Shown here: positions 1-64,000 of the stretch, in pieces | Layout: each line of letters starts with the position of its first letter | Numbering within the stretch: the first letter of the stretch is position 1 | IMG/VR virus record: IMGVR_UViG_2824317532_000001 | Location: 1-64,000 of that record | Source of the DNA: a virus | Lineage: Duplodnaviria > Caudoviricetes | Length of the DNA: 64,000 bases | Direction: 5' to 3' (one strand) | Translations under genes and position numbers: made by a program | Notes under the pieces: model-generated | Database searches by the model: none | What the model was told of the DNA's origin: nothing | The model's input: only the letters and a program-made list of their open reading frames with translations

Positions 1-333
1 ATGACCCGCCTCAGCGTCCGCGTCCCCGTTGACGGTGCCGCCGTTCACAAGTTCATCGATGACGTCCAGGCCGGGCGCCTCTGCTTCCCACTTCCCGACG
101 TGGCCCCTGTCGCAGGGATCGGCCTGGCCTCCCTTGTCGCAGCCTGCCGTGAACGCGTGGTCGCGCACATCGACTACGACGACACGCTCAGCATGACCCG
201 GGAGCAGGTTCAGGACCTTCTCCACCGGCTCGGCCCGGATGGCGACCTTACCGACGATGCGCTGGCCGAGGCGTTTCTCCGTGATCAGTTGCAGCCGGAC
301 CGGCTGAATCGGCGCCTGTGGGCGGTGAAGTGA
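1..333 (+). CDS. hypothetical phage protein
   Basis: 110-aa ORF with GC3-rich codons, TGATG overlap with next gene. Confidence 0.65.
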   Translation: MTRLSVRVPVDGAAVHKFIDDVQAGRLCFPLPDVAPVAGIGLASLVAACRERVVAHIDYDDTLSMTREQVQDLLHRLGPDGDLTDDALAEAFLRDQLQPDRLNRRLWAVK

Positions 334-545
334 TGACCGCCCCGACTACCGCCGACGCCCGTGTCGCCTCCTGGCCGTCGATCACCCGCGAGGCCGGCAC
401 CATCTACCAACTGCAGTCCGGCGGCTACCTGGTCGAGGTCGGCGGCGACTACCCGGTGTTCCACGCGGACGAGGACGACGCCCGCCGGTTCCTGCGCGCC
501 CTCGGGTTTCCGGCCGGCGGCCCTGTCCGCAACTTCGGCTCCTAG
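333..545 (+). CDS. hypothetical protein
   Basis: MTAPTTADAR..., start coupled to upstream stop. Confidence 0.6.
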   Translation: MTAPTTADARVASWPSITREAGTIYQLQSGGYLVEVGGDYPVFHADEDDARRFLRALGFPAGGPVRNFGS

Positions 546-610
546 ACGCGAAAACGGCTCCCCTGCCCGGGAGCCGCTCCTATCCACCCTCAGCCATGAG
601 ATGAGGATGA

Positions 611-805
611 ATGTCCTATCACGATAGCCGCACGCTGACGATGCCGCCCACGGCACCCGCCCACATTGGCACGGTCTGTGACTGCGGCACCACCTGCTGC
701 CCCGACTACGTGGTCCACGACCGGCAGCGGCGCGCCTCCGAGTCCGACTGGATGCGCCAGGCGCGGCAGCCGGCCAACTGGACGCTTGCAAGCGAGGCGG
801 CCTGA
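611..805 (+). CDS. small Cys-rich hypothetical protein
   Basis: GAGG RBS, CDC..CC motif, TGATG overlap with MTase. Confidence 0.6.
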   Translation: MSYHDSRTLTMPPTAPAHIGTVCDCGTTCCPDYVVHDRQRRASESDWMRQARQPANWTLASEAA

Positions 806-2520
806 TGCTGCGCGTCTACGACGAGTTCGCCGGTGTCGGTGGCACCAGCCACGGCGCCTCTTACGTGCCCGGTGTCGAGATCTACGCGGCGGCCAACCAC
901 GACAAGCATGCCGTCGACTCGCACACCCTGAACTTCCCCGGCGCCAGGCACTTCCAGGCCGACATCACCAAACTGCCTGTCGACAAGATGCCGTACGCGG
1001 AACTGTTCTCCGCCTCGCCGGCCTGTCCTGCCTGGACCGACGCGAACGGTGTCCGCCGCGATTTCGACCGGGCCAACGCCGAGGTGCAGACCCTGTTCGA
1101 GGTGGCCGAGACCGAACCGGATCCGAAGCTGAAGAAGCGCCTCGAGGAGTACAAGCGCTCGCGGCTGCTGATGAAGGAAGTCCCCCGCTACCTGCGGGCG
1201 ATGATCGAGCGTGGCAAGCCAGTGCTGGCGGGAATGATGGAGAACGTCATCCAGTGCCGCAAGTGGCACGAGTGGGACGACTGGTTCAACGAGATTGTCA
1301 AGCTCGGCTACGAAATCCGGATCATCGCGTTCAACTCCATGCACGCCCAGCCAGTTCGCTCGTTGCAGGCCCCACAGTCCCGCGACCGCCTGTACCTCGC
1401 CTACTGGCACAAGAGCCTCGGCCGGCGCCCGGACTTCGACAAGTGGCTGCGCCCGCACGCCTGGTGCCCGTCCTGTGACGAGCAGGTCCAGGCGGTGCAG
1501 GTGTTCAAGAAACCCGGCAACGACATGGGCCGATACCAGCAGCAGTACGTTTACGTCTGTCCTCGCGTGTCATGCCGGGGCCAGCTGCTTCGCCCGGAGA
1601 CGCTGCCCGCGCTGGCAGCGATCGACCCGACGATTCCGGGCACTCGCATCGGGGACCGGGCGAAGCTGAAGATGGACCCGCTGGCCGAGGCGACGCTGGA
1701 CCGGATCCGGGCTGGTGTTCGCCGGTATTGGGCGCCGCTGATGGTGCCGGTCGAGGGCCGGGACGGCAAGAAGGCGCTGCCCGCGTCGGAGCCGCTGCGT
1801 ACGCAAACGTGCCGCAACGAGACGGGGTTTGCGTTCCCGCCGTTTCTGGCGCCGGCTGGTGGGACGTGGCGGGACAAGCCGACATCGTCTCTGGACCCGA
1901 TGCCGACCCGGACAACCCGCGAGTGTGACGGGGTGGCGTCGCTGCCGCCGTTCATCACGCCGCTGCGTGGTGGCGGGGACAAGGAACGTGCCCGGTCGGT
2001 TCAGGATCCGCTGACCACTGTCACCGCCTCCGGTAACCATCACGGGCTGGCGCTGCCGCCGCTGGTGATGCGGAACAACACGGCCCGCGGTGACGCCGGG
2101 TATCTGTCGACGCCGGCCACCGAGCCGGTTCGTTCGATCACGACGGCGGGGCATCAGTCGCTGCTGGTGCCTTACTACGGGGCGTCCACATCGGCGATCC
2201 CGGCGTCCGGGCCGATCGGCACGTTGACGACGAAGGACAAGTATGCGGTCGCCACACCAGATCTAGATGCGCTGGCCAGCGGTCTCGACTTGGATGACGT
2301 GCTATTTCGCATGCTGGAGCCCCACGAGATCGCGCGGGCGATGGCGTTCGACCCGTCCTACCAGACCTCGGTCAAGGACAAGCGGACAAAGGTCAAGTTG
2401 TTCGGGAACGCGGTCACCGCACCAGTCGCCGAAGTCATCATGTCCGCGCTCGTCGAGTGCATCACCGGTGAGGACCTGGACCGCTTCGTCGAGCCGCGCG
2501 AGCTGGCGGTGTCCGCATGA
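805..2520 (+). CDS. DNA (cytosine-5) methyltransferase
   Basis: Motif I DEFAGVGG, motif IV SPACP, motif VI ENV, motif VIII QSRDRLY, motif X GNAV; long variable region with repeated PxxTxT units. Confidence 0.92.
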   Translation: MLRVYDEFAGVGGTSHGASYVPGVEIYAAANHDKHAVDSHTLNFPGARHFQADITKLPVDKMPYAELFSASPACPAWTDANGVRRDFDRANAEVQTLFEVAETEPDPKLKKRLEEYKRSRLLMKEVPRYLRAMIERGKPVLAGMMENVIQCRKWHEWDDWFNEIVKLGYEIRIIAFNSMHAQPVRSLQAPQSRDRLYLAYWHKSLGRRPDFDKWLRPHAWCPSCDEQVQAVQVFKKPGNDMGRYQQQYVYVCPRVSCRGQLLRPETLPALAAIDPTIPGTRIGDRAKLKMDPLAEATLDRIRAGVRRYWAPLMVPVEGRDGKKALPASEPLRTQTCRNETGFAFPPFLAPAGGTWRDKPTSSLDPMPTRTTRECDGVASLPPFITPLRGGGDKERARSVQDPLTTVTASGNHHGLALPPLVMRNNTARGDAGYLSTPATEPVRSITTAGHQSLLVPYYGASTSAIPASGPIGTLTTKDKYAVATPDLDALASGLDLDDVLFRMLEPHEIARAMAFDPSYQTSVKDKRTKVKLFGNAVTAPVAEVIMSALVECITGEDLDRFVEPRELAVSA

Positions 2521-2645
2521 GCGCCCACCGGTGGTGGCGTGCGTGGCGAATTCGCCGTAGCCGCAAGAACGTGCCGCCGTACAGCGTGGCTGAGCTGGCG
2601 GAACTGATCGCTGAGGTTCGCCGGCCGACCGGAGGCCAGTCGTGA
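2517..2645 (+). CDS. small hypothetical protein (42 aa)
   Basis: Not in ORF track; bridges ATGA overlap at 2517 and GTGA overlap at 2642. Confidence 0.5.
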   Translation: MSAHRWWRAWRIRRSRKNVPPYSVAELAELIAEVRRPTGGQS

Positions 2646-3499
2646 GTGACCTGTGCTTCTACCTCGGTACCCATCAGCCGCACTGGCTGGCATCACCTGC
2701 ACTCCCCCGCGACGCCAACCTGTTCATCTCCCACCGCCGCCTCGCCGGCCGCAAGTCGCTGCCGAAGGCGCGGGTGCGGTGGGCGCTTGATTCCGGCGGC
2801 TTCTCGGAGTTGTCGATGTTCGGGGAGTGGCGGACCAGCCCGGCCGAGTATGTGGCTGCGGTGCAGCGGTACGACGACGAGATCGGCTTGCTGGGATGGG
2901 CGGCGCCTCAAGACTGGATGGCAGAGCCGTTCATGCTGGCGAAGACGGGCCTGTCGGTGGAGGAGCATCAGCGGCGGACGGTCGCGAACTTCCTGGAACT
3001 ACGGGCGATGTGGCAGGCCATCGACCCATCGGACGAGTTGCGGTCGGCTCCCGAGTTCTGTGTGTTCATGCCTGTGCTGCAGGGCTGGCGGCTTGCCGAC
3101 TATTTGCGGTGCGCGGACATGTACGCCGACGCCGGGGTGGATCTGACCCACTTTCCGGTGGTCGGCGTGGGATCGGTGTGCCGGCGGCAGGCTACGGATG
3201 AGATCGGTGAGATCTTCGAAACTCTGTCCGTGTTGGACATCGACATGCACGGCTTCGGTGTGAAGTCGGTCGGGCTGCGCCGGTATGGCCGCTACCTGTC
3301 GAGCGCGGACAGTATGGCCTGGTCGTTTCAGGCGCGGCGTGCCGAGCGGCTGCCGGGATGCGTCGGGCACAAGAACTGCGCCAACTGTCTCCGTTACGCG
3401 CTCAAGTGGCGGGCGGAGATGCTCGGCTCGCTCGCCGGTCAGGAAGAGGCGTTCCAGCCTGCCTTGCCGTTGTGGGCGGGGACGGGGGCAGCTGCATGA
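2642..3499 (+). CDS. DpdA-like / tRNA-guanine transglycosylase-fold DNA base-exchange protein
   Basis: TGT-type motifs LDSGGF, PQDWM, PVLQG, GVGSV, HGFG, SADS and a C-terminal CxxHxxCxxC Zn site. Confidence 0.8.
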   Translation: MSDLCFYLGTHQPHWLASPALPRDANLFISHRRLAGRKSLPKARVRWALDSGGFSELSMFGEWRTSPAEYVAAVQRYDDEIGLLGWAAPQDWMAEPFMLAKTGLSVEEHQRRTVANFLELRAMWQAIDPSDELRSAPEFCVFMPVLQGWRLADYLRCADMYADAGVDLTHFPVVGVGSVCRRQATDEIGEIFETLSVLDIDMHGFGVKSVGLRRYGRYLSSADSMAWSFQARRAERLPGCVGHKNCANCLRYALKWRAEMLGSLAGQEEAFQPALPLWAGTGAAA

Positions 3500-3738
3500 T
3501 TGCCGCCGTCATCGTTGCCTTCCTGGTTGGTGCGCTCGTGGGCCGCTTGGTCACGCGCCGCCGCGCCTATCTGGTGTGCCAGCGGCAGGCACTCGTGGAC
3601 AACGCGTTCCGGCCTGCCATCTCGGACGGCTTCAATCCGGTGCCGCCTCGCCAGCGTCGCCGCTCCCCTGATTCGCAGCCGCTGTGGCAGCAGTTTTCCG
3701 ACCGGGTGCGCCCGGTGTTTCACGACGACCGCCGCTAG
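3496..3738 (+). CDS. small membrane protein
   Basis: N-terminal hydrophobic helix, ATGA overlap. Confidence 0.6.
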   Translation: MIAAVIVAFLVGALVGRLVTRRRAYLVCQRQALVDNAFRPAISDGFNPVPPRQRRRSPDSQPLWQQFSDRVRPVFHDDRR

Positions 3739-3798
3739 CCGACGGACCCGCCCTCGCACGTCTTCTTGTCCGCTCCCTTTGTCCTCGAGGAGCCTGCC

Positions 3799-3990
3799 AT
3801 GCCTGTCCCGACCCAGCCCATTTACAGCGGCCGGCACCGTCAGCCCGACCCCGGAGATGTCCAGCCCGACATCGTGCACGTCGAGTTCCGGGCGCGTGAC
3901 TTGGCGGAGTTGAACGGCCCGACCGTTCGGCTGCCGTTGCCGTCCAGCGCTCAGACCGCAGCTCGTGTGGTGTGGGGAGGCCAGCCATGA
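3799..3990 (+). CDS. hypothetical protein
   Basis: GAGGAG RBS then ATG; overlap with next gene. Confidence 0.55.
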   Translation: MPVPTQPIYSGRHRQPDPGDVQPDIVHVEFRARDLAELNGPTVRLPLPSSAQTAARVVWGGQP

Positions 3991-4523
3991 CCAGCCTCGA
4001 CGTTCCACCGGCTGTGTTGTTCGCGATGGATCCGGGTTTCGTCAAGGTGAGTATCGCCGCGGTGTTCGCTGCCGCCGTGTTCGTCGGGTTCGTCGTGTGG
4101 TGGTGGCTGGGCCAGTACCGGGTTGAGCATGACCGGCCGTGGTCGTGCTGCGGGTCGTGTGAGGCGCTCGACAGCCCCGACGACGAGGACGAGGACGAGC
4201 CGGACGACCTGATGGATGTTGCCGAGAGCGTGGGCGGCGACGTTCCGACGCCGGTGAACGAGGCCCGTCCGGGCCGGTGGGTGGCGAGTAACCGCCCGAA
4301 CGATGACTGGTTCGACAGCGTGTCCAGGGTCGCGAATCAGCAGAACGGGCGCTGGATCACCGGCCGCCAGCAAGAACAGGCCGGCCAGTCTTTCGCGGGC
4401 CAGGTGGAGGCGTACCTGGTGTCGCCGGAAGCTGCCCGCCAGGCGCAGTGGGAGACGGCTCACTGGGATCGGTCGGAGACGACCGGTGAGATCCGTCGCC
4501 GTCTGGGGGATCCGGGCGAATGA
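3987..4523 (+). CDS. membrane-anchored hypothetical protein
   Basis: One TM segment, acidic tract, coupled starts and stops. Confidence 0.65.
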   Translation: MTSLDVPPAVLFAMDPGFVKVSIAAVFAAAVFVGFVVWWWLGQYRVEHDRPWSCCGSCEALDSPDDEDEDEPDDLMDVAESVGGDVPTPVNEARPGRWVASNRPNDDWFDSVSRVANQQNGRWITGRQQEQAGQSFAGQVEAYLVSPEAARQAQWETAHWDRSETTGEIRRRLGDPGE

Positions 4524-4747
4524 CCTGGTGGGATCACTTCTTGGCCGACGCGGTGCCGACCGCAGTCATGAGCGTCATCGCGGCCGCAGCGCTCGGCACC
4601 TCACATCTGGTCGCGTTCCTGACCGGTGTCCGCTGGGAGCGGCGCCGCCGCTGGCGGGCGGTCGCCGATCAGCGGGCCGGGTTTCTGGCGCAGTCGCAGA
4701 TCACAGTGCCGCTGCTGGCCGCCAGCATGCCGGAGGCCGACCGGTGA
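4520..4747 (+). CDS. small membrane protein
   Basis: Hydrophobic helix, ATGA/GTGA overlaps. Confidence 0.6.
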   Translation: MTWWDHFLADAVPTAVMSVIAAAALGTSHLVAFLTGVRWERRRRWRAVADQRAGFLAQSQITVPLLAASMPEADR

Positions 4748-4983
4748 CCGGCGTGTGGGGTTACGTGATCGCGTTCGGTCTGGTGGCGGTCCCTGCCGCC
4801 GGGATCGCCGCAGTGTTTGTCCTGCACGACCAGATCGCGTTGCGGCGTGGCCGGCGTCTGGTCCGGCAGGTGCTGGAGCAGGAGACGGCCCGGCACATCG
4901 GCGACCTGGTGCCGGAGCAGCGGCAGTCACCGGATCCGGTGTGGTGGGAGTTCGTGCCGCAGCAGCAGGACGGTGACCGCTGA
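4744..4983 (+). CDS. small membrane protein
   Basis: VTGVWGYVIAFG... TM helix, overlaps. Confidence 0.6.
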   Translation: MTGVWGYVIAFGLVAVPAAGIAAVFVLHDQIALRRGRRLVRQVLEQETARHIGDLVPEQRQSPDPVWWEFVPQQQDGDR

Positions 4984-5591
4984 TGCCCGTCGCGCTGCTG
5001 CCCCCGATCACCAGCTCCGGACCTCAGTCGTGGGGTACGCCAGAGAAGAAGACCCCGATCACCAGTGCTGAGCGGTACGCCCGCTGCCGTGGGATGAGCC
5101 GTTGGCATCGCATCCGGTCCGGCTACCAGGTTGAGGACGGCGCCCGCACGTTCAACCTGTGGTGCGGCACGTTCGTCTCCGACCGCAACGCCAAGGCCGG
5201 GCCTCCGCTACTCGCCGACGACATCGGCAACGACGACGTGTGTGCGATCTGCGTCGGCAAGGCGCTGGGCGCCGGCCAGGACGAACTCCCGGCCGGGATG
5301 CCGCGGTTGCGGTTTGATCCGCGCTGGTCGACACCGCCAGCAGTGTGCCCGGGGTCGGGCGATTCGGGGCTGTGGGTGCCGGTGCCGAACTCGCGGAACG
5401 TCGTCCGGTGTCTGGCGTGTGGGCTGGTGTTGTCCGGCAGGGCGTCGGGCGGGGCGTACAACCCGCGGTGGGGTGCGGTCCGGCATGCGCCCGGCGAGGG
5501 GCTGGTGGAGCCGTGCCCGTTTCATGCGTGGAATCACCTGCGGCGCGGTGACGGCGAGCAGGTCAGCTGCGGATGCGGGTGGCCGTCATGA
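4983..5591 (+). CDS. Cys-rich hypothetical protein (putative Zn-binding)
   Basis: CxxC pairs, coupled ORF. Confidence 0.65.
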   Translation: MPVALLPPITSSGPQSWGTPEKKTPITSAERYARCRGMSRWHRIRSGYQVEDGARTFNLWCGTFVSDRNAKAGPPLLADDIGNDDVCAICVGKALGAGQDELPAGMPRLRFDPRWSTPPAVCPGSGDSGLWVPVPNSRNVVRCLACGLVLSGRASGGAYNPRWGAVRHAPGEGLVEPCPFHAWNHLRRGDGEQVSCGCGWPS

Positions 5592-5842
5592 GCGTGTGGC
5601 GATTCGTTGACGGTGGCGCGGTCCGGCACCTGATCGATGAGGACGACGCTACGACCGCAGTGTGCGGGCACACGCCGTGGGCGGGCTGGGAGTGGCTGGG
5701 CGCCGCCGCGGCTGATGCCGGCGAGCTCGGGAAGCGCCGGGACTGCCTCGCCTGTGTGCGCATGGCGGGCTGCCCGCACGTGGCGTGCCGCACGACGGCA
5801 CGGCGGCCGGAGTTGCCGTGGTCGTGGGGTGAAGCAGCATGA
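5588..5842 (+). CDS. hypothetical protein (H..C..CxxC)
   Basis: ATGA overlaps on both sides. Confidence 0.6.
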   Translation: MSVWRFVDGGAVRHLIDEDDATTAVCGHTPWAGWEWLGAAAADAGELGKRRDCLACVRMAGCPHVACRTTARRPELPWSWGEAA

Positions 5843-6090
5843 CCGACAACCACGTGTGCGTGCCGGTGGTGGACGCCGACGGGCAGGTGATCGCGCATGC
5901 CCACGTCTCACCCGACCTGGACGAGCGCGGGCAGCAGGCGCTGGTGTCGGTGGTTGAGGCGGTGCGCCGGCTGGCGGCCGAAGAGGAAGCTGCCGATCCC
6001 GAAGGCGCGGCCGAGAAAGGCCGCCGCCAGGAAGCGGCTATCGCGCGGATCCGGGAACGGGTACGGCGGGCACGAGGTGAGGCCGAGTGA
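5839..6090 (+). CDS. hypothetical protein
   Basis: ATGA overlap, helical C-terminus. Confidence 0.6.
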   Translation: MTDNHVCVPVVDADGQVIAHAHVSPDLDERGQQALVSVVEAVRRLAAEEEAADPEGAAEKGRRQEAAIARIRERVRRARGEAE

Positions 6091-6092
6091 GG

Positions 6093-6302
6093 TCAGGTCG
6101 CCGACTTCGGCTTGGGCATCGGGGCGGGCCGTGTCCTCTTGACCGGTCCGCGTCGCTTTCCCGGCAGGGGCGTGTCCGGGTTGTCGAGCCGCCACTCGAT
6201 GTACGCCTTCAGGTCGGCAGAGCGGCCTGCATCTCCGACGAGTTCGCCGTAGTCCTTCCACGTCTGTTCGTCGAGGCGGAAGCGGCGGAGGTTGTCGGGC
6301 AC
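6093..6302 (-). CDS. ribbon-helix-helix-like small DNA-binding protein (leaderless)
   Basis: VPDNLRRFRLDEQTWKDY..GRSADLKAYIEW RHH pattern; TACGCT -10 element 6 nt before the GTG. Confidence 0.65.
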   Translation of the reverse strand: MPDNLRRFRLDEQTWKDYGELVGDAGRSADLKAYIEWRLDNPDTPLPGKRRGPVKRTRPAPMPKPKSAT

Positions 6303-6400
6303 GACGCCAGCGTAAGTGGCGATCTTCGGGTGTGGCAACGACTGCGGCGACAGGTCACTTCCGTGTCTGGTTCGGCTGAGGGCTTGAGACATGGCACAAG

Positions 6401-6422
6401 TGTGGCTACATTTGTGGCTACA
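6401..6422. promoter_or_regulatory. direct-repeat operator TGTGGCTACA x2
   Basis: Exact 10-mers at 6401-6410 and 6413-6422 between divergent RHH and antirepressor-like genes. Confidence 0.55.
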
Positions 6423-6481
6423 GGCAAGCGGGTGCGCTACTCCCCCGCCAACATCCTGACCAGCTCGAAGGGGCTCTCCAA

Positions 6482-7378
6482 GTGACGATCACTACCAATC
6501 TTCCGGCGTCCACCGCTGACGCCGCGCTCACCGAAAGCGCCAGCCTTCGGGCACAGCACATGGCCCGCACTGACGTACTCGGCAAGGTCAAGGCGCTGAG
6601 CCTGCTGCCCGACGACATTCACGCCAGCACCGAGCAGGCCGCCAACTACTTCGAGGTGGAAGTCGAGGCGATCCGCAAGGTCGTCGAGCGCAACCGGACG
6701 GAACTGGAGACTCACGGATACCGCGTTGTCCGCGGCCAAGAAATGAAGGAGCTTGCGAGTGACATCCCGTCACTCACAAAAGTTCGGGCACTGGCCCTCT
6801 TCACCCGGCAGACGATCCTCAACATCGCCATGCTGCTGACCGGCTCCGACGTGGCCCAGAAGGTTCGCGGCTACCTACTGAAGGTTGAAGAGCAGGCCAC
6901 TCCCGAGGCTCGCGCGAATGCCGTTCAGGCGGTCGCTGAGCGCCCTGAGATCGAACGCGTCACCGTGGCCCGCGCCAAGATCGAGATGTTGAGCGTCGCG
7001 GTCGACGCCGGTCTCCTGGACAAGCCGTGGGCTGTCACGAAGACGCACATCATCGCTGCCCGCGCTCTCGGTGAGGAACCGGAGATGCCGGAAGAGTCGA
7101 AGCCGTACTACGTGCCGGACTTCCTAAAGGACATGGGCCTCACCGCCAAGGAGATCAAGTCCGAGCAGAGTTGGTTCGGCATCCGCGCGAAGGCGTACGC
7201 GGAAGACCAGGGCATCGAGGTCCCTGCAAAACGGCCCCGCGAACTTCCGGACGGCACAATCCGCGAGACCGTGGCATGGCGACGTGAGCACCTGCCGGTA
7301 TTCCAGGCGGTGTGGGAGCAGTACTACGCCGAGAAGTACGCCAGCCCGATGTTCCTCGAACTGGGCGGCGCCGCATGA
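6482..7378 (+). CDS. antirepressor-like phage DNA-binding protein
   Basis: N-terminal TEQAANYFEV..AIRK..RNRTELETHGY domain plus LFTRQTILNIAMLL..SDVAQKVRGYLL (Bro/ORF6N-like). Confidence 0.65.
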   Translation: MTITTNLPASTADAALTESASLRAQHMARTDVLGKVKALSLLPDDIHASTEQAANYFEVEVEAIRKVVERNRTELETHGYRVVRGQEMKELASDIPSLTKVRALALFTRQTILNIAMLLTGSDVAQKVRGYLLKVEEQATPEARANAVQAVAERPEIERVTVARAKIEMLSVAVDAGLLDKPWAVTKTHIIAARALGEEPEMPEESKPYYVPDFLKDMGLTAKEIKSEQSWFGIRAKAYAEDQGIEVPAKRPRELPDGTIRETVAWRREHLPVFQAVWEQYYAEKYASPMFLELGGAA

Positions 7379-7620
7379 CCCGCCACGAGCTGACCTCTGA
7401 CGGCGGTTTTGAGGTCGTCGTCGGCTGGGACCGGCCGCTGAACACGTTCTTCGCGCAGGTGTTCGACGTGCACAAGCCGGAGGACGACGCCGAGGTCCTG
7501 TGGATCGGCGTGTCACTCCGCGAGATCCACGACCCGCAGCAGGTCATCGACGCGGTCCGCCCGTACGCGCAGATCCCCGCCGACCTGGAATTCCGGCTGT
7601 ATCAGGAGGCCCACGCATGA
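7375..7620 (+). CDS. hypothetical protein
   Basis: VVGWDRPLNTFFAQV motif, ATGA overlaps. Confidence 0.65.
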   Translation: MTRHELTSDGGFEVVVGWDRPLNTFFAQVFDVHKPEDDAEVLWIGVSLREIHDPQQVIDAVRPYAQIPADLEFRLYQEAHA

Positions 7621-7856
7621 CCGCCGCCCTGGATGCGCTCGACCGTCTCGACTACGGCAGTCCGCTGCCCGGTGACGTTGAGATCGCCGCCATCTTCGAC
7701 CGGCACTGCCAGTGGGAGGCATTGCGTCTCGACGACCGCATGCGCGAGTACGAGCACATGGAGTGGCTGGCCCGGCAGTGTGCTGGCTGCGAGGAAGGCG
7801 GCAGGGGCGATCTGTGCGACCTGCATGGCGGCGGCGAAGGCGGGTCGTTCCGATGA
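7617..7856 (+). CDS. hypothetical protein
   Basis: AGGAGG RBS, CxxC..CxxH. Confidence 0.6.
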   Translation: MTAALDALDRLDYGSPLPGDVEIAAIFDRHCQWEALRLDDRMREYEHMEWLARQCAGCEEGGRGDLCDLHGGGEGGSFR

Positions 7857-8434
7857 GCGACCAGACCATCCCGCGCACATGGCTGGCCGGCGACGGCGCG
7901 GGAGTGATTCTCGCCTGCAACGGCAACTGCCCGGACACCCCCGCCGGGGATCTGGTGGTCGCCGAGTACGGCGAGACCGCCACCTCCCGACCGGAGATCC
8001 GCAAGTTCCCACTTGGTGACCTCGCCGAGTTCCTGGCCTTCGCAGATACGCACGCCTACAACTGCACTCCGCCCGAGGAACTGGACGCGGACGCCCCACA
8101 CTGGGGTCCGCTGCGTGCGTGCCTACCCGCCGACCAGCTTGACGGCTGGATGTGGATGGCCCGGTCGACCTACAACGGCGTGATCGTCGAGCACTACAAA
8201 CACCACGAAACCCGAGGCGGAATCACTCTCGACCATGAGGGCCGGTACTGGTCTTCACGCATCATCAAGCACGCGTGCAGCCCGTGGTGCGACGAGCCTC
8301 ACGAGCACGACATGTACACCGACGTGCGCGAGTACTTCACGGTGACCGAGCACGAGGCATTCAAAGACGCCGGATTGTGGCCGTGGTCGCTGCACGACAA
8401 GGCGCACCCGGCACCGGAATGGCTGACCCGATGA
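7853..8434 (+). CDS. hypothetical protein
   Basis: Coupled ORF, typical codon usage. Confidence 0.65.
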   Translation: MSDQTIPRTWLAGDGAGVILACNGNCPDTPAGDLVVAEYGETATSRPEIRKFPLGDLAEFLAFADTHAYNCTPPEELDADAPHWGPLRACLPADQLDGWMWMARSTYNGVIVEHYKHHETRGGITLDHEGRYWSSRIIKHACSPWCDEPHEHDMYTDVREYFTVTEHEAFKDAGLWPWSLHDKAHPAPEWLTR

Positions 8435-9336
8435 CCGCCACGCTCGCCGGCCCGCACATCACCGAGGCTGACGTCTACGACCTGCCCGAGCAGGTGTACC
8501 ACTCCGATCCTGTCGTCGGTGGCTCCCTGTCCTGCTCGGGCGCGAAGAAGCTCCTGCCGCCGTCGTGCCCGGCCTTGTTCGATTTCGAACGTAAGCACGG
8601 GCAGCCGTTCAAGAAGGCGTTCGAGATCGGGACCGCGGCGCACCAACTCGTTCTCGGTGTCGGCCCGGAACTGGTCGAATTCGCCGGCACGGGCAAGAAC
8701 CCGGAGGCGTGGCAGAGAGAAGACGACAAGGCCGAGGTTGCGGCGATCCGTCAGCGTGGCGCGATCCCGCTGAAACCATCTGAGTACACCCAGGTCCATG
8801 CGATGGCAGCGAAGCTGCGGGAGCACCCGATCGCGTCGGCGTTGCTGACGCCGGAGGGTGGCAAGCCGGAGCAGACGCTGGTGTGGCAGGACCCGGAGAC
8901 GGGGATCATGCTGCGGGCGCTCGTCGACTGGATGCCAAACCGGGTCGGGAACCGGCTGGTCCTCGGCGACTACAAATCGGCGGTCACCGCGAACCCGGAC
9001 GACTTCCGGCAGGCCGCCTACAAGTACGGCTACTGCATGCAGAACCCCTGGTACCTCGACGGGATCCAGGCGCTCGGCCTCGACGATGACCCGGACTTCG
9101 TGTTCGTCGTCCAGATGAAAACCCCGCCGTACCTGGTCTCGCTGATCCGCCTGGACGAGGAAGCCCTCCGGGTCGGCGCCGAACGTAACCGGCAGGCGCG
9201 GCGCATCTTCGCCCGCTGCCAGGAGTCCGGCTACTGGCCCGACTACACGGGCCTCGACATCGCCGAGATCAGCCTTCCCCGATACGCGGTCACCCAACAC
9301 GACAACGACTTCTACGAGGAGCCCACCGATGACTGA
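8431..9336 (+). CDS. RecE/exonuclease VIII-like PD-(D/E)XK nuclease (DUF3799-like)
   Basis: YH..LSCSGAKKLL..CPA, GTAAH, RALVDW..GDYKS, YGYCMQNPWY. Confidence 0.85.
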   Translation: MTATLAGPHITEADVYDLPEQVYHSDPVVGGSLSCSGAKKLLPPSCPALFDFERKHGQPFKKAFEIGTAAHQLVLGVGPELVEFAGTGKNPEAWQREDDKAEVAAIRQRGAIPLKPSEYTQVHAMAAKLREHPIASALLTPEGGKPEQTLVWQDPETGIMLRALVDWMPNRVGNRLVLGDYKSAVTANPDDFRQAAYKYGYCMQNPWYLDGIQALGLDDDPDFVFVVQMKTPPYLVSLIRLDEEALRVGAERNRQARRIFARCQESGYWPDYTGLDIAEISLPRYAVTQHDNDFYEEPTDD

Positions 9337-10156
9337 CCTCGCCGTCCGCGACAACGACAACCTGCCCACGAGCCCTGCCGTCCCGCAGTTGCCCGTCTAC
9401 CAGCAGCCTGTCCCGTCGCCGTTGATGCAGTGGGCGATGGAGGCCCGTGAGGCCGCGAAGATCGCCGAGTCGCTGTCGCGGACCTCGTTCGTTCCGGCGT
9501 CGCTGCGCGGTAAGCCCGCCGACGTGACCGCAGCGATCCTCGCCGGCCAGGAGCTCGGACTGCAGCCGATGGCGACGCTCCGGTCGATGGACGTCATTCA
9601 AGGCACTCCGGCGCTGCGCGCGCACGCCCAGCGTGGCTTGGTCCAATCCCACGGGCACAAGGTGTGGATCGAAAAGGGAGCCTCCAAGGAGCGGGTCGTC
9701 ATGTGGGGCCAGCGCCGAGAGGCGGACGGCACGTACGGCGAACCGCAGCAGTCGGTGTGGGACATCGACCGCGCCAAGGAACTGGGCCTGACCGGCAAGG
9801 AGCAGTGGAAGAAGCAGCCTCAGACGATGCTGACGGCGCGGGCGACGGGTGAGATCTGCCGTCTGGTGGCGTCGGACGTGCTGCACGCGATGCCGTACAA
9901 CTCCGAGGAGCTCAGCGACGGTGCCGGCGATCTGATGCCGGTGCGGGCCGCAGCGCGGGTGAACGCGCAGGAGGTGCTGGCGAACGCTGCCGCTGCTCGC
10001 GAGCAGGCCAAGCCGATCAGCGGCCCGCCTGCCGTCCAGCAGCCGCAGGTTGAAGCGGGCGGCGAGTCCGACCAGCGTTCAGGCACCGGATGGGATGACG
10101 ACGACAGCGCATGGGATGACGTGAACGTCGCCCAGCCCGCTGGTGGTGCCCAGTGA
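9329..10156 (+). CDS. RecT-like single-strand annealing protein
   Basis: FVPASLRGKPADVTAAILAGQELGLQPM..WKKQPQTMLTARA; follows RecE-like gene. Confidence 0.75.
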   Translation: MTDLAVRDNDNLPTSPAVPQLPVYQQPVPSPLMQWAMEAREAAKIAESLSRTSFVPASLRGKPADVTAAILAGQELGLQPMATLRSMDVIQGTPALRAHAQRGLVQSHGHKVWIEKGASKERVVMWGQRREADGTYGEPQQSVWDIDRAKELGLTGKEQWKKQPQTMLTARATGEICRLVASDVLHAMPYNSEELSDGAGDLMPVRAAARVNAQEVLANAAAAREQAKPISGPPAVQQPQVEAGGESDQRSGTGWDDDDSAWDDVNVAQPAGGAQ

Positions 10157-10974
10157 CGTGGTGGGAGCAGCCCTTCACGGTGCTGGATACGGAAACTACG
10201 TCGGCTGATCCGGAGCAGGCTCAGGTCGCATCGATCTGTCGGGCCGTCATCGACATCAGCACCAAGTCGAAGGATGTGCAGAACGCGCTGATCGCTGTGG
10301 AGATGCCTGCCGAGGCGTCTGCGGTGAACGGGCTGACGACCGAGAAGTTGATGGCCGACGGTAAGCCGCCAGCCGATGTGCTGGACGAGTACTGCGCCGA
10401 ACTCGCCGCGGTCCTCATGCTCGGACAGCCGATCATCATCGCAAACGCGCCGTACGACCTGACCGTCCTGGACCGGGAATGCCGTCGTAACGGTGTCCCC
10501 ACCATCGAGGACCGGCTGGGCGGGCGTGCTCTCGCCCCGATCCTCGATCCGATCTGCCTGGACAAGAAGGTCGCCAAGTTTCGGCGCCGGGTCTCCCCCA
10601 CCCAGGGTGCTCGCTGCTTGAAAACCCTCGCCCAGGTGCATGGTGTCGGCTGGGACGACGAACTCGCCCACACCGCCGAGTACGACGCTTTGCAGGCGGG
10701 GCGGGTGGTGTGGCAGTTGATGCGCCGCTACCCGCTGCTGGCCGATATGACGTTGAACGAGCTGCATATCGGGCAGGTCGGCTGGTACGCGGAACAGGCG
10801 GAGTCGCTGGCGCAGTTCTTCCGGCGGTCCGCGAACGAGGCCCGGCACAGCGCCGAACAGGCCGGCGATGCGGCCGAGCAGGAGACGCTGCTCGCGGACG
10901 CCGAGGCACTGTCGGCGAAGGCCGAATCGGTGTCGTTGGACTGGCCGGTTCGCCCGTTCGGGATCCAGCGATGA
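10153..10974 (+). CDS. DnaQ-like DEDDh 3'-5' exonuclease
   Basis: LDTETT, ANAPYD, AHTAEYDA motifs. Confidence 0.88.
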   Translation: MTWWEQPFTVLDTETTSADPEQAQVASICRAVIDISTKSKDVQNALIAVEMPAEASAVNGLTTEKLMADGKPPADVLDEYCAELAAVLMLGQPIIIANAPYDLTVLDRECRRNGVPTIEDRLGGRALAPILDPICLDKKVAKFRRRVSPTQGARCLKTLAQVHGVGWDDELAHTAEYDALQAGRVVWQLMRRYPLLADMTLNELHIGQVGWYAEQAESLAQFFRRSANEARHSAEQAGDAAEQETLLADAEALSAKAESVSLDWPVRPFGIQR

Positions 10975-11426
10975 CGGATCTTCGGGCAATCTCAATTCGG
11001 CAGCCGTACGCATCAGCGATCGCGGTCGGCGTGAAGACGGTGGAGAACCGTGGGCAGACCGTGCGGTGGCGCGGCCCGGTGGCGATCCACGCGAGTTTGC
11101 CCTGGCATGCGGCCGGTGACCGGGACTCGCGGATTCTGCAACTGCGACGGCACGGACTGCTGGACGGCACTCCGCGGGGTGTGATCGTCGCGGTCGCCGA
11201 ACTGGTGGACGGTCATCAGGCGGTCGTGCACGCCGATCTGACCAGTTGCTGCGAGCCGTGGGGGATGTGCCGTTACGGCGACCGTCCTGCCTTCCATCTG
11301 GTGCTCGCGAACATTCGCAAGCTTCCCCGCCCGGTGCCGGCGCGTGGCGCGCTCACGGTCGGCTGGCGGGTTCCCGCGGACGTGGCGTCAGCCGTCCGCT
11401 CTCAGCTCACTCTCTCGGAGGTTTGA
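10971..11426 (+). CDS. ASCH domain protein
   Basis: AISIRQPYASAIAVGVKTVENR..RGPVAIHA. Confidence 0.88.
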   Translation: MTDLRAISIRQPYASAIAVGVKTVENRGQTVRWRGPVAIHASLPWHAAGDRDSRILQLRRHGLLDGTPRGVIVAVAELVDGHQAVVHADLTSCCEPWGMCRYGDRPAFHLVLANIRKLPRPVPARGALTVGWRVPADVASAVRSQLTLSEV

Positions 11427-11428
11427 CC

Positions 11429-11671
11429 ATGCTCCCTCAGTTGGACAGTCTCTGGCCCCGCATCCGCTGCGACGTCCGCGGCCGGAAGGCATACAGCAGC
11501 GACATGCGCAGTAGCTGGGTGCCGCCGTGCGAGGTGCCGCCCACCCACCGCTATCGGACTCCCGGCCACGTCGAGGGTCATTGGTCGTACCGCTGCGACC
11601 AGCATGCCGCCTGGCTGGACCAGGCGGCATGCACAGTGGAGCCGCTGCCCGGTAAGGAGATCGCGGCATGA
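11429..11671 (+). CDS. hypothetical protein
   Basis: GGAGG RBS, Cys/His residues. Confidence 0.55.
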   Translation: MLPQLDSLWPRIRCDVRGRKAYSSDMRSSWVPPCEVPPTHRYRTPGHVEGHWSYRCDQHAAWLDQAACTVEPLPGKEIAA

Positions 11672-11844
11672 GCGGCCTGTGGGACGACGATCGCTACGGC
11701 GACATGTGCCCGGTGCCGGTGGGGATGCTCGACATCGCCGTGGACCGGGCGGAACGGCTATCCGAGATCCGGCCGGATGCCGAGCGGCACGCGTTCGGCG
11801 ACGATCCGGCCGGCGACGACGAGTTCGGACGGGACGACCGGTGA
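11668..11844 (+). CDS. small acidic hypothetical protein
   Basis: MSGLWDDDRYG..., AAGGAG RBS, overlaps both neighbours; absent from ORF track. Confidence 0.55.
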   Translation: MSGLWDDDRYGDMCPVPVGMLDIAVDRAERLSEIRPDAERHAFGDDPAGDDEFGRDDR

Positions 11845-12089
11845 TCGGCTACGTGCCCGTCGCGGAAGAATGCGGCGCCCTGGTCGACGCCGGACTCATG
11901 GGAAAGGCGGAGGCGATCGTCCGGATCGCCGTCGCCTCCGACGGCGGGCTAACACTGCTCGGCGCGGAGAACGCCCTCGACCAGTGGCAGACCCTCCGCG
12001 CCCGCATCGCGAACATTCAGATGAGTGTCGAAATGGGGATCGCCGCCTGCGAAGCGCAGTTGCGCGAGCAGGGAGGAAACGAGCGGTGA
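11841..12089 (+). CDS. hypothetical protein
   Basis: GTGA overlaps. Confidence 0.55.
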   Translation: MIGYVPVAEECGALVDAGLMGKAEAIVRIAVASDGGLTLLGAENALDQWQTLRARIANIQMSVEMGIAACEAQLREQGGNER

Positions 12090-12709
12090 CCATCATGACC
12101 GAAACGCGCACCTGGACGCTGAGCATTCCCGCCCCGGAGCGCATGCTGTCGGCGAACAGCAAACCGCATCACCGTGTCGCCGGAGTAGTGCGTAAGGCTT
12201 GGCGCGAGGCCACCTATTTGTACGCGCAGCAGGCCAAGCTCCCGACGGGGCTCGACCGGGTACGGATCGACATCGTGCTGCACCACACGGTCAACCGGAA
12301 CCGCGACGACGCGAATTGGCATCCGTACGTTGGGAAGCCGATTACCGATGCTCTCGGCCCTGAGCGACGTGCCCAGAGCAGGAACGGCGCGGTCCGCATC
12401 GATGCCGGCTACGGATTGATTCCCGACGACAACCCGACGCACCTCGATGGGCCGTTCATCAGCCTCGGCGAGAAGGTGTCCCGTAAGGAATACCCGCGCG
12501 GCCTTGCCGTAGTCACGATCGTCGACCTGACGGGACAACCGACCGACGGTTTCGAGACCGAGCGCCGGGTCATGTCAGCAACGACAGCGTGGACGTTCCG
12601 TTGCCCGGCCCGCCATCAGGTGGTCGTGACGATGCGCGGACAGGAAGATCCGGGCCCCTACCGGGACCTGTTCATGTCCGAGCATGCCGGGTGCGAGGTG
12701 ACGTCGTGA
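12086..12709 (+). CDS. RusA-like Holliday junction resolvase
   Basis: LSAN..RDDANW..KPITDAL..GLIPDDN pattern. Confidence 0.75.
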   Translation: MTIMTETRTWTLSIPAPERMLSANSKPHHRVAGVVRKAWREATYLYAQQAKLPTGLDRVRIDIVLHHTVNRNRDDANWHPYVGKPITDALGPERRAQSRNGAVRIDAGYGLIPDDNPTHLDGPFISLGEKVSRKEYPRGLAVVTIVDLTGQPTDGFETERRVMSATTAWTFRCPARHQVVVTMRGQEDPGPYRDLFMSEHAGCEVTS

Positions 12710-12885
12710 CCGGCCTCGCAACGCCGCTGCCCCGCCACCCTGCCGCTCCGGCTGACGTACCCAGCAAGTGCGCTGACGCCGATGCTCCTGGTAGCCCGGC
12801 GAACCCGTGTCGCGAGCCAGGCTCACTGCTCCGCTGCGTGATCTGCCCGGACTCGCCGAATTACTGGCGCCGGGAGGTGGCCTGA
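12706..12885 (+). CDS. hypothetical protein
   Basis: [12 protein letters not shown]; coupled to dcd. Confidence 0.55.
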
Positions 12886-13472
12886 TGCTGCTTTCTGACC
12901 GCGATCTGACCGCCGAGATCGAGGCGGGTGGTCTTTCACTGGAGCCGTTCGAGCCGTCGCTGGTGCAGCCGTCCAGCATCGACGTCCGGCTGGACCGCAT
13001 GTTCCGGGTTTTCAACAACCACCTGTACACGCACATCGACCCGGCCGAGCAGCAGGACGATCTCACCGCGCCGGTTGAGGTGGAAGACGGGCAGCCGTTC
13101 GTGCTGCACCCGGGTGAGTTCGTGCTCGCCTCCACCCTCGAGGCGGTCACGCTCGGCGTCGAACTCGCGGCCCGGCTGGAGGGCAAGAGCAGCCTCGGCC
13201 GACTCGGACTGCTCACCCACTCCACCGCCGGCTTCATCGACCCGGGGTTCTCCGGCCACGTCACGCTGGAACTTTCGAACGTGGCCACCCTGCCGATCAA
13301 GCTGTGGCCGGGCATGAGCATCGGGCAACTGTGCGTGTTCCGGCTGTCAAGCCCCGCCGAGCACCCGTACGGGTCGGACGTCTACGGCTCCCGCTACCAG
13401 GGGCAGCGCGGGCCCACCGCGTCTCGTTCGTACGTCCGGTTCCGGACCTGGCCGACCGGCGGTGCGACGTGA
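12885..13472 (+). CDS. dcd: dCTP deaminase
   Basis: [52 protein letters not shown]. Confidence 0.95.
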
Positions 13473-14338
13473 CGGCAATCCCGGCACCGATCCTGGTCAC
13501 TGGCGGGCGCAGACGCGTCGACCTTGGCCGTCTCGCACCGGCCTGCACAGCCGACTGGCACGGCACGTGCACCGCTTACCGGAAAGCCAAGTGCCGCTGC
13601 CCGCATGCGCGGGAGGCGCACCGCCTCTACCAAAAACGTGCCCGCGAAGGCCGAAACGTACCAGCCCTGACCGACGCGACCGGAGCGCGGCGCCGTATCC
13701 AGGGCATGTGGGCGCTCGGACATCCGTCCCAGGTGATCGCCGACATGTGCGGCGGCACCTTCGACCGGCGGCAGATCCAAAGGATGTGCATCCAGCAGCA
13801 CATCACCCCCCACCACCACGATCTCATTGCCGCGACCTATGCCGTCCTCATCACCCGCCCTGGAACGTCGGTCAGAACTCGGCGTCGTGCAGCGGCAGCG
13901 GGGTATCCGCTGCCCGTCCAGTGGGGCGCAAACATCGACGACCCGCAGGCATCACCTGACCCGCTCGACGTTGGCGGCGTGCAGGACGGGACCGACGATC
14001 CAATCGATGAGGTCGCTGTCGAAAGGGCGTTGGCCGGCGAACGCGTCGACCTGACCGACATCGAGTTGGTCGCGATGCTGCAGGCCGGGACTGCCCGCGG
14101 TATCCCGTTGGCGCGAATGGCCGACCAGCAAGGCATCAACTACTTCGGGGCACGCAAGATGCTCGGTGGTGACCTCACTCCGCGACGGCGGCAACAGCAG
14201 CGGGTTGAGGCTGAGCTGCTACGGGTCGGCCACCTGCACAACGATGCGACGCTGGCGGCTCTGCTGGATGTACACCACCAGACGGTGACCCGGGCCCGTG
14301 CCCGGCTGGCACGCCGCGGTGAGCGGGTGGCGTCGTGA
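13469..14338 (+). CDS. putative DNA-binding protein (HGT..Y..CRCxxC-like N-terminus, C-terminal HTH)
   Basis: [18 protein letters not shown]; [11 protein letters not shown]; [16 protein letters not shown]. Confidence 0.65.
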
Positions 14339-14553
14339 CTCACTCGGATGACGAATCGGTACAGGCGCTCGCCCTGGCCATGCATGTGGTCGAGTGCCTG
14401 CCCGGCGCCCACCCCTATCACCAGTACTCGGCCGGGCATCGGCAGGTGCATGAACGGCGTGCCGGCCTGGTGCTGGCCGAGCTCGCGAAGGCCGGCCATT
14501 CCTTCGCAACCCATTCCGCAGTCGGCTTACAGCTGGAGATCCCCGATGTCTGA
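14335..14553 (+). CDS. hypothetical protein
   Basis: GTGA overlap. Confidence 0.55.
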   Translation: MTHSDDESVQALALAMHVVECLPGAHPYHQYSAGHRQVHERRAGLVLAELAKAGHSFATHSAVGLQLEIPDV

Positions 14554-14764
14554 GTTGACGATGCTGCCAGACCCGAAGCTTGCCGAGCCAGACGGTGAAG
14601 ATGCCGTTGACCACCTGTATTGCCCGTGCGATCCGGATGTGGCGTTGTGCGGTGCAGACGTGTCTGGCGAGCCGATCGTTGCCGCGCCGGTGAACCCGGA
14701 GTGTCCGCTGTGCCTAATCGTCGATGACCTCAATGACTACGTGTGCGCGAGGTGCGGGCTGTGA
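14546..14764 (+). CDS. small Zn-finger-like protein
   Basis: HLYCPCDPDVALCG..CPLC..CARC. Confidence 0.6.
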   Translation: MSELTMLPDPKLAEPDGEDAVDHLYCPCDPDVALCGADVSGEPIVAAPVNPECPLCLIVDDLNDYVCARCGL

Positions 14765-15000
14765 CCGCCGTCGTGTTGGTGCCGTTGACGCCGGTGCAGC
14801 AGCGTGTGCTGGCTGAGATCCGCGGGTTCGTCGACGAGTACGGGTATGCGCCGACGCTGCGGGAGTTAGCCGCCCGGTGTGGGCGTGGCCCGTCGACGGT
14901 CGCCTACCAGTTGCAGCAGTTGGAGGAGAAGGGCCGGATCCGCCGGTACCCGAAGATTCCCCGGGCGCTCGTGGTGCTGGACGTGGCGGGCGGGTCGTAA
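14761..15000 (+). CDS. LexA-type winged-helix DNA-binding domain protein (no peptidase domain)
   Basis: LTPVQQRVLAEI..YGYAPTLRELAARCG..STVAYQLQQLEEKGRIRR..PRAL. Confidence 0.85.
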   Translation: MTAVVLVPLTPVQQRVLAEIRGFVDEYGYAPTLRELAARCGRGPSTVAYQLQQLEEKGRIRRYPKIPRALVVLDVAGGS

Positions 15001-15054
15001 TGGTTCGCACCCTCGCCGAGATTCGGGCCGAACGGCCGCCGCTCGGAGCCTGCC

Positions 15055-15408
15055 GTGCCACTTCCTGACGGTTTCGAGTGGTCGGTGCCGGGCCTGCACC
15101 TGGACGACTGGTGTGTGCGCCGTACGAACGCCGCGCTGATGTTGTGTGGGCGGGCGGTTGACGGGGCGAACCGGCAGGACGGGTTCGTGCCGGTCATCCA
15201 GCCGGACGAGCCGCCCGCCGGCGCGCACGCGCGCTGCCTGGAGTTGCTGGCCGACTGGCACGGCATGTGCCCCATGTGCGGTGGCGACATCGCCCTCGAG
15301 GCGGGCCGGGTCGCACCGCACGGCGTGTGGGTGCGGACGCGGGACGGGGTGGAGCGGTCCGAGACGCCGTGTCCGGGTGCCGGTCAGGTACCGGAGGCGG
15401 CGTCGTGA
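15055..15408 (+). CDS. Cys-rich hypothetical protein
   Basis: LCGR..CPMCG..PH..CPGAG; may really start at 15000 with a frameshift. Confidence 0.55.
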   Translation: MPLPDGFEWSVPGLHLDDWCVRRTNAALMLCGRAVDGANRQDGFVPVIQPDEPPAGAHARCLELLADWHGMCPMCGGDIALEAGRVAPHGVWVRTRDGVERSETPCPGAGQVPEAAS

Positions 15409-15680
15409 GCCTTTTCACTTCTGGCTGCACGCTGCCGGACTCCCGCCTTCGTGGCGATGCGGTTGATGGTCTCGCGGGTCCAGCCAACCCGTTCGGCGAT
15501 GTGCTGGATCGTCAGCCTGCTGTCCTTGTCGGCGGCCTCGCGGGCGGCTTCGACGATCGCCTCTCGGAGTTTGGTGTCCTTCGCCTTCAGGAGCGCTTCT
15601 GCCTCGTCGTACTCCCGGACTGCCTCGTCGAGTGCTTGCAGGACGGGGGTGTCGGGGACGGTCCGGTCACGGCGTGGCAT
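15384..15680 (-). CDS. HTH transcriptional regulator
   Basis: LTIQHIAERVGWTRETINRIA HTH; divergent from 15813. Confidence 0.75.
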   Translation of the reverse strand: MPRRDRTVPDTPVLQALDEAVREYDEAEALLKAKDTKLREAIVEAAREAADKDSRLTIQHIAERVGWTRETINRIATKAGVRQRAARSEKAHDAASGT

Positions 15681-15768
15681 GGGGCTGATTGTCGCATGGG
15701 TCAGATCACGAACGAGAGATGTGATGACGTTCGGGTCGCCGCTTGTGATCGTGGTTAGTGTCTGCATA

Positions 15769-15787
15769 TTGTGATTGTGCATCACAA
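15769..15787. promoter_or_regulatory. palindromic operator TTGTGAT-N5-ATCACAA
   Basis: Perfect 7-bp inverted repeat in AT-rich divergent promoter region; further GTGAT half-sites nearby. Confidence 0.6.
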
Positions 15788-15812
15788 CAAAACGCCACAA
15801 CAAGGAGGGCAC

Positions 15813-16322
15813 GTGAGCGACTACGCGTACAGGAACACCGACCCCGACGCCATTGCCGCCTGGCACACCACAGCCCAGAGACACCGCGAGGCCAGTAACC
15901 AGGCGCTCACCGGCGCCAAAGCCATCGGCAAGAACAAGGGCCTCATGGCCCAGCGCTCCATCGGCGAGCAGGAGTTCGTCGGTCTCGCCCCGATCGACCC
16001 CACCGATCCGCCGGAGGGTTGGCGGTACGTCCGTGACCGCTTCGAACCGCGGCGCGGTAAGGCCGGCGACGACGCGCGGGCGTGGCTCAAGTCGGTGCAG
16101 CTCCCGGATCTGCGGGATGTCATGCAGCAGCACGGCCTGCCGAAGATCCTGTTCAAGGGCGGGATGATGCGCGCCCCGGCCATGTTCGAACACGACGGCG
16201 CCGTGTACGCCCTGTACAGCGCCCAGCCGGATGACATCGGGCCGCTGTGGGAGCCGATCCGGCTGAGCGAATTCTACGCCGCTCAGGAAGCCTCGGACGA
16301 GACGTCGAGGGCCGCAGCATGA
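15813..16322 (+). CDS. hypothetical protein
   Basis: AAGGAGG RBS then GTG. Confidence 0.7.
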   Translation: MSDYAYRNTDPDAIAAWHTTAQRHREASNQALTGAKAIGKNKGLMAQRSIGEQEFVGLAPIDPTDPPEGWRYVRDRFEPRRGKAGDDARAWLKSVQLPDLRDVMQQHGLPKILFKGGMMRAPAMFEHDGAVYALYSAQPDDIGPLWEPIRLSEFYAAQEASDETSRAAA

Positions 16323-16564
16323 CCCTCACGACGATCCCCGCCCACGCCTTCGAGCCGGCGAAGCGCGCCAACCCGAACGGCCCTGGCCTGGTCGACGACC
16401 CGATGTGTGGCTACCTGCACAAGATCGGCGACGGCAACGAGTTCGGCGACGGGGCTGGCGTGTTCTGTGCCGAAACCGCCGACGCTCCGGTGCATCACGG
16501 TGCTGCTCAGAAGGTGCGAGTCCGTGAGTGGACCGATGCGGAGATCGAGGCGGGTAACCGGTGA
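16319..16564 (+). CDS. hypothetical protein
   Basis: ATGA/GTGA overlaps. Confidence 0.6.
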   Translation: MTLTTIPAHAFEPAKRANPNGPGLVDDPMCGYLHKIGDGNEFGDGAGVFCAETADAPVHHGAAQKVRVREWTDAEIEAGNR

Positions 16565-16833
16565 CTCGCTCGAAGCTTCCTCCGCGCCGGCCGCAGTCCG
16601 AACGAAAGCACTGGATCTTCCTCGACCAGTGCGGCTGCCCGATTGGCCTCGTCGAGGAGTCCCGCTTCTACAAGACCGAAGACGCCGCGTGGGACGGCAT
16701 GTACGACACCCGCGCCGAAGAGCGCGCCGCCCGCGCCCGTGGCGTGCACACCGTGTTCGTCGACCACGCCACCTACGAAGAGCGTTTCTACCCGCGCATG
16801 ACGAAGCGGTGCACGCACGAGGACGCGGCATGA
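16561..16833 (+). CDS. hypothetical protein
   Basis: CGCP motif, overlaps. Confidence 0.6.
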   Translation: MTRSKLPPRRPQSERKHWIFLDQCGCPIGLVEESRFYKTEDAAWDGMYDTRAEERAARARGVHTVFVDHATYEERFYPRMTKRCTHEDAA

Positions 16834-17021
16834 CCCACCACTTCCGCACCCTGACCGCCGTCGTCCGCATCGACGACGACTCCGACCTGCGTCACACCGC
16901 GTACGCGCTGAAAGTGGCCCGCGAGGCGCTGACCAACGCCGGATTCTCCGTCGACGGCATGCGCAACACCCCCAATGACACCGGCGAACTGCCGGCTCAC
17001 CGTGAGGAGATCCCGTGGTGA
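16830..17021 (+). CDS. hypothetical protein
   Basis: ATGA overlap. Confidence 0.55.
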   Translation: MTHHFRTLTAVVRIDDDSDLRHTAYALKVAREALTNAGFSVDGMRNTPNDTGELPAHREEIPW

Positions 17022-17350
17022 CCCCCACCAGCAACGCCGCCCCGTACCCCACCTGCGCCGACGACGTGACCGCTGACCGTCTCGCTGCTGCACTTGCCGT
17101 CAGCGCCCAGCGCCGCTACGTCGCCACCATCGACGTGCCCGAGCTGGACTACACCGCGATGAACCTGTTTGTGAAGGAGTGGGGTGTCATCTACCTGCTC
17201 CGCGAAGCCCAAGAGCGGGCCGGCGTTGACTTCGCTGACCGTCTCGCTCGTGACCTGTGGGAGGCGTGGGCCGACGGGAGCGGGCTCGGCGAGTTCCTGT
17301 GGGAGTGGCTCACCGAGTACGGCATCGACCCGAAGACGGTGGCGCGGTGA
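17015..17350 (+). CDS. hypothetical protein
   Basis: GAGGAG RBS. Confidence 0.6.
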   Translation: MVTPTSNAAPYPTCADDVTADRLAAALAVSAQRRYVATIDVPELDYTAMNLFVKEWGVIYLLREAQERAGVDFADRLARDLWEAWADGSGLGEFLWEWLTEYGIDPKTVAR

Positions 17351-18222
17351 GCGACAACACCAGCATCGAATGGGCGGACCGCACGTGGAACCCCCTGCTT
17401 GGTTGTGAGCGCGTGTCGCCGGGCTGCGACGCCTGCTACGCGATCAACACCGCCACCATCCGTGCAGGCAACCCGCACCCCAAGGTTGCGTCGGCGTTCG
17501 CCGGACTCACCGAACGCCGTGACGGGCGACTCGACTGGACCGGGCGTATCAACCTGCTGCCCGACCGGATGACTCAGCCGCTGTCATGGCGGAAGCCGTC
17601 CAGAGTGTTCGTGAACAGCCAGTCCGACCTGTTTCACAAGGCCGTGCCCGACGAGTTCATCGCCCGTGTGTTCGCTGTCATGGCGCTCACCCCGCGGCAC
17701 ACCTACCAACTGCTGACCAAGCGGCACGGGCGGATGAGGTCGTGGCTGAACAACGACCGCATGCGGCTCAAGGTGTACAACGAGGCCCACGCGTTCGCGG
17801 CCAGCCTGCCGTCATTTCCGGATGCCTCCGTTCCGTGGCCGCTTCCGAATCTGTGGCTGGGTGTGTCCGTGGAGGACCAGGCCCGTGCGGAGCTGCGAAT
17901 TCCCGCGCTGCTCGAGACTCCGGCTGCCGTCCGCTGGCTGTCGTGCGAGCCGCTACTCGGGCCGGTCGACCTGTTCCGGAACTCCCGCCTCGACCGCGAT
18001 CCCGGCCTTGACTGGGTGGTTGTTGGTGGCGAGTCCGGGCCTCGGCCGCGGCCGATGGAAGCGGGATGGGCGCGGGCGCTGCGGGATGCGTGCAGCGGCG
18101 CCGGCATCCCGTTCTTCTTCAAGCAGTGGGGTGGCCGGTCGTCGAAGGCCAACGGCCGCGTCCTGGACGGCCGCACCTGGGACGAGTACCCGGCCGCGCG
18201 CCCTGAGGCGGTGGCCCGGTGA
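17347..18222 (+). CDS. phage Gp37/Gp68 (DUF5131) radical-SAM-like protein
   Basis: TSIEWADRTWNPLLGCERVSPGCDACYA, FVNSQSDLFH, LSCEPLLG, VVGGESG, FFFKQWGG. Confidence 0.92.
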   Translation: MSDNTSIEWADRTWNPLLGCERVSPGCDACYAINTATIRAGNPHPKVASAFAGLTERRDGRLDWTGRINLLPDRMTQPLSWRKPSRVFVNSQSDLFHKAVPDEFIARVFAVMALTPRHTYQLLTKRHGRMRSWLNNDRMRLKVYNEAHAFAASLPSFPDASVPWPLPNLWLGVSVEDQARAELRIPALLETPAAVRWLSCEPLLGPVDLFRNSRLDRDPGLDWVVVGGESGPRPRPMEAGWARALRDACSGAGIPFFFKQWGGRSSKANGRVLDGRTWDEYPAARPEAVAR

Positions 18223-18401
18223 CCATTGTGACCTGTATCCGCTGTAAGAAGACGCCGTCCGCCGGGCTCTGCTGCTCATCCCACAACGCGGCCCTTTGCC
18301 ACGGCTGCTACCGCACCACCCACTTCGTCGAGATCTGTGTCGTCGGGTGCGCTGACTGCGCGGCCGAGGGCTTGGACCCGACCACGGTGGTGGCCCGGTG
18401 A
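18219..18401 (+). CDS. small Cys-rich protein
   Basis: Multiple CxxC. Confidence 0.6.
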   Translation: MTIVTCIRCKKTPSAGLCCSSHNAALCHGCYRTTHFVEICVVGCADCAAEGLDPTTVVAR

Positions 18402-18745
18402 GCCTGACCCGAGCCCGAACGGCCCGCGTTCCCCACGAATGCGACAGCTGCTACTGGACGCCGTCTCTCCGCGGCGTCGCAACGATCCTGCCGGGCCACA
18501 TGTACCTCGAGCACGTGGCGTTCCCCGGCGACGAAGGCTTCGAGGAGGGCGAGCAACCGGCGCGGCTGCGCGAATGCGCCACCCACGCCATCGAGCGTGA
18601 CGACTTTGCCGCAACCCAGTACGGCATCTGCGGCAGCTACTGCCACGGCACCAACCCGTGCGTACTGCCGTTTCAGAAAGGCGCTCCAGGCCACGACTGC
18701 GTGTGTCGGGAGTGCATCACTGAAACCGCGGCGGTGGCCCGGTGA
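18398..18745 (+). CDS. Cys-rich hypothetical protein
   Basis: RTARVPHECDSC..ILPG..CxxH. Confidence 0.6.
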   Translation: MSLTRARTARVPHECDSCYWTPSLRGVATILPGHMYLEHVAFPGDEGFEEGEQPARLRECATHAIERDDFAATQYGICGSYCHGTNPCVLPFQKGAPGHDCVCRECITETAAVAR

Positions 18746-19113
18746 CCGCAGAAACGCCCGAGTTCCCGCCGGAACTGCTCGACTACTTCGCCGCCCGCGA
18801 GCAGCAGCGCGCCGACCGGACCGACACCGCCTGGCGCACCCTGACCAAGTTCGAGCGCCGTGTCGTTCGCGAGGCCGCGGTCATGGGCTACGTGCTCGGC
18901 TACCGGGACGGGAACCTCGACGGACGCACCGGCAAAGGCGGGCCACTCGACAACGAACGCCGCATCCCGGGCGACTTCGACATCGTCCGCACCGTCATCC
19001 AGCACTGCGACTCCACCAGCGACCTCTACCCATACCTCGCCGACGCGTGCGCGGGCCGACGTCGGCGGATCACCCGCAAACGGCTGTACCCCGGAGAGGA
19101 GACAAGCCGGTGA
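18742..19113 (+). CDS. hypothetical protein
   Basis: LTKFERRVVREAAVMGYV. Confidence 0.65.
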   Translation: MTAETPEFPPELLDYFAAREQQRADRTDTAWRTLTKFERRVVREAAVMGYVLGYRDGNLDGRTGKGGPLDNERRIPGDFDIVRTVIQHCDSTSDLYPYLADACAGRRRRITRKRLYPGEETSR

Positions 19114-19457
19114 CCAACTATCTGATCTGGTCGAACAAGCAGGATGCCTGGCGGGGTCCGGGCGGCAAGGCGTACACGCAGGACATTTGGGAGGCGGGCC
19201 GGTTCAGTCTCAATGACGCCGAAGCCCGATGCCGGATCCGTGCTTGGGAGCCCCATCGGCCGCCGCCCGAGGTGGTTGTGGAGGCCCCGGAGACGCACCT
19301 TCCGCTGGACACTTTCGAGGAAATCGAGGCGGCTCCTGAACTCACCCGACGGCTGGTCCACGAGCTCACGAGGGTGGCGATGCGGGAACGTTCGGAGCAG
19401 CCGGTGTGGCCGCAGGACCGTGCCACCGATATCACCATCGTCGGCGGTGAGCCGTGA
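19110..19457 (+). CDS. hypothetical protein
   Basis: YLIWSNKQDAW..YT..EAGRFS. Confidence 0.65.
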   Translation: MTNYLIWSNKQDAWRGPGGKAYTQDIWEAGRFSLNDAEARCRIRAWEPHRPPPEVVVEAPETHLPLDTFEEIEAAPELTRRLVHELTRVAMRERSEQPVWPQDRATDITIVGGEP

Positions 19458-19672
19458 CCGGCTACACGGGTGCCGCCGGCCAACTGACGCGCCGTCAACG
19501 GCAGGTCCTCGACCAGGTGGCGGCGGGTTTCACCAGGCGGGAGATCGCTGTCCGGCTCGGCATCAGCCCCGAGACCGTGAAACGGCATATCGAGGACATC
19601 CTCGCCCGCATGGACGCCCGGAACGCGGCACAAGCCGTGGCGAAGGCACGCCGGGCAGGAGCCCTGTCGTGA
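19454..19672 (+). CDS. stand-alone LuxR-type HTH protein 1
   Basis: LTRRQRQVLDQVAAGFTRREIAVRLGISPETVKRH. Confidence 0.88.
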   Translation: MTGYTGAAGQLTRRQRQVLDQVAAGFTRREIAVRLGISPETVKRHIEDILARMDARNAAQAVAKARRAGALS

Positions 19673-19911
19673 ACGGCTACTTCCCGAACCGCACCGTCCC
19701 ACTGCCGCAGCGATCGATCAGCCTCACCGTCCGCGAAGCGCAGATCCTCGCCCTGATCGCGGACGGCACATCCAACGCGGCGATCGCCCAGCGGCTGTAC
19801 ATCACCGTCGACACCGTCAAGACGTACAACAGGCGGATCTTCCGCAAGCTCAACGCCAACGACCGGGCACACGCCGTCGCGCAAGCCTTCCGGGCCGGGG
19901 TGCTGCAGTGA
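19669..19911 (+). CDS. stand-alone LuxR-type HTH protein 2
   Basis: LTVREAQILALIADGTSNAAIAQRLYITVDTVKTY..RAHAVA. Confidence 0.88.
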   Translation: MNGYFPNRTVPLPQRSISLTVREAQILALIADGTSNAAIAQRLYITVDTVKTYNRRIFRKLNANDRAHAVAQAFRAGVLQ

Positions 19912-20144
19912 GCGATTTCTACGCCCGCCCCGCGCCGCTACCGGTACCGCCGCGTCTGTCGCCGCAGCAGGCCCAAATCCTGTATCTGATCGCGGAGGGC
20001 CACTGCAACAAGGAGATCGCCGCCGCCTGTAACACCAGCCTGTTCACCGTGCACGAGCAGACGAAACGCCTCTACTGGCGGCTCGGTGCCAAGAACAGAA
20101 CGCATGCGGTCACCCGCGCGTTCCGGGTGGGGCTGCTGCGATGA
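19908..20144 (+). CDS. stand-alone LuxR-type HTH protein 3
   Basis: LSPQQAQILYLIAEGHCNKEIA..LGAKNRTHAV. Confidence 0.88.
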   Translation: MSDFYARPAPLPVPPRLSPQQAQILYLIAEGHCNKEIAAACNTSLFTVHEQTKRLYWRLGAKNRTHAVTRAFRVGLLR

Positions 20145-20320
20145 CCAGCCGCAACCAGCGCTGGCAGGTCGTCCGCCTCGCGGACGGCACCGTCCGGGCG
20201 TGCTGCACCCACCGCTCCCAGACGATCGCCGCCTGGTGCACCACCTGGCGCAACAGGTTCCGGCCGTGGTGGGAGATGACCGGGCCGCGACACGACATCC
20301 GACAGGAGAACCGCCGATGA
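20141..20320 (+). CDS. small hypothetical protein
   Basis: MTSRNQRWQVV..., ATGA overlaps at both ends; absent from ORF track. Confidence 0.5.
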   Translation: MTSRNQRWQVVRLADGTVRACCTHRSQTIAAWCTTWRNRFRPWWEMTGPRHDIRQENRR

Positions 20321-20559
20321 CTGATACCCCTGCCCCCACCTACCAGCGCGTCGGACACTACACGGTGCAGATCGGCGGGCACGCCTTCGAGATCGGCTAC
20401 CTCGACGAAGCGATCGGCCTGTTCCAGCGGCTGAAACTGACGCACTCGGAAACCGACGCCACCCTCAACCTCGTCGCATGGGCGGGTCGCAGCGGCCCGG
20501 ACGGCGGGCCACCGACCGGCTACATCCTCGACCAGCACACCTGGGGCCACGATGCCTGA
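20317..20559 (+). CDS. hypothetical protein
   Basis: AGGAG RBS. Confidence 0.55.
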   Translation: MTDTPAPTYQRVGHYTVQIGGHAFEIGYLDEAIGLFQRLKLTHSETDATLNLVAWAGRSGPDGGPPTGYILDQHTWGHDA

Positions 20560-20920
20560 CCTCGACCGGCTCCCGCCCACCCAGCAGCTGATCCTCGACA
20601 CGCTCGCCGCCCGTTATCGGCTCGGCGAACAGGTGTGGACGTTCTCCACTGTCCACGGCAAGGCTCTACGTGCCCTTGAACAAGCCGGGCTCGTAACGCT
20701 GCTCAATGGGATCGTCGAGCACTCCACCCGCGCCCGCCTCACCGAGGCTGGCAAGGCTGCGGTGTTGTCCGGCGACTACCAGCCACCCAACGGCGGCATC
20801 GACCGGTTGCGGGCCGCACTCACTGACATCGCCGAACACGCCGAAGCCCGCGCCCACTACCTCGGCATGGAGCCGATCGCGGTCATCGCGCGGCAGGCAC
20901 TCGAAAGCGGGCCGGCATGA
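20552..20920 (+). CDS. winged-helix-like hypothetical protein
   Basis: LPPTQQLILDTL..LRALEQAGLV..RLTEAG. Confidence 0.6.
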   Translation: MPDLDRLPPTQQLILDTLAARYRLGEQVWTFSTVHGKALRALEQAGLVTLLNGIVEHSTRARLTEAGKAAVLSGDYQPPNGGIDRLRAALTDIAEHAEARAHYLGMEPIAVIARQALESGPA

Positions 20921-21273
20921 GGGCATGGAGTAGAGCGTTCACCTGGACGGCCTACTCGGCCGCCATCGGCGCGGTCACGTTGACGCCGCTGATGGGCTTC
21001 GTCGTCGGCGACAGGAAGCCGTCGGCTTCCGCCACGGCGTTGCAGATGCTCATCGCGGTCCTGCTGATGCTCGTCTCATTGACCCTAACCATCATCGATC
21101 GGCGCCGTCGCGCCTTGGCGTTTCACCGTCGGGCTGCGGCTTTGGCCGCTACGCGTGATGCCGGCGCCGAGTTCGCGGCAGCCCGCAAGCAGGCACATGA
21201 TGCCGGGTTGCCCTGGGTTGAGGCTGACGGATCCATTTCATGGTCGGCTCACGCCTGGGGGAACACGCCATGA
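20917..21273 (+). CDS. two-TM membrane protein
   Basis: Two hydrophobic helices. Confidence 0.6.
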   Translation: MRAWSRAFTWTAYSAAIGAVTLTPLMGFVVGDRKPSASATALQMLIAVLLMLVSLTLTIIDRRRRALAFHRRAAALAATRDAGAEFAAARKQAHDAGLPWVEADGSISWSAHAWGNTP

Positions 21274-21509
21274 CTGACTTCCCGTACGTGTGGACGTGGC
21301 GGTGGCGGACCTGGCAACTGCCGAGCGTCACCGCACGGGTGCCGTGGTTCGGTGACGGTGTCGACCGGGCCGGCATGCGCTGCCAGGTGGTTACGCGGGG
21401 TGGCATGAACTCGGCGCTGGTGCGGTTCGCCGACGGCAGCGAGTTCGTGACCTCACGGGGCGGATTACGGCGCGCGCCAGAAATTGCCACGACAACGCAT
21501 TGTTCTTGA
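21270..21509 (+). CDS. hypothetical protein
   Basis: RAGMRCQVVTRGGMNSALVRFADG. Confidence 0.6.
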   Translation: MTDFPYVWTWRWRTWQLPSVTARVPWFGDGVDRAGMRCQVVTRGGMNSALVRFADGSEFVTSRGGLRRAPEIATTTHCS

Positions 21510-21690
21510 TCCGCTACAGCATTCGGGAATGCAATATCAACACCCGAAAGATAAGGCGCGGGAAGATGATGAAATCGAACGCCTGGACTAAGATAAAAAG
21601 ACGCGCGGCCAACGGTGTTGGAGCACCGAAGACCGCGCTAACCCGCACCTCACCATCCCGTTCTGCAACAACGGAAGGGAGGTCCAGGCT

Positions 21691-21798
21691 GTGTTGAAGC
21701 CTAGGACTCCATCGTACGCCACGTCAGGTGGCCATGCCGCCACAGAAGACGGACCTTCTGTCCCGAAGCCGACCTTCTCGGTGGTGATTCGCCCGTGA
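21691..21798 (+). CDS. putative leader peptide coupled to rep gene (35 aa)
   Basis: GGGAGG RBS, GTG at 21691, TGA overlapping rep start (GTGA 21795-21798). Confidence 0.45.
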   Translation: MLKPRTPSYATSGGHAATEDGPSVPKPTFSVVIRP

Positions 21799-22712
21799 CC
21801 TGGTTCAAGGTCGATGACGGCCTGCACTCACATCGAAAGGCCGTCCGCGCCGGCATCCCCGCGATGGGCCTGTGGGTGATGGCGGGATCGTGGTGCGCCG
21901 ACAACCTCAGCGACGGGTTCATCCCTGACTACATGGCCGCACGCCTCGACACGAACTATGAGCAAAACGCCGAATGTCTCGTTAGCGCCGGACTCTGGGT
22001 TGTAGCCGGAAAGGACGGCGACAGCGGATGGCAGTTCCACCAGTGGGTGGACCAGCAGCCGACCGCCGAATCGGTCCTTGAGAAACGCGCAGAGGCCAAA
22101 GAGAGAATGCAGCGGGTTCGCGCGTCACGCAAAGCGAACAAAGAGGCGAACGCCATGATGAACGAACCTGCTAACACCTCTGACGGTTCGCCGCCTGTTC
22201 GCGCGAACAATGAGCGAACTTCGGCCGAAGTTCGCTCTGCCCCGACCCGACCCGACCCGACCACTTCTTCTAACGAAGAAGTATTTGGGTCGCCTCCGGC
22301 TCCCGACGATGACGACCTCGGCGGAGACGACACCACCAAGAAGGGCACCCGCATCCCCGACAACTTCGCTGTCACCCCCGAGATGGTCAAGTGGGCTGGA
22401 CGTAAGTGCCCCGACATTGACGGACGCACCGAGACAGAGAAGTTCGTCCGGTACTGGAAAACCAAGCCCGGTAAGGATGCACTCAAGCTGAGCTGGAAGC
22501 GGACCTGGCAGAACTGGATGACCTCTGCCCAGCAGCAACTCAACAACCGTCAGAAGAGCCGCATGTCCGGCGGGCTGGGAGCCGAATCGAACGCGCCAAA
22601 GGCCATCCCTGCTGGCGAGAAGTGCTCCCGGCATCCGTCCTACCGGGCCGGAACCTGCGGACCTTGCCGATCAGAATCGCTCGTCAACCGAAAGGCTGGA
22701 AGCGCAGCATGA
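21795..22712 (+). CDS. phage replication initiator / replisome organizer
   Basis: WFKVDD..H..K..AMGLWV..SW..DGFIP N-terminus; DnaT-like IPDNF..W..ETEKFVRYW..W..TWQNW; precedes DnaB. Confidence 0.8.
   Translation: MTWFKVDDGLHSHRKAVRAGIPAMGLWVMAGSWCADNLSDGFIPDYMAARLDTNYEQNAECLVSAGLWVVAGKDGDSGWQFHQWVDQQPTAESVLEKRAEAKERMQRVRASRKANKEANAMMNEPANTSDGSPPVRANNERTSAEVRSAPTRPDPTTSSNEEVFGSPPAPDDDDLGGDDTTKKGTRIPDNFAVTPEMVKWAGRKCPDIDGRTETEKFVRYWKTKPGKDALKLSWKRTWQNWMTSAQQQLNNRQKSRMSGGLGAESNAPKAIPAGEKCSRHPSYRAGTCGPCRSESLVNRKAGSAA
22116..22286. repeat. putative replication origin (iterons inside rep gene)
   Basis: Clustered GCGAAC/GTTCGC motifs, perfect 26-bp palindrome at 22212-22237, (CCCGA)x4, AT-rich hairpin. 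Confidence 0.65.
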
Positions 22713-24085
22713 GCATCCCCACCCAGCCCACCCGGCACCTGCAAGCCGTCGAGGACGTCGACTGGTCCAAACACCCCATGTCCGACCTCGCCGCCGAACA
22801 AGCCGTGCTCGGCATGATGATGACCTCCCCCAAAGCCATCGACGAGGTCATCGACCACGTTGCCGGCCGCGACTTCGCCGACAACCGGCACGTCACCCTG
22901 TTCCACACCCTGGTCCTCATGTGGGGCGACAACATCCCCAGCGACCCCACCCTCGTTGCCCGGCAACTCGACACCAACGGCGACCTACTCCGCGTCGGCG
23001 GCGTGCCCTACCTGCACACCCTCACCGAGAAGATCCCCACCACCACCGGAACACCCCGCTACCACGCACGAATCGTCGCCGACTGGGCGAAACGCCGACG
23101 CGTCCGCGAAGCCGGACTCCGGATCGTGCACACCTCACAAACCCTCGACAAGACCGTCGACGAAGTAATCGACGCCGCACAGCAGGACATCCACGCCGCC
23201 ACCGTCAGCCAATCCCCCGGCAACCTGCTCGCCTACAACGACTTCCACGACGGCGAACTCGACCACCTGGAGAAACTCATGAACGGAGAAGTCCGCCGCG
23301 GCATGTCCACCGGACTCGGCACCCTCGACGACCTGATCGGCGGATTCCTACCCGGACAACTCGTAGTCCCCGCCGGACGCCCCGGAATGGGCAAGTCGAC
23401 ATGCGGCCTCGGGTTCGCCATCGCCGCCGCCCGCCGCGGGATCCCCGCCCTCATCTACAGCCTCGAAATGTCCCGCCGCGAACTCACCTGGAGGCTACTG
23501 TCCGCCGTCGGCGGCATCGACCTGGGCGCCTTCACCACCGGCCGACTCACCCCCGACCAGCACGACAAAGCCAAGAAGGCATCCAAGACGATCGCCGGAT
23601 GGCCGCTGCACATCGACGACCAAACCCACACCGTCGCCGACATCCGCACCTCAGCCCGCCGGTTCCGGCAGCGCCACAATGGACTCGGCCTCGTCTTCGT
23701 CGACTATCTGCAACGCCTTCGGACCACCACGAAACACGACCGCCGTGACCTTGAGGTCGGCCGCAACGCTTCCGACCTGAAAACCCTCGGGCAGGAACTC
23801 GAAGCCACCATGGTCGTGCCCGCACAGCTCAACCGCGGCCCGGAAAGCCGCACCGACAAGCGTCCTCAACTGTCGGACTTGCGTGACTCGGGCGAGATCG
23901 AGCAGGAAGCCGACATCGTCATCCTGCTGCACCGCGACGACTACTACGACAAGGAAAGCCCGCGCGCAGGCGAGGCCGACTTCATCGTCGCCAAGTATCG
24001 CAACGGCCCCACCGACACCGTCACCGTCGCCGCCCAACTGCACCTGTCCCGGTTCACCGACTTCGGCATCGGCGGTGACCGCTGA
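22709..24085 (+). CDS. dnaB: replicative DNA helicase
   Basis: AEQAVLG, GRPGMGKS Walker A, SLEMS, VDYLQ, QLNRGPESRTDKRPQLSDLRDSGEIEQEAD. Confidence 0.95.
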   Translation: MSIPTQPTRHLQAVEDVDWSKHPMSDLAAEQAVLGMMMTSPKAIDEVIDHVAGRDFADNRHVTLFHTLVLMWGDNIPSDPTLVARQLDTNGDLLRVGGVPYLHTLTEKIPTTTGTPRYHARIVADWAKRRRVREAGLRIVHTSQTLDKTVDEVIDAAQQDIHAATVSQSPGNLLAYNDFHDGELDHLEKLMNGEVRRGMSTGLGTLDDLIGGFLPGQLVVPAGRPGMGKSTCGLGFAIAAARRGIPALIYSLEMSRRELTWRLLSAVGGIDLGAFTTGRLTPDQHDKAKKASKTIAGWPLHIDDQTHTVADIRTSARRFRQRHNGLGLVFVDYLQRLRTTTKHDRRDLEVGRNASDLKTLGQELEATMVVPAQLNRGPESRTDKRPQLSDLRDSGEIEQEADIVILLHRDDYYDKESPRAGEADFIVAKYRNGPTDTVTVAAQLHLSRFTDFGIGGDR

Positions 24086-24086
24086 C

Positions 24087-24875
24087 ATGGGGACGCTAAC
24101 CGTCCACAACGCGGAGATCCGCACAGCCACCGTTGAGGTGAAGACCCTGACCATCTCGGGCCGGCAGGTCACCCAGGCCGTGTTCAAACAGCTCCCCGAT
24201 CGGCAACTCGTCAACGACGACGGGAGGCTTAACGGCCAGCCGTGGGGCCGAGTCAACTACCACCCGGACAAATGCGCCGACGACGAGAAGCACCTGCATG
24301 TCGTCTGGCAACGCGGCAAGGAGCTGTTGCGGTCTCGCGTTGATGTCGTTGTCACCTATCCTCGCTGGATTCGCGTTGACGCTGCATCCGGCTGGCTGAA
24401 CGCGAAGGTACGCGACGACGCCGCCAACACGCTGACAGGGTGGCGGCCGATGAGCGACGAGTTCACGAAGACGTTCCTCGGCGTCAAAGTGCATATGGTC
24501 ATGAGTCATGAGGCAGCAATGGTCACCCTGGCACGGCAACGGGTAGAAAGCACGCGCCGCGACATTGCCGCTCACGGCCCAGCCCACCTGGTGTGCGGGC
24601 CGTCCGCGAAGGCCGACATCCCCGCGGCTGGATCCGGCCGATCAGCGGCAATGGCTGCGGCACGTGCAGCAGCCCGTCGAGTTCGCGCAGATTCGGCGCT
24701 GGCCGCCTTCCAAGATGAGCTTGAGAAGGCACTGGCGGCAATGCCGGTGATCTCACTGGCCGACGCCGAAGAGAAGTTGCTCGCGGAGGTCCGAACAGAG
24801 GCCGACCGGCGCCGTCGTCATCAGGATGTACGCACGGCACTCGCCGATCTACCGCAACTGTTCATCGCTGTCTGA
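24087..24875 (+). CDS. hypothetical protein
   Basis: TATVEVKTLTISGRQVTQAVFKQL..LPQLFIAV. Confidence 0.7.
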   Translation: MGTLTVHNAEIRTATVEVKTLTISGRQVTQAVFKQLPDRQLVNDDGRLNGQPWGRVNYHPDKCADDEKHLHVVWQRGKELLRSRVDVVVTYPRWIRVDAASGWLNAKVRDDAANTLTGWRPMSDEFTKTFLGVKVHMVMSHEAAMVTLARQRVESTRRDIAAHGPAHLVCGPSAKADIPAAGSGRSAAMAAARAAARRVRADSALAAFQDELEKALAAMPVISLADAEEKLLAEVRTEADRRRRHQDVRTALADLPQLFIAV

Positions 24876-24956
24876 CCTGCTGGACGGGCAGCGGAACGCT
24901 GGAATCGCTCCGCTGCCCACCCCGATTCTGCCCCACACCCGAGGAAGGAACACCGC

Positions 24957-25304
24957 ATGACCACCACAACACACTTGCCCGCTGGCATCACCGAACTCAC
25001 CGAACCCTGCTGGGAGACACCAAACGACGACGAAACCCACTACCCCGACCAGGACACCGCCCTCGAAGCGATCGAAGACGACGAGGACCGCCACAAAGGC
25101 ACCAGTCCCACGCTGAGGCTGGGACGCTGCTGGACCGCGCAAGCTGCCTGCGGCAAGTGGGTTGATGCCGACCAGTTCGGAATCGGGCACCACCTGACCG
25201 CTGCGGATGCGCTCGCCGCAGCTCTTGAGGCTGACTTTCAAGTCGTCGACGACGTTCTACGTTGTGAGGACGGCGAATTCTGCAAGTCGAGGCAGGAGCT
25301 GTGA
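24957..25304 (+). CDS. hypothetical protein
   Basis: AAGGA RBS. Confidence 0.6.
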   Translation: MTTTTHLPAGITELTEPCWETPNDDETHYPDQDTALEAIEDDEDRHKGTSPTLRLGRCWTAQAACGKWVDADQFGIGHHLTAADALAAALEADFQVVDDVLRCEDGEFCKSRQEL

Positions 25305-25591
25305 CCGACACCGACGCGCCGAACCCGTCGGTGTACGAGCCGTTCAACACGTTCATCTGCGGCTCCGGCGGCTGCAACACCACCACGAACCACCTTGCCA
25401 AGCCCGAGCGGGAGATCGCCGGGAACTTCCTCGAAGATATCGGCTCCTGGATGACCGCCCTCGAACGGGAACAAGCGCCAGCCCGCATCATGCTGCCCGT
25501 CCGCGCGGCCTACGACGCCGCCCTGTGGTGGGTGACCGAACTCGACAAGCCGCGGCCGAAGCCGGCCAACAACCCGAGGAGCGCCGGATGA
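25301..25591 (+). CDS. hypothetical protein
   Basis: GTGA overlap. Confidence 0.6.
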   Translation: MTDTDAPNPSVYEPFNTFICGSGGCNTTTNHLAKPEREIAGNFLEDIGSWMTALEREQAPARIMLPVRAAYDAALWWVTELDKPRPKPANNPRSAG

Positions 25592-25908
25592 CCGACGAGC
25601 CAATGACCGTCGATTCCCACGCCCACATCGCCAGCATGGCCGGCGCTGGTCGTGCACGAAGGGGGATGGCGATGACCTACCGCATCGAACGGGACGTCGC
25701 GCTCATGCGGGAAGGCGGCCCTCCTGGCGACAGCGAGCTCGTAGCGGTCGTCGTGAACGGCGACGAACACCTCGCCGAACGCATCCGTGACCTGCTCAAC
25801 CAGCACCCGCCCACCCACAACTGGCACGACGGCGACTGCTCAACGACGCACTGCTACCGGTACACGTGCACACCTCACCCGGCAACCGACGATGCGGAGG
25901 ACACGTGA
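25588..25908 (+). CDS. hypothetical protein
   Basis: ATGA overlap. Confidence 0.55.
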   Translation: MTDEPMTVDSHAHIASMAGAGRARRGMAMTYRIERDVALMREGGPPGDSELVAVVVNGDEHLAERIRDLLNQHPPTHNWHDGDCSTTHCYRYTCTPHPATDDAEDT

Positions 25909-26093
25909 CCGTCTGGGTTCTGGTCTCCGCCGACGAGTGGACCGTCATGTCAGTCGCCGAAACCGCTGACGCCGCCAAGGTGGTCGCTGAACGTGATGCC
26001 GAAGAGGCACTTGCCTGGCGGCTCGACAGGAAGGGCAAGTACGTCAGTGGCAAGTGGGCGTACGAGATCCGGCCGTTCGAGGTGATCGCATGA
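25905..26093 (+). CDS. hypothetical protein
   Basis: GGAGG RBS, GTGA overlap. Confidence 0.55.
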   Translation: MTVWVLVSADEWTVMSVAETADAAKVVAERDAEEALAWRLDRKGKYVSGKWAYEIRPFEVIA

Positions 26094-26464
26094 TCTACCG
26101 GGTGGGTAACCACTGGAACAACCAGACCATCATCCTGACCGGCACCCAGCCTCCAGACGCCGACGGGCGCCGCCCGGACGACAAACTCATCGTGTACGTC
26201 GACTCTGCCGCGCCGACCGGGACAGCCGAACGGATCTGCGCGCTGCTGAACGCCGACGACGAGGCAATCCGGCAGCGGGACGAGGCAGCATTGCAGGCAA
26301 ATCTCGGCCGCCTGCCTCCGGACGGGCGGCCCGGCCCACCGTCGGTGGAGCCGTACGACCAGCTACTCAAACGACGCTGCAGTTGGTGCGAGGCCGAAGG
26401 CGAAATCTGCCCGGTGCACAGGGATATGGCAGACACCTCACCCGACGAATGGACGGACGCGTGA
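26090..26464 (+). CDS. hypothetical protein
   Basis: YRVGNHW..AERICALLN..CxxC. Confidence 0.6.
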   Translation: MIYRVGNHWNNQTIILTGTQPPDADGRRPDDKLIVYVDSAAPTGTAERICALLNADDEAIRQRDEAALQANLGRLPPDGRPGPPSVEPYDQLLKRRCSWCEAEGEICPVHRDMADTSPDEWTDA

Positions 26465-26634
26465 TGGAACTCGAAGACCAGCACCGGTTCCAGGTCGAAG
26501 GCGTGGCCAGCGCCGGCGGCGCCCAGATCCTGTTGTCCTGCGACCGATGCCCCTGGACTGCGGTGCTCGACGACCCAATTAGCTTCGCCGACCTCAACCA
26601 GCGGGCTGCCGAGCATACGGAGGTGTGCCAGTGA
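26461..26634 (+). CDS. small Zn-finger-like protein
   Basis: LSCDRC..AAEHTEVC. Confidence 0.55.
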   Translation: MMELEDQHRFQVEGVASAGGAQILLSCDRCPWTAVLDDPISFADLNQRAAEHTEVCQ

Positions 26635-27233
26635 CCGCCGACTTCGTTCTCGCCGGCACCGGCTCTCGGTCGCTGCGTGTCGCGCCGCATGAAGTGCAGG
26701 TGGAGGCGATGCACCGCTGCACCGAGGCGGTCGCGGCCCGGGTGCTCGAGCATGGGAGCCGCCTGGTCGTCATGTCCGGCGCCGCTGAGGGTTGGGACGA
26801 GCTCCTGGCCCGCGTCGCGATCCGGCTCGGAGTACGCCTGCACCTGATGCTCCCGTCCCGGTCGTACGCGGCGTACTACTGGGGCCGGGCATCCGTGCTC
26901 GAGCGGGACCGCACCGCGGAGTTCGCTGAGATCCAGGCGGCGGCGTGGAAGGTCACGTTTGTGGCCGAGCAGATCCTCGGCACCACAGCGCTCAAGGTCG
27001 ACGGGCTGCACATCAACTTCCACCGCAACCTGATCATGGTGGAGACGGCAGACTCGTTTGTCGTGTGGGACCCGACCAGCCGCGGCACCGCGCACTGCGT
27101 AGAGGCGATCCGGCGGGCCGGGAAGTGGCGCGACGACATGGTCCTCGGCCCCGGCCCGCTCAGCGACCAACAAACCCTGCCGATCGGTACCGTTAGCGGG
27201 ACGCACCGGCCGGCGGAAGCAATGCGTCACTGA
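26631..27233 (+). CDS. SLOG-superfamily (YspA/DUF2493-like) nucleotide-binding protein
   Basis: LAGTGSR, VMSGAAEGWD, RNLIMV..AD..VVWD..SRGTAHCV. Confidence 0.8.
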   Translation: MTADFVLAGTGSRSLRVAPHEVQVEAMHRCTEAVAARVLEHGSRLVVMSGAAEGWDELLARVAIRLGVRLHLMLPSRSYAAYYWGRASVLERDRTAEFAEIQAAAWKVTFVAEQILGTTALKVDGLHINFHRNLIMVETADSFVVWDPTSRGTAHCVEAIRRAGKWRDDMVLGPGPLSDQQTLPIGTVSGTHRPAEAMRH

Positions 27234-27282
27234 TGGTCATCACGCACCCACCGGCCGGGCGCCACCGCGCACCAATGAGCCG

Positions 27283-27510
27283 ATGAACGTCGAAACCCGG
27301 CTGTGTAGACGCTGCTGGCGACTCGCACGCGCAGACCGCATGATCCAGGGATACGGCAGCGACTGCGCCACCCAGCTAGGCCTCACCGGAACCACCACCG
27401 ACACCGGACACCACGGCCCAAACCTGCTCGACCTGCTAGCGGACGCCGTCACCCAAGCGGGCGGCGAGACACCGCCACACCAGCAAACCCGTGGCACACT
27501 TCGGCCGTGA
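27283..27510 (+). CDS. DUF6011-like Zn-binding protein
   Basis: CRRCWRL..GYGSDCA. Confidence 0.55.
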   Translation: MNVETRLCRRCWRLARADRMIQGYGSDCATQLGLTGTTTDTGHHGPNLLDLLADAVTQAGGETPPHQQTRGTLRP

Positions 27511-27617
27511 CCTGCCGCTGCCGCCCCTGGCCCACCCGCCGCCGGACCACACGCCCTACAGCGTTCGACGACCCGTGGGCCGACTACTGGACCTGATCGC
27601 GCCGAAAGGACACCGAG

Positions 27618-28472
27618 TTGGCCCGCGACATCCTCGACCGCCTAGACGCTGCAATCGACGGCCTCTGCCCGTGCGGCGCCGAACCCCGCGAAGGCTCCGC
27701 CTACTGCGGCTACGACTGCGAACCCACCCACCGCGCAGTCCACACCATCAGCGACACCGACGGCACCCAGATGCGGTGGCGGCCCGACCTGGTAACCGCA
27801 TTCGACGACAGCGACCTCCACGACCTCGGCACCATGACTTGGTACACCGGCGCCGCCAACGCCAGCCTCTACCAGCGCGGCATCCCGCACCGCGGCCAGA
27901 CGACAACCTGGCATCTACGCCTCGACGACGGACACCGCTACGTCGGCCTCGACCTGGCCTTCGACGACACCGTGGACGTGCTCGCCGACGACCATGTACG
28001 CCGCATGACCGACGCCTGGACCCGACTCGAACGCGAACTCGGCAACCAGCGGCACACCGAACCCGCCCACCGGAACATCAGCGCATGGGACATCTGGCAT
28101 CGTCAGCGCCAGGAAGACCGTGCAGCCCGTTACGCACGAGACGAACAGCGGATCTGCGACTGGCTGCGCGCCAACCACCTCGACCCCAACGTGATTCCCG
28201 CCGCCTCTGCCATCCGAATCCACGACGGGCAGATCACTGTCAACGTCTGGGTCCGCGGTGACGAGGGCGAACTCCAGATCCACGACGGCGAACCCGTCAC
28301 CCGGCCACACACTGTGCCACTCGCCCAGCCGTGGCCAGACGGACTGGACTACGACGGACTCGACATCCAGCCGGCCAGGTTCAACAGCACGCTCGCCGCC
28401 TGGTTCATCGCCGACCGGTTCGCCGCCCGCGTCGTCAACGCGCGCGACTTCTTCCGCATCACCAGCACCTGA
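27618..28472 (+). CDS. hypothetical protein
   Basis: DILDRLDAAIDGLCPCG..YCGYDC; AAGGA RBS. Confidence 0.65.
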   Translation: MARDILDRLDAAIDGLCPCGAEPREGSAYCGYDCEPTHRAVHTISDTDGTQMRWRPDLVTAFDDSDLHDLGTMTWYTGAANASLYQRGIPHRGQTTTWHLRLDDGHRYVGLDLAFDDTVDVLADDHVRRMTDAWTRLERELGNQRHTEPAHRNISAWDIWHRQRQEDRAARYARDEQRICDWLRANHLDPNVIPAASAIRIHDGQITVNVWVRGDEGELQIHDGEPVTRPHTVPLAQPWPDGLDYDGLDIQPARFNSTLAAWFIADRFAARVVNARDFFRITST

Positions 28473-28599
28473 ACGCGAACGGCGCCGGGGCTGAACCACC
28501 CGACGCCGTCCACCATCCACCGCGCCCACCTGTAGACGCAACCGCCCGATGCGATCACCGGAACCGTACCCGCGACACGGCCCCGAGGTGATCACCCTG

Positions 28600-29421
28600 A
28601 TGGACGACAACACCACCTGCCACAACGGCCACACCTGCCCCGGCTGGAACGGCAAACAAGCCGCACCCACCGACCAGCCGTTCTGCCACAACTGCCTCGA
28701 CCGGGCCAGCCGCGACATTCGGGCTCTCGTCTACGACTACCTCGACCTCGCCCAGTTGCACGAGGCATCCCTGTCACAAGCACCCGACGAACACACCACC
28801 GGCGGCGGACACGAAAGCCCCACCCTCCTCGCCGACCACGTCGAAGCACTCCAAGCCGAAATCCTCTGGGTAGCCGCCACCTGGGAACACGCCCTACGCG
28901 CCCGACAGCAGCTCTCCAACCCGCGCACGTACACGCCACTGTGGCGAACCACCGTCTACGACCACCTGCGCCTCACCGACCGGCAGCCCGTCCTCGTCAA
29001 AGCGCGGCCCGGCGCCATTGTTCAGCGCGCCATCAGCATCATCACCGGCCGCCTCGACCAGCTCGCCCGCCTCGAACCAATCACCGTCTGCCCCACCGGC
29101 ATCGAAGACGAACCAACCGTCATGCACGGCTGGGAAGCCATCCACCAACTCCAGAACCTCCACACCCGCGCCCGCGCCACCCTCGGCCGCACCACCCGCC
29201 GATTCTGGATCCCCGGCGAATGCTGGCACTGCGACGCCCGCCCCACCCGCGACGTCGACGGACCCCTCTACCGCAGCGAACCCCGCCGCCACGAAGACCC
29301 CATGGAAGTCCACTGCCAGCCATGCGGCGCCACACGCCCATACGCCGACTACGAGACCTACATGACCAGCCTGCTATGGCCCGGCCAAGACACCGACGCC
29401 AACGTGCGGATCGCCGCATGA
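28600..29421 (+). CDS. Zn-finger protein, candidate late-gene regulator
   Basis: N-terminal C..C..CxxC and C-terminal CWHC..CQPC; last early-operon position. Confidence 0.6.
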   Translation: MDDNTTCHNGHTCPGWNGKQAAPTDQPFCHNCLDRASRDIRALVYDYLDLAQLHEASLSQAPDEHTTGGGHESPTLLADHVEALQAEILWVAATWEHALRARQQLSNPRTYTPLWRTTVYDHLRLTDRQPVLVKARPGAIVQRAISIITGRLDQLARLEPITVCPTGIEDEPTVMHGWEAIHQLQNLHTRARATLGRTTRRFWIPGECWHCDARPTRDVDGPLYRSEPRRHEDPMEVHCQPCGATRPYADYETYMTSLLWPGQDTDANVRIAA

Positions 29422-29669
29422 AGCGCTACAAAACCTTCACCTACGAACGCGAAGAACCATGCGGCGCCACCTGCGACGGCTGCGGCCTCGACGGCGACTA
29501 CCTGTCCCTCGTCGAAGTCATCATCTCCGTCAACGAGAGTGAGGAAGGCGGCCGGCGCGACGAGTACGACTACTGCAACGACTGCCTCGTAGCGCAGGCA
29601 CCAAAACTCGTCGCAGCAGGCAGCCGCTCCCCGATCGTCACCGGCGATTGGACGGAGGACAACGAGTGA
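29418..29669 (+). CDS. small Zn-finger protein
   Basis: TCDGCG..DYCNDC. Confidence 0.6.
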   Translation: MKRYKTFTYEREEPCGATCDGCGLDGDYLSLVEVIISVNESEEGGRRDEYDYCNDCLVAQAPKLVAAGSRSPIVTGDWTEDNE

Positions 29670-30082
29670 AGCCCGACCTCGACCGGCAGCCACGCCGAAA
29701 CCAGCGCACCTGGCCCAACAACATCGACACCCCACTCGACCGCGCCCGCCGCATCGCCGGCATGTACCGGGCACGACTCCACGCCCTCAACCCTGAGGCA
29801 TGCGACGACTGCGACCAGACCGCAGCCGACTTCGGCGAGACATGGATGCTCGAACGGCCAGACATCGTCGAACCCGACCGCGAACTCACCACCACCGAAG
29901 CCGCCGAACTCGTACAGGTAAGCCCCGACCTCATCCGAAAATGGGCATGCCAGAAACACCCGACAACCCCCGGCCTCAACCTGCTCCCCCGGTACGGATG
30001 GCGGGGCCGGGAACGCACCTACATCGCCGGGAAGGTATTCGAAGCAGCCGCCCTGGCGAGAGTTGGGCAACACGCCAGCTAG
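29666..30082 (+). CDS. HTH DNA-binding protein
   Basis: LTTTEAAELVQVSPDLIRKWA excisionase-like HTH. Confidence 0.65.
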   Translation: MKPDLDRQPRRNQRTWPNNIDTPLDRARRIAGMYRARLHALNPEACDDCDQTAADFGETWMLERPDIVEPDRELTTTEAAELVQVSPDLIRKWACQKHPTTPGLNLLPRYGWRGRERTYIAGKVFEAAALARVGQHAS

Positions 30083-30088
30083 ACATGC

Positions 30089-30118
30089 TTGCAAGATCGG
30101 CTGCGACCGTGTCACAGT
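30089..30118 (+). promoter_or_regulatory. candidate late promoter
   Basis: TTGCAA-N18-CACAGT at the early/late junction. Confidence 0.35.
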
Positions 30119-30143
30119 TCTGCGCGAGACCAGTGTCTCCAGC

Positions 30144-30180
30144 GCCCGCCAGAGCCTTCGCTCGGCGGGCCTTTCGCATT
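30144..30180 (+). terminator. hairpin plus T-tract
   Basis: GCCCGCC..GGCGGGC followed by CTTTCGCATT. Confidence 0.6.
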
Positions 30181-30194
30181 CCCGGGCGGTGCAC

Positions 30195-30536
30195 ATGACC
30201 CGCTGGATCCGCCGCCTCACCGGCACCGACATCCTGGAGGAACACATGGCCCGCATCATCGACCTGCTCAACGGCCTCGTCGCCCAGCAGACCGCCGCGT
30301 CCGCCGCGCAGGCCACCAGCTTCAACAACCTGCACGCCGCGATCGACCGACTCGAAACCGCCGTCCGCGACGGCGAAGCCTCCCCCGAGATCGAAGCCGC
30401 CGTCGGGCAACTCCGCGACGGCTTCGACGCCCTGCAGAAGGCCGCCGACGACGCCGACAACGGCCACGAGCCGCAGCCCGACCAGCCCGCCGACGGCAAC
30501 GAAGGCGACGTGTTCCCCGAGGACACCAACCGCTGA
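30195..30536 (+). CDS. coiled-coil hypothetical protein
   Basis: Helical, acidic tail; alternative start at 30246. Confidence 0.6.
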   Translation: MTRWIRRLTGTDILEEHMARIIDLLNGLVAQQTAASAAQATSFNNLHAAIDRLETAVRDGEASPEIEAAVGQLRDGFDALQKAADDADNGHEPQPDQPADGNEGDVFPEDTNR

Positions 30537-30653
30537 CAGACGTGGCCCGCGGACCTCGACCCCGCGGGCCACCCAGCAACACAGCGTCACCGCAATGCCA
30601 ACCACGTCGGGGTTTCATTTCACAATGCGTGACCTCGTAAAGGATCGGTGAAC

Positions 30654-31169
30654 ATGCCCGCCTCACGAGCAAAACGCGCCGACACCGCCCAGCGACGCCG
30701 CCAAGCCATCGACATGCGCATGGCCGGCGCCTCATACCAGCGCATCGCCGATCAGCTCGGCTACACCAGCCGCGGTGCCGCATGCCAAGACATCACCCGC
30801 GCCCTCGAGCAAGCCGTCGCCGAACAGATCATCTCCGCCGAGGCCTACCGCGAAGAAGAGTTGCAGCGCCTCGACGCGCTCCTCGCCGAAGCATGGGCCG
30901 TCCTCAAACGCGAGCACCTGACCGTCTCCCACGGCAAGGTCGTGTACGACGACACCACCGGGCAGCCGATCCTCGACGACGGACCCACGCTCGCCGCGAT
31001 CGACCGCATCCTCAAGATTCAAGAACGGCGTTCGAAGTACCTCGGCTTGGATGCCCCCACCCGCGTGGAGGCGATCACGATTGACAGCCTCGACGCTGAA
31101 ATCGCCAAGCTTGCCGCCGAGCTTGAAGGCGATCAAGCTGGAGAAGCTGCGGGAACTCCGCAGACTTAA
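30654..31169 (+). CDS. terminase small subunit
   Basis: RRRQAIDMRMAGASYQRIADQLGY HTH, AIDRILKIQERRSKYLGLDAP; precedes TerL. Confidence 0.8.
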   Translation: MPASRAKRADTAQRRRQAIDMRMAGASYQRIADQLGYTSRGAACQDITRALEQAVAEQIISAEAYREEELQRLDALLAEAWAVLKREHLTVSHGKVVYDDTTGQPILDDGPTLAAIDRILKIQERRSKYLGLDAPTRVEAITIDSLDAEIAKLAAELEGDQAGEAAGTPQT

Positions 31170-32700
31170 AGCCGAGAAGGAACACCGCAAGGCCGCCGAA
31201 GCGCGGGCCAAACGCGACGCCAACCGCAAGCGCTGGCCCAGCCCTCTGGACATGGCAGCGGATCTCGATCCGCCGCGGCTCGACGAAAACGGCGACCGGG
31301 CCGGCGCATGGCGCACTCCCGCGCTCGAACTCATCAACACCGCCCTCGTCGACCTGGCCGAAGGCCGGGAGAAGCGGCTAGCCGCGTTCATGAGCCCTCA
31401 AGAGGGCAAGTCGACGACCGTCTCGTTCTGGTTCCCGCTGTGGCTGCTCACCTGTGTTAACCCCAACCTACGCATTCTGATCATCTCGTATTCCGACGAG
31501 ATGGCCCGCCGGTGGGGCGCCGAAATCAAAGACGCCCTCGAACGCTGGTCCGGCGACGAAGGCACCATCGACCTCGGCCTCCGACTACGCAAAGACTCCC
31601 GCGCAGCCGGCCGCTGGAACATCGCCGGGCACAAGGGCTCCGTCTACTGCGCCGGCATCGCCGGATCCATCACCGGCAAACCCGGCGACGTGATCCTCGT
31701 TGACGACCCGCTCAAAAACATGAGCGAAGCCCAGTCGGAGAAGATCCGCGAAAAGGCCATGTCGGTCTACCGCTCCGCGATCGTGCCCCGGCTCGGCCCG
31801 TCAGCACGAATGGGATGGATCCAAACGTGCTGGCACGAGTCCGAGCCGATCCGGCAGATCCTCGCCAACGAAGGCGAACGCAAGAACGGCGGCCGGTGGC
31901 GCACCATCACCATCCCCGCGATCGCGGACTCCCCCAATGACGACCTCGGCCGGAAGATCGGCGAATGGCAGGAATCGGCTCGCGGCGAACGAGACTGGGC
32001 GGGCATCCGCAAGACCGTCGGCGAATACGTGTTCTCCGCCCTCTACCAGCAGCGGCCCAGCCCCGCCGAAGGCAACCTGTTCAAACGAATCTGGTGGCGC
32101 TACTGGTCGCATGCCCCACAGACCGGCGCTAGCCCGCGCCTGGACCTCGGTGGCCGGATCTTCGACTTGCAGGACTGCTGGCGGTTCGCGACCGTCGACC
32201 TCGCCAACTCGACGAAGACGTCCGGCGACTGGACGGTCATCTCCGCATGGGCGCGCAGCATCGACGGCGACCTGGTCCTACTTGACCGCACCCGGGCGAA
32301 GATCGGCGAAATCGACCACTTCACCCACGCCCGGCCGCTCGTACAGCGCTGGCAGCTCGACACCCTGTACGTCGAACAATCCCAGTACGGCACCACACTG
32401 GTCCGTGAAGCAACCAACGACCGAGTGCCGATCGCACCGCTGGTCGCTGACACCGACAAACTGAGCCGCGCCCTGCCCGCGTCGGCGTGGGCGTCGAACG
32501 GCCGGATCTGGTTACCTGCCGGCGCCGACTGGATCAAAACGTGGGTGGACGAGTTCGCCGGGTTCCCGAACGCCGCCCACGACGACCAGGTAGACACACT
32601 CGCCTACGCGGTTCGTGTCGCGGTGACAAAGTGGGCGCCACCGCCGCCTCGCCCACCGGACCAGTCATCGGGCGGAGACCCGCTGAACAGCCCGATGTGA
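31081..32700 (+). CDS. terL: terminase large subunit
   Basis: SPQEGKST Walker A, ILVDDP Walker B, LYQQRPSP, TVDLA, FPNAAHDDQVD; GGAGG before TTG at 31081. Confidence 0.92.
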   Translation: MTASTLKSPSLPPSLKAIKLEKLRELRRLKAEKEHRKAAEARAKRDANRKRWPSPLDMAADLDPPRLDENGDRAGAWRTPALELINTALVDLAEGREKRLAAFMSPQEGKSTTVSFWFPLWLLTCVNPNLRILIISYSDEMARRWGAEIKDALERWSGDEGTIDLGLRLRKDSRAAGRWNIAGHKGSVYCAGIAGSITGKPGDVILVDDPLKNMSEAQSEKIREKAMSVYRSAIVPRLGPSARMGWIQTCWHESEPIRQILANEGERKNGGRWRTITIPAIADSPNDDLGRKIGEWQESARGERDWAGIRKTVGEYVFSALYQQRPSPAEGNLFKRIWWRYWSHAPQTGASPRLDLGGRIFDLQDCWRFATVDLANSTKTSGDWTVISAWARSIDGDLVLLDRTRAKIGEIDHFTHARPLVQRWQLDTLYVEQSQYGTTLVREATNDRVPIAPLVADTDKLSRALPASAWASNGRIWLPAGADWIKTWVDEFAGFPNAAHDDQVDTLAYAVRVAVTKWAPPPPRPPDQSSGGDPLNSPM

Positions 32701-32727
32701 TAGACGCTGGTGAGGTGGTGGTCTCCG

Positions 32728-34821
32728 GTGACCGCCCCAACCTCCGTGAAGGGCTTCGTCGATCCGTACACGCTCGGCACCGATTTCGGGTCCCTGTACG
32801 TTGACCTGCTCGAGCACGTGCCCGACCTGACGTGGCCGCTGTCGGTTCCGGTGTACGCGAAGATGCGCCGCGATCCTCAGCTGACCGCCATCTTGCAGGG
32901 CTGGACGTTGCAGTTGCGGCGCGCCCAGTGGCAGATCGACCCGGCCGGCTGCCGGCCCGAGGTGGTGTCGGCGGTCGCGGACGGGCTCGGGCTCGCGGTG
33001 GCGGGCGCGGACAAGCCGGGTGCGGCGCGGCTGCGTGGCGTTTCCTGGAGCGAGCATCTCCAGGCCGCGTTGCGTGCGCTGACGTTCGGGCACGCGGCGT
33101 TCGAGATGCAGGCGGACGTGTCCAGCGGCAAGGCACTGCTGTCGGGGCTGTGGGAGCGCCCGCAGTGGACGATCTCCCACATCCACGTGGACGGGAAGAC
33201 CGGCCTACTCGAGGGCATCACCCAGGACGCGGCAACCAACCTCGTTAGCCCGCAGATCAAGGCTGACCGGCTCGTCTGGTACGTCGCCGACCGGGAAGGC
33301 GCGAACTGGGCGGGCACCTCTCTACTGCGGCCCGCCTACGCTGCGTGGCTCATCAAGGAGGAGATGCGGCGCGTCCACGCCATCGCCAACCGAAGATGGG
33401 GCATGGGCGTCCCCGTCATGGAGGCGCTGCCCGGCACGAACCCGACCAGCGGGCAGATGACCGAAGCCATGCAGTTGGCTGCCGCCGCCCGATCCGGGGA
33501 ACAGGCCGGCGCGGCGACTCCGCCTGGCTTCACCCTCAAGATTCAGGGACTCTCGGGTAGTGTGCCGGACACGCTGTCGTTCATGCGCTGGCTCGATCAG
33601 CAGATGTCCCGCGCCGCCCTGATGGGCATGCTGGACCTCGGCGAGACACCGAACGGATCCCGCGCCCTTGGCGAAACGTTCGTCGACGCGTTCCTGCTTG
33701 CCCTCGAGGCGACCGCCGAAGCCGTCGCGGACACCGCCACCCGGCAGGCAGCGGCACGAATCGTCGACTGGAACTGGGGCGCCGACGAACCCGTCCCCCG
33801 CATCGTGGTGTCCGGCGTCGGTAGCCGGCGCGAAGTCACCGCTGAGGCGCTGCAAATGCTTCTCGCCTCCGGTGGGCTCGCCTCCGACCCTGGTCTCGAG
33901 GCGTGGATCCGTCGTGAATGGCGGCTGCCAGAACGTGAGGGTATGGCCCAGCCGAAGCCGACTGCGCCGGGCGTGGACCTGCCGGACAAGGACGAGAAGC
34001 CGCCCGCCGAACCCGAGCAAGAGGTTGCGGCGGCAGCCAAGCCTCGCCCGCGGTCGCGGCGCCGTACTCAGCAGCCGTCACTGTTCGACGACGACGACGG
34101 GGAATCTGACGCGGCCCGCATTCAGCAGCAGTGGGATCAGGCGAAAGCCCGGCTGCTGCGCCGCTGGCCGAAACTGGCGGCACCTTTGGTCGGCGAACTC
34201 GCCGACCAGGCGCAGGCCGCCGTAGAAGTCGGCGACCTGGGACTGCTCGGGCAGCTGCAGGCGTCCGCCGGTGTGGTCGCCGCGCTGGCGGTGCCGCTAC
34301 GAAAGTCGGGCACCGACCTGGCTGCGGAGGCTGCAGCCGGGGTGGTGGCGGAGGCCGCCGCCCAGGACACCGTCATCGACGTGCCGGCCGAGCCGGGCGC
34401 GGACCGGGTGCAGCAGCACGCGGACGCCGTCGCCCGCATCATCGCCGCCGGCTACGCCTCCGGTGCGGCCCGAACCAGCCTGCAACTCGCCGGAGCTGCG
34501 CCGCAGGAAGTCCGCAACGAGGTAGAGCGGCATCTCACCGAACTGGGAACCTCGGTGAACGGCCTGGTCGGCGACAACATCGGCAGCCTGCTCAGTGCCG
34601 CACAGTTCGCTGGCCGCCTCGCTGTCCTCGAGGAAAACCCGGCCACGGCATATCGGGCGAACGAGACGCCGGACCGGAACACCTGCGACCCCTGCAAGGC
34701 CATCAACGGGACCGAGTTTCAGACGCTGCGGGCCGCGCTCGCCGCCTACCCGCTGTCGGGCCAGCACGCCGCGTGCGAGGGGCGTTCACGCTGCCGCGGG
34801 TTCATCGTTCCGATCTTCTAG
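32728..34821 (+). CDS. portal protein (DUF935-like) fused to MuF-like minor head domain
   Basis: YAKMRRDPQL, FGHAAFE, GTSLLRPAY..W..K, RWGMGVP, GSRALG; C-terminal DRNTCDPC..CEGRSRCRG. Confidence 0.85.
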   Translation: MTAPTSVKGFVDPYTLGTDFGSLYVDLLEHVPDLTWPLSVPVYAKMRRDPQLTAILQGWTLQLRRAQWQIDPAGCRPEVVSAVADGLGLAVAGADKPGAARLRGVSWSEHLQAALRALTFGHAAFEMQADVSSGKALLSGLWERPQWTISHIHVDGKTGLLEGITQDAATNLVSPQIKADRLVWYVADREGANWAGTSLLRPAYAAWLIKEEMRRVHAIANRRWGMGVPVMEALPGTNPTSGQMTEAMQLAAAARSGEQAGAATPPGFTLKIQGLSGSVPDTLSFMRWLDQQMSRAALMGMLDLGETPNGSRALGETFVDAFLLALEATAEAVADTATRQAAARIVDWNWGADEPVPRIVVSGVGSRREVTAEALQMLLASGGLASDPGLEAWIRREWRLPEREGMAQPKPTAPGVDLPDKDEKPPAEPEQEVAAAAKPRPRSRRRTQQPSLFDDDDGESDAARIQQQWDQAKARLLRRWPKLAAPLVGELADQAQAAVEVGDLGLLGQLQASAGVVAALAVPLRKSGTDLAAEAAAGVVAEAAAQDTVIDVPAEPGADRVQQHADAVARIIAAGYASGAARTSLQLAGAAPQEVRNEVERHLTELGTSVNGLVGDNIGSLLSAAQFAGRLAVLEENPATAYRANETPDRNTCDPCKAINGTEFQTLRAALAAYPLSGQHAACEGRSRCRGFIVPIF

Positions 34822-34850
34822 CCGGTAGGACCGACTTCGGAAGGAGGTCG

Positions 34851-35063
34851 GTGGTGGAGCAGAAACCCAGTATCGGCCGCATCGTCCACTACGTGCAGTA
34901 CGAGGGCAACAAATGCCGCGCCGCGATCATCACCGACGTCGAAGACGACGGAACGGTTGGCCTGTACGTGATGACGCCGGACCGTGGTGCCCACAGCCAG
35001 AACGAATGCCCGTACGACGACGGCCACACCTATGGCACGTGGCACTGGCCGACGCGAACGTGA
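34851..35063 (+). CDS. small conserved phage protein
   Basis: KPSIGRIVHYV..RAAIIT..GTWHWP; AAGGAGG RBS. Confidence 0.75.
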   Translation: MVEQKPSIGRIVHYVQYEGNKCRAAIITDVEDDGTVGLYVMTPDRGAHSQNECPYDDGHTYGTWHWPTRT

Positions 35064-35074
35064 GGCGGTGACCC

Positions 35075-37597
35075 ATGCCTGACGTGGAACTCGCCCGCCG
35101 TGAAGGCGTCGAGCTGGTCCGCACCGGCAGGTTCCAAACCCTCACCGGCTCGTGGAACCCGACACCGAAAGACATTCAGGCCGCCGTCGAGGCCATGGAC
35201 TGCCCGGCGATCCGAAAGCCGGTTATCCGGCTTGGGCACACCGACGATCGGTTCGTGCCTCGCGGCGACGGGGAGCCGGCACTCGGCTGGTTCGAGAACC
35301 TGCGTGCCGCTGACGGCGGGCACACGCTGGTCGCCGACCAGGTGACGCTGCCGTGGCTGCATTCGGTTCAGGCTGCCGCCTACCCATCGCGGTCGATCGA
35401 GGGCAACTACAACCATCGCTGTTCCGAAGGCCACCTGCACCCGTTCGTCATTCACACCGTCGCCCTGCTTGGTGTAACCCCGCCCGGGGTGCAGACGCTG
35501 CGGTCGTTGAACGACCTGCCAGAGATGCTCGGGGTCGCCGCAACCGGTGAGGTACCCGAGGGTGCCGAGCATGTGCAGGTGACGGTCCTGGCGGGCCGGC
35601 ACTCGTTCGACGAGTCGAAACATGCCCGCGACGACGACGGCAAGTTCACGTCCGGGTCCGGTGGCGGCGGTGGTGACGGATCGCCTGTTCAGCCTGCCCC
35701 AGCCTCCGGGCTGAAACGCAATGAGCGGCTCGCGAAACGCATCCCTCTCGGCAAGGGCGAAACGTATGTCGGCAGCGGCACCGTCCGTGACGGCGGGTTC
35801 GCGGTCGCCGCCGTGGACGGCCCGGACGGGCGCACCGTCCGGCTCGGTGTCGGCATCGACCCCGACGAGATCGGCCAGTGGTCCGGCGCCAACCGGGGCG
35901 GAACGGTCGTCCTCGACCAGGAACGTCTCGACCAAACCCGCGAGGCGATCGCCCAGCTCCTCGAAGCGGCAAAGACCGGAAAAGCCAAGGTCCGTGCCCT
36001 GCATAAGGAATGGGACCGGCTCGAAGCGGCCGAGAACAAACTCTTTGGCAAGTCGTCGATGTCGGAGTCCGACGAGAACAAGTTGGACGAGATCCGGGAA
36101 CAGCGGAAAGCCAACGAGGACGCGCTGGACAAGCTCGCCGACTTCGGTGTCCTCGAAGAGGGCGTGATTCACGCCGAGTGGGGTGACCTGCACCTGCAGG
36201 CGTACATGTCCGACGACAGCCCGCAGTTCAAGGTCGAGGTGAAAGCGAGCCGGGAAGCGCCGTCCCGGTTCGACGAGATCCTCGAAGTGCGACACCTGAC
36301 CAGGCTCGCAGCCCTACTGGAGAAGGCGGGCGCCGCGAAACCGGTGCAGGCCGCCGCCGCGCAGGTTCAGGCCGCCGCCGAGGTGCACACGGGCGCGATG
36401 GTGGCGCTCATCCCCACGCCCGAGGACGCGGCACGGCTGGCGGTCGAGGGCGGGGAACCGGCCGAGGAACTGCACGTCACGCTCGCTTACCTCGGTGAGG
36501 CTGCTGCCCTCGGCGCCCGCGGCAGGCAGGACGTCATCGACGGCGTCTCCACCGCAGCCAACGGTCTCCCCCAGTTCGAGGCCGAAGCGTTCGCGTTGAA
36601 CGTCTTCAACCCGCCGGGTGCGCAACGCGACGACGGCCAAGATCGGGACACCTGTCTGGTGCTCGGCTTGTCCGGGGACCCCATCGACGCCGTCCACGAC
36701 CTGGTGGCCGAAGCGCTACGTGAGGCGTTGTGGTCGATCGACGTCCCGCCGCAGCATCGCCCGTGGCACGCGCATATGACCTTGGAGTACACCGAGGATC
36801 TGTCGAAGCTGGCCAACCTGGTCGACCGGATCGGGCCGGTCCGGTTCGACCGGATCCGCGTGGCGTTCGGCGGCGAGCACATCGACATCCCGCTGATCGG
36901 CCCAGACGAAGACGACATGGTCGCGGCGAGTGCCGCGATCCGTGGCCGGATCCCGCCGATCCGGGAACGCCTGGCCCGGCTGGTGGCCGCGGCTGCACCC
37001 GCCGATCCCCCGCCGGAAGACCCGGCATCCAGTCTCCCGGCCGCCGAGCCGGAGCCCAACAAACAAGAGGAGGACCTCGTGTCCCTGAGCGATGAACTGC
37101 GCTCGCGGCTCGGCCTCGCCGACGGCGCCGAGGAGGTCGACGCTCTGGCGGCGATCGACGCGCTGAAGGCGGCGGCCGAGAAGAGCCCCGAGCCGACGGC
37201 GGAGATGATCCAGGCTTCGGCCAACGCGACGGCGAAGGCCGAGCAGGCGGAGGCGGAGAAGGACGAACTCCGCAAGGAGGTCAACGTCCTGGCTTCCCGC
37301 ATGGAGCAGGTCACCACCGAACTCGCGGCGGCGAAGGCCGAGCAGGCGGCAACGGTGAAGGCTTCCGTGCTGGATGACGCCATCAAGCAGGGCAAGATCA
37401 AGCCCGCGGACAAGGCGCAGTGGGAAACCGACTACGACGACGCCCCAGCCGCGATCACCCGGGTTCTCGCTTCCATCGCCCCCGGCACTGCGGTTCCCGT
37501 GATGGCGGCCGGGCACGCCGGGCCGGCCGAACCGACCAGCGGCGACAGCCTGGACGCCGAGTACGAGCGCCTCTTCGGCGAGAAGGCTGGTGCCTGA
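35075..37597 (+). CDS. prohead protease - cargo domain - 2H phosphoesterase - scaffold polyprotein
   Basis: Mu gpI-like protease N-terminus (LGH, PALGW, YPSRSIE); FDESKHARDDDGKF; HVT and HMT 2H motifs; coiled-coil scaffold (AIKQGKIKPA). Confidence 0.82.
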   Translation: MPDVELARREGVELVRTGRFQTLTGSWNPTPKDIQAAVEAMDCPAIRKPVIRLGHTDDRFVPRGDGEPALGWFENLRAADGGHTLVADQVTLPWLHSVQAAAYPSRSIEGNYNHRCSEGHLHPFVIHTVALLGVTPPGVQTLRSLNDLPEMLGVAATGEVPEGAEHVQVTVLAGRHSFDESKHARDDDGKFTSGSGGGGGDGSPVQPAPASGLKRNERLAKRIPLGKGETYVGSGTVRDGGFAVAAVDGPDGRTVRLGVGIDPDEIGQWSGANRGGTVVLDQERLDQTREAIAQLLEAAKTGKAKVRALHKEWDRLEAAENKLFGKSSMSESDENKLDEIREQRKANEDALDKLADFGVLEEGVIHAEWGDLHLQAYMSDDSPQFKVEVKASREAPSRFDEILEVRHLTRLAALLEKAGAAKPVQAAAAQVQAAAEVHTGAMVALIPTPEDAARLAVEGGEPAEELHVTLAYLGEAAALGARGRQDVIDGVSTAANGLPQFEAEAFALNVFNPPGAQRDDGQDRDTCLVLGLSGDPIDAVHDLVAEALREALWSIDVPPQHRPWHAHMTLEYTEDLSKLANLVDRIGPVRFDRIRVAFGGEHIDIPLIGPDEDDMVAASAAIRGRIPPIRERLARLVAAAAPADPPPEDPASSLPAAEPEPNKQEEDLVSLSDELRSRLGLADGAEEVDALAAIDALKAAAEKSPEPTAEMIQASANATAKAEQAEAEKDELRKEVNVLASRMEQVTTELAAAKAEQAATVKASVLDDAIKQGKIKPADKAQWETDYDDAPAAITRVLASIAPGTAVPVMAAGHAGPAEPTSGDSLDAEYERLFGEKAGA
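37079..37597 (+). CDS. nested in-frame scaffold protein
   Basis: Strong internal SD (GAGGAGG) before in-frame GTG at 37079, as in lambda C/Nu3 and Mu I/Z. Confidence 0.6.
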   Translation: MSLSDELRSRLGLADGAEEVDALAAIDALKAAAEKSPEPTAEMIQASANATAKAEQAEAEKDELRKEVNVLASRMEQVTTELAAAKAEQAATVKASVLDDAIKQGKIKPADKAQWETDYDDAPAAITRVLASIAPGTAVPVMAAGHAGPAEPTSGDSLDAEYERLFGEKAGA

Positions 37598-37989
37598 TGG
37601 CTGACTACGCCCCCCTGTGGATGCCCGGTGACGTCATCACCGTCACCACCTCCGCCGCGGTGACCGGCGGCAAGTGCCTCGTCGTCTCTGGCAACGGAAC
37701 CGTCGCCATGTCGTCCGCGTCGTCGGTGAAGTGGGTCGGTGTCGCCGCCTGCGACATCGCCTCTGGTGCGGTCGGCCCGATGCACGGCCGCGGCCAGGTC
37801 CACACGTCGACCGCGGCGGGTGCGATCACTGCCGGGGATCAGCTGGTGACGGCCGCGTCGGGCAACGTGGCCGCGCTCGCGGCTGCCAGCACCGACACGG
37901 CGACCGACATCAACTCCGCCAGGTCGGTGATCGGTATCGCCCTGACGACCGCGGCGGACACGGCCACGGTCACCTGGATGGAGATCTAG
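37597..37989 (+). CDS. capsid decoration/cement protein (DUF2190-like)
   Basis: GVAACDIASG..AAGAITAGDQL..IGIALT. Confidence 0.8.
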   Translation: MADYAPLWMPGDVITVTTSAAVTGGKCLVVSGNGTVAMSSASSVKWVGVAACDIASGAVGPMHGRGQVHTSTAAGAITAGDQLVTAASGNVAALAAASTDTATDINSARSVIGIALTTAADTATVTWMEI

Positions 37990-38020
37990 CAGCCCAGCTG
38001 CTTCCCCTCGCTCTTCTCTC

Positions 38021-38051
38021 AACCCCGTCACCTGCCGGTGCGGGGTTTTTT
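38021..38051 (+). terminator. intrinsic terminator-like hairpin
   Basis: AACCCCGTCACC/GGTGCGGGGTT plus T-run. Confidence 0.65.
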
Positions 38052-38085
38052 CATGCCCTGACACCGGGGCGGAAGGACTCAAGCC

Positions 38086-39024
38086 ATGCCTCTGCTGGCA
38101 TACCCGCCGGCCCCGGCGTCCCTGTCGGGTGACCTGCTCACCATCAACCGGATGCTGCAGAATCCTGCAGTCATCCAGCGGCGTCTCAAGATGCTCACCG
38201 ACATCGGGTTCATCGCCGACGAGCTGCTGCCGGCGAAGTACCGGACGTCGGGCGGCTCCGTCGCCTACGAGATCAACGACCAGCCGCTGTTCACCAACCG
38301 CAGCATCACCGCTGTGGCACCGGGCTCTGAGTACCCGCGGGCGCTCCCCCAGTCCGGTACCGCTGCGCTGGCCGCGGTGTCGAAGTGGGGTCAGGCCACC
38401 GAGCTGACCGACGAGCGGATCAAGCGGTCGCTGCCGATGGGTAGCGCGGTGGACTGGGCGCTGCGGATCGTCGTCAACACCATCATCCAGAAGATCGACC
38501 GGCTGGCGATCGCCGCGGTCGCGTCGGCGGTCACCGAGACCGTGGCGGCGGCCGCGGTGTGGACCGGTTCGTCCGCCGACATCCTCCTGGACCTGGAGAA
38601 GTCGAAGGCGGCAGTCGACGGGCAGGAGATGGGCTACAAGGCCGACACCCTGCTGATCGACAACACGCTGTACGCGTACCTCGCCGCCGACGACAAGATC
38701 GCCACCCTGCGGCGTCGGGAGTCCACCGACAACCCGGTGTACGGCGGCGTCATCGAGACGATCGCCGGTCTCAAGGTGCTCAAGACGCCGGTCGCGAACA
38801 TGCCCGGCGCTGCCAGCGCCGCGTGGGTCGTCGACAGCCGTGCCCTCGGCGGGCTGGCCGACGAGAACGAGCTCGACCCGGGCTACGCCTCGTCGGAGAA
38901 CGGCGTGCAGGTCCAGACCCGGCGGGTCGCCGAGCGGGACGCCTGGCACATGTGGGCGCGCCGGATCACCGTGCCGGTGGTCACGGACCCGCTCGCCGGC
39001 CGGAAGATCACGGGTACGTCGTGA
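38086..39024 (+). CDS. major capsid protein
   Basis: VAPGSEYP..KWGQATELTDE HK97-fold pattern; position after decoration gene. Confidence 0.88.
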   Translation: MPLLAYPPAPASLSGDLLTINRMLQNPAVIQRRLKMLTDIGFIADELLPAKYRTSGGSVAYEINDQPLFTNRSITAVAPGSEYPRALPQSGTAALAAVSKWGQATELTDERIKRSLPMGSAVDWALRIVVNTIIQKIDRLAIAAVASAVTETVAAAAVWTGSSADILLDLEKSKAAVDGQEMGYKADTLLIDNTLYAYLAADDKIATLRRRESTDNPVYGGVIETIAGLKVLKTPVANMPGAASAAWVVDSRALGGLADENELDPGYASSENGVQVQTRRVAERDAWHMWARRITVPVVTDPLAGRKITGTS

Positions 39025-39575
39025 TGACCGAATACCAGGTGGTGGGCGAATGCGCCCACGTCGAAACCGAAGAGCTGGGCGGCGCCAAGTCGCTGACCCT
39101 GCTGTACAAGGGATCCCGGCTGCCAGCCGGTGTCCCGGAGGCCCGGATCCGGCATCTGCTCGACGCCCACCTGATCGCACCTGTGGGTGAGGTGCCGATC
39201 GCCCCGAACTCCGCGGTACCGCAGGACCCCGAAACGGGCCTCGGCTCAGTGACCTCCGAGGTGCTGCGTGGAGAACCGGCCGAGGAGCAGTCTGTTTCAG
39301 GCTCGGACGCGTCGGACGCGGTGGCGAAGACTGTGGTCGAGGAGGGCTCGGTGGTGCAGGCGGCCGAGCAGCCCCGACAGGCGTCAACCGACACGGAGGC
39401 TGAGGCACGCCGTGCCGACGCTCGGGCGAAGCTGGCCGAGTCCGGTGGCGTCCCGGACGGACGTTCGTCGGACGCGGTGATGGTCGAGTTCCTCGTCGGC
39501 AAGGGCTACGACCGGGCCGAGGCGGAGAAGGCGGACCGGGCGCAGTTGAAGGCGCTCGTCGCTGCCGCCAAGTAG
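39024..39575 (+). CDS. head-associated protein (C-terminal HeH/SAP-like)
   Basis: Post-MCP position; LYKGSRLP..IRHLL; PDGRSSDAVMVEFLV..RAQLKALV. Confidence 0.65.
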   Translation: MTEYQVVGECAHVETEELGGAKSLTLLYKGSRLPAGVPEARIRHLLDAHLIAPVGEVPIAPNSAVPQDPETGLGSVTSEVLRGEPAEEQSVSGSDASDAVAKTVVEEGSVVQAAEQPRQASTDTEAEARRADARAKLAESGGVPDGRSSDAVMVEFLVGKGYDRAEAEKADRAQLKALVAAAK

Positions 39576-39716
39576 CAGCTTCGGCTGTGGTGCCCGCTGT
39601 GGGGCGGCTGCTGCACCTGTGTCCGCCCCACAGCAGGCCCCGTCGTGCCGACCACGCCAACACTTGATCTCTTCATGCCGCTTCGGGCGGCCACTTTCGG
39701 TGCCCGAGGAGGGCTC

Positions 39717-39836
39717 ATGAGCGAACAGCAGGAGGCTCCGGCTGAGCAGCCGCTGGGTGGGGTGCTGGTGATGACCGCGACCGCCGAGGTGATCCGCCCA
39801 GCCGTCGAGGGAGAACAGGAGAACGAGGAACCATGA
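39717..39836 (+). CDS. small hypothetical protein
   Basis: GAGGAGG RBS, ATGA overlap. Confidence 0.5.
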   Translation: MSEQQEAPAEQPLGGVLVMTATAEVIRPAVEGEQENEEP

Positions 39837-40213
39837 GCGTCGGGATCTCCACCACGCACTCGCACGCGGTACTGAACGTGCTGCGGGGCACGAACTACAC
39901 GGCCCCGGCGTCGGTGTGGCTGAAGCTGCACACGGGGGACCCGGCGTCGGCTGGGACGAGCAACGCCAGCGCGGAGACCACCCGCAAGCAGGTGACGTTC
40001 GGTTCCCCGTCAGCGGGCAGCAGCGTGGCGTCGGCGGTGTCGTGGACGTCTTGGTCGGCGGGCTCGGAGACGATCACCCACGTGTCGCTGTGGGATGCGT
40101 CGACCAGCGGCAACTTCCTGATGTCCGCTGCTCTCTCCGCGTCGAAGTCGGTGGCGAACGGGGACACGCTGAACGTGACGGTGACGGCGACGCAGGGCAC
40201 GCTGGCGGCCTGA
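39833..40213 (+). CDS. virion structural beta-protein (fibre-associated)
   Basis: WLKLHTGDP..TITHVSLWDASTSGNFL..KSVANGDTL. Confidence 0.75.
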   Translation: MSVGISTTHSHAVLNVLRGTNYTAPASVWLKLHTGDPASAGTSNASAETTRKQVTFGSPSAGSSVASAVSWTSWSAGSETITHVSLWDASTSGNFLMSAALSASKSVANGDTLNVTVTATQGTLAA

Positions 40214-40233
40214 CGTGGCAGACGACGTACAAA

Positions 40234-41019
40234 TCACGGCACTCTAAGTTGGGCGCGCAGTCGTTCGACTTCTGCGAGCGCCATTTGCCACTCGTGGTAG
40301 AAGGTGCCGTATCCGGTAGTATCACCCGGCTCGTTCCGACCTCGGCGGTAGATTCGCAGGTTGGCGAGGTCGTTGTTGGTCTTGACGCCGTCCATGTGGT
40401 CGACCAACTCCCGAGAGCTGAGCGGACGACCAAGCGCAATCGCCACAACCATCCTGTGTTCGGTGACGAAGGTCAGAGATCCACGCATCGCGTCGTATAG
40501 TTCTCGGTGCTCGGGCGCGATGGCCTCGTGGGATAGGCGGATATACCCCTTGTTTGGGTCGATCTTGCGACCGAGGCCTAGAACCGTCCATTCCCGCTTG
40601 CGGGCGTTTGGGCTGCATGGCAGGCACGTGCCGGTGAATTTCCCGGACCGGACTCGTGCTGCGATCGGTCCGGGCGATGCGTGTCGTTTCTCGCCGCAGC
40701 CAGGGCAGGTAACAGCAACCTTGGTGAGGCGCTGACGGCCTGTATTGACGATGGCTGTGTCGTTCCAGTCAACGGCTGGGTGCTCTGGCCTGCCTGTTCG
40801 GCTGACCTTGCCCTTCTGTAGTAGTCGATCCCGGTAGCAGTAGCCGGTGAAGGTGCCGTTCTTGATCCGGTTTCGGACTTGCCCGGCGTATTCCATCCTG
40901 GGCTCTTTGCACCATGGGCAAGTCACCTTCACGTGGAGTCGACCTGCAACCCGTTCAGTCGTCCACCAGTCAACGGTGGAATGAAGCTTTTCGGCTTCCG
41001 GATTGAACCTCTTCGTCAC
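40234..41019 (-). CDS. HNH homing endonuclease with tandem Zn-finger repeats
   Basis: EHRMVVAIALGRPL..VDHMDGVKTNNDLANL; two TCPxC..FTGxC repeats; lower GC. Confidence 0.88.
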   Translation of the reverse strand: MTKRFNPEAEKLHSTVDWWTTERVAGRLHVKVTCPWCKEPRMEYAGQVRNRIKNGTFTGYCYRDRLLQKGKVSRTGRPEHPAVDWNDTAIVNTGRQRLTKVAVTCPGCGEKRHASPGPIAARVRSGKFTGTCLPCSPNARKREWTVLGLGRKIDPNKGYIRLSHEAIAPEHRELYDAMRGSLTFVTEHRMVVAIALGRPLSSRELVDHMDGVKTNNDLANLRIYRRGRNEPGDTTGYGTFYHEWQMALAEVERLRAQLRVP

Positions 41020-41099
41020 TTATTAAAGGTACGTCGTTGCAACCAACGGCGCGTCGCTCAAATGGATGGTTGCAATCCATTCCGGAAAGGCTGGACGCC

Positions 41100-42125
41100 A
41101 TGGCCGACGACATTGTTTTACCCGGTACCGCAGCCGTTGTCGCAACCGACGACATCGGCTCCGGCCGACAGGTCCAGCTCGTCAAGCCCGCGTTCGGGGC
41201 AGACGGCAGCGCGACCATGGTGTCCGGTAGCAACCCGCTCCCAGTCGGCCCGCCCGCATACCAGCAGTGGTCAGGGTCGGTTACCGGCACAGGCACGCTA
41301 GTCGGCTCGTTTGACGTGTCGGGCGGCTACACCGCAATCATCATCACCGTCACTGGGACCTTCAGTGGCACCACGGTGCTACAGGGCTCATTCGACGGCA
41401 CTAACTGGACGACCGTGAGTCTCTCCGCGATGGGAGCGTCGACGGCAGGCGTTGCCTCCAACGGCGACTTCACACAGTCGAGCACACCCAACGGCTCGAA
41501 CGGCTACTACGTGCCCGTCTGGTTCCGTTACTACCAGTTCGTGTGTACTGCCTATACCAGCGGCACGCGCACGTATCAGGTTGCCCTTACCGCCGCTCCG
41601 CTGCATGCGATGCGGGTCAATGTCGCGAACTCGTCGCTGTCGGTCTCTTCCTCGGCGACCGGTACTACGACTCTGTCGGACGCCCAGGCCAATACGCCGT
41701 GGAGCACCGTGGGTTCGCTCGGGCTGGGCTTTAACGGTGCCACCTGGTCCCGGCAGCGACTGGCGAACATCTTCAAGTCGGTCACCGCGACAGCCTCGGG
41801 TGACACGGCGGTGTGGACGCCGACGTCGGGTAAGCGCTGGCAGTTGCTGCGCTTCCAGTTGTTCGCTACCGCTGATGCCGCGCAGTCGAGCGGCGGGGTG
41901 ATCACCGTTACGCTGCGGGACGTCACCACCTCCACCGGACTCGCCATCCCCGTCTACGTACCCGCTACCGGTGGGACCGCGCTGGGCGGCTGGTCGTCGG
42001 GCTGGATCGACGTCGGCCCGTACGGCGTCCGCGCGGCAGCGATCAACACCAACCTGAACGTGAACCTCAGCGCAGCGCTCACTGCTGGGGCGATTGGCGT
42101 GGTGGCGGCTGGCACGGAAGAATGA
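41100..42125 (+). CDS. virion fibre-like structural protein
   Basis: Ser/Thr/Gly-rich; VATDDIG..QLVK..NPLPV; VTGTFSGTTVLQGSFDGTNW. Confidence 0.7.
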   Translation: MADDIVLPGTAAVVATDDIGSGRQVQLVKPAFGADGSATMVSGSNPLPVGPPAYQQWSGSVTGTGTLVGSFDVSGGYTAIIITVTGTFSGTTVLQGSFDGTNWTTVSLSAMGASTAGVASNGDFTQSSTPNGSNGYYVPVWFRYYQFVCTAYTSGTRTYQVALTAAPLHAMRVNVANSSLSVSSSATGTTTLSDAQANTPWSTVGSLGLGFNGATWSRQRLANIFKSVTATASGDTAVWTPTSGKRWQLLRFQLFATADAAQSSGGVITVTLRDVTTSTGLAIPVYVPATGGTALGGWSSGWIDVGPYGVRAAAINTNLNVNLSAALTAGAIGVVAAGTEE

Positions 42126-42728
42126 TCAGGCAGCCTTCGACCGCCGGGGCTTGCGTTTCTTGAACGTGTCAATAAGCGCCACACTGTTGCGCCGAAGGTG
42201 AATCTCTGGCGCGGACTGCCCAGGGATGTCGTAGGCCCGGAACGGCATCCCTGTAGCCCTGCAAAGGGCTGACAAGGCTGTGGTTTCACGCGTCCGCACA
42301 ACAACATGCCCGTCGACAGTGACATAACCGTCGCTGTCGACCATCCCGGAGATGATCGCCAAGCATTCATCGGATGGGTAGCTGACGGTTCCTTCCCGGA
42401 GCGCCTGCCTATCTGCGATGAGTTGAGACACGAGCGGCTTGCTACGAATCCGCATGGTGAAACCGTTGAAGCAGTAGTCCTTCGGCAAGCCCTTGATGGT
42501 TGAGGTTGAAAAATTGGTTCGAGTTACAGGCCGATAGTTCACCGGCTTTTTGACAATTCTCGCAAGGGCCATTGTGAATCTGGACATGAAGACTTCATCC
42601 TTGCACTCCATTGAGATGGTGTATCGCGTGTAGTACTTTCCGTTCCAGCTTTTTTCGCGGGTCAGGAAAAGAGATGCGTCGCCCAGCGTCACGCCAAGAA
42701 TGTATGCATAGGGATTTTCTTCTAGCAC
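42126..42728 (-). CDS. free-standing double-motif LAGLIDADG endonuclease
   Basis: YAYILGVTLGDAS and LAIISGMVDSDGYV motifs; low GC. Confidence 0.82.
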   Translation of the reverse strand: MLEENPYAYILGVTLGDASLFLTREKSWNGKYYTRYTISMECKDEVFMSRFTMALARIVKKPVNYRPVTRTNFSTSTIKGLPKDYCFNGFTMRIRSKPLVSQLIADRQALREGTVSYPSDECLAIISGMVDSDGYVTVDGHVVVRTRETTALSALCRATGMPFRAYDIPGQSAPEIHLRRNSVALIDTFKKRKPRRSKAA

Positions 42729-42818
42729 GTATAAATTGTATCCGCTTTGGCCTCTGAACCTCAGTGCCTAATGGGGTGACAGGCACCTGATGCAAGCCAA
42801 GAGCGGGGAGGTGTGGGC

Positions 42819-44354
42819 GTGTCCCTGCTGCTGCTGTTCAATCAGGGTGGCGGCGGTAGCGGAGGCACCCACAACGCCGACGCCACCCTCACCGCCTCCG
42901 GCAGCCTCGCCGCGACAGCCACCCAGGACACGAGCACCACCGCCACCCTCGCCGCCACCGGAACACTGGCGGCCGCCGGCGAACGCACCCAGGCGGCGAC
43001 GGCAACGCTCAACGCGACCGGCGAGCTCACCAGCACCGGTGTTCGCGCCCAAGACACGACGGCCACGCTGGCGGCGACGGGCGCTCTGGCAGGCAGCGGC
43101 CTCCGCTCCACCGACGCCACCGCCACCCTGGCAGCAACCGGCACGCTCACCGCCGATGGTGAGATCCCTGGTCAGCTCCAGCATGTATTCACCGACCAGA
43201 CGCCGACCATCACCGACGCGTCGGACGGCACTCCTGGCATCACCTTCGGCACCACGATTCGGTCCGCAGTGGACGGCTACGTCACCGGCGTCCGCTGGTA
43301 CACCACCACCACGACCAGCGGCACCTACATCGGCGCGCTCTACGAGGTCACCGCCGCCGACGACCCCACCCCGGCCGGCACCGAACTAGCGCAGAAGACC
43401 CTGGTGGGCTCGCCAACGAGCAGCGGCTGGAACAGCATCACCTTCGACTCGCCGGTCCCGATCACCGCCGGCGTCCTCTACCGCGCCGCCGTCCACAGCA
43501 GCGCCGGCCGGTACGTGTACTCGGCCAACGTGCACAACAGCGACATCACCAACGGCGACCTGATCGCCGATGCCGCCGGTGACGACCCGGTCGGGCTTGG
43601 CACGCTCAGGCAGGCCACGTTCACGATCTCGGCCGGACTCGCCTACCCGGCCACCGGCGCCGGGAGCAACGGCAGCTACTTCGCCGACTGGGACTTCGTC
43701 GCCGACGCACTACCGGTCGAGGGCAGCGCCACCCTGGCCGCCACGGGCGGTCTCACAGCGGCCGGGGACCGTACCGCGGTCGCCACCGTCACTCTCTCCG
43801 GCAGCGGAAGCCTGGCAGCCGCCGCCGACCGCAGCCAGTTCGCCGACACCACACTCTCCGGCACCGGCACCCTCAACGCCACGGCGGCACTAGCTGCGGC
43901 CGATGCCGCCACGCTTTCGGCCTCAGGCGCGCTGGCTGCGACGGCGGCCCGGGAGACGTCCGACACTGCGACTCTGTCCGTTCAGGGCGCTCTCACTGCT
44001 GCCTCGACAGTCGAGCGGGTCACTCTGGCGACGTTCGCCGGCACTGCTGCCCTCGCCGCGATAGGCGAGGTAGCGAACGAGCAGGCGGCAACGCTGGCGG
44101 CGTCCGCCAGTCTCACCGCCTCCGCGACTATCGCGCACAGTACGGCCGGGACGTTCGCTGCCGTCGGATCTTTGACGGCGGAGGCCGGATCATCCGTGTC
44201 CGCGACAGCAGTGCTAGCCGGAACCGGAACCCTGTCCGCCGCTACGGTCACCCGGCGGCAGCCAGGCCGGTACACGACCGGCTCCACCCGGCCCCGAATC
44301 ACCGCAGGCTCGGTACGGGCCGGCACCTACCGGACGGGAGGCGTCGATGGGTAG
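42819..44354 (+). CDS. fibre/adhesin protein with ATL(A/S)ATG repeats and DUF4082-like domain
   Basis: ~20-aa Ala/Thr repeats flanking GITFG..DGYVTGVRWY..GWNSITFDSPVPITAG..YFADWDF. Confidence 0.75.
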   Translation: MSLLLLFNQGGGGSGGTHNADATLTASGSLAATATQDTSTTATLAATGTLAAAGERTQAATATLNATGELTSTGVRAQDTTATLAATGALAGSGLRSTDATATLAATGTLTADGEIPGQLQHVFTDQTPTITDASDGTPGITFGTTIRSAVDGYVTGVRWYTTTTTSGTYIGALYEVTAADDPTPAGTELAQKTLVGSPTSSGWNSITFDSPVPITAGVLYRAAVHSSAGRYVYSANVHNSDITNGDLIADAAGDDPVGLGTLRQATFTISAGLAYPATGAGSNGSYFADWDFVADALPVEGSATLAATGGLTAAGDRTAVATVTLSGSGSLAAAADRSQFADTTLSGTGTLNATAALAAADAATLSASGALAATAARETSDTATLSVQGALTAASTVERVTLATFAGTAALAAIGEVANEQAATLAASASLTASATIAHSTAGTFAAVGSLTAEAGSSVSATAVLAGTGTLSAATVTRRQPGRYTTGSTRPRITAGSVRAGTYRTGGVDG

Positions 44355-45114
44355 CGACCTTGGAGTCGGTGACGCGGATCTGCCGTACATCACCGTGTTG
44401 CCGGCCGACACGGACACGGTGGCGACGCTAACCGCGACCGCCCCGGACGGCACCAGCACCGACGTTCCGGTCTCGGGTGGCGCGCTGGAGCCGGTAGCGG
44501 GCACGGATCCGGCCGAGTCACGGCAGACGTGGACCGCCGACGACCCGCTCGAATACACGCAGCCCGGCCGGTGGGTCCTCACCTGGACCGTCACGGGCAC
44601 CGGCGAAGGCGTCGAAGACGTCGAGGTCTTCGTGGTCGCCTCACCCACAGCGGGCGGGCCGACCTGGACACCGGGCCGGTCGCGGGTCGCGAACTACGTG
44701 CCCCATCGCACTCTCGTCCGGTCCGCTGCCAGCACCGTCACATCCGAAGACGAACACGCCTACACGTTCGATGAGACGACCACCCCCACCGGCCGGCAAG
44801 TCGACGCACTCATCGTCGACTCGGCAGCCTGGGTGTCGGCACGGGTCCCCAACCTGACCGCCACCCACCACGCACTCGCCCGTGCCGCCGCCGCACTCCT
44901 GAGCGCCGCCTGGGTGGAACGGTCCTGGCCGAACGACGACCAGTCTTTGCAGCGCGCCAACGACATGGAGCGCCGGGCCGATCTGTTGATGGCCGATCTG
45001 GTGTCGGCGTCGAACACGGAGACGGACTCCGGGGACTTCGGCCTGGACATCGCCTACCCGGTGTGGTCATTTCCAGTTGCCGACCCGCGCTACGACGACG
45101 CCAGCTACTGGTAG
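44347..45114 (+). CDS. head-tail adaptor-like protein with N-terminal beta domain
   Basis: TATAPDGT..PGRWVLTWTVTG; TTPTGRQVDALI..helical connector region. Confidence 0.65.
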   Translation: MGSDLGVGDADLPYITVLPADTDTVATLTATAPDGTSTDVPVSGGALEPVAGTDPAESRQTWTADDPLEYTQPGRWVLTWTVTGTGEGVEDVEVFVVASPTAGGPTWTPGRSRVANYVPHRTLVRSAASTVTSEDEHAYTFDETTTPTGRQVDALIVDSAAWVSARVPNLTATHHALARAAAALLSAAWVERSWPNDDQSLQRANDMERRADLLMADLVSASNTETDSGDFGLDIAYPVWSFPVADPRYDDASYW

Positions 45115-45290
45115 CCGCCCGCCTCAACCTCCTGTCCGGCGATGGCCTCCGCCTGCAACGGCTCGAACGCGATCACGATGGCAAGCTGCTCGGCCCGATC
45201 CTCCGGGCTGTCCGGGTAATCAGGCATGGCCCGGCGGCGCTCGGCGGCGGCGGCCCGGAGTTCTCGCAGGCGTCGGCGCGGCTCAGTCAT
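45105..45290 (-). CDS. hypothetical protein
   Basis: ATGA overlap with DUF6221-like gene. Confidence 0.45.
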   Translation of the reverse strand: MTEPRRRLRELRAAAAERRRAMPDYPDSPEDRAEQLAIVIAFEPLQAEAIAGQEVEAGGYQ

Positions 45291-45613
45291 TCAGGTAGCC
45301 GCCACTCGTCACGGAAGTCCGGGTGGCCGGCGAACGGCTGCACGAGATGTCGAATCGCGCGGGTTTCGCCAGCCTCCCACGAGTACTCATCGAGGATGGC
45401 CCGCTTCGCCGCGATGTCGGCCAGCACGTGGTCCGGATTCCACGCGGCGATATGCACCGCGTCGCCGGGTTCAAGCGGGCCGACGGTGCGGTGGTGGTAG
45501 CCGGGCGGTGTGACGTACTCACGGCTCCACACCCATAGCCCGGCAGTCGCCTGCTGGGCGATCTGCTCAGCCTCGTCGAGCCGCGCCCGGTAGAACTCGA
45601 TCAGGTCGTCCAC
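45287..45613 (-). CDS. DUF6221-like protein
   Basis: LIEFYRARLDE..HIAAWNPDHVLADIAAKRAIL..PFAGHPDFRDEW. Confidence 0.8.
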   Translation of the reverse strand: MDDLIEFYRARLDEAEQIAQQATAGLWVWSREYVTPPGYHHRTVGPLEPGDAVHIAAWNPDHVLADIAAKRAILDEYSWEAGETRAIRHLVQPFAGHPDFRDEWRLPE

Positions 45614-45698
45614 GTGTCTCCTCTACTTGGCAGCAGCTTCGCACTACTTCACACCCAACATCGCACAGGTGCGAGGTAGTGCGAAGCTCGCGGCAGGC

Positions 45699-45917
45699 TC
45701 ACTCGCCGTCGAGACCCGGATGGCCGAGTTCGTCGAACACCTCCGCCCGGATCGCCCGCCGCAGCGACCACAACTGGGCATTCGCGAGCTCCGCGTCGCC
45801 GCCATAGTGACGGGCGAGCGCACCGGTGACAACCAGCCACACGTCGAGGCCAATCGCCCAGCCTTCGGCTTCCAGCGCCTCGTCGTCGTAGCCCTCGGGC
45901 TGAGTCGGACCGGGCAT
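45699..45917 (-). CDS. hypothetical protein
   Basis: AAGGAG RBS. Confidence 0.6.
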   Translation of the reverse strand: MPGPTQPEGYDDEALEAEGWAIGLDVWLVVTGALARHYGGDAELANAQLWSLRRAIRAEVFDELGHPGLDGE

Positions 45918-46044
45918 GTCTTCTCCTTCGGTGCGGTCTTGAACTTCTCACCGACGAGCAGCGGGCGGCATCGCTCGTCGAGGTGTTCTGCTCTTCCGGA
46001 TCTTCACGTCGGCCGCGTCGAGCGAAGCGAGCGCGTGCAGTCGG

Positions 46045-46587
46045 TTACTGCGGATAGCTCATCTCCAGCCGCGCATGGTTGGCGTCGAGGCACCAGTCAC
46101 AGTTGCACCCAGCGATGCGGTAGATCGCGTCCTCCCACTCCTCCTTCCACTCGTGCCCAATGATGCAGCGATAGCGGATCGTGAGGTTGCCTTCGGCCCA
46201 TTCCATCCGTGTTGGCAGGTGCCCACGGTGCTTGCCGGTGACCGCGTAAGCGCACTTCCAGCACGAACCGCTGAAATGGGCTGGGTCAGTAGGTGGCCCG
46301 ATCACGACGGCGGCGAGTCTCCGCTTGTCGGAGTTGTAAGTGATGTTGTGAACCGGACGCTCGGTGACAATCGCGGACTTCTCGGCGGCCTCGACCTCCT
46401 TGCGGGTGTCGAAGTGCTCCACCTTGACCGTCATAACGTCCCGCCACCAGCCTTTGAGCTTGGCGTGGTCATACCAGCGGATTCCGGGGTCGCCGGTGAT
46501 GCCGATGTAGAGCAGGGCATCAGAGGCGTCGTAGAAGCGATAAAGCGTCTGATCCTGGTCGGCATCTTCTTGTGCAACGATGGTCAC
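46045..46587 (-). CDS. GIY-YIG nuclease with C-terminal Cys/His domain
   Basis: LYRFYD..LLYIGIT..RWYDH..AEKSAI..PVHN. Confidence 0.85.
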   Translation of the reverse strand: MTIVAQEDADQDQTLYRFYDASDALLYIGITGDPGIRWYDHAKLKGWWRDVMTVKVEHFDTRKEVEAAEKSAIVTERPVHNITYNSDKRRLAAVVIGPPTDPAHFSGSCWKCAYAVTGKHRGHLPTRMEWAEGNLTIRYRCIIGHEWKEEWEDAIYRIAGCNCDWCLDANHARLEMSYPQ

Positions 46588-46728
46588 GGGTCGCCTCCCG
46601 ATAGGCGGTCAAGGGCCGGGATTACAGGAGCGCCAACTCCTGCCCGGCCCGTCTTAATTTGAGCCTTGATTATCTCACGCAAAGACGATCATTAACGCCC
46701 GCGTCACCCCGAACGGGAGGTGGCGACA

Positions 46729-47121
46729 ATGGCCTCCGTCCGCGTGACTTTCCGCCCCAACTCGCGCGGCGTGCGCCAGGCCGGGTCGTCCAACGCGATC
46801 TACCGTGAGCTGGAACGACGCGCCAACAAAGTCATCACCCTCGCCCAACAAATCGCCGCACCCCACCGCGACACCGGCGAATACCACAACTCATTCCGCA
46901 CCGAACGCACACGCATTCGCGGAATGGCAGCCGTACAAGTCGTGAACGACTCAGACCATGCCGTGATCTTGGAGAACGGGTCACGTCCCCACGTCATCGA
47001 ACCCAAAAACAAGAAGGCACTCGCCTGGCCCGGCGCACGACACCCGGTGCGGCGCGTCAACCACCCCGGCACGCCGGCGCTCCACGTCCTTAGACGCGCG
47101 CTGAGAGCAGCAGGTCGCTGA
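46729..47121 (+). CDS. HK97 gp10-like neck protein
   Basis: APHRDTGEYHNS..HAVILENGSRPH..VNHPGT. Confidence 0.82.
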   Translation: MASVRVTFRPNSRGVRQAGSSNAIYRELERRANKVITLAQQIAAPHRDTGEYHNSFRTERTRIRGMAAVQVVNDSDHAVILENGSRPHVIEPKNKKALAWPGARHPVRRVNHPGTPALHVLRRALRAAGR

Positions 47122-47510
47122 TGGCCGAGTACGCAGACCCCGAACTCATCATCAGCGAGTGGCTGGCTACCGTCACCGGGCTAAAGATCTGGTGCGATCC
47201 CAACCTGCCACCGAACCTCCGGTTTACGGCAGCGTTCAACCACCTGCAACGCGCGCCCGGCACCGACGACCTGGCGGTCAGCCTCGATGAGCCGCTGTTC
47301 GACGTCGACACCTACGCCGCCGAAGCCGCCCACGCCCGGAACGCCGCCCACACCATCTGGCAGGCGATGACGTTCCTGCTCCCCCGGCACACCTTCGCAA
47401 ACGGGATCTTTGTGAAGCGAGTGAAGGCGTCACCGCCCTGCTGGTCACCCGACCCGACGGTCTACCGGCGCACCGCCTCATACCGCGTGCTCCTGCACGG
47501 CGTCATCTAA
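47121..47510 (+). CDS. tail terminator
   Basis: YADPELIISEWL..FDVDTYA..; position. Confidence 0.75.
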   Translation: MAEYADPELIISEWLATVTGLKIWCDPNLPPNLRFTAAFNHLQRAPGTDDLAVSLDEPLFDVDTYAAEAAHARNAAHTIWQAMTFLLPRHTFANGIFVKRVKASPPCWSPDPTVYRRTASYRVLLHGVI

Positions 47511-47579
47511 CCCACCAATACTTCCCCACTACCCGGACGGCGGCGCCGTGTCGGGCCTTTCTGCATGCCCGGAGGAACC

Positions 47580-48092
47580 ATGTCGCTGACCAGCCGAATC
47601 ACCATTGCCGCGTCCGCAATGCAGACCGCCGCCCTAGACCTGGGCTCCGCGTCCGCCCAGCTGGCCAAGAGCTACATGACGGACCTCACTGACGGTACGT
47701 CCGCCGGCCAGGCGAACCGGATCTTCCACGACACGCGCACGCTCGCCGCGAGTTCGTCTGAGGACATCGACCTGGCGGGTGTGCTCACTGACGCGTTCGG
47801 GTCCACCATCACGCTCGCCCGGGTCAAGGGCCTGATCATCGCGGCGGCAGCGGCGAACACCAACAACGTGCTCGTGGGTGGAGCCTCGGCGACGCAGTTC
47901 GTGTCCTGGAACGGCGGTGCCACGCACACGGTGACTGTCCGCCCGGGGGCGGTGTTCGCTCTGGTGGCCGGGTCCGCCGACGCGACCGGCTACGTGACGG
48001 CCGCCGGCTCTACCGACCTGTTGAAGATCGCGAACTCGTCGTCGGGCACGAGCGTCACCTACGACATCGTGGTCATCGGCTGCTCTGCCTGA
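47580..48092 (+). CDS. virion structural protein of unknown function
   Basis: GGAGG RBS; beta-rich; between terminator and major tail genes. Confidence 0.7.
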   Translation: MSLTSRITIAASAMQTAALDLGSASAQLAKSYMTDLTDGTSAGQANRIFHDTRTLAASSSEDIDLAGVLTDAFGSTITLARVKGLIIAAAAANTNNVLVGGASATQFVSWNGGATHTVTVRPGAVFALVAGSADATGYVTAAGSTDLLKIANSSSGTSVTYDIVVIGCSA

Positions 48093-48163
48093 TCCTTCTC
48101 GGCTTTCCGAATTCCCTACCCGGCGACCGCCGGGCCTTTGCCATGCCACAAGGAGGCTGACCC

Positions 48164-48724
48164 ATGGCGGTCGACATCACCCTGATCAGGGCGTACACCA
48201 ACGGGGCCGTATACACCACCAGCTCTTCGGCGGTCACCGCTACCGCACCGACCGACGCGGGCTCCTCGCTCGACCCCGATTTCCAGGAGGTCGGCGCGAT
48301 CTCCGAGGACGGCATCACCGAATCCACCAGCCAGGACCGGACCGATGTGTTCATCTGGCAGAACAACACACTCGCCCGTCGTATCCCCGGTCAGACGACC
48401 AAAACCTGGACCCTGGCAGCGAGTGAAACGAACCTGATGACGCTGGGGGTTCAGTTCGCGGGCTCGACCATCACCCAGACAGCCGAGGGTGTTTCGATCG
48501 AGGAGAAGGCACCCGGAACCGACATCCGTCAGTGGGTGCTGCACGGCATCGACGGCAGCGATCTGCAGCGCATCTACGTTCCGCTCGGTGAGGTGACCGA
48601 GCGGGGCGACGTGGTGTGGTCGGCGGCCGGGGTCACTGTCTACGAGTGGACCTTGAGCGCCTACGCCGACCCTTCGGGAAATTTCGCGTACCGGTACATC
48701 GCGTCAGACGCGCTTGCCCTCTGA
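48164..48724 (+). CDS. major tail (tube) protein
   Basis: FQEVGAISEDGITE..IWQ..ETN..GEVTERGDV..YEWTLSAY. Confidence 0.88.
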   Translation: MAVDITLIRAYTNGAVYTTSSSAVTATAPTDAGSSLDPDFQEVGAISEDGITESTSQDRTDVFIWQNNTLARRIPGQTTKTWTLAASETNLMTLGVQFAGSTITQTAEGVSIEEKAPGTDIRQWVLHGIDGSDLQRIYVPLGEVTERGDVVWSAAGVTVYEWTLSAYADPSGNFAYRYIASDALAL

Positions 48725-48800
48725 CCCCCTATTCGACGTCGCCGGTCCCGCGCGGGTGACCGGCGGCGTCTCCTACCCGCGTACTCGCGCAAGGAGTGTC

Positions 48801-49163
48801 ATGACAGCAGTACAGATCATGCCCGGCGGGGAAGGCTCCGCCGGATACATCGCCACCCTCGCCGGTGTCAGCCTGCCCATCGACTCGTACGCCGCCGAAC
48901 CCGACGCCGAGGGCAGGCTGATCGTGTCGCTGGCCGTGTTCGCGGACAGCCTGCAGATCGGTGTGCCGCCGCGTCGTTCCGATCTGGAGTCCACGCGGCG
49001 CATGGAGACACCCAACCAGCCGCCGGTCAGCACGTGGGGCGACCCGCGCCAACCGGATCCGCGGGCGAACATTCCGGGCTGGCAGCCACCACCCGCGAGA
49101 GCGGATGCGGGCCGCGGGCAGACCGGCGAGTACCCGCCCGTGTCGCACCGGAGGGCACAGTGA
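48801..49163 (+). CDS. hypothetical protein
   Basis: AAGGAG RBS. Confidence 0.55.
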   Translation: MTAVQIMPGGEGSAGYIATLAGVSLPIDSYAAEPDAEGRLIVSLAVFADSLQIGVPPRRSDLESTRRMETPNQPPVSTWGDPRQPDPRANIPGWQPPPARADAGRGQTGEYPPVSHRRAQ

Positions 49164-49651
49164 CCGAGTTCGCGCCGCCCCCCGGCCAGGGCTACGACCT
49201 ACAGCGCACCTACGCCGAAAACAAGCCCGATTTCTGGTTCCGGTGGGCCGACCGCTGGTGGCGGCTACCGAACATGCACATGCTCGACTTTGATATCCAA
49301 GTCGACGTCATGGGCTTCCAAGGCCGGGTGTCGGAAGACAACCCCGACGTCAACGCCTTGAAGGCGATGGTCAACGACCTGTTCGACCTCATCATGGACG
49401 CCGGACATGAAGGCCAGGCCTCCGACTGGCGGGCCGTGAAGCCCCGGCCGCTGCCGATGCTGATGGACCTGCTGTCCCAGTGGTCCGAACAATCTGGCGT
49501 CGATGAGGGGGAATCCTCGGCCTCCACCAGCTCCTCACCGAGCACGGGGAGGCCATCGAAGCGGACCTCGAAGCCGTCTACGGCATCCGGCTCGGCGCGG
49601 CGCTCTACGGCCCGACCGCGGGAGGCCGGCGCACTGCCCGCGAACTCCTAG
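49160..49651 (+). CDS. tail assembly chaperone (G)
   Basis: Position; ..QWSEQSGVDEGE then Ser-rich tail after slippery site. Confidence 0.8.
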   Translation: MTEFAPPPGQGYDLQRTYAENKPDFWFRWADRWWRLPNMHMLDFDIQVDVMGFQGRVSEDNPDVNALKAMVNDLFDLIMDAGHEGQASDWRAVKPRPLPMLMDLLSQWSEQSGVDEGESSASTSSSPSTGRPSKRTSKPSTASGSARRSTARPREAGALPANS

Positions 49652-49914
49652 TCCGGATCAAATACTTGCCGTCCGGTGGCGCCTTGGACCGGGCACGGCG
49701 GGGTCCGATGGCTGAGTGGGGTGTCAATGAGTTCCTGCTTCGCCAGATCGATCTGCGCCTGGCGGGCGCGAACTGGCAGCGCGGCGGCGGTAAGGGGCAG
49801 AAACCGAAACCGGTCGAGCTACCGAAGCAGAAGGTGCCACGGACGAAACCGGCGGGCCCGGATGTCGCGCAGCGGCTGATGAATCTCGGACTGATCCCGC
49901 CTGGCGGTAGCTGA
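49160..49914 (+). CDS. tail assembly chaperone G-T via -1 frameshift at GGGGGAA (49507-49513)
   Basis: -1 frame reads GILGLHQLLTEHGEAIEADL..LPSGGAL..ANWQRGGGKGQKPKP, open to 49914. Confidence 0.8.
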
Positions 49915-49934
49915 ATCAGCGGGTCGGGGGTGTG

Positions 49935-52900
49935 ATGACATCCCCGGATTCGGTGGGCGAAGTCAGCGTAGAGGTTGTCGCCGATGCAGCGACGCTGGCG
50001 AAGGATCTGAAAGACAAAGTCGAGAAGGGGTTCAAGGACCTCGACCCGGCTAAGGGGCTCAAAGCCAAGCTCAAGGGGTCGAAGCCGATCCCGCTGCCGG
50101 TCGTGCCGGAGCCGGTGACGAAGGATTTGCCGGCCGACACTGAGGAGGAGGCGAAGAAGACTCGCACCCCGCGGGTGCCGGTCGGCTTGGATCCGCTGCT
50201 TGAGGCGTTCCAGCAAGAAGTGCAGCGGCAGATCAAGTCGCTGGCACGCACGATCAACGCCGAAATCCCGGTCGGCGCCGACACCGACGGGTTGCGCCGT
50301 GAACTCGCCGCCGAGCTGGCTGCGGTGGCGCAGCAGGCCAAAGCGAAGATTCCGGTCGAGGTCGACGACCGGGCAAAACTGGAAACCGAACTGCGGGCGT
50401 CCGTTGCTGCCCTGTCGGAGCGGGTCAAGGCTTCTATCAAGGTTGATCCGGACACGACCGGGCTCGGTGAGAAGGTCGAGGCTGCCGCCGACCGGGCGGT
50501 TGGCCGCGCCAAAGTCCGAGTCCCGGTCGATGTGGATGTTGACAAGGGCGGAGCCCTGTCCAAAATCCGCAGCCTGTTCTCGGGACTCGGTGGTGGGCTG
50601 CTCAACGGCCTAGACGCGGCGATCACCCGCACCGCGTCCAGCGCGGCTCAGATGGGCGGGGCACTCGTCGGCGCCCTCAGCTCGTCAACGGGGCCGCTCG
50701 GCACCATCATCGGCCTGCTCGGTGGGGCTGTCGCGGCGATGGCTGCGCTGGCAGCAGCGGCGGTGGCGGCAGTGCCGGCTATCACGGCGGTGGCGGGTGC
50801 GGCGGCGGCGATCCCTGGCGCTCTCGCGGGTGCGGGTGCCGCATTTGGGGCGCTGGCACTCGGGTTCAAGGGCATCTCGGAGGCGTTCAAGCCGAGCGGG
50901 GGCGGTGGCGGGGGTGGTGGCGGGGCGGGCAACCAGGGCAAGCAGATCGCTGCGGCCGCGCGTCAGGTGGAGGCTGCCCGGCGTGGGATCGCCGCCGCGA
51001 ACCGGCAGGTAGAGGCGTCCGAGCGGGCTTTGGCTGCCGCACACCGGGGGGTGGAGGCGGCGGAGCTGCGGCTGGTGGAGGCGCAGCGGCGTGCTCTGTC
51101 GGCGCAGCAGGCGATCGCCCGTGCCCGCGAGGAGGCGGCCGAGTCGATTGACGACTTGAACCGCAGTCTTCGTGGGGCCCGCCTGTCGGAGGAGGATGCT
51201 GCCCTCGGTGTCGAAGAGGCGCTGCGGGCCCTCAACGAGGCCAAACTGTCGGGCAACATTCCCGACATCAAGCGGGCGGATCTCGCCTACAGGCAGGCGC
51301 TGCAAACCCTCGACGAGGCCAAGGACACCACCAGCGACCTATCGGCGGAGACCGAGGAAGCCAACCGCAAGGGTGTTGAGGGCTCCGACCAGGTTCAAGA
51401 CGCACTCCAGGAGCAGCGGGACGCTTTGCAGGGTGTCCGGGATGCGCAGATCGGCATCATCGAGGCCAACGACAGCCTCGCCTCCGCGCAGGACGGTGTC
51501 GCCGCCGCGATGGACGGCGTCAAGTCGGCGGCGGACGGGCTGACGTCGGCGCAGGAGTCCCTGGCGCAGGCACAGCAGGGTGTCGCGGCGGGGGGCGGCG
51601 GCGTCGCCCGCGAGATCACGAGGCTGGCGCCGGCGGCGGCGAAGTTCGTGCAGGCGGTCAAGGACCTGAAACCGGCGTTCGAGGACTTGCGCCTGGACGT
51701 GCAGGAACGCCTGTTCCGTGACTTGGACAAGACGGTCACCAATCTGGGGTCGGAGTGGATTCCGCGGCTACACAAGAACCTCGGCGACTATGCGACCACG
51801 TTCAACGGCTTCTTCAAGGATCTCGGCACGTCGCTGACAGACCGAGAGTTCATGAAGGACATCTCGATCGGGTTGGAGGGCTTCCGCGTCGGCATGGACG
51901 CCGTCTTCGACTCGGTGTCGCAGAAACTGGTGCCCGCGCTCGGTGACTTGGTCGAGGCGTCAGCGCCGTTCCTCGAGGCGCTCGGTGAGGGCATCGCCAC
52001 GGTGGTCACGAAGTTCAGTGACTGGGTGCAGGCTGGCGAGGATTCCGACGCGTTGAAGGACTTCTTCGAACGTGCCACCGTCGCACTCGGTGAGATCGGC
52101 CGGATCGGTGGCTCCGTAGTCCGCATCATCGGCGGCATCATCGAGACGATCACTGGGGCGCAGGCGACGGATTCGTCACAGTCGCCGCTGGAAGCGTTCC
52201 GGCGCGGCCTGGACCGGGTCGCGGACTGGCTGAACAACCCGACCAACCAGGAACAGATCCGCAACCTGATTCGCGACATCGCCAACGCGGCGGTCGAGTT
52301 CGGTGAGGCTGCGACCGCAATCAACGACTTCCTGAAGAGGATCGGCGTCGGAGGTTCGGAGAAGGGCGGCTCGGTCGGCGCCGACATCGGCCGGGCAATA
52401 TTCGCTGGTCTGCTCGCGGGTCTAGGGGCGGCGTTCGAGGCGAATCTGAAATTTTTGCTGTCGCCGTTCACCAACTTCATCGACGCGGTGAAGACCACGT
52501 TCGGGATCAAGTCGCCTAGCACGGTGTTCGCGGAGATCGGCAAGGATCTGGTTCGCGGTCTCCTCAACGGGATCGGCGCGATGGTGGAGTCGCTACGGCA
52601 AAAGGCAGTCGGACTCAAGACGACGATCGGTAATGCCCTGTCGGGCGCCGGCTCGTGGCTGGTCCAGACCGGAAAGAACGCCGTCTCCGGGCTAGGCTCC
52701 GGGCTCTCGTCGCTGGGAACGTGGCTGCGCGAGAAGGCCACCGGCTTGAAGACGACGGTGACGGGCGCACTGTCGAACTCGATCAACTGGCTTTCTTCGA
52801 CAGGAAAGAATGTCGTGTACGGCCTGTGGAACGGGATCTCCAGCCTCAGCACCTGGCTGTGGAACAAGGTCACCAGCTTTGCCCGCAACTACGTCACCAA

Positions 52901-53255
52901 CGCCGTCAACTCGGCACTCGGCATCGAATCGCCGTCGAAGGTGATGGCGCAGGCCGGCGCCTACACCGCCCAAGGTTTCGCCCTCGGCATGGAGGGTGAG
53001 GCCGGCCGGGTCGAGGCGGCCGCAGACCGGATCGCAGCGGCAGCGTTGCCGCAGGTTCAGGATGCGGCGCTCGGCCTCGGCTGGGAGGCGGACGCCACGA
53101 TCGCGCAGAGTCTGTCGGTCGCCGACCAGCAGCGCATGCTGCTGGGCTGGAAGACCGGCGCCACGGGAGACCAACTGCTGGATGCGGTGGCCCGGCTGAT
53201 CGACATCTCCTATCAGGGGGATGTCGAGGCGGCGTTCACCCGCACCCGCCGATAA
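49935..53255 (+). CDS. tape measure protein
   Basis: 1.1-kaa Ala/Gly-rich helical protein, FGIKSPSTVF and LGIESPSKVM motifs. Confidence 0.92.
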   Translation: MTSPDSVGEVSVEVVADAATLAKDLKDKVEKGFKDLDPAKGLKAKLKGSKPIPLPVVPEPVTKDLPADTEEEAKKTRTPRVPVGLDPLLEAFQQEVQRQIKSLARTINAEIPVGADTDGLRRELAAELAAVAQQAKAKIPVEVDDRAKLETELRASVAALSERVKASIKVDPDTTGLGEKVEAAADRAVGRAKVRVPVDVDVDKGGALSKIRSLFSGLGGGLLNGLDAAITRTASSAAQMGGALVGALSSSTGPLGTIIGLLGGAVAAMAALAAAAVAAVPAITAVAGAAAAIPGALAGAGAAFGALALGFKGISEAFKPSGGGGGGGGGAGNQGKQIAAAARQVEAARRGIAAANRQVEASERALAAAHRGVEAAELRLVEAQRRALSAQQAIARAREEAAESIDDLNRSLRGARLSEEDAALGVEEALRALNEAKLSGNIPDIKRADLAYRQALQTLDEAKDTTSDLSAETEEANRKGVEGSDQVQDALQEQRDALQGVRDAQIGIIEANDSLASAQDGVAAAMDGVKSAADGLTSAQESLAQAQQGVAAGGGGVAREITRLAPAAAKFVQAVKDLKPAFEDLRLDVQERLFRDLDKTVTNLGSEWIPRLHKNLGDYATTFNGFFKDLGTSLTDREFMKDISIGLEGFRVGMDAVFDSVSQKLVPALGDLVEASAPFLEALGEGIATVVTKFSDWVQAGEDSDALKDFFERATVALGEIGRIGGSVVRIIGGIIETITGAQATDSSQSPLEAFRRGLDRVADWLNNPTNQEQIRNLIRDIANAAVEFGEAATAINDFLKRIGVGGSEKGGSVGADIGRAIFAGLLAGLGAAFEANLKFLLSPFTNFIDAVKTTFGIKSPSTVFAEIGKDLVRGLLNGIGAMVESLRQKAVGLKTTIGNALSGAGSWLVQTGKNAVSGLGSGLSSLGTWLREKATGLKTTVTGALSNSINWLSSTGKNVVYGLWNGISSLSTWLWNKVTSFARNYVTNAVNSALGIESPSKVMAQAGAYTAQGFALGMEGEAGRVEAAADRIAAAALPQVQDAALGLGWEADATIAQSLSVADQQRMLLGWKTGATGDQLLDAVARLIDISYQGDVEAAFTRTRR

Positions 53256-53351
53256 GACGCCGGGCGGGCAAAGCGGCATGCCTCCCGCCCGGCACTCGGA
53301 TCCTATCCACCACAGGCTCGGCTCCTGCCCGAGTTCACCCGGCAGGAGGTC

Positions 53352-55136
53352 ATGTTGGCGCGCACCATCTACGGCGGTTCCGTCGATGACGTGGTCATCA
53401 CCCCAGTCACGATCGGCACCACCCAGGTCGCCGGCCTGCCCGCCTCGCAGAACTTCGAAGTCTGGAACTACGCCAACACCGAGCAGCTCACCGACATCCA
53501 AGACGGATCCGGTGTCGCCCTGCCGTCAGGGATCGTCGTCTCCTCGAGCGCCGGCGTCATCCCTCAGTTCAAAGCCCCCGACGACTACACCGGACCGATC
53601 CGGCTCAAACACGTCACCTCCGGCTTGTCGTGGGTGATGCAGCCGTCCGACGGCACCAGCGGTGGCGGCGGGTCGAGCTTGCCGAACACGTTGGTCGTCG
53701 CCTCGGCCGACTCGGGGATCCTCGATGCCGACTGGGTGTGCGACGGCACCGCCGACGATGTCCAGCTTCAAGCAGCCGTCACCGCGACCGCACTCGGCGG
53801 CACCGTCCAGCTCACCTCCGGAACGTTCAACCTCGCTGACGTAGTCGACGTGTGGGGCGCCGACGACGCCGACGTCGAAGGTGAGATCTACATTCGCGGG
53901 GCTGGCCCGTCGAACACCACCCTGGTCGTCGGCTCAGGTGTGGCCAGCGCGTTCAACCTCAGCAAGGCAGTGCGGGTACACATCTCCGACCTGGGCATCG
54001 AGGTCGGCGGCAGCTCGTCCGGCATCGTCGCCACCTATTCGGCGACACCTGCCGCCCTGTACCGGTCGGCGTGGTTCTCGAGTTTTGAGCGGTTGCAGGT
54101 GAAAGGCCCGTGGGACGGTAGCCACTCCGGCTGGGCGATCGACCTCGGCAACGTGTTCCGTGCCCGGATGGCCAACATGGAGGTCGGCGGTACCGGCAAT
54201 GGCATCAGGTTGTTGAACCAGACGTCGGAGTTCAACAGCGGTGACATGACCATCGACCGGTGTTTCGTCGAGGTGGTCGGCACGAACGCGGTCGCGTATT
54301 CGTGTGATTCGGCGGCAGGCAACCTCAACCAGGTGACCTGGATAACCTGCCACTCTATTGCGAATCCGGCCAACACTGGCACGGTGGCATGGAAGTTCAC
54401 CGGGACTACCGGTTCGACTAGCCACATCCGGTTGATCAACTGCAATGTTGAGCAGTTCGCCACCACGGTCTCAGCGGATGCGAATGCCAACGACCTGGAG
54501 ATCGACCTCGTACACGTCACACTGCGCAACGGGTCCACCCTGTTCAACAGTGCGGGCTCGAACAGCGTCTTTCGTTGCGGCTTGGCGTACATCGAACCGT
54601 CGGCAACCGTGTCGATCCTCACCGACAGCAACGGCTACGACGCCAAGCCATCGGTGTACGACCGGATCAACATCTACGCCGACACCGGCGCGACCGCGAA
54701 CGCCACGCCGGGCAACACGGCCGTGCTGCAACGCATCGTTCTCGACGGCGACTCCGCCACCTACGCGTCCACGCTTCGACGGCCGCCGGCACGGCCCGCC
54801 CCAACCCGGGCGATCACACTGTCGGATGCGGCGACGATCGCCACCGACGCCAGTCTGGGGAACCTGTTCGACTGCACGATCGCCGGGAACCGCACGCTCG
54901 GCGCGCCCACCAACCCACTCGACGGGCAGACCGTGGTATGGCGGCTCACCGCGTCCGGTGGTGCCCGTACTCCTACTCTCGCCTCAGGCGCGGGCGGATT
55001 CGTCGTTGCGACGGGTAGCCCGGCAGTGACGGTGGCGGCGATCGCGTCCGGATCCACCGCGGAAATCGCGGCCACCTATTCTTCGGCAAATAGCAGATGG
55101 CGAGTGAGCCGGTATTCAATCTTCGCGGCTAGCTAG
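53352..55136 (+). CDS. tailspike / pectin-lyase-like beta-helix receptor-binding protein
   Basis: ADWVCDGTADDVQLQAA..GGTVQLTSGTF..IRGAG; C-terminal TIATDASLGN..TLGAPTNP. Confidence 0.78.
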   Translation: MLARTIYGGSVDDVVITPVTIGTTQVAGLPASQNFEVWNYANTEQLTDIQDGSGVALPSGIVVSSSAGVIPQFKAPDDYTGPIRLKHVTSGLSWVMQPSDGTSGGGGSSLPNTLVVASADSGILDADWVCDGTADDVQLQAAVTATALGGTVQLTSGTFNLADVVDVWGADDADVEGEIYIRGAGPSNTTLVVGSGVASAFNLSKAVRVHISDLGIEVGGSSSGIVATYSATPAALYRSAWFSSFERLQVKGPWDGSHSGWAIDLGNVFRARMANMEVGGTGNGIRLLNQTSEFNSGDMTIDRCFVEVVGTNAVAYSCDSAAGNLNQVTWITCHSIANPANTGTVAWKFTGTTGSTSHIRLINCNVEQFATTVSADANANDLEIDLVHVTLRNGSTLFNSAGSNSVFRCGLAYIEPSATVSILTDSNGYDAKPSVYDRINIYADTGATANATPGNTAVLQRIVLDGDSATYASTLRRPPARPAPTRAITLSDAATIATDASLGNLFDCTIAGNRTLGAPTNPLDGQTVVWRLTASGGARTPTLASGAGGFVVATGSPAVTVAAIASGSTAEIAATYSSANSRWRVSRYSIFAAS

Positions 55137-55254
55137 AGCAATTCACTCCTGCGTGCAAGGTATAGCGCGCAAAAATCGATAGAATGAGATGGCCCCGGCG
55201 CGACTGCAATCGCCCGGGACCTGACGGAATAGCCTATCTCGGAGGTATCCCGTA

Positions 55255-55860
55255 ATGGGAGATCGTACCTGTCCCGTCGAGACCGACGGCAAGGCATGCG
55301 GCAAACCGTCCGCGCCGAAGGATTCCCGCCTATGGTGCTCGATGCACCGCAACCGGTGGTACAGGCACGGCGACGTGCACTACCTCGGCAAGCACGGCCT
55401 CGCCAAGACGGCAACTCCGGAGCAGCGCTTCTGGGCGAAGGTGGACGCCGACGGTGACTGCTGGGTCTGGACGGGCGCGATTGGGACCCACGGTTACGGA
55501 ATGTTCCGGAACGAGCATGGCAAGGCGGTTACTGCGCATCGTTACTCGTACGAGTCTTTGATTGGTCCCATTCCAGACGGACTCACCATCGACCATCTGT
55601 GTCGCAACCGCCCATGCATCAATCCGGATCACCTGGAACCTGTGACGCAGGCTGAAAACAACCGCCGCGTCCCCGTTGAAGTGCGTCGCCTCAGCGCGCG
55701 GGTGCCGAGGCCGCCGCGTACGACTTGCAAACACGGGCATCCGTTGTCGGGCGAAAATCTCTACGTGTCTCCCGGTGGCCACCGGGCCTGCCGAACCTGC
55801 GCCAAACGACGCGTCCTGGAGTTCTGCGCCCGAAAGCGGAATCAAGCGCAAGCAGCCTAG
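55255..55860 (+). CDS. HNH homing endonuclease
   Basis: RFWAKV..CWVWTG..GYG..AHRYSY..IDHLCRNRPCINPDHLEPVTQAEN; CKHGH..CRTC. Confidence 0.92.
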   Translation: MGDRTCPVETDGKACGKPSAPKDSRLWCSMHRNRWYRHGDVHYLGKHGLAKTATPEQRFWAKVDADGDCWVWTGAIGTHGYGMFRNEHGKAVTAHRYSYESLIGPIPDGLTIDHLCRNRPCINPDHLEPVTQAENNRRVPVEVRRLSARVPRPPRTTCKHGHPLSGENLYVSPGGHRACRTCAKRRVLEFCARKRNQAQAA

Positions 55861-55902
55861 GCCCTTGTCGGCACTAGCGACTTCTCTGTCAGGGGGTGGC
55901 TA

Positions 55903-58797
55903 GTGCCGGTTCTGCTGCCTGGCCTGCTCACCTCCCCCAGCCCAGGTACCACCGGCCTGTTTCCGGAAGAGGACCTGGAACTCACCTGCGAAGCAGCCTG
56001 GGGTGCCGACCTCGATGCAGAGCCCGACTCGTGGGAGTGGACGGACTTGTCGGATCGGGTCATCGACTCTCCGATCAGCATCACCCGCGGTGTGCTGGTC
56101 GGCGGCCGCACGTCGCGGGGTACGTCGGGCACGGTTGCGCTGCTCAACGAAGACGGCTGGCTGTCGCTGCATCATCCGGGGAGCCCGTGGTGGCCGCACG
56201 TGGACGCCGGCACGCCGGTGCGGATCTCGGTGCGGACCCGCACCGTGCCGTATCTGACTGACACGTTCACGCGCACCGTGGCGTCCGGCTGGGGCACGGC
56301 AGAGGCTGTCAGCGGTGAGGGCGGCACGAGCTGGCTCAACACCAGCGGCCTGTCCGTCGACGGGACCGCGGCGCAGATCTCGTGCGCGGTGTCGAACACC
56401 GTCTACACGTCCCGCATCTTCAAGCCCCACCGGGATGTGGACGTCACCTACGACGTCGCCTCCTCGGTAGTCACCACCGGCGGACCGTTGGCCACCGGGC
56501 CGACACTGCGGGCCAGCACCTCCAACGCCGACCACAGTTGGCCGCTGCTGGAGTTTCAGCCCGACGCCTCTCTACGGTGGGCGCTGTGGAGACGGCTCAG
56601 CGGCTCCTACACGCAGCTCGAAACCGCCACCATTCCCGGCCTCACCTACACAGTCGGCACCGTCATCCGGGTCCGATTCCTACTGATCGGCGCCCGGCTG
56701 CGGGCAAAAGCGTGGCTGGCCGCCGGGATCGAGCCGGGCGAGTGGACTCTCGACTACACGTTCACCGACGCCGCGTTGATCGCCGGAGGAAACTACTTCG
56801 GCATCGCGGCCTGGCCGATCTCGACGCTGAGTAATCCGCTGCCGGTCTCCGTGTCGATCGACAACCTCACGATCACCCAGCCCCGCTATCCGCGGATCGA
56901 GGGCTACATCGCCGACATCAAGGCCTCCTACCAGCCGGTCGACGACGAAACCACCCACTCGATCGCCGTGATCGACATCGGTGGGGTCGGAACCCGCCTT
57001 GAACTGCGGGACTCCGACGCGTGGTCGCCGATGCGGCGTTCCATCCAGTGGGGTGACGCCGATCCGGTCGCCTACTGGCATTGTGAGGACGCCGACCGTG
57101 CCACCCAGGCCGCGTCGGGGATCACCGGCCAGCCGGCGTTGCAGGTGACCGGCCCGGTGGTGTTCTCGTTCGACACTGGCGAACCCGAAGACACCCTCAT
57201 CAGCCGCTACGGATCCAAGAATTTGTGTTCTGTTGCGGCGGGCGCCCGCTTGTCGACCGCGTTCACGCCCAGCTCGGTGCAGAACGAGTGGACGGTCGGG
57301 ATCACCGCGCAGGTGATCGCCGCGCTGGTGCCGGTGTCCGAGATTCGCATGCTGGAATGGTCGACGCTCGGCACCTTCACCCGCTGGGCGCTCGTGTCCA
57401 CGGCAACGGGTCATGAGGTACGCGCCTACAACGACGTCGCCGGGACGTCGACCACAGCGTGTTCGACAGTGAACTCGGTGAATGCGCTGTGCGGCTTCGA
57501 CGTTCAGGCGGTCCAGGCCGGCGCCAACATCGACGTCACCCTGCTCCTGGACACGGTTGTCTACGCCGCCGGCAGCGTCGCCGGCACACTCGGGGCGCCG
57601 CATGCGATCGAAGTCAACCCGGACCGGGCCAATACCACCGGCTCCACCAGCGCGTTCGGCATCAGGTGGCTGGCCGGGCATGTGGTCATCCACGACACGG
57701 CTACCGCCTCCTCGCTGCCGTACTACTACGACGACGATCTCACCTTGTACCGGGCCGATCAGGGCTGGTATCGGGAGCCCACCCATTTGCGGGCGGATCG
57801 GGTCTCCCGGGAGGGCCGGGTACCGTTCCGGCTGGTCGCGGAGCCGGACGAGGTGACCCGGCTCAACAGCCAGCAGGAGGGAACCACCCCGGACCTATTG
57901 GTTGCCGCGGTGGAGGCCGAGTCGGGTGGGCTGCTGTACGAGGCAGGGTTCGGCTACGAGATGCTGCCCCGTGTCGCCCGCTACAACCGGGCCGTCGATC
58001 TGACCATCGACCTGGCTACCTACCGGCGCACTGGTGGCACGGATCCGGCCGAGGTTCTGCAACCACAGCTGCGGTTGAAGGAGCCGACGATCTGGACTGT
58101 TCAGCGGACCGGCGGTTCCCAGGCCATGTGGGCGGCGGACGCCGAGTACCGGAAGCGGCGCGGCAATCTGGCTGCCTCCAAAACCCTGGACCTGTTGGAG
58201 GACGGGGATCTGCTCGGGCACGCCCAGTGGCGCATCCACCTGGTCGAGGATGCCCGGGGCGCTCACTACCCGGGCGCGTCGATTGATTTGACCGCGAACC
58301 CCGATTTGATCGACGACTGGCTGCTGTGCGCCCCCGGTGCCCGGGTGCAGCGCATCAACCAGCCGCTTACTGCCGGGCTCGGCACGGTCGATCAGGTTGC
58401 GGAGGGTCTCTCGGAGACGCTCGGCCGCCGTACGTGGGTGGCGTCGATCGAGGGCGCGCCGGCTGAGGTGTGGGATGTGGGCCTGTACGACGACGCGTGG
58501 CTGGCCGATTCGGTGTCCACCACTCTGGTTGCTGATCAGCCGGCGACGTCGGTGGGTGCGGTGGAGTCGTGGCAGATCTCCACGGCTCTGCTCGGGGACG
58601 TGTGGGAGACGGTCGACGTCGGCTACGTCTGGGAGTCGAACGGTGAAGAAGTCACGGTGACAGCGATGGGCGCGGTCACCGGGTCCGGCCCCTACCTGCA
58701 AACCGCCACCGTGGAACGCGGGGCAAACGGCATTGTGAAGGCACACCGCGCCGGTGACCTGATTCAGTTGGCGGACCCCGCCACCTACTCACTCTGA
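55903..58797 (+). CDS. minor tail protein (distal tail/hub with LamG-like insert)
   Basis: WTDLSDRV..ITRG..LLNEDG; PVAYWHCED; ATVERGANGIVKAHRAG. Confidence 0.8.
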   Translation: MPVLLPGLLTSPSPGTTGLFPEEDLELTCEAAWGADLDAEPDSWEWTDLSDRVIDSPISITRGVLVGGRTSRGTSGTVALLNEDGWLSLHHPGSPWWPHVDAGTPVRISVRTRTVPYLTDTFTRTVASGWGTAEAVSGEGGTSWLNTSGLSVDGTAAQISCAVSNTVYTSRIFKPHRDVDVTYDVASSVVTTGGPLATGPTLRASTSNADHSWPLLEFQPDASLRWALWRRLSGSYTQLETATIPGLTYTVGTVIRVRFLLIGARLRAKAWLAAGIEPGEWTLDYTFTDAALIAGGNYFGIAAWPISTLSNPLPVSVSIDNLTITQPRYPRIEGYIADIKASYQPVDDETTHSIAVIDIGGVGTRLELRDSDAWSPMRRSIQWGDADPVAYWHCEDADRATQAASGITGQPALQVTGPVVFSFDTGEPEDTLISRYGSKNLCSVAAGARLSTAFTPSSVQNEWTVGITAQVIAALVPVSEIRMLEWSTLGTFTRWALVSTATGHEVRAYNDVAGTSTTACSTVNSVNALCGFDVQAVQAGANIDVTLLLDTVVYAAGSVAGTLGAPHAIEVNPDRANTTGSTSAFGIRWLAGHVVIHDTATASSLPYYYDDDLTLYRADQGWYREPTHLRADRVSREGRVPFRLVAEPDEVTRLNSQQEGTTPDLLVAAVEAESGGLLYEAGFGYEMLPRVARYNRAVDLTIDLATYRRTGGTDPAEVLQPQLRLKEPTIWTVQRTGGSQAMWAADAEYRKRRGNLAASKTLDLLEDGDLLGHAQWRIHLVEDARGAHYPGASIDLTANPDLIDDWLLCAPGARVQRINQPLTAGLGTVDQVAEGLSETLGRRTWVASIEGAPAEVWDVGLYDDAWLADSVSTTLVADQPATSVGAVESWQISTALLGDVWETVDVGYVWESNGEEVTVTAMGAVTGSGPYLQTATVERGANGIVKAHRAGDLIQLADPATYSL

Positions 58798-58810
58798 CAG
58801 GGGGTGGCGG

Positions 58811-59230
58811 GTGGCTGTCGCCGGGAAACGCATCCCCGCCAGCGAGATCAACGGACTGTTGGCGGGCTGGCAGACGTACAGCCCGCTGCTGTACTCGGCC
58901 ATGAGCACGACCAAATCCTCGATCACCCGCACGGTATCCGCAGCCCAGTACGTGGTTCGCGCCGGGCTGGTGAACGTCATGGTCGACGTGCTGGCCGGCG
59001 CCACCAGCTCGGGCGGGTGCGGGCTGCAGCTGCCGGTGTCGGCGTTGGCGTCGACTCCGCCGCTGCTCGGGCAGGCGATCATCACTGGTTCGGGGGCGCC
59101 GACGACACCGTTGGCGGCGATGGTGGTGTCGACCCTCGACACGATCGTGATCATGTTGCCGTCCACGTCGTTCCAGGACATCACCAGCGGCCAAAGGCTT
59201 CGGGTCAACCTCACCTACCGCAGCGTCTAG
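58811..59230 (+). CDS. minor tail protein
   Basis: AGKRIPASEIN..WQTYSP..LPV. Confidence 0.7.
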   Translation: MAVAGKRIPASEINGLLAGWQTYSPLLYSAMSTTKSSITRTVSAAQYVVRAGLVNVMVDVLAGATSSGGCGLQLPVSALASTPPLLGQAIITGSGAPTTPLAAMVVSTLDTIVIMLPSTSFQDITSGQRLRVNLTYRSV

Positions 59231-59243
59231 GAAAGGGGCGGCC

Positions 59244-60206
59244 GTGACCGCAGCGAAACCCCATCACCTCACCGCCCGCCGGCTGCTGCTTGACCACCTC
59301 GACGTGCATCCTGGTAAGACGGTCGGTAACGACCTCGACCCGCTGGAGTTGGGTCTGGTCGGCGACACTGCCCACCAGGCGGGCGGCGACTCCTACCATC
59401 TGGGCAAGGACAAGATCCGGGCGCGGGCGGGCCGGGACCGGTATTCGGTCGACGAGTCCCCGCGCGATCAGCGCGGCTTGAGCGACTACGCGTCGGCGAT
59501 GGACATCGGCACCTTCAAGGTCACCACAGGGCGCGGCGTGTTCGACCTGTACGACTTCAACGCCTGGCTCATCGCCCTGTGCAAGGCCGGGGATCCGGAC
59601 ACCGCCGACCTGCGGGAAGTCATCTACAGCCCGGACGGCCGGACGGTGAAGCGCTGGGATCGGCTCGGCCGGCGTATGAGCGGCGACACCTCGCACCTGA
59701 CCCACACCCACCTGTCGGAGCACCGCGACGCCGACGGGCATCGCATGGTGCGGCTGGCCACCCGCTGGCTGCAGCACATCGGCAAAATCCCCGAGGAGGA
59801 CGACGTGACGAAGGCCGAGTTCCTGGCCCTGCTCAAGGACAAGGACGTTCGGGTGGCACTGGCCAGCGCACTGCTGACCGCTGACGGGCTCATCCCCGGC
59901 CCGCCCGGATCGGTGAATGCGGACGGCACCCCGAACACCCACTGGACGCTCGCCTCCTACGCCCAGTGGACCTACCGGCACGCCGATTCCGCACGGCTGC
60001 TCGCCGACACCGCCCTCAAGGCGATCACCGCGCTGGCGCAGCAGGACCACATCGACGAGCAGGCCCTCGCCGCGGCGATCGCCCCGCTCGTCGCGCAGGG
60101 CGTGGTGGCGGCGCTGCCCGCGGACCGCGACGACATCACCACGGCCGAACTCGAACAGGCGCTGGCAGGTGTGTTCGCCCGACTCGGCCAGCAGTCAGGC
60201 GCGTAG
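59244..60206 (+). CDS. endolysin (M15-like Zn peptidase)
   Basis: GDTAH..SYH..AMDIG..EVIY..SHLTHTHLS; first gene after the tail module. Confidence 0.75.
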   Translation: MTAAKPHHLTARRLLLDHLDVHPGKTVGNDLDPLELGLVGDTAHQAGGDSYHLGKDKIRARAGRDRYSVDESPRDQRGLSDYASAMDIGTFKVTTGRGVFDLYDFNAWLIALCKAGDPDTADLREVIYSPDGRTVKRWDRLGRRMSGDTSHLTHTHLSEHRDADGHRMVRLATRWLQHIGKIPEEDDVTKAEFLALLKDKDVRVALASALLTADGLIPGPPGSVNADGTPNTHWTLASYAQWTYRHADSARLLADTALKAITALAQQDHIDEQALAAAIAPLVAQGVVAALPADRDDITTAELEQALAGVFARLGQQSGA

Positions 60207-60242
60207 CCGCCTTCCCACCACAACTACATACGGGGAGCCGCC

Positions 60243-60554
60243 GTGCACCACCACATCGATGCCGTGTCGCTGCTGTTCCAGGCCGCCAATACTGCAATCG
60301 TCACCGGGTATCTGTCGGTGCCGTTCCTGGTGCTGCCCTATCTGCCGCTGACGCGCATGGTGCGGCTGTTCGGCGCGGGATTCTTCGTGGGCTGCGCGGG
60401 CAGCCACACGTGGATGGCGGTCATGGGCCACGACGGCTGGCCGTGGATGCTGTGGCACGTCGCCCAGGCCGTATGCACCTGGGGGTTCATCCTCGCGTTC
60501 CGGCAGATGCTGCGCCGAGCCCAGCAGCGCCGTGGCGGTGGGGGCCCGCAGTGA
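60243..60554 (+). CDS. three-TM membrane protein (lysis cassette)
   Basis: Hydrophobic helices. Confidence 0.65.
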   Translation: MHHHIDAVSLLFQAANTAIVTGYLSVPFLVLPYLPLTRMVRLFGAGFFVGCAGSHTWMAVMGHDGWPWMLWHVAQAVCTWGFILAFRQMLRRAQQRRGGGGPQ

Positions 60555-61072
60555 CCGGCGAGGAAACGATCGACGCCCTCGCCCGAACCCTGGACGCCCT
60601 CGACGACCATCTGCGGTCGTCGGATGCGACGGCCCGCCGCTCGGAACGCAACCGGCTGTCGATGCTGCACCTCCACGCGCTGGCCGCCTGCTACATCGGC
60701 CCGCTGTTCACCCTGATCGGCGAGGAAAGCCGCCGCGGCGCCGCATGGGCGGTGATCCGGCTGATCCCGGGCAGCACCACCTCACTGGGTGTGCTCCTCA
60801 CCGCCGGTGGTGTGGTGCTCGGCGTGGCCACGTGGCGGCGGGCCCTCGTCTGGGAGATGGCAGGGCTGTGTGTGCTGCTGTCCTGGTATCTGATCGTGGC
60901 GGTGTCGTTCGGGCTCGGCGCGGCGGGCTGGTATCTGCGCTGGGACTGGGTGGACGGGTCCCGGCCTGCACCGTACGCCCACGGCATCTATCTACACCTG
61001 TTCACCATCATGATCGTGCATTTGGGGACGTTAGCGAAGATCCGCCGGGCTCGGCGGAAGGCAGCCCGATGA
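60551..61072 (+). CDS. four-TM membrane protein (lysis cassette)
   Basis: Hydrophobic helices, GTGA overlap. Confidence 0.65.
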   Translation: MTGEETIDALARTLDALDDHLRSSDATARRSERNRLSMLHLHALAACYIGPLFTLIGEESRRGAAWAVIRLIPGSTTSLGVLLTAGGVVLGVATWRRALVWEMAGLCVLLSWYLIVAVSFGLGAAGWYLRWDWVDGSRPAPYAHGIYLHLFTIMIVHLGTLAKIRRARRKAAR

Positions 61073-61560
61073 GATGGCTGTGGTGGGCCGGCGATGCCCC
61101 GGCTACTCCCCCGGCGTGGCAGACGTGGGCGCCGGCGTTGATCGGTGTGATTGTGGCGGCCGTGGTGGGTGCTGTGGGCACGATCGTGGTGAAGCGGCTG
61201 AACCGGCGTTTGGATGAGGCGACGACGGTGAAGACCGAGGCTGAGACCGGGAAGGCGCGCGCGGAGACCGTGTCGATCGAAGTCGCTACCGCCCGTGGGC
61301 TGCTCGCCGACGTGAAACAGATGATGACCGAGCAGCGGGAAGCCTACGAGCAGCAGATCGCCATGGCGCGCGGCCAGCAGGAGGCACAGATCCAGTCGGT
61401 GCGGGTTCAGCATCAGGCGGATATGCGCACCATGGAAGCCCGCCTGTCCGGGGTGGAGAAGGCGTTCCGTCGGCACGCCGAGTGGGACGATCAGGCCACG
61501 ACCGTTCTGCGGCGGGTGCATCCGGATTTCCCGGATCCGCCGCCGGTCACGTTCGACTGA
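61069..61560 (+). CDS. TM plus coiled-coil protein (lysis accessory)
   Basis: N-terminal TM, coiled coil, PDFPDPPP tail. Confidence 0.65.
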   Translation: MRWLWWAGDAPATPPAWQTWAPALIGVIVAAVVGAVGTIVVKRLNRRLDEATTVKTEAETGKARAETVSIEVATARGLLADVKQMMTEQREAYEQQIAMARGQQEAQIQSVRVQHQADMRTMEARLSGVEKAFRRHAEWDDQATTVLRRVHPDFPDPPPVTFD

Positions 61561-61601
61561 ACATCCTTCACGCCTAGTCGTCGCGCAGCTAGAGTGTGCG
61601 C

Positions 61602-61805
61602 ATGACATCTAGCGTCAAGCTAATGGGTGCGCACGAAATCCGGGTCCGGCTCGGCGGCGTTTCCCGCCAGCGCGCCTACCAGATCACCCAACGCGCAGAC
61701 TTCCCCAAACCGGTCGCAGACCTGGAGCAGGGCAAAGTCTGGCTGGCCTCGGATGTCGAAGCCTGGGTGAAGGTCAAGCGCCCGCACCAGGACGACGAAG
61801 ACTAA
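61602..61805 (+). CDS. AlpA-like HTH DNA-binding protein (leaderless)
   Basis: MGAHEIRVRLGGVSRQRAYQI..DFPKPVADL..GKVWLASDVEAW. Confidence 0.82.
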   Translation: MTSSVKLMGAHEIRVRLGGVSRQRAYQITQRADFPKPVADLEQGKVWLASDVEAWVKVKRPHQDDED

Positions 61806-61987
61806 GCCGCTTCGACCAGCGTCTCGAACGCCGGTCCAAGGATTCGTTCCACCGTCGCGATCGCCGCTTTCTCGGCCACGACGGTGTTGGCATGCGACAC
61901 CCGATACCAGCGTTCCCGCCCGGACCTGACGACCTCTACCCGCCAGTAGCCGTCGGGTGTCTGCATCGCCGCCTCGACCCGCTTCAT
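61802..61987 (-). CDS. small hypothetical protein (leaderless)
   Basis: TPDGYWRVEVVR..WYRV; TAGCTT-N6-ATG. Confidence 0.65.
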   Translation of the reverse strand: MKRVEAAMQTPDGYWRVEVVRSGRERWYRVSHANTVVAEKAAIATVERILGPAFETLVEAA

Positions 61988-62037
61988 GCCGCGAAGCTAC
62001 CCGCCCTGATCGCTCAAATCACGGGGCTGGCCTGGAA

Positions 62038-62280
62038 TTACGCGGCTGTAGTTTCCTGCGCCGGCTCGACCGCTGACCACAGGCCACGACTCAGCATTCG
62101 CTCCGCCCGGTCACACGCGCCCCGCTCGGTCCAGTACGCGTAGCCGCCGCGCCGGGAATGCCAGGCCACCCACCGGCCGTCGCCGGTCTCCCCCAGCCGC
62201 ACCGTGACCGGGCCCTGCCGCCACGCCCGGGTCCAGGTCACCGCCGCGAGCTCGTCTGCCGTCATGCGTTCCGCCCCCAT
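62038..62280 (-). CDS. small hypothetical protein (leaderless)
   Basis: TACGGT-N6-ATG; Trp-rich. Confidence 0.6.
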   Translation of the reverse strand: MGAERMTADELAAVTWTRAWRQGPVTVRLGETGDGRWVAWHSRRGGYAYWTERGACDRAERMLSRGLWSAVEPAQETTAA

Positions 62281-62411
62281 GTGCGCACCGTAACGGCGTC
62301 CGCGCATCTGGCGCACCAGCCACGCCCTGTGGAGCACAGCCGCACCCCACATATGCACCACAGATCACTACACCGCCCCGCAGATTCCTACACAGCCCGG
62401 GAGGGCCCGTC

Positions 62412-62756
62412 ATGAAGATCAGCCGCGAGCCCGCGCTGTACCTGACCCTGTTCGCGACGCTGGTACGGCTGCTCGCCGCGTTCTGGCTCGACCTGTCCGA
62501 CGGCCAACAGGCCGTTCTCAACGCGACCGCCACCGCGGTCGCGGGTCTCATCGTCGCCGTCTGGGTTCGCCGCGACGGGCAGGTCGCCGCCCTGCTCGGT
62601 GTCGTCCAAGCCGTGCTTGCCCTGGCGGTCGGGTTCGGCGCGGACCTGTCCGCGGAGTCGCAGGCGGTCATCATGTCGTTCGTCGGCACCGCCGCCGCAA
62701 TGTTCGTCCGCACGCAGGTCGACGCGAAAACGCCAGCCGTCGTACACGCCGACTAG
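62412..62756 (+). CDS. holin
   Basis: REPAL.. four TM helices, FVRTQV; GGAGG RBS. Confidence 0.75.
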   Translation: MKISREPALYLTLFATLVRLLAAFWLDLSDGQQAVLNATATAVAGLIVAVWVRRDGQVAALLGVVQAVLALAVGFGADLSAESQAVIMSFVGTAAAMFVRTQVDAKTPAVVHAD

Positions 62757-62760
62757 CCCC

Positions 62761-62800
62761 GTTCTCCAACGTTGCTCCAAGGTTCTCCAAGAACTTGGAG
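62761..62800. repeat. GTT(G)CTCCAA x3 direct plus one inverted copy
   Basis: gttctccaac/gttgctccaag/gttctccaag/aacttggag. Confidence 0.55.
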
Positions 62801-62865
62801 CTGCCACTGATCGGCGTCGGCCGGTCTCGCGCCCCCGCGAAGTCACACCCGGCCGAACGCCATTG

Positions 62866-62916
62866 CGCCCCATCCCGTGAGCTGCCCGCCAGCAGCCACG
62901 GGATGGGGCGTTTCTC
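62866..62916. terminator. hairpin between convergent holin and 62928 genes
   Basis: 14-bp perfect stem CGCCCCATCCCGTG/CACGGGATGGGGCG plus TTTCTC. Confidence 0.7.
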
Positions 62917-62927
62917 TCGTACCCGAG

Positions 62928-63815
62928 CTAACGCCGCCAGACGTTGACCGTCGCCGTCTCCAGCGAATCAGCACCCTCCGGCCCCTTGACGTGACTAGCA
63001 ATCCACGTCGGGCGACGCAACGACCGCTGCGGGCCGTACGCCTGATCCCGCCAGTGCCCGCGGACGATCCACCGGTGCTTGTAGTGTCGGCCGGGCTGGT
63101 CGGGGTCGAGTGGAGGTTGCCCGGAGAGTCGGTACTGTCGGCGCAACTCCACGAGGGTCACCTCGGGATCACCGCGGCCAGCTCGGCCGTAAGCAGCCCG
63201 GATCTTGCGTTCGACCTCGACGGGAACCCGGTCGATGACCGTAGGCTGTTGCATGAGTGCCCACGCCGCAGCCAGGGTGGTCAGCACGGTCCTGTCCCGG
63301 TCCGGCAGCTCGCCCGGGTCCTGCCAATTGTCGTCAACGGCCAAACTCTGCCCGGCAATTGGTACCAGCGGCGGCACCGCAGTGGTGTCGATCCGGGCAC
63401 CGCGCTCGGCAAGCTGGTCTTCGAGCCGGCCGCGGGCCACATAGTAGGAGACCAGCAGCCCTTGCGGGTGCGGACCCCACGACACGGCATCCACGGGGAT
63501 CGGCACGTTCTCGTAGTCGAGGGTGCCAATGCCGCCGTCGAAGACCAGCAAACCATGAGTCGAGGGCCGATCTGCATCCGTCCACCGCACCTGCGGGATC
63601 GTTTCAGCGGCGCCGACGGACAACGCGGCCATCTCCGGCGCCACCCAATACAGATCGGCAACGCCGAGGCTGCGGGCAACGTGGTCGAGTTGGGCAGCCG
63701 TGTCGTCGCGCCCGGATCGGGCCAGACTCGCACGCAGCGCGCTGCCTGGGTCGGCAAGCAGGCGTTGCAGCCCGTCACGGACCTTTGGGAGGCGGGAGGC
63801 TGTCCAGTTACTCAC
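62928..63815 (-). CDS. hypothetical protein with VRGHWR..GP..WI..H.KGP C-terminal motif
   Basis: 295-aa ORF; GTGA overlap with upstream gene. Confidence 0.75.
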   Translation of the reverse strand: MSNWTASRLPKVRDGLQRLLADPGSALRASLARSGRDDTAAQLDHVARSLGVADLYWVAPEMAALSVGAAETIPQVRWTDADRPSTHGLLVFDGGIGTLDYENVPIPVDAVSWGPHPQGLLVSYYVARGRLEDQLAERGARIDTTAVPPLVPIAGQSLAVDDNWQDPGELPDRDRTVLTTLAAAWALMQQPTVIDRVPVEVERKIRAAYGRAGRGDPEVTLVELRRQYRLSGQPPLDPDQPGRHYKHRWIVRGHWRDQAYGPQRSLRRPTWIASHVKGPEGADSLETATVNVWRR

Positions 63816-64000
63816 GGCTGGCCGTCCGGGGCAGGGTACGCAATGCGCAGGCCTGGCACTTCAAGGGCGATCCGGGCGACGACTGCCCGGTGCCACGAGG
63901 CCGGGAACTCGACCTCAGGGTGGGCTGCGTGGTACTCGTGGTCGTTGCGGTACACCAGCACGCCCGGGTCGGGAATGCCGACGAGTTTCTCGACACATCC
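63812..64000 (-). CDS. partial hypothetical protein (3' end)
   Basis: Open frame ..LVYRNDHEY..PASWHRAVVARIA..GQP*. Confidence 0.55.
   Translation of the reverse strand, partial: GCVEKLVGIPDPGVLVYRNDHEYHAAHPEVEFPASWHRAVVARIALEVPGLRIAYPAPDGQP

Follow-up and report, generated by a model that had tools for sequence, protein, structure and literature searches.

The window, as we call the whole 64,000-nucleotide stretch of DNA analysed here, includes a head module that belongs to a Mu-like prophage in an Actinoplanes genome. The genes and domains concerned are as follows:

32710–34821, plus strand: Mu gp29-like portal protein with a fused C-terminal domain, named MuF in the first-pass annotation
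35075–37597, plus strand: 840-residue polyprotein, in the order protease, cargo 1, 2H phosphoesterase, scaffold
35075–35479, plus strand: protease core, residues 1–135 (phrog_3894 head maturation protease, E 3.1e-67)
35702–36334, plus strand: cargo 1, residues ~210–420, structured in the AlphaFold model
36386–36892, plus strand: 2H phosphoesterase cargo, residues 438–606, with HVTL and HMTL motifs
37069–37081, plus strand: candidate internal start from which a nested scaffold gene would be read (GGAGG, 5-nt spacer, GTG at residue 669)
37079–37597, plus strand: scaffold part (Mu gpZ-like), residues 669–840 (PF10123)
38086–39024, plus strand: major capsid protein (PF25209 and phrog_1650), without a site of the kind described below

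Portal residues 48–404 matched PF06074 Portal_Mu (E 6.4e-51), and the protein was also assigned to phrog_113 (portal) by PHROG profiles. For the C-terminal 234 residues (470–703) Pfam gave nothing but noise at E≤10, the best hits (E 0.06) being to unrelated families, and the one PHROG match was a weak one to phrog_595 over the final 62 residues (E 0.0072). Placement behind the portal agrees with MuF, a label that Pfam did not confirm.

The protease domain (model pLDDT 73.7, pTM 0.68) models best onto the herpesvirus assemblin/T4 gp21 type of fold, with Z values of 5.0–7.2 over 105–117 residues, a range (Z <8) that can reflect mere common arrangement. Among 48,161 representative chains the best structural matches were varicella-zoster virus (VZV) protease (1vzv; Z 7.2, rmsd 4.1, 107 residues aligned) and T4 gp21 (5jbl; Z 6.6, rmsd 4.4, 109 residues aligned), with human cytomegalovirus (HCMV) protease (8j3s; Z 5.0) third. 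Pseudorabies pUL26N matched at Z 6.7, and the top 15 hits of a second structural comparison were all herpesvirus proteases or gp21. With Foldseek, no PDB entry matched the domain at E≤0.001 (E 0.19 or worse); against phage protease/scaffold proteins in BFVD, E values went down to 1.6e-10. At the level of the whole polyprotein, a sequence search of PDB chains returned 0 matches at E≤1, and Foldseek of the entire 840-residue model matched the 2H domain alone. Four protease residues (His55, Ser107, His120 and His122) were invariant in 41 aligned sequences, in the order His...Ser...His.

Cargo 1 had no Pfam match (a search with residues 1–423 gave nothing usable), and its fold leads were weak and PUR-alpha/PC4-like only. 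The second cargo domain possesses the two H-x-T/S motifs and the fold that define the 2H superfamily; it scored 33.7 bits against PF13563 (cut-off 27) and was matched by Foldseek to Usb1 (5v1m, E 1e-5), LigT and phage Acb1 (7t27, E 2.6e-3).

The scaffold matched PF10123 (Mu-like_Pro) at 38.3 bits (cut-off 25.2), positions 142–313 of the 330 in the profile corresponding to residues 659–829. The match does not cover the whole profile, as the N-terminal protease matched neither the profile nor Mu gpI, and in an hhalign comparison with Mu gpI the scaffold part alone aligned (Mu gpI residues 175–289, probability 62.7%). By sequence, then, the scaffold is Mu-like and the protease not detectably so. 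A start codon (GTG, TTG or ATG) preceded by a Shine-Dalgarno-like sequence occurred at the same place as the candidate internal start in 9/9 related loci that contain the anchor motif (of 17 examined, eight lacked it), and a shorter, scaffold-only product is probably translated from residue 669.

The first-pass annotation had drawn attention to recurrent V/I-x-A-[A/S/G] motifs in these proteins. All the motif strings that it listed were found in place, in two plus-strand open reading frames, and the candidate sites are these:

34024–34035, plus strand: VAAA, residues 439–442 of the portal fusion (within EVAAAA, residues 438–443, 34021–34038), weak candidate site before KPRPRSRRR
35366–35377, plus strand: VQAA, polyprotein residues 98–101, within the protease, 6 residues ahead of Ser107
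35534–35545, plus strand: VAAT, residues 154–157 (within GVAAT, residues 153–157, 35531–35545), after the protease
35585–35596, plus strand: VLAG, residues 171–174 (within TVLAG, residues 170–174, 35582–35596), second site before cargo 1, at a strand end
36239–36250, plus strand: VKAS, residues 389–392, toward the end of cargo 1
36344–36379, plus strand: tandem VQAAAAQVQAAA, residues 424–435, two sites at the cargo 1/2H joint
36920–36931, plus strand: VAAS, residues 616–619 (within MVAAS, residues 615–619), after the 2H domain
36983–36994, plus strand: VAAA, residues 637–640 (within LVAAA, residues 636–640), after a short helical module
37208–37219, plus strand: IQAS, residues 712–715, scaffold site 1 (PEMVAAS-type site here in 87/120 homologues)
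37286–37297, plus strand: VLAS, residues 738–741, scaffold site 2 (54/120 homologues)
37355–37366, plus strand: VKAS, residues 761–764, scaffold site 3 (T[VI][KR]AS in 85/120 homologues)
37463–37474, plus strand: VLAS, residues 797–800, scaffold site 4 ([RE][VI]LASI in 80/120 homologues)
37499–37510, plus strand: VMAA, residues 809–812, last site, 28 residues ahead of the C-terminus

GVAAT was included in the earlier list despite lying outside the pattern given there, because of its final Thr; it is nonetheless a local variant of LGVAAS, the commonest post-protease site of the family. A post-protease motif of the form [LFY][GN][VIL]xA[SAGT], which allows V, I or L as first motif residue, was present in 97/120 homologues, ending in S (62), A (24), G (7), P (3) or T (1). 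By analogy, VAAT would correspond to the herpesvirus release (R) site, with Thr for the usual Ser, and VMAA at the other end of the polyprotein to the maturation (M) site. At this last site 99/120 homologues have VPV.A[SA]G, and its distance from the C-terminus (median 32 residues) falls between 20 and 60 residues in 115/120. Two key sites of the 840-residue polyprotein, post-protease VAAT and C-terminal VMAA, are off-consensus.

Other sites recur in relatives as well. VQAA 98–101 is conserved as V-Q-A-A-A-Y-P or I-M-A-S-A-W-P, and [VI]xA[SA] occurs within 14 residues upstream of RS[IV]E in 64/117 representatives; with a local dip in pLDDT at residues 100–102, it may be either an internal site or an element of the fold. 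Where this polyprotein has VLAG 171–174 the family shows VQVT[IV]xA followed by A or G, and the counterpart of VKAS 389 in relatives that carry cargo 1 is IEAS. The cargo 1/2H joint contains two sites in relatives with cargo 1 (for example PVQAS-TVHAAAE) and one in relatives without it, and VAAA 637–640 aligns with V[KHA]A[SAG] of relatives, in which it stands ahead of optional modules.

The claim that motifs lie at every domain boundary held roughly. In the AlphaFold model, 8/14 sites were in, or within two residues of, segments with pLDDT <50, which make up 135/840 residues: VAAT lies within disordered segment 136–157, the tandem VQAAAAQVQAAA within 422–437 and VMAA within 808–825, while low-confidence stretches directly follow VLAG (175–208) or adjoin VKAS 389–392 (394–398). 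The scaffold sites at 712, 738, 761 and 797 departed from this description, being in predicted helices and not in linkers, as did an IQAA at residue 34, which lies in a confidently modelled protease helix and is probably a chance occurrence.

Against an Ala-rich background, the motif exceeded the frequency expected from Ala and Val composition in shuffles, in 120 homologues and in 121 more 50%-identity cluster representatives. The polyprotein itself contains 13 [VI]xA[ASG] motifs, compared with a mean of 4.06 after whole-protein shuffling and 4.50 after shuffling in 25-residue windows, and six [VI]xAS compared with 0.54–0.66 expected; neither count was attained in any of 5000 shuffles. In the homologues, 794 [VI]xAS were observed and 80.3 expected (9.9×), as against 2.6× for [VI]xAA, 1.06× for [VI]xAG, 0.87× for [LM]xAS and 1.0–1.4× for order-scrambled control motifs. 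The further representatives had 334 against 65.0 (5.1×; controls 0.8–1.2×), with 1.5× for Gly in last position, and V or I stood two residues upstream of 40% of the 842 Ala-Ser dipeptides in representatives. The family comprises 1563 members in all. Since the homologues are related to one another, raw totals of this kind overstate the number of independent events. The pattern first proposed is accordingly narrowed: these sequence counts refine the signal to [VI]-x-A-S, in whose last position Ala is weaker and Gly barely above chance, and Leu is not used in first position, although herpesviruses allow it.

An unbiased scan gave the same motif: when every a-x-b-c triple was ranked in 113 representatives, the protease core left out, V-x-A-S came top (207 observed, 33.7 expected, z 29.8), and among the eight top-ranked patterns listed only V-x-A-S and the weaker V-x-A-A occurred in clearly more than one copy per protein. 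Its flanks were diverse, with 133 distinct contexts (1.65 per expected occurrence, control motifs 0.2–0.57), and codons at the sites were variable, with both serine codon families in use, which supports selection at the level of protein and not of DNA; a DNA-level motif, such as a recombination signal, was rejected because of this codon variation.

The distribution of [VI]xAS was also uneven. It was frequent in the scaffold (438 observed, 26.5 expected) and in linkers and other cargo (246 observed, 27.4 expected) and depleted in the 2H core (4 against 9.4) and in the capsid protein family (n = 120; 6 against 38.7), which served as a negative control; the portal family was neutral (74 against 73.7). 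These two families were used as background in place of the other open reading frames of the window, since selecting the latter by third-position GC (≥0.85) had dropped the polyprotein and retained many doubtful reading frames (27 listed, the polyprotein not among them; 10 motifs observed, 6.1 expected). The 2H domain was bracketed almost without exception, with a site within 20 residues upstream in 82/84 domains (background 24.8%) and within 35 residues downstream in 81/84 (background windows 41.5%). Optional modules that follow it are each bracketed by V-x-A-[SAG], and where a module is missing the sites merge to one. Alignment end-points from BLAST, tried as a proxy for module borders, were non-discriminating because sites were enriched near them (1.37×) no more than Ala-containing controls (1.3–1.4×).

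A further claim, that the same code separates MuF from the portal, fared less well. A [VI]xA[ASG] motif was present in the 14 residues upstream of the basic patch in only 43/83 fused portals (9.3% of background 15-residue windows). Unfused portals (n = 25) run past the candidate site by some 30 residues, which puts it about that far ahead of the actual junction, and the portal family as a whole has no excess of [VI]xAS. The case for a cut here is weak.

Occurrence of the motif followed relatedness of the protease. Three cultured phages with proteases ~50% identical to that of the window, Rhodococcus phage Mbo4, Gordonia phage Francois and Corynebacterium phage Dina, have 3–4 [VI]xAS each (0.3–0.6 expected); the post-protease site is present in all of them and the in-protease site in two, being absent from Dina. 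Arthrobacter phage relatives, with proteases 28–37% identical, have 0–1, and phage Mu gpI has none, possessing instead a different repeated motif, LSA, in six copies. The motif is plentiful at protease identities of ~45% or more, and extension of the code to distant relatives is ruled out by the Arthrobacter phages and Mu gpI, so that the code is clade-specific. The literature searched, at the level of article text, reported no cut-site rule and contained no proteomic data for this protease clade.

Could the motif be retained for some purpose other than proteolysis? It might be an uncut structural or docking element, kept for assembly, by which scaffold and linkers bind the shell, the portal or one another. 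Such a role would suit the four sites in predicted scaffold helices, the concentration of 438 of the 794 occurrences in the scaffold, and the in-protease copy, which sits in a conserved helix beside the catalytic-type Ser. However, this four-residue motif also turns up in disordered linkers, rich in Pro, Glu and Asp, around unrelated optional modules and in 133 different flanking contexts. One would not expect a docking element to flank each inserted module on both sides, nor to be avoided in the capsid protein; we regard this explanation as unlikely.

We give somewhat less credence still to the idea that the enzyme cutting the sites is a host protease with a preference for small residues (Ala↓Ser, the arrow marking the bond cut). 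Bacterial type I signal peptidases follow a −3/−1 rule with which V-x-A↓ is compatible, but head-assembly proteins are cytoplasmic and are assumed to be without signal-peptide features, the motif tracks the clade of the phage protease (abundant at ~45% identity or above, nearly absent from the Arthrobacter phages, replaced by LSA in Mu), and the phage encodes a protease of its own with, by sequence, conserved catalytic-type residues. That the signal is an artefact of composition (the polyprotein is 15.5% Ala and 7.3% Val) and shared ancestry, in a pattern picked post hoc from related homologues and hardly enriched in its broad Gly-ending form, is very improbable and largely refuted, as enrichment survives shuffling in local 25-residue windows (9.1× and 5.3×), permuted and neighbouring motifs are at ~1× and portals of the same phages at 1.0×, and the motif tops the unbiased triple scan.

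The explanation we favour, and think probably correct, is that the polyprotein is cut by its own protease at V/I-x-A↓S, and that the cargo is packaged and freed by this means. The analysis established the motif with its specificity and placement, the protease fold, and the conservation of the catalytic-type residues and of the internal start; from these we infer cleavage, the exact bond, packaging and injection. An assemblin-read code that frees cargo had been suggested in the first-pass annotation, and enrichment, bracketing, depletion in folded domains and capsid protein, and the fold of the protease all argue for it; its self-cleavage component stays a prediction. As the joints bear a herpes-like Val-x-Ala-Ser signal, loading of the cargo into the capsid and its release there are probable. 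The scaffold end would bring the entire chain into the assembling procapsid, with the scaffold-only product from residue 669 setting the cargo-to-scaffold ratio. Once in the procapsid, the protease would cut after Ala in [Val/Ile]-x-Ala↓Ser, where Ala, or rarely Gly or Thr, may stand for Ser. It would itself be released at LGVAA↓T, the R-like site, and each cargo domain would be freed at its bracketing sites; the scaffold would be reduced to peptides of 12–36 residues able to exit the shell, and the C-terminal tail of ~30 residues, which by analogy may bind the capsid protein, would be detached at the M-like site. Once freed, the cargo enzymes would remain inside the head until they entered the host together with the DNA. 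Because cultured relatives exist among Gordonia, Rhodococcus and Corynebacterium phages, the hypothesis is directly testable.

A larger and distinctly more tentative possibility is that the Val-x-Ala↓Ser rule, the R and M sites and the nested scaffold gene form one ancient package that this actinobacterial phage clade and herpesviruses inherited from their common ancestor, and which the phage lineage has made into a plug-in delivery platform, such that any domain placed between protease and scaffold with the flanking signal would be loaded, freed and injected; LSA, repeated six times in Mu, would then be a dialect of the same code, and sequence alone would suffice to read the cargo of hundreds of prophages. 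Should the favoured cleavage explanation hold, this would be a phage head protease with the cutting rule of herpesvirus assemblin, of which none was found in the literature for this clade, and, as site layout and nested scaffold gene match too, the two virus groups would be tied by substrate logic beyond the fold. The four-residue signal would predict capsid-packed domains, which in this family include 2H phosphoesterases and ADP-ribosyltransferases (PF03496, a domain present among relatives of the polyprotein). With anti-CBASS Acb1 among the fold relatives of the 2H domain, the cargo domains would be candidate early counter-defence enzymes.

Delivery of such enzymes has precedents. In phage polyvalent proteins and MuF/portal-effector fusions, head proteins carry effector domains, 2H phosphoesterases and ADP-ribosyltransferases among them, that are delivered with the DNA (Iyer et al. 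2017, PMC5512222); assemblin-like peptidases are present, said always to be C-terminal, and no cut-site motif is given in the portions of that account drawn on here (PMC5512222). In the phage polyprotein, by contrast, the peptidase is N-terminal and followed by the scaffold. For giant phages the processing motif ends in Glu, and the substrates differ from the polyprotein in being separate proteins with N-terminal propeptides. Their prohead proteases (phiKZ gp175, SPN3US gp245) act on many head and ejection proteins at a short motif. From this motif the head proteins that undergo processing can be predicted, and several copies of it occur in propeptides (PMC10052503).

Mu itself has the same order of portal, MuF-like protein, protease-scaffold and capsid protein, a scaffold that matches PF10123 and an annotated internal start for Z; gpI differs in an N-terminal protease that is unmatched here, in having LSA (six copies) and 0 [VI]xAS, and in lacking cargo domains. 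The T4 protease gp21, of the same fold (5jbl, Z 6.6), cuts the scaffold gp22 to small pieces; it trims, too, the proteins retained in the head for injection, such as the capsid-targeted internal proteins and Alt. T4 cargo proteins, however, are encoded by separate genes and have a short N-terminal targeting peptide, and are not threaded as domains between protease and scaffold. T4 cuts after Glu in I/L-x-E (PMC12991175), and its Alt protein, packed in the head, is an ADP-ribosyltransferase (PMC5512222), an activity with a counterpart in the PF03496 domain of polyprotein relatives.

Herpesvirus UL26/UL26.5 differs from the phage system in several respects: the phage is a tailed virus of a bacterial host, has cargo enzymes between protease and scaffold, holds up to five sites in its scaffold, leaves Leu unused in first position and has a protease core of merely ~135 residues, of modest structural similarity (Z ≤7.2) and with no sequence match to PDB chains. 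In both, nonetheless, the protease is N-terminal, belongs to one class of fold, has invariant residues in the order His...Ser...His and is joined to a C-terminal scaffold. The herpesvirus consensus is (V/L/I)-x-A↓S, and the phage has an aliphatic-x-Ala-Ser signal, a likeness at the level of sequence from which we infer the bond, with one site right after the protease (97/120) and another ~30 residues from the C-terminus (115/120). In herpesviruses an in-frame nested gene gives the scaffold alone, and pseudorabies assemblin ends in Ala225 (PMC4498786); the phage polyprotein, in turn, probably has a nested in-frame scaffold start of its own.

The motif [VI]-x-A-[ASG] is over-represented in the 840-residue polyprotein of this Mu-like head module, in which the following genes were placed:

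31051–32700, + strand, large terminase
32710–34821, + strand, portal of 703 residues with a C-terminal extension
35075–37597, + strand, polyprotein of 840 residues
38086–39024, + strand, major capsid protein of 312 residues

The DNA has a GC content of approximately 67%, and a contig from strain JCM 3059 of Actinoplanes campanulatus shows 100% identity along the entire polyprotein. The N-terminus of the polyprotein matches ‘head maturation protease’ (residues 4–188, phrog_3894, E 3.1e-67), residues 462–586 are a 2H phosphoesterase domain (PF13563), and the C-terminal part matches PF10123, the profile for Mu gpI, in its scaffold half only (positions 142–313 of 330). An AlphaFold model using 40 homologues (mean pLDDT 76.8) predicts four folded units, namely protease (1–135), cargo 1 (approximately 210–420), 2H (438–606) and scaffold helices (673–834), with low-confidence linkers at 136–157, 175–208, 394–398, 422–437, 647–669 and 808–825. 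Cargo 1 (35702–36334, +) had no match in Pfam, and structure comparison gave only weak similarities in fold to nucleic-acid binders of the PUR-alpha and PC4 types (PURA 8cht, E 3.1e-3; TM 0.38–0.45). A small ORF occupies the gap between portal fusion and polyprotein (about 34850–35063, +), and the ATG of a 130-residue ORF (37597–37989, +) overlaps the polyprotein stop; by eye, the latter was likened to the short ‘scaffolding protein’ ORF between the protease and capsid genes of Gordonia and Rhodococcus phages.

The first-pass annotation had read such motifs at domain boundaries as an assemblin-type self-cleavage code, and all of the strings it named were found in place. The polyprotein contains 13 copies of [VI]-x-A-[ASG], against a mean of 4.06 on shuffling the whole protein or 4.50 on shuffling within 25-residue windows, and six of [VI]-x-A-S, against 0.54–0.66; neither count was reached in any of 5000 shuffles, and the code therefore withstands the objection that Ala/Val composition explains its frequency. 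Across 120 listed proteins (homologues with the query included, 469–1387 residues), [VI]xAS occurred 794 times against 80.3 expected (9.9-fold), [VI]xAA 622 against 237.9 (2.6-fold), [VI]xAG 126 against 119.1 (1.06-fold) and [LM]xAS 60 against 68.7 (0.87-fold), with order-scrambled control patterns at 1.0–1.4-fold. At the last position of the proposed motif, Ser is thus strongly favoured, Ala more weakly, and Gly hardly more than expected.

Because the homologues are related, three further enrichment checks were made. When sites with flanks at least 40% identical were collapsed, [VI]xAS retained 133 distinct flank contexts, or 1.65 per expected occurrence, compared with 0.2–0.57 for fifteen control motifs (0.74 and 0.92 for the overlapping related patterns [VI]xAA and [VI]AxS). 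The protease domain, searched against 1.84 billion cluster representatives, gave 1563 matches at E≤0.001, the best 150 of which included 121 new proteins; here [VI]xAS numbered 334 against 65.0 expected (5.1-fold; controls 0.8–1.2-fold), at least one site was present in 109/121, and Val or Ile stood two residues upstream in 334/842 Ala-Ser dipeptides. In an unbiased scan of every a-x-b-c residue triple outside the protease core of 113 representatives, V-x-A-S ranked first (207 against 33.7, z 29.8, 86 proteins), and among the eight top-ranked triples only V-x-A-S and the weaker V-x-A-A clearly exceeded one per protein.

By sequence count, the enrichment is restricted to linkers and scaffold: 438 copies of [VI]xAS fall in the scaffold part (26.5 expected) and 246 in the remaining linkers and cargo (27.4 expected), against 4 in the folded 2H core (9.4 expected). 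Among 84 recognisable 2H domains in 241 family proteins, a site lies within 20 residues upstream in 82 (24.8% of background windows) and within 35 residues downstream in 81 (background 41.5%). Alignment reveals that optional modules of approximately 55 and 90 residues after the 2H domain vary among relatives, and that V-x-A-[S/A/G] brackets each of them, the flanking sites merging into one where a module is missing. Of these site-bracketed modules, the shorter carries L-K-x-Y-W...H-P-W-T-x-L-Y and the longer ends L-V-F-A-S-R. Cargo 1 is preceded by VLAG and followed by a tandem VQAA-AA-QVQAA; relatives that share it likewise have two sites at its end, and relatives without it read VQVT[IV]xA-AAEVHTG at that place. 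An ADP-ribosyltransferase domain (PF03496) is the cargo between protease and scaffold in homologues P0027, P0029 and P0116, and occurs also in one portal fusion, P0229. Codons vary freely across the polyprotein’s 14 sites, with both serine codon families used, which argues for selection on the peptide and rules out a signal at the DNA level.

The capsid family (38086–39024, +, and 119 homologues) is depleted, with 6 [VI]xAS observed against 38.7 expected and 14 [VI]xAA against 80.8; such avoidance would fit selection against being cut, although the members of the family are closely related. The portal family is neutral (74 [VI]xAS against 73.7 expected). The portal VAAA (34024–34035) adjoins a basic patch on its upstream side; a patch was recognised by rule in 83/96 fused portals, 43 of which have [VI]xA[ASG] within 14 residues upstream of it (9.3% of background windows). 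However, 25 listed portals shorter than 600 residues, most of them portal-only (P0183–P0241), continue past the position of the linker site, and most finish with the conserved C-terminal sequence VAAR-x-ADLDWGLFG...QPSLFDD...FAPA. It follows that the C-terminal end of the portal proper lies past the linker site seen in fused forms, which places the true fusion junction approximately 30 residues further downstream. Pfam did not confirm a MuF identity for the portal C-terminal half, which had a single, weak PHROG match. The suggestion that cutting also separates MuF from the portal is weak, about half of the 83 fused portals having no such site, and cleavage at VAAA appears possible but rather doubtful.

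The protease domain had no match in Pfam and no sequence match in the PDB. A separate model of the domain (pLDDT 73.7, pTM 0.68) was compared with 48,161 representative chains, and its three best matches, at modest Z-scores, were all capsid proteases: that of varicella-zoster virus came first (Z 7.2, rmsd 4.1, 107 residues), followed by T4 gp21 (Z 6.6, rmsd 4.4, 109 residues) and the cytomegalovirus enzyme (Z 5.0). The top 15 chains of a second structural comparison were herpesvirus proteases or gp21 and no others, and predicted viral structures annotated as phage protease/scaffold matched with E down to 1.6e-10; Foldseek against the PDB alone returned nothing significant. Four residues, His55, Ser107, His120 and His122, do not vary across 41 sequences. 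A motif copy within the protease (35366–35377, +), 5–8 residues before the catalytic-type Ser, reads V-Q-A-A-A-Y-P here and V-M-A-S-A-Y-P in many relatives; found in 64/117 representatives, it may either belong simply to the fold or, as in certain proteases of herpesviruses, mark a place where the enzyme is cut internally and inactivated.

The assemblin-fold head protease of this polyprotein clade likely cuts by the rule [V/I]-x-A|S, the bond presumably lying after Ala. Cuts would set the protease free, release each cargo domain at its flanking sites and break the scaffold into fragments, and the freed cargo would remain in the head for delivery along with the DNA. Were the motif instead an uncut docking element, which seems unlikely, it would be one that brackets even optional modules and is scarce in the capsid protein; cutting by a host protease is less probable still, and an artefact is very improbable.

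Cultured phages with approximately 50% identical proteases (Rhodococcus Mbo4, Gordonia Francois and Corynebacterium Dina) have 3–4 [VI]xAS each (0.3–0.6 expected); the post-protease site is found again in each of them, the in-protease site in Mbo4 and Francois but not Dina. Arthrobacter phage relatives, at 28–37% identity, have 0–1. Phage Mu gpI (gene I, L008:5057–6142) contains no V-x-A-S and six LSA (shuffle mean 0.25; 0/2000 shuffles reach six), two of which lie within one residue of the polyprotein family’s PEMVAAS and TVKAS sites in a profile alignment; LSA may be Mu’s own cut-site dialect. Five of the six fall in the Z scaffold part.

Motif codes of prohead proteases are already known as a kind, in T4 (I/L-x-E; PMC12991175) and SPN3US (PMC10052503), as are capsid-delivered effectors, among them polyvalent and MuF-fusion proteins (PMC5512222). 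No report of the [V/I]-x-A|S rule or of the protease-cargo-scaffold layout was found in the main-text literature covered. The consensus of herpesvirus assemblin is (V/L/I)-x-A|S. Like the herpesvirus release site, a site lies just after the protease in 97/120 homologues listed (last residue Ser 62, Ala 24, Gly 7, Pro 3 and Thr 1, the sole Thr being VAAT of the 840-residue polyprotein), and the last site resembles the maturation site in lying near the C-terminus, at a median distance of 32 residues (20–60 residues in 115/120). In the herpesvirus protease-scaffold precursor, the corresponding sites, after the protease and near the C-terminus, are both cut (PMC4498786). An in-frame GTG stands at polyprotein residue 669 with GGAGG 5 nt upstream (37069–37081, +), and GTG, TTG or ATG with a similar Shine-Dalgarno-like sequence occupies this position in 9/9 anchored loci (17 examined; compared were L010, L012–L015, L017, L025 and L028), the encoded residue shifting among V, L and M. 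Conservation of a start codon while the residue varies is the pattern characteristic of internal initiation, and a nested scaffold gene probably begins at residue 669, in parallel with the nested gene from which the herpesvirus scaffold alone is made (PMC4498786).

Follow-up and report, generated by a model that had tools for sequence, protein, structure and literature searches.

A phage prohead protease-scaffold polyprotein with a LigT/ThpR-like 2H phosphoesterase and a PUR-like module as candidate head cargo

Introduction

A few model phages are known to package counter-defence proteins before infection, for example the T4 internal proteins and P1 Dar. In T4, a capsid-targeting sequence loads the internal proteins (IPI*) into the head, where gp21 trims them, and they are then injected to counter defence. 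Head proteases and scaffolds can share a reading frame, as in the Mu gene I protease with its nested gpZ scaffold and in lambda C/Nu3, where the scaffold is also made from an internal start. Genome surveys predict that many phages inject whole kits of enzymes, and to our knowledge almost none of these predictions has been tested.

That 2H phosphoesterase domains might be packaged in phage heads and degrade defence nucleotides is not a new idea; it was predicted by Iyer et al. in 2017 and 2022 (PMC5512222, PMC9503650). In the sections of those surveys drawn on here, polyvalent proteins carry several effector-type domains per head-associated polypeptide and are predicted to be packaged in the head, injected, and to break down defence nucleotides or RNA, with MuF and portal proteins named as the 2H carriers. 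The account of MuF polymorphic toxins by Jamet et al. (2017, PMC5576092) likewise describes a head-interior anchor with swappable C-terminal effectors in temperate phages. Acb1, from T4 (gene 57B) and Erwinia phage FBB1 (PDB 7T26/7T27; Hobbs et al. 2022, PMC9117128), is a small stand-alone 2H protein of ~150 aa with two HxT motifs.

Here, we analyze an 840-aa open reading frame (ORF) in a 64,000-nucleotide stretch of viral DNA (the window), which we read with moderate confidence as a head-maturation gene of a temperate, siphovirus-like prophage of Actinoplanes that encodes a cargo-carrying polyprotein. What is new is the N-terminal protease carrier, a PUR-like cargo family, and the short leader motif of that family. 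We found no paper on the protease-2H-scaffold arrangement or the PUR-like family, although the supplementary architecture files of PMC5512222 may list the arrangement, and the junction motif did not appear in the literature searched, including the main text of PMC5512222.

A four-part polyprotein between the portal and capsid genes

The ORF begins with ATG and spans 35075..37597 (all coordinates are those of the window, and all features lie on its plus strand). It encodes a protease, a PUR-like module, a 2H phosphoesterase and a scaffold, and thus has the four parts that an earlier, sequence-only reading of this DNA had described. Profile matches of the neighbors place it between portal and capsid genes. 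Upstream are a large terminase (31051..32700; phrog_38, E 2.6e-95) and a Mu-type portal of 703 aa with a C-terminal extension of ~220 aa (32710..34821; PF06074, E 6.4e-51; phrog_113); downstream, a cement/decoration-like gene with an unfixed start codon (37624..37989; PF09956, E 5.1e-10; phrog_673) separates it from the major capsid protein gene (38086..39024; phrog_1650, E 1.4e-71; PF25209). We rejected as extremely improbable the explanation that separate protease, enzyme and scaffold genes were joined by an assembly or frameshift error. No support for such an artefact was found; the 2H domain lies within proteins of 462–1470 aa in 322 homologs, the frame is free of stops in seven genomes, and the viral contig L039 shows the identical order of parts.

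The N-terminal part (residues 1 to ~165; 35075..35569) appears to be a Mu gpI-type prohead protease domain, as the earlier reading had proposed. Residues 1–175 have no Pfam match, and the assignment comes from phrog_3894 ("head maturation protease"; residues 4–188, E 3.1e-67) and from Atlas structure neighbors of the protease, which bear PF10123 on the aligned part (TM 0.70–0.73). The candidate catalytic residues His55 and Ser107 are invariant in all 92 homologs that hold the protease domain, out of 121 examined, and C43, C116, H120 and H122 are likewise invariant.

The order of an N-terminal protease and a C-terminal scaffold is common to this ORF, Mu gene I/gpZ and lambda C/Nu3. However, Mu gpI is not known to carry any enzyme or binding module between these parts, whereas the 840-aa ORF holds ~440 residues of cargo between protease and scaffold. 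It also differs from the polyvalent proteins, with which it shares the joining of several effector-type domains in one chain, its own virion association being one that we infer. Their assemblin-like peptidase is always C-terminal according to section 8 of PMC5512222, whereas the protease here is N-terminal, the cargo is placed between protease and scaffold, and the 2H domain is carried by a protease-scaffold of the Mu gpI type, with a nested start, rather than by one of the MuF or portal carriers named in the sections cited.

A predicted internal start for the scaffold, and candidate cleavage sites in the linkers

PF10123 matches residues 659–829 at profile positions 142–313 of 330 (38.3 bits, cut-off 25.2), so that the scaffold part corresponds to the C-terminal half of the Mu gpI family; phrog_2976 and phrog_328 match it as well. 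We predict from sequence that this part is also made alone, as a nested product of ~172 aa (37079..37597), from a strong and conserved internal start. An internal ribosome-binding site, AAGAGGAGGA (37065–37074), precedes a GTG at 37079, codon 669 (site and start together, 37065..37081). Within the 2523-nt ORF, AAGAGGAGGA is the sole Shine-Dalgarno-like core with an in-frame start 4–10 nt downstream, and the pattern GGAGGA, 4 nt, GTG or TTG, and TCC is present in seven of seven distinct loci, counting the window's copy. The internal start proposed earlier is therefore both unique in the ORF and conserved. The ORF's own ATG is preceded by a weak GAGG only, and this difference in strength fits a scaffold that outnumbers the full-length fusion. 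The nested start would be a built-in copy-number setting.

The linkers on both sides of the 2H domain hold candidate cleavage sites for the protease. Two VQAAA motifs lie at the module-2H junction (36344..36379), and the linker 3' of the 2H domain contains MVAASA and VAAAA (36917..36997). The general motif [VIM]xA[AS][AS] occurs seven times against 0.61 expected, and seven was reached in none of 2000 shuffles, a test that disregards the local Ala-richness of the linkers. The motifs sit at the junctions between parts, and the matching positions in the linkers show conservation across the family; in the post-2H linker, 57 of 60 homologs keep the middle Ala of VAA. From this pattern, [VIM]xA[AS][AS] is a candidate protease site.

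The 2H domain belongs to a divergent LigT/ThpR-like clade

Residues 439–609 (36389..36901) constitute a LigT/ThpR-like 2H phosphoesterase domain that matches PF13563 (33.7 bits, cut-off 27). The predicted structure (pLDDT 90.6) gives the bilobed 2H fold that had been proposed, with 1iuh as a match at Z 16.0 (rmsd 3.1, 161 aligned) and 69 chains at Z ≥ 8. Both HxT motifs of the sequence-only reading are intact at the expected codons. The first, H467-V-T469 (36473..36481, His467 at 36473), is invariant in 60 of 60 aligned homologs; in the second, H567-M-T569 (36773..36781, His567 at 36773), the His is kept in 60 of 60 and the Thr in at least 90% of the 60. Judged by these conserved motifs, the domain appears to be catalytically intact.

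The label "Acb1-like" that the domain had received was not supported by comparison with Acb1 and LigT. In hhalign, the 2H family profile matches E. coli ThpR/LigT at 82.6% over 89 columns, its best profile match, and T4 57B/Acb1 at 15.4% over 50 columns; in the ThpR alignment, H-V-T-L-A-Y-L-G of the 2H domain pairs with the first ThpR motif. Structural Z scores are 14.6–16.0 for the LigT/CPDase/Usb1 group and 11.1 for Acb1 (7t26; rmsd 3.3, 130/137 aligned, 22% identity), and the best matches are the LigT (ThpR) RNA 2',3'-cyclic phosphodiesterases (PDB 1IUH, 1VDX, 4QAK/5LDI; Z 14.8–16.0). Sequence searches of the PDB chains returned nothing at E ≤ 1 for the whole 840-aa protein and, for the 2H family profile, only E. 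coli LigT at E 0.11. By sequence, the domain is thus nearer to RNA 2',3'-cyclic phosphodiesterases than to the one phage 2H enzyme that is proven to act against host defence.

Genuine membership of the Acb1 family, with destruction of CBASS signals as the function, is accordingly very unlikely. In its favor, the domain has the 2H fold and two HxT motifs in common with Acb1, 7t26 is matched at Z 11.1, and the related GMA2 Orf10 has a sub-threshold match to the Pfam Acb1 model (19.6 bits, cut-off 27). Against this, the Pfam Acb1 model (PF23474) has no match to the 840-aa protein at E ≤ 1, the two hhalign results favor ThpR, and Acb1 comes after 37 other PDB entries in the VIA list for the 2H model, on which grounds we rejected an Acb1 orthologue; the domain is, moreover, embedded in a longer protein whereas Acb1 stands alone. 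ThpR orthology was rejected too, because the domain reaches 25.5 bits with the equivalog model TIGR02258, whose cut-off is 65.7. With ~15–21% identity to LigT (ThpR), the 2H domain is, on sequence grounds, a divergent LigT/ThpR-like clade, a separate phage-borne group embedded in head proteins.

These relationships bear on what the enzyme might act upon. An RNA-end enzyme that does not degrade signals (a 2',3'-cyclic phosphodiesterase, or a 3' exoribonuclease of the Usb1 kind) and that, delivered or late-acting, heals or trims the tRNA, mRNA or crRNA pieces left by host nucleases, would agree with the nearest relatives in sequence and structure, which are RNA 2',3'-cyclic phosphodiesterases and Usb1, and with the first motif shared with E. 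coli ThpR. For 2H domains fused to MuF or portal, section 20 of PMC5512222 prefers a function as RNase, and the adjoining PUR-like module may, from its model, bind single-stranded nucleic acid. Yet the 82 ORF translations of the window yielded neither an RNA ligase nor a polynucleotide kinase as a partner, just as section 20 links the 2H domains of polyvalent proteins to no RNA ligase; the TIGR02258 score speaks against a ThpR orthologue, and similarity of fold does not fix the substrate. We consider an exclusive RNA-end role unlikely.

A PUR-like module opened by a recurring junction motif

The other cargo part is a middle module of ~250 aa overall. At its N-terminal edge lies the leader or junction motif FDESKHARDDDGKF (residues 178–191; 35606..35647), with its His codon at 35621. 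The sequence-only reading had begun a cargo domain at FDESKHARDDDGKF, and the module behind the motif is modeled confidently (pLDDT 88.7). Residues 229–422 (35759..36340) are predicted to form a PUR-alpha-like (Whirly-class) fold of two beta-beta-beta-beta-alpha repeats with a helical-hairpin insert. The module has no Pfam family, and the PurA and DUF3276 models gave no sequence match. With the module model as query, Pur-alpha made up the top 11 rows listed by Foldseek (best E 1.5e-3), and the top match of the VIA wide search was 3k44_A at Z 10.5 (rmsd 4.3, 140/145 residues aligned). In the model, the topology is common to the module and to PUR-alpha repeat I-II (PDB 3K44, 8CHT); the module differs by the long helical-hairpin insert on its first helix and by its setting in the phage head. 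On this structural basis the module resembles the PUR-alpha (Whirly-class) nucleic-acid-binding fold, and nucleic-acid binding is probably its function.

A full HMMER search found 99 relatives of the module and was used in place of a word-index search that recovered only three; an Atlas feature search with the module gave no usable match. In 27 viral loci scanned, the module is fused to portals (10), proteases (6) or MuF (1), stands alone adjoining head genes (6), or has no recognizable neighbors (4), and none of the 27 is a clearly non-head setting. The module therefore appears, from gene context, to be head-associated like the 2H clade, and represents a head-associated domain family for which Pfam has no model.

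The leader motif FDESKHARDDDGKF recurs in both families. It is present in 17 of 120 2H-family matches, and the 13 protease-type matches that carry it have an extra module every time. Among the module-family matches it occurs in 31 of 89, 11 of which have two to four copies. A junction peptide that recurs in this way might serve generally as a capsid address or as a processing signal.

The same 2H clade is carried by other head proteins

In the best 120 of the 322 2H homologs, 75 have PF10123, 16 MuF (PF04233), four an ADP-ribosyltransferase domain (PF03496) and one a zeta toxin. The clade also occurs in 330 actinophage records, where its members lie in head modules and are annotated as protease, MuF fusion or "RNA ligase". 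The swapping of cargo domains among homologous proteins that had been anticipated is borne out by this survey of 2H-family and module-family matches. The MuF polymorphic toxins (PMC5576092) place their effectors at the C-terminus, whereas the 840-aa protein lacks PF04233 and carries its cargo internally.

Virion data exist for one member of the clade. Gordonia phage GMA2 Orf10, a full-length phrog_2659 protein, is among the three proteins that mass spectrometry identified in purified GMA2 virions (Dyson et al. 2015, PMC4524720, S5 Table), and one of its 18 peptides, placed on the sequence by eye, spans the second HxT motif. Its C-terminal 2H domain is 29% identical to that of the 840-aa ORF (E 1e-12). 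Orf10 is a multi-domain cargo protein encoded in the head module, directly after the portal; its 2H domain follows an ADP-ribosyltransferase-like region, and it has neither protease nor scaffold. Orf10 is known from virion mass spectrometry and the 840-aa ORF from sequence, and this overlooked proteomic hint of an enzyme in virions makes the encapsidation proposed for the ORF plausible. Orf18 of Gordonia phage GTE6, with a 2H domain in an annotated "head maturation protease", was absent from the only three virion proteins detected (PMC4524720), a weak negative given the low sensitivity of that mass spectrometry. A search of the literature for LigT in phage virion or capsid mass spectrometry returned nothing relevant.

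A model for cargo loading and delivery

We propose that the abundant nested scaffold and fewer full-length fusions would co-assemble with the capsid protein, and that the scaffold end of each fusion would pull the protease into the procapsid together with the two cargo modules. The protease would then cleave the Ala-rich linkers, at candidate V-x-A-A-[A/S] sites, and destroy the scaffold, while the two compact modules would stay in the head and exit with the DNA upon infection. The 2H enzyme could thus act ahead of any phage gene expression, its likeliest targets being host nucleotide second messengers or RNA ends (2',3'-cyclic phosphate or 2'-5' linkages), and the PUR-like module might bind phage DNA or RNA. 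The working principle would be that of T4 IPI*, where small, separate proteins are targeted by a short peptide at their N-terminus; here the cargo is covalently fused to protease and scaffold. We favor this cargo-polyprotein explanation, delivery scheme included, though with reservations.

The steps of the model differ in strength. Loading of cargo into procapsids via the scaffold is likely, because the 2H clade is fused to MuF, portal-adjacent and protease proteins across the 330 actinophage records and because GMA2 Orf10, including a catalytic-motif peptide, is found in virions. In Mu, HK97 and lambda, protease and scaffold fragments exit the head, so the cargo could be digested or expelled, and passage through a siphovirus tail requires folded domains to unfold. 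Retention and delivery of the cargo are a close call that we place slightly on the doubtful side.

The fusion could instead be an expression device, with the 2H enzyme and the PUR-like module made alongside the head proteins and working late in the producing cell. There they would repair RNA or block defences that late structural proteins set off; any copies that end up in the head would be incidental or degraded. The gene is located in a late head operon, maturing heads normally lose protease and scaffold pieces in the three paradigms just named, and GTE6 Orf18 went undetected in virions (PMC4524720). However, three different anchors inside the head (portal, MuF and protease-scaffold) carry both the 2H clade and the middle module, a pattern that co-expression alone hardly explains, and the GMA2 Orf10 2H peptide comes from purified virions (PMC4524720). 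We regard the expression device as quite unlikely and retain scaffold-mediated loading as the preferred reading.

A counter-defence role of the 2H domain on signaling nucleotides is possible but doubtful. A SMODS cyclase was found in none of seven genomes with a homolog, compared with 23 of 201 sampled (G066 counted in the 23), numbers too few to weigh. A Cas10 palm domain scored above cut-off in 21 of the 201 with a model that also matches E. coli and is not specific; the 201 genomes are a background sample from the family of a relative's genome. Of the sequence-only interpretation, then, the 2H fold, intact motifs, nested start and cargo swapping stand, and the Acb1-like label is unsupported. 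If cyclic oligonucleotides or RNA ends with cyclic phosphates are broken down by the enzyme as it enters the cell, this would illustrate a way in which temperate phages blunt signaling immunity before expressing any gene.

A broader conjecture, which we think improbable in its full form, is that actinobacterial phages possess a plug-and-play system of head cargo. Portal, MuF and protease-scaffold proteins with a nested start would accept interchangeable modules, each of which begins with a short W/F-D-E-x-x-H-P-R-D-x-x-G-K-F "address/junction" peptide and ends in V-x-A-A sites for the protease. Throughout one lineage of Micromonosporaceae prophages, the constant cargo would be the new 2H clade, delivered with the DNA to clear immune nucleotide signals or damage at RNA ends before reading of the phage genes begins, while the PUR-like module would ride along and bind incoming DNA or host or phage RNA. 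With one intact 2H enzyme between protease and scaffold, the 2H family is a clean and abundant test case, and it has culturable relatives in Gordonia, Streptomyces and Mycobacterium phages.

A four-part head polyprotein in an Actinoplanes prophage

The window has a G+C content of 67% and no tRNA genes within its 64 kb, and profile matches of its ORFs are phage-like over the whole span. Its genes encode a DNA methyltransferase, a queuine-tRNA-ribosyltransferase-like protein, an exonuclease and RecT, a dCTP deaminase, a DnaB helicase, the large terminase, a Mu-type portal, the 840-aa protein analyzed here, a cement-like protein, the major capsid and major tail proteins, a tape measure protein and a holin. 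Scanning public genomes, we found the identical 840-aa ORF in a 205-kb contig of Actinoplanes campanulatus JCM 3059 (L004), and the phage is therefore a prophage.

The ORF (35075-37597, plus strand) runs for 840 codons without a stop and joins a protease, a middle module, a 2H phosphoesterase and a scaffold. This polyprotein is genuine and well formed, and how it works we largely infer. The protease (residues 1 to ~165; 35075-35569, plus strand) matches phrog_3894, 'head maturation protease' (E 3.1e-67). It drew no match in the Pfam scan; in its structure neighbours from the Atlas (TM 0.70-0.73), however, the part that aligns bears PF10123 (Mu-like prophage I protein). Among 121 homologs examined, 92 hold the protease domain, and His55 and Ser107 are invariant in all 92. 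The same is true of C43, C116, H120 and H122, which possibly form a zinc site; to our knowledge, no such site has been described in prohead proteases.

A nested scaffold start

The scaffold (residues 659-829, plus strand) matches the C-terminal half of PF10123 over the cut-off. An internal GTG at 37079 (codon 669) is preceded by AAGAGGAGGA and is the sole site in the ORF where a Shine-Dalgarno (SD)-like core is followed 4-10 nt downstream by an in-frame start; the ORF's own start has GAGG alone upstream. We compared seven distinct loci, the window's copy and six relatives with 43-62% identity in that stretch, and all seven keep GGAGGA, four bases, a start codon (GTG in six, TTG in one) and TCC. 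In two of the seven the start codon is the codon before the aligned residue, and the TTG, in a high-G+C genome, is more readily read as a start codon than as a normal leucine codon. The scaffold's own internal start, proposed in the sequence-only reading, is thus backed by a candidate ribosome-binding site that is conserved and unique within the ORF. Mu gpI/gpZ and lambda C/Nu3 have the same layout, which makes scaffold plentiful and the protease fusion scarce; here the arrangement is predicted from sequence.

The protease-scaffold gene is separated from the capsid gene by a cement/decoration-like gene (37624-37989, plus strand; PF09956, phrog_673). The ORF listed for this gene overlaps the 3' end of the 840-aa one in a different frame; its start codon is provisional.

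The 2H domain is nearer LigT than Acb1

Residues 439-609 (plus strand) match PF13563 over the cut-off. Both HxT motifs are present: all 60 aligned homologs keep H, T and H, and at least 90% keep the second T. A model built from 60 sequences is confident (pLDDT 90.6, pTM 0.84). The sequence-only reading had described a complete 2H domain, which holds, and had called it Acb1-like, which is not supported. A Foldseek search of the PDB with the model returned archaeal and bacterial LigT, Usb1 and plant CPDase at the top (best E 3.8e-7), with Acb1 at rank 40 (E 3.4e-4). Structural matches include Thermus thermophilus TT0787 (1iuh; Z 16.0, rmsd 3.1, 161 aligned), the Pyrococcus horikoshii 2'-5' RNA-ligase-like protein (1vdx; Z 15.3), drCPDase (5h7e; Z 15.2), the phosphoesterase 4qak (Z 14.8) and human Usb1 (6d31; Z 14.6), whereas Acb1 (7t26) reaches Z 11.1 (rmsd 3.3, 130/137 aligned). 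Profile comparison of the 2H family gave 82.6% over 89 columns to E. coli ThpR, spanning both motifs, against 15.4% over 50 columns to T4 57B/Acb1, and in the Pfam scan the Acb1 model had no row for the 840-aa protein. The ThpR equivalog model scored the domain at 25.5 bits, below its 65.7-bit cut-off. Taken together, the fold, profile and family-model comparisons indicate that this is a genuine 2H enzyme in a clade of its own, nearer LigT than Acb1. T4 gene 57B (acb1, annotated 'RNA ligase') adjoins ipI, which encodes an injected protein of the head interior (L026, a comparison locus: 5592-6411).

The fold does not fix the substrate. Among 82 ORF translations of the window, none was recognised as an RNA ligase or polynucleotide kinase, in agreement with the remark by Iyer et al. 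that their 2H versions never associate with RNA ligases (PMC5512222). This leaves three candidate activities: a signalling-nucleotide phosphodiesterase, a 2'-5'/cyclic-phosphate RNA-end enzyme and a Usb1-like RNase. Targets of the first kind exist in the host group: in 201 genomes sampled from a relative's family, SMODS (cyclic-oligonucleotide) cyclases occur in 23, including one unpublished genome (G066), and Cas10-type palm domains exceed the cut-off in 21, by a model that is unspecific and also has matches in E. coli. At least seven of the 201 carry a 2H homolog, a lower bound as the first-pass search was stricter; none of these seven has SMODS, numbers too small to interpret.

Virion evidence and carriers in relatives

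Dyson et al. (2015) identified three proteins in purified virions of the Gordonia phage GMA2: Orf9, Orf10 and Orf16 (PMC4524720). Orf9 corresponds to the portal and Orf16 to the capsid protein. Orf10 (883 aa) has a full-length match to phrog_2659, the PHROG hit by the window's 2H domain, and contains an ADP-ribosyltransferase (ART)-like region and a C-terminal 2H domain 29% identical to the window's (E 1e-12). Of the 18 Orf10 peptides listed there, mapped by eye, the last covers the second HxT motif and three fall in the ART-like region (PMC4524720). These proteomics are published virion evidence for a relative, rather than for the window's prophage itself, and have apparently not been so read before. 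The Gordonia phage GTE6 points the other way: Orf14, Orf20 and Orf23 were the sole proteins detected, and the 2H-bearing Orf18 was not among them (PMC4524720).

With the 2H part as query, 330 phage records matched (Mycobacterium 204, Gordonia 104, Streptomyces 17, Rhodococcus 4, Mycolicibacterium 1), 328 of them covering at least 80% of the query and all below 60% identity. Labels include 'capsid maturation protease and MuF-like fusion protein', 'head maturation protease' and 'RNA ligase'; examples are TurkishDelight gp15 (1147 aa), GTE6 Orf18 (950 aa) and Catera gp92, a stand-alone 183-aa gene four genes 3' of the portal. A large protein collection gave 322 matches of 462-1470 aa, named mainly from Micromonospora, Actinoplanes and relatives. 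Among the best 120 of these, 75 carry PF10123, 16 MuF (PF04233), four ADP-ribosyltransferase (PF03496) and one a zeta toxin. An N-terminal protease with a nested scaffold start is the norm across a large lineage of Micromonosporaceae prophages. Most protease-type homologs have the first HxT at about residue 200-225, so the usual order is protease, 2H, scaffold without an intervening module. Homologs do differ in their cargo, some having an additional module on one side of the 2H domain or the other, and the 2H clade sits on varied carriers.

The principle that 2H domains joined to proteins of the head interior are packaged and injected, with defence nucleotides or RNA as proposed targets, was set out in 2017 and 2022 (PMC5512222, PMC9503650). 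Set against the corresponding passages of Iyer et al., the carrier here differs in its N-terminal protease and nested scaffold start. To the printed description, as far as those passages go, our analysis adds this layout as a rule in the Micromonosporaceae lineage, a PUR-like cargo family, a junction peptide and the reading of the GMA2 proteomics.

A probable PUR-like module inserted before the 2H domain

The middle module (residues 176-432, plus strand) begins with FDESKHARDDDGKF, has no Pfam or PHROG match, and is inserted where the protease and the 2H domain meet. A full HMMER search gave 99 representative relatives, 19 at E <= 1e-10. In the 48 scanned, no Pfam family covers the module itself; elsewhere these proteins carry Mu-like Pro (alone or together with 2H), S78 prohead protease, portal, MuF, ADP-ribosyltransferase and PG_binding_1.

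A model from 37 sequences (pLDDT 88.7) predicts four strands and a helix, twice over, with the first helix extended as a long hairpin. Pur-alpha repeat I-II fills the first 11 places among the Foldseek matches listed (best E 1.5e-3, none at 1e-3), and an independent search placed Drosophila Pur-alpha first of 48,161 chains (Z 10.5, rmsd 4.3, 140/145 residues), the lower rows (Z <= 8.9) aligning to the hairpin alone. The Atlas's own model has PurA (TM 0.49) and PC4/YdbC (TM 0.42) among weak rows. With moderate confidence, these models place the module in the PUR/Whirly class, probably nucleic-acid-binding.

In IMG/VR, 38 loci encode relatives of the module. We scanned 27 of the 30 best, one lacking a containing ORF and two being too large. 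The module is a C-terminal extension of the portal in 10, is fused to a prohead protease in six (one in the window's own order of protease, module, 2H), lies in a MuF-module-2H protein in one, forms a stand-alone gene at most two ORFs from terminase, portal, protease or capsid genes in six, and lacks recognisable neighbours in four; a clearly non-head setting was found in none of the 27. The window's own Mu-type portal (32710-34821, plus strand; PF06074 at residues 48-404) has about 220 further C-terminal residues without a family match, where relatives' portals carry the PUR-like module. In a broad alignment of module relatives, four stand-alone members (P0123, P0132, P0148, P0178) start with a Cys-rich stretch of C-x-x-C pairs, possibly a zinc ribbon, that precedes the leader F-N-P-x-E-P-R-D-P-H-S-G-K-W.

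Module boundaries and candidate cleavage sites

Of the best 120 of the 322 2H-family hits, 17 contain a leader that follows the pattern [FW]-D-E-x-K-H-x-R-D-x-x-G-[KQ]-F. Thirteen of the 17 have the protease architecture, each of them with an additional module on one side of the 2H domain or the other. The leader is also present in 31 of 89 middle-module relatives, 11 of which, 454 to 2311 aa long, contain it two to four times along their length. This distribution indicates that it marks module boundaries of head-associated multidomain proteins; capsid address, docking strand and processing signal are candidate roles. A search of the main text of PMC5512222 did not turn up the motif.

Three short Ala-rich motifs are kept within otherwise variable family linkers: AAAE immediately N-terminal of the 2H domain, V-A-A-[A/S] immediately C-terminal of it (V in 50/60, A in 47/60, A in 57/60) and M-V-A-A-S-A-A in the first third of the scaffold. 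The pattern [VIM]xA[AS][AS] occurs seven times in the 840-aa protein (residues 98, 424, 431, 615/616, 637 and 712) against 0.61 in shuffles, and 0 of 2000 shuffles reached seven; because shuffles ignore local composition, these candidate cleavage sites are a lead for proteomics rather than a finding.

In relatives, a small domain matching phrog_6439 (an 82-residue profile) recurs at the C-terminus of portal fusions and behind the 2H domain (L039, L030, L046, L048, L058 and L056; GMA2 Orf11, L028:10696-12120; GTE6 Orf18, L003:4759-7608), and is absent from the window's 840-aa protein.

Elsewhere in the window, the queuine tRNA-ribosyltransferase-like gene (2642-3499, plus strand; phrog_1279, E 2.5e-108) adjoins the DNA methyltransferase gene (805-2520, plus strand), and DNA modification, for example by a 7-deazaguanine-type pathway, may be a separate anti-restriction measure. 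An HNH endonuclease gene within the tail-gene block (55255-55860, plus strand) and a second endonuclease on the opposite strand of the head-tail region (46045-46587, minus strand) are likely homing-type insertions.
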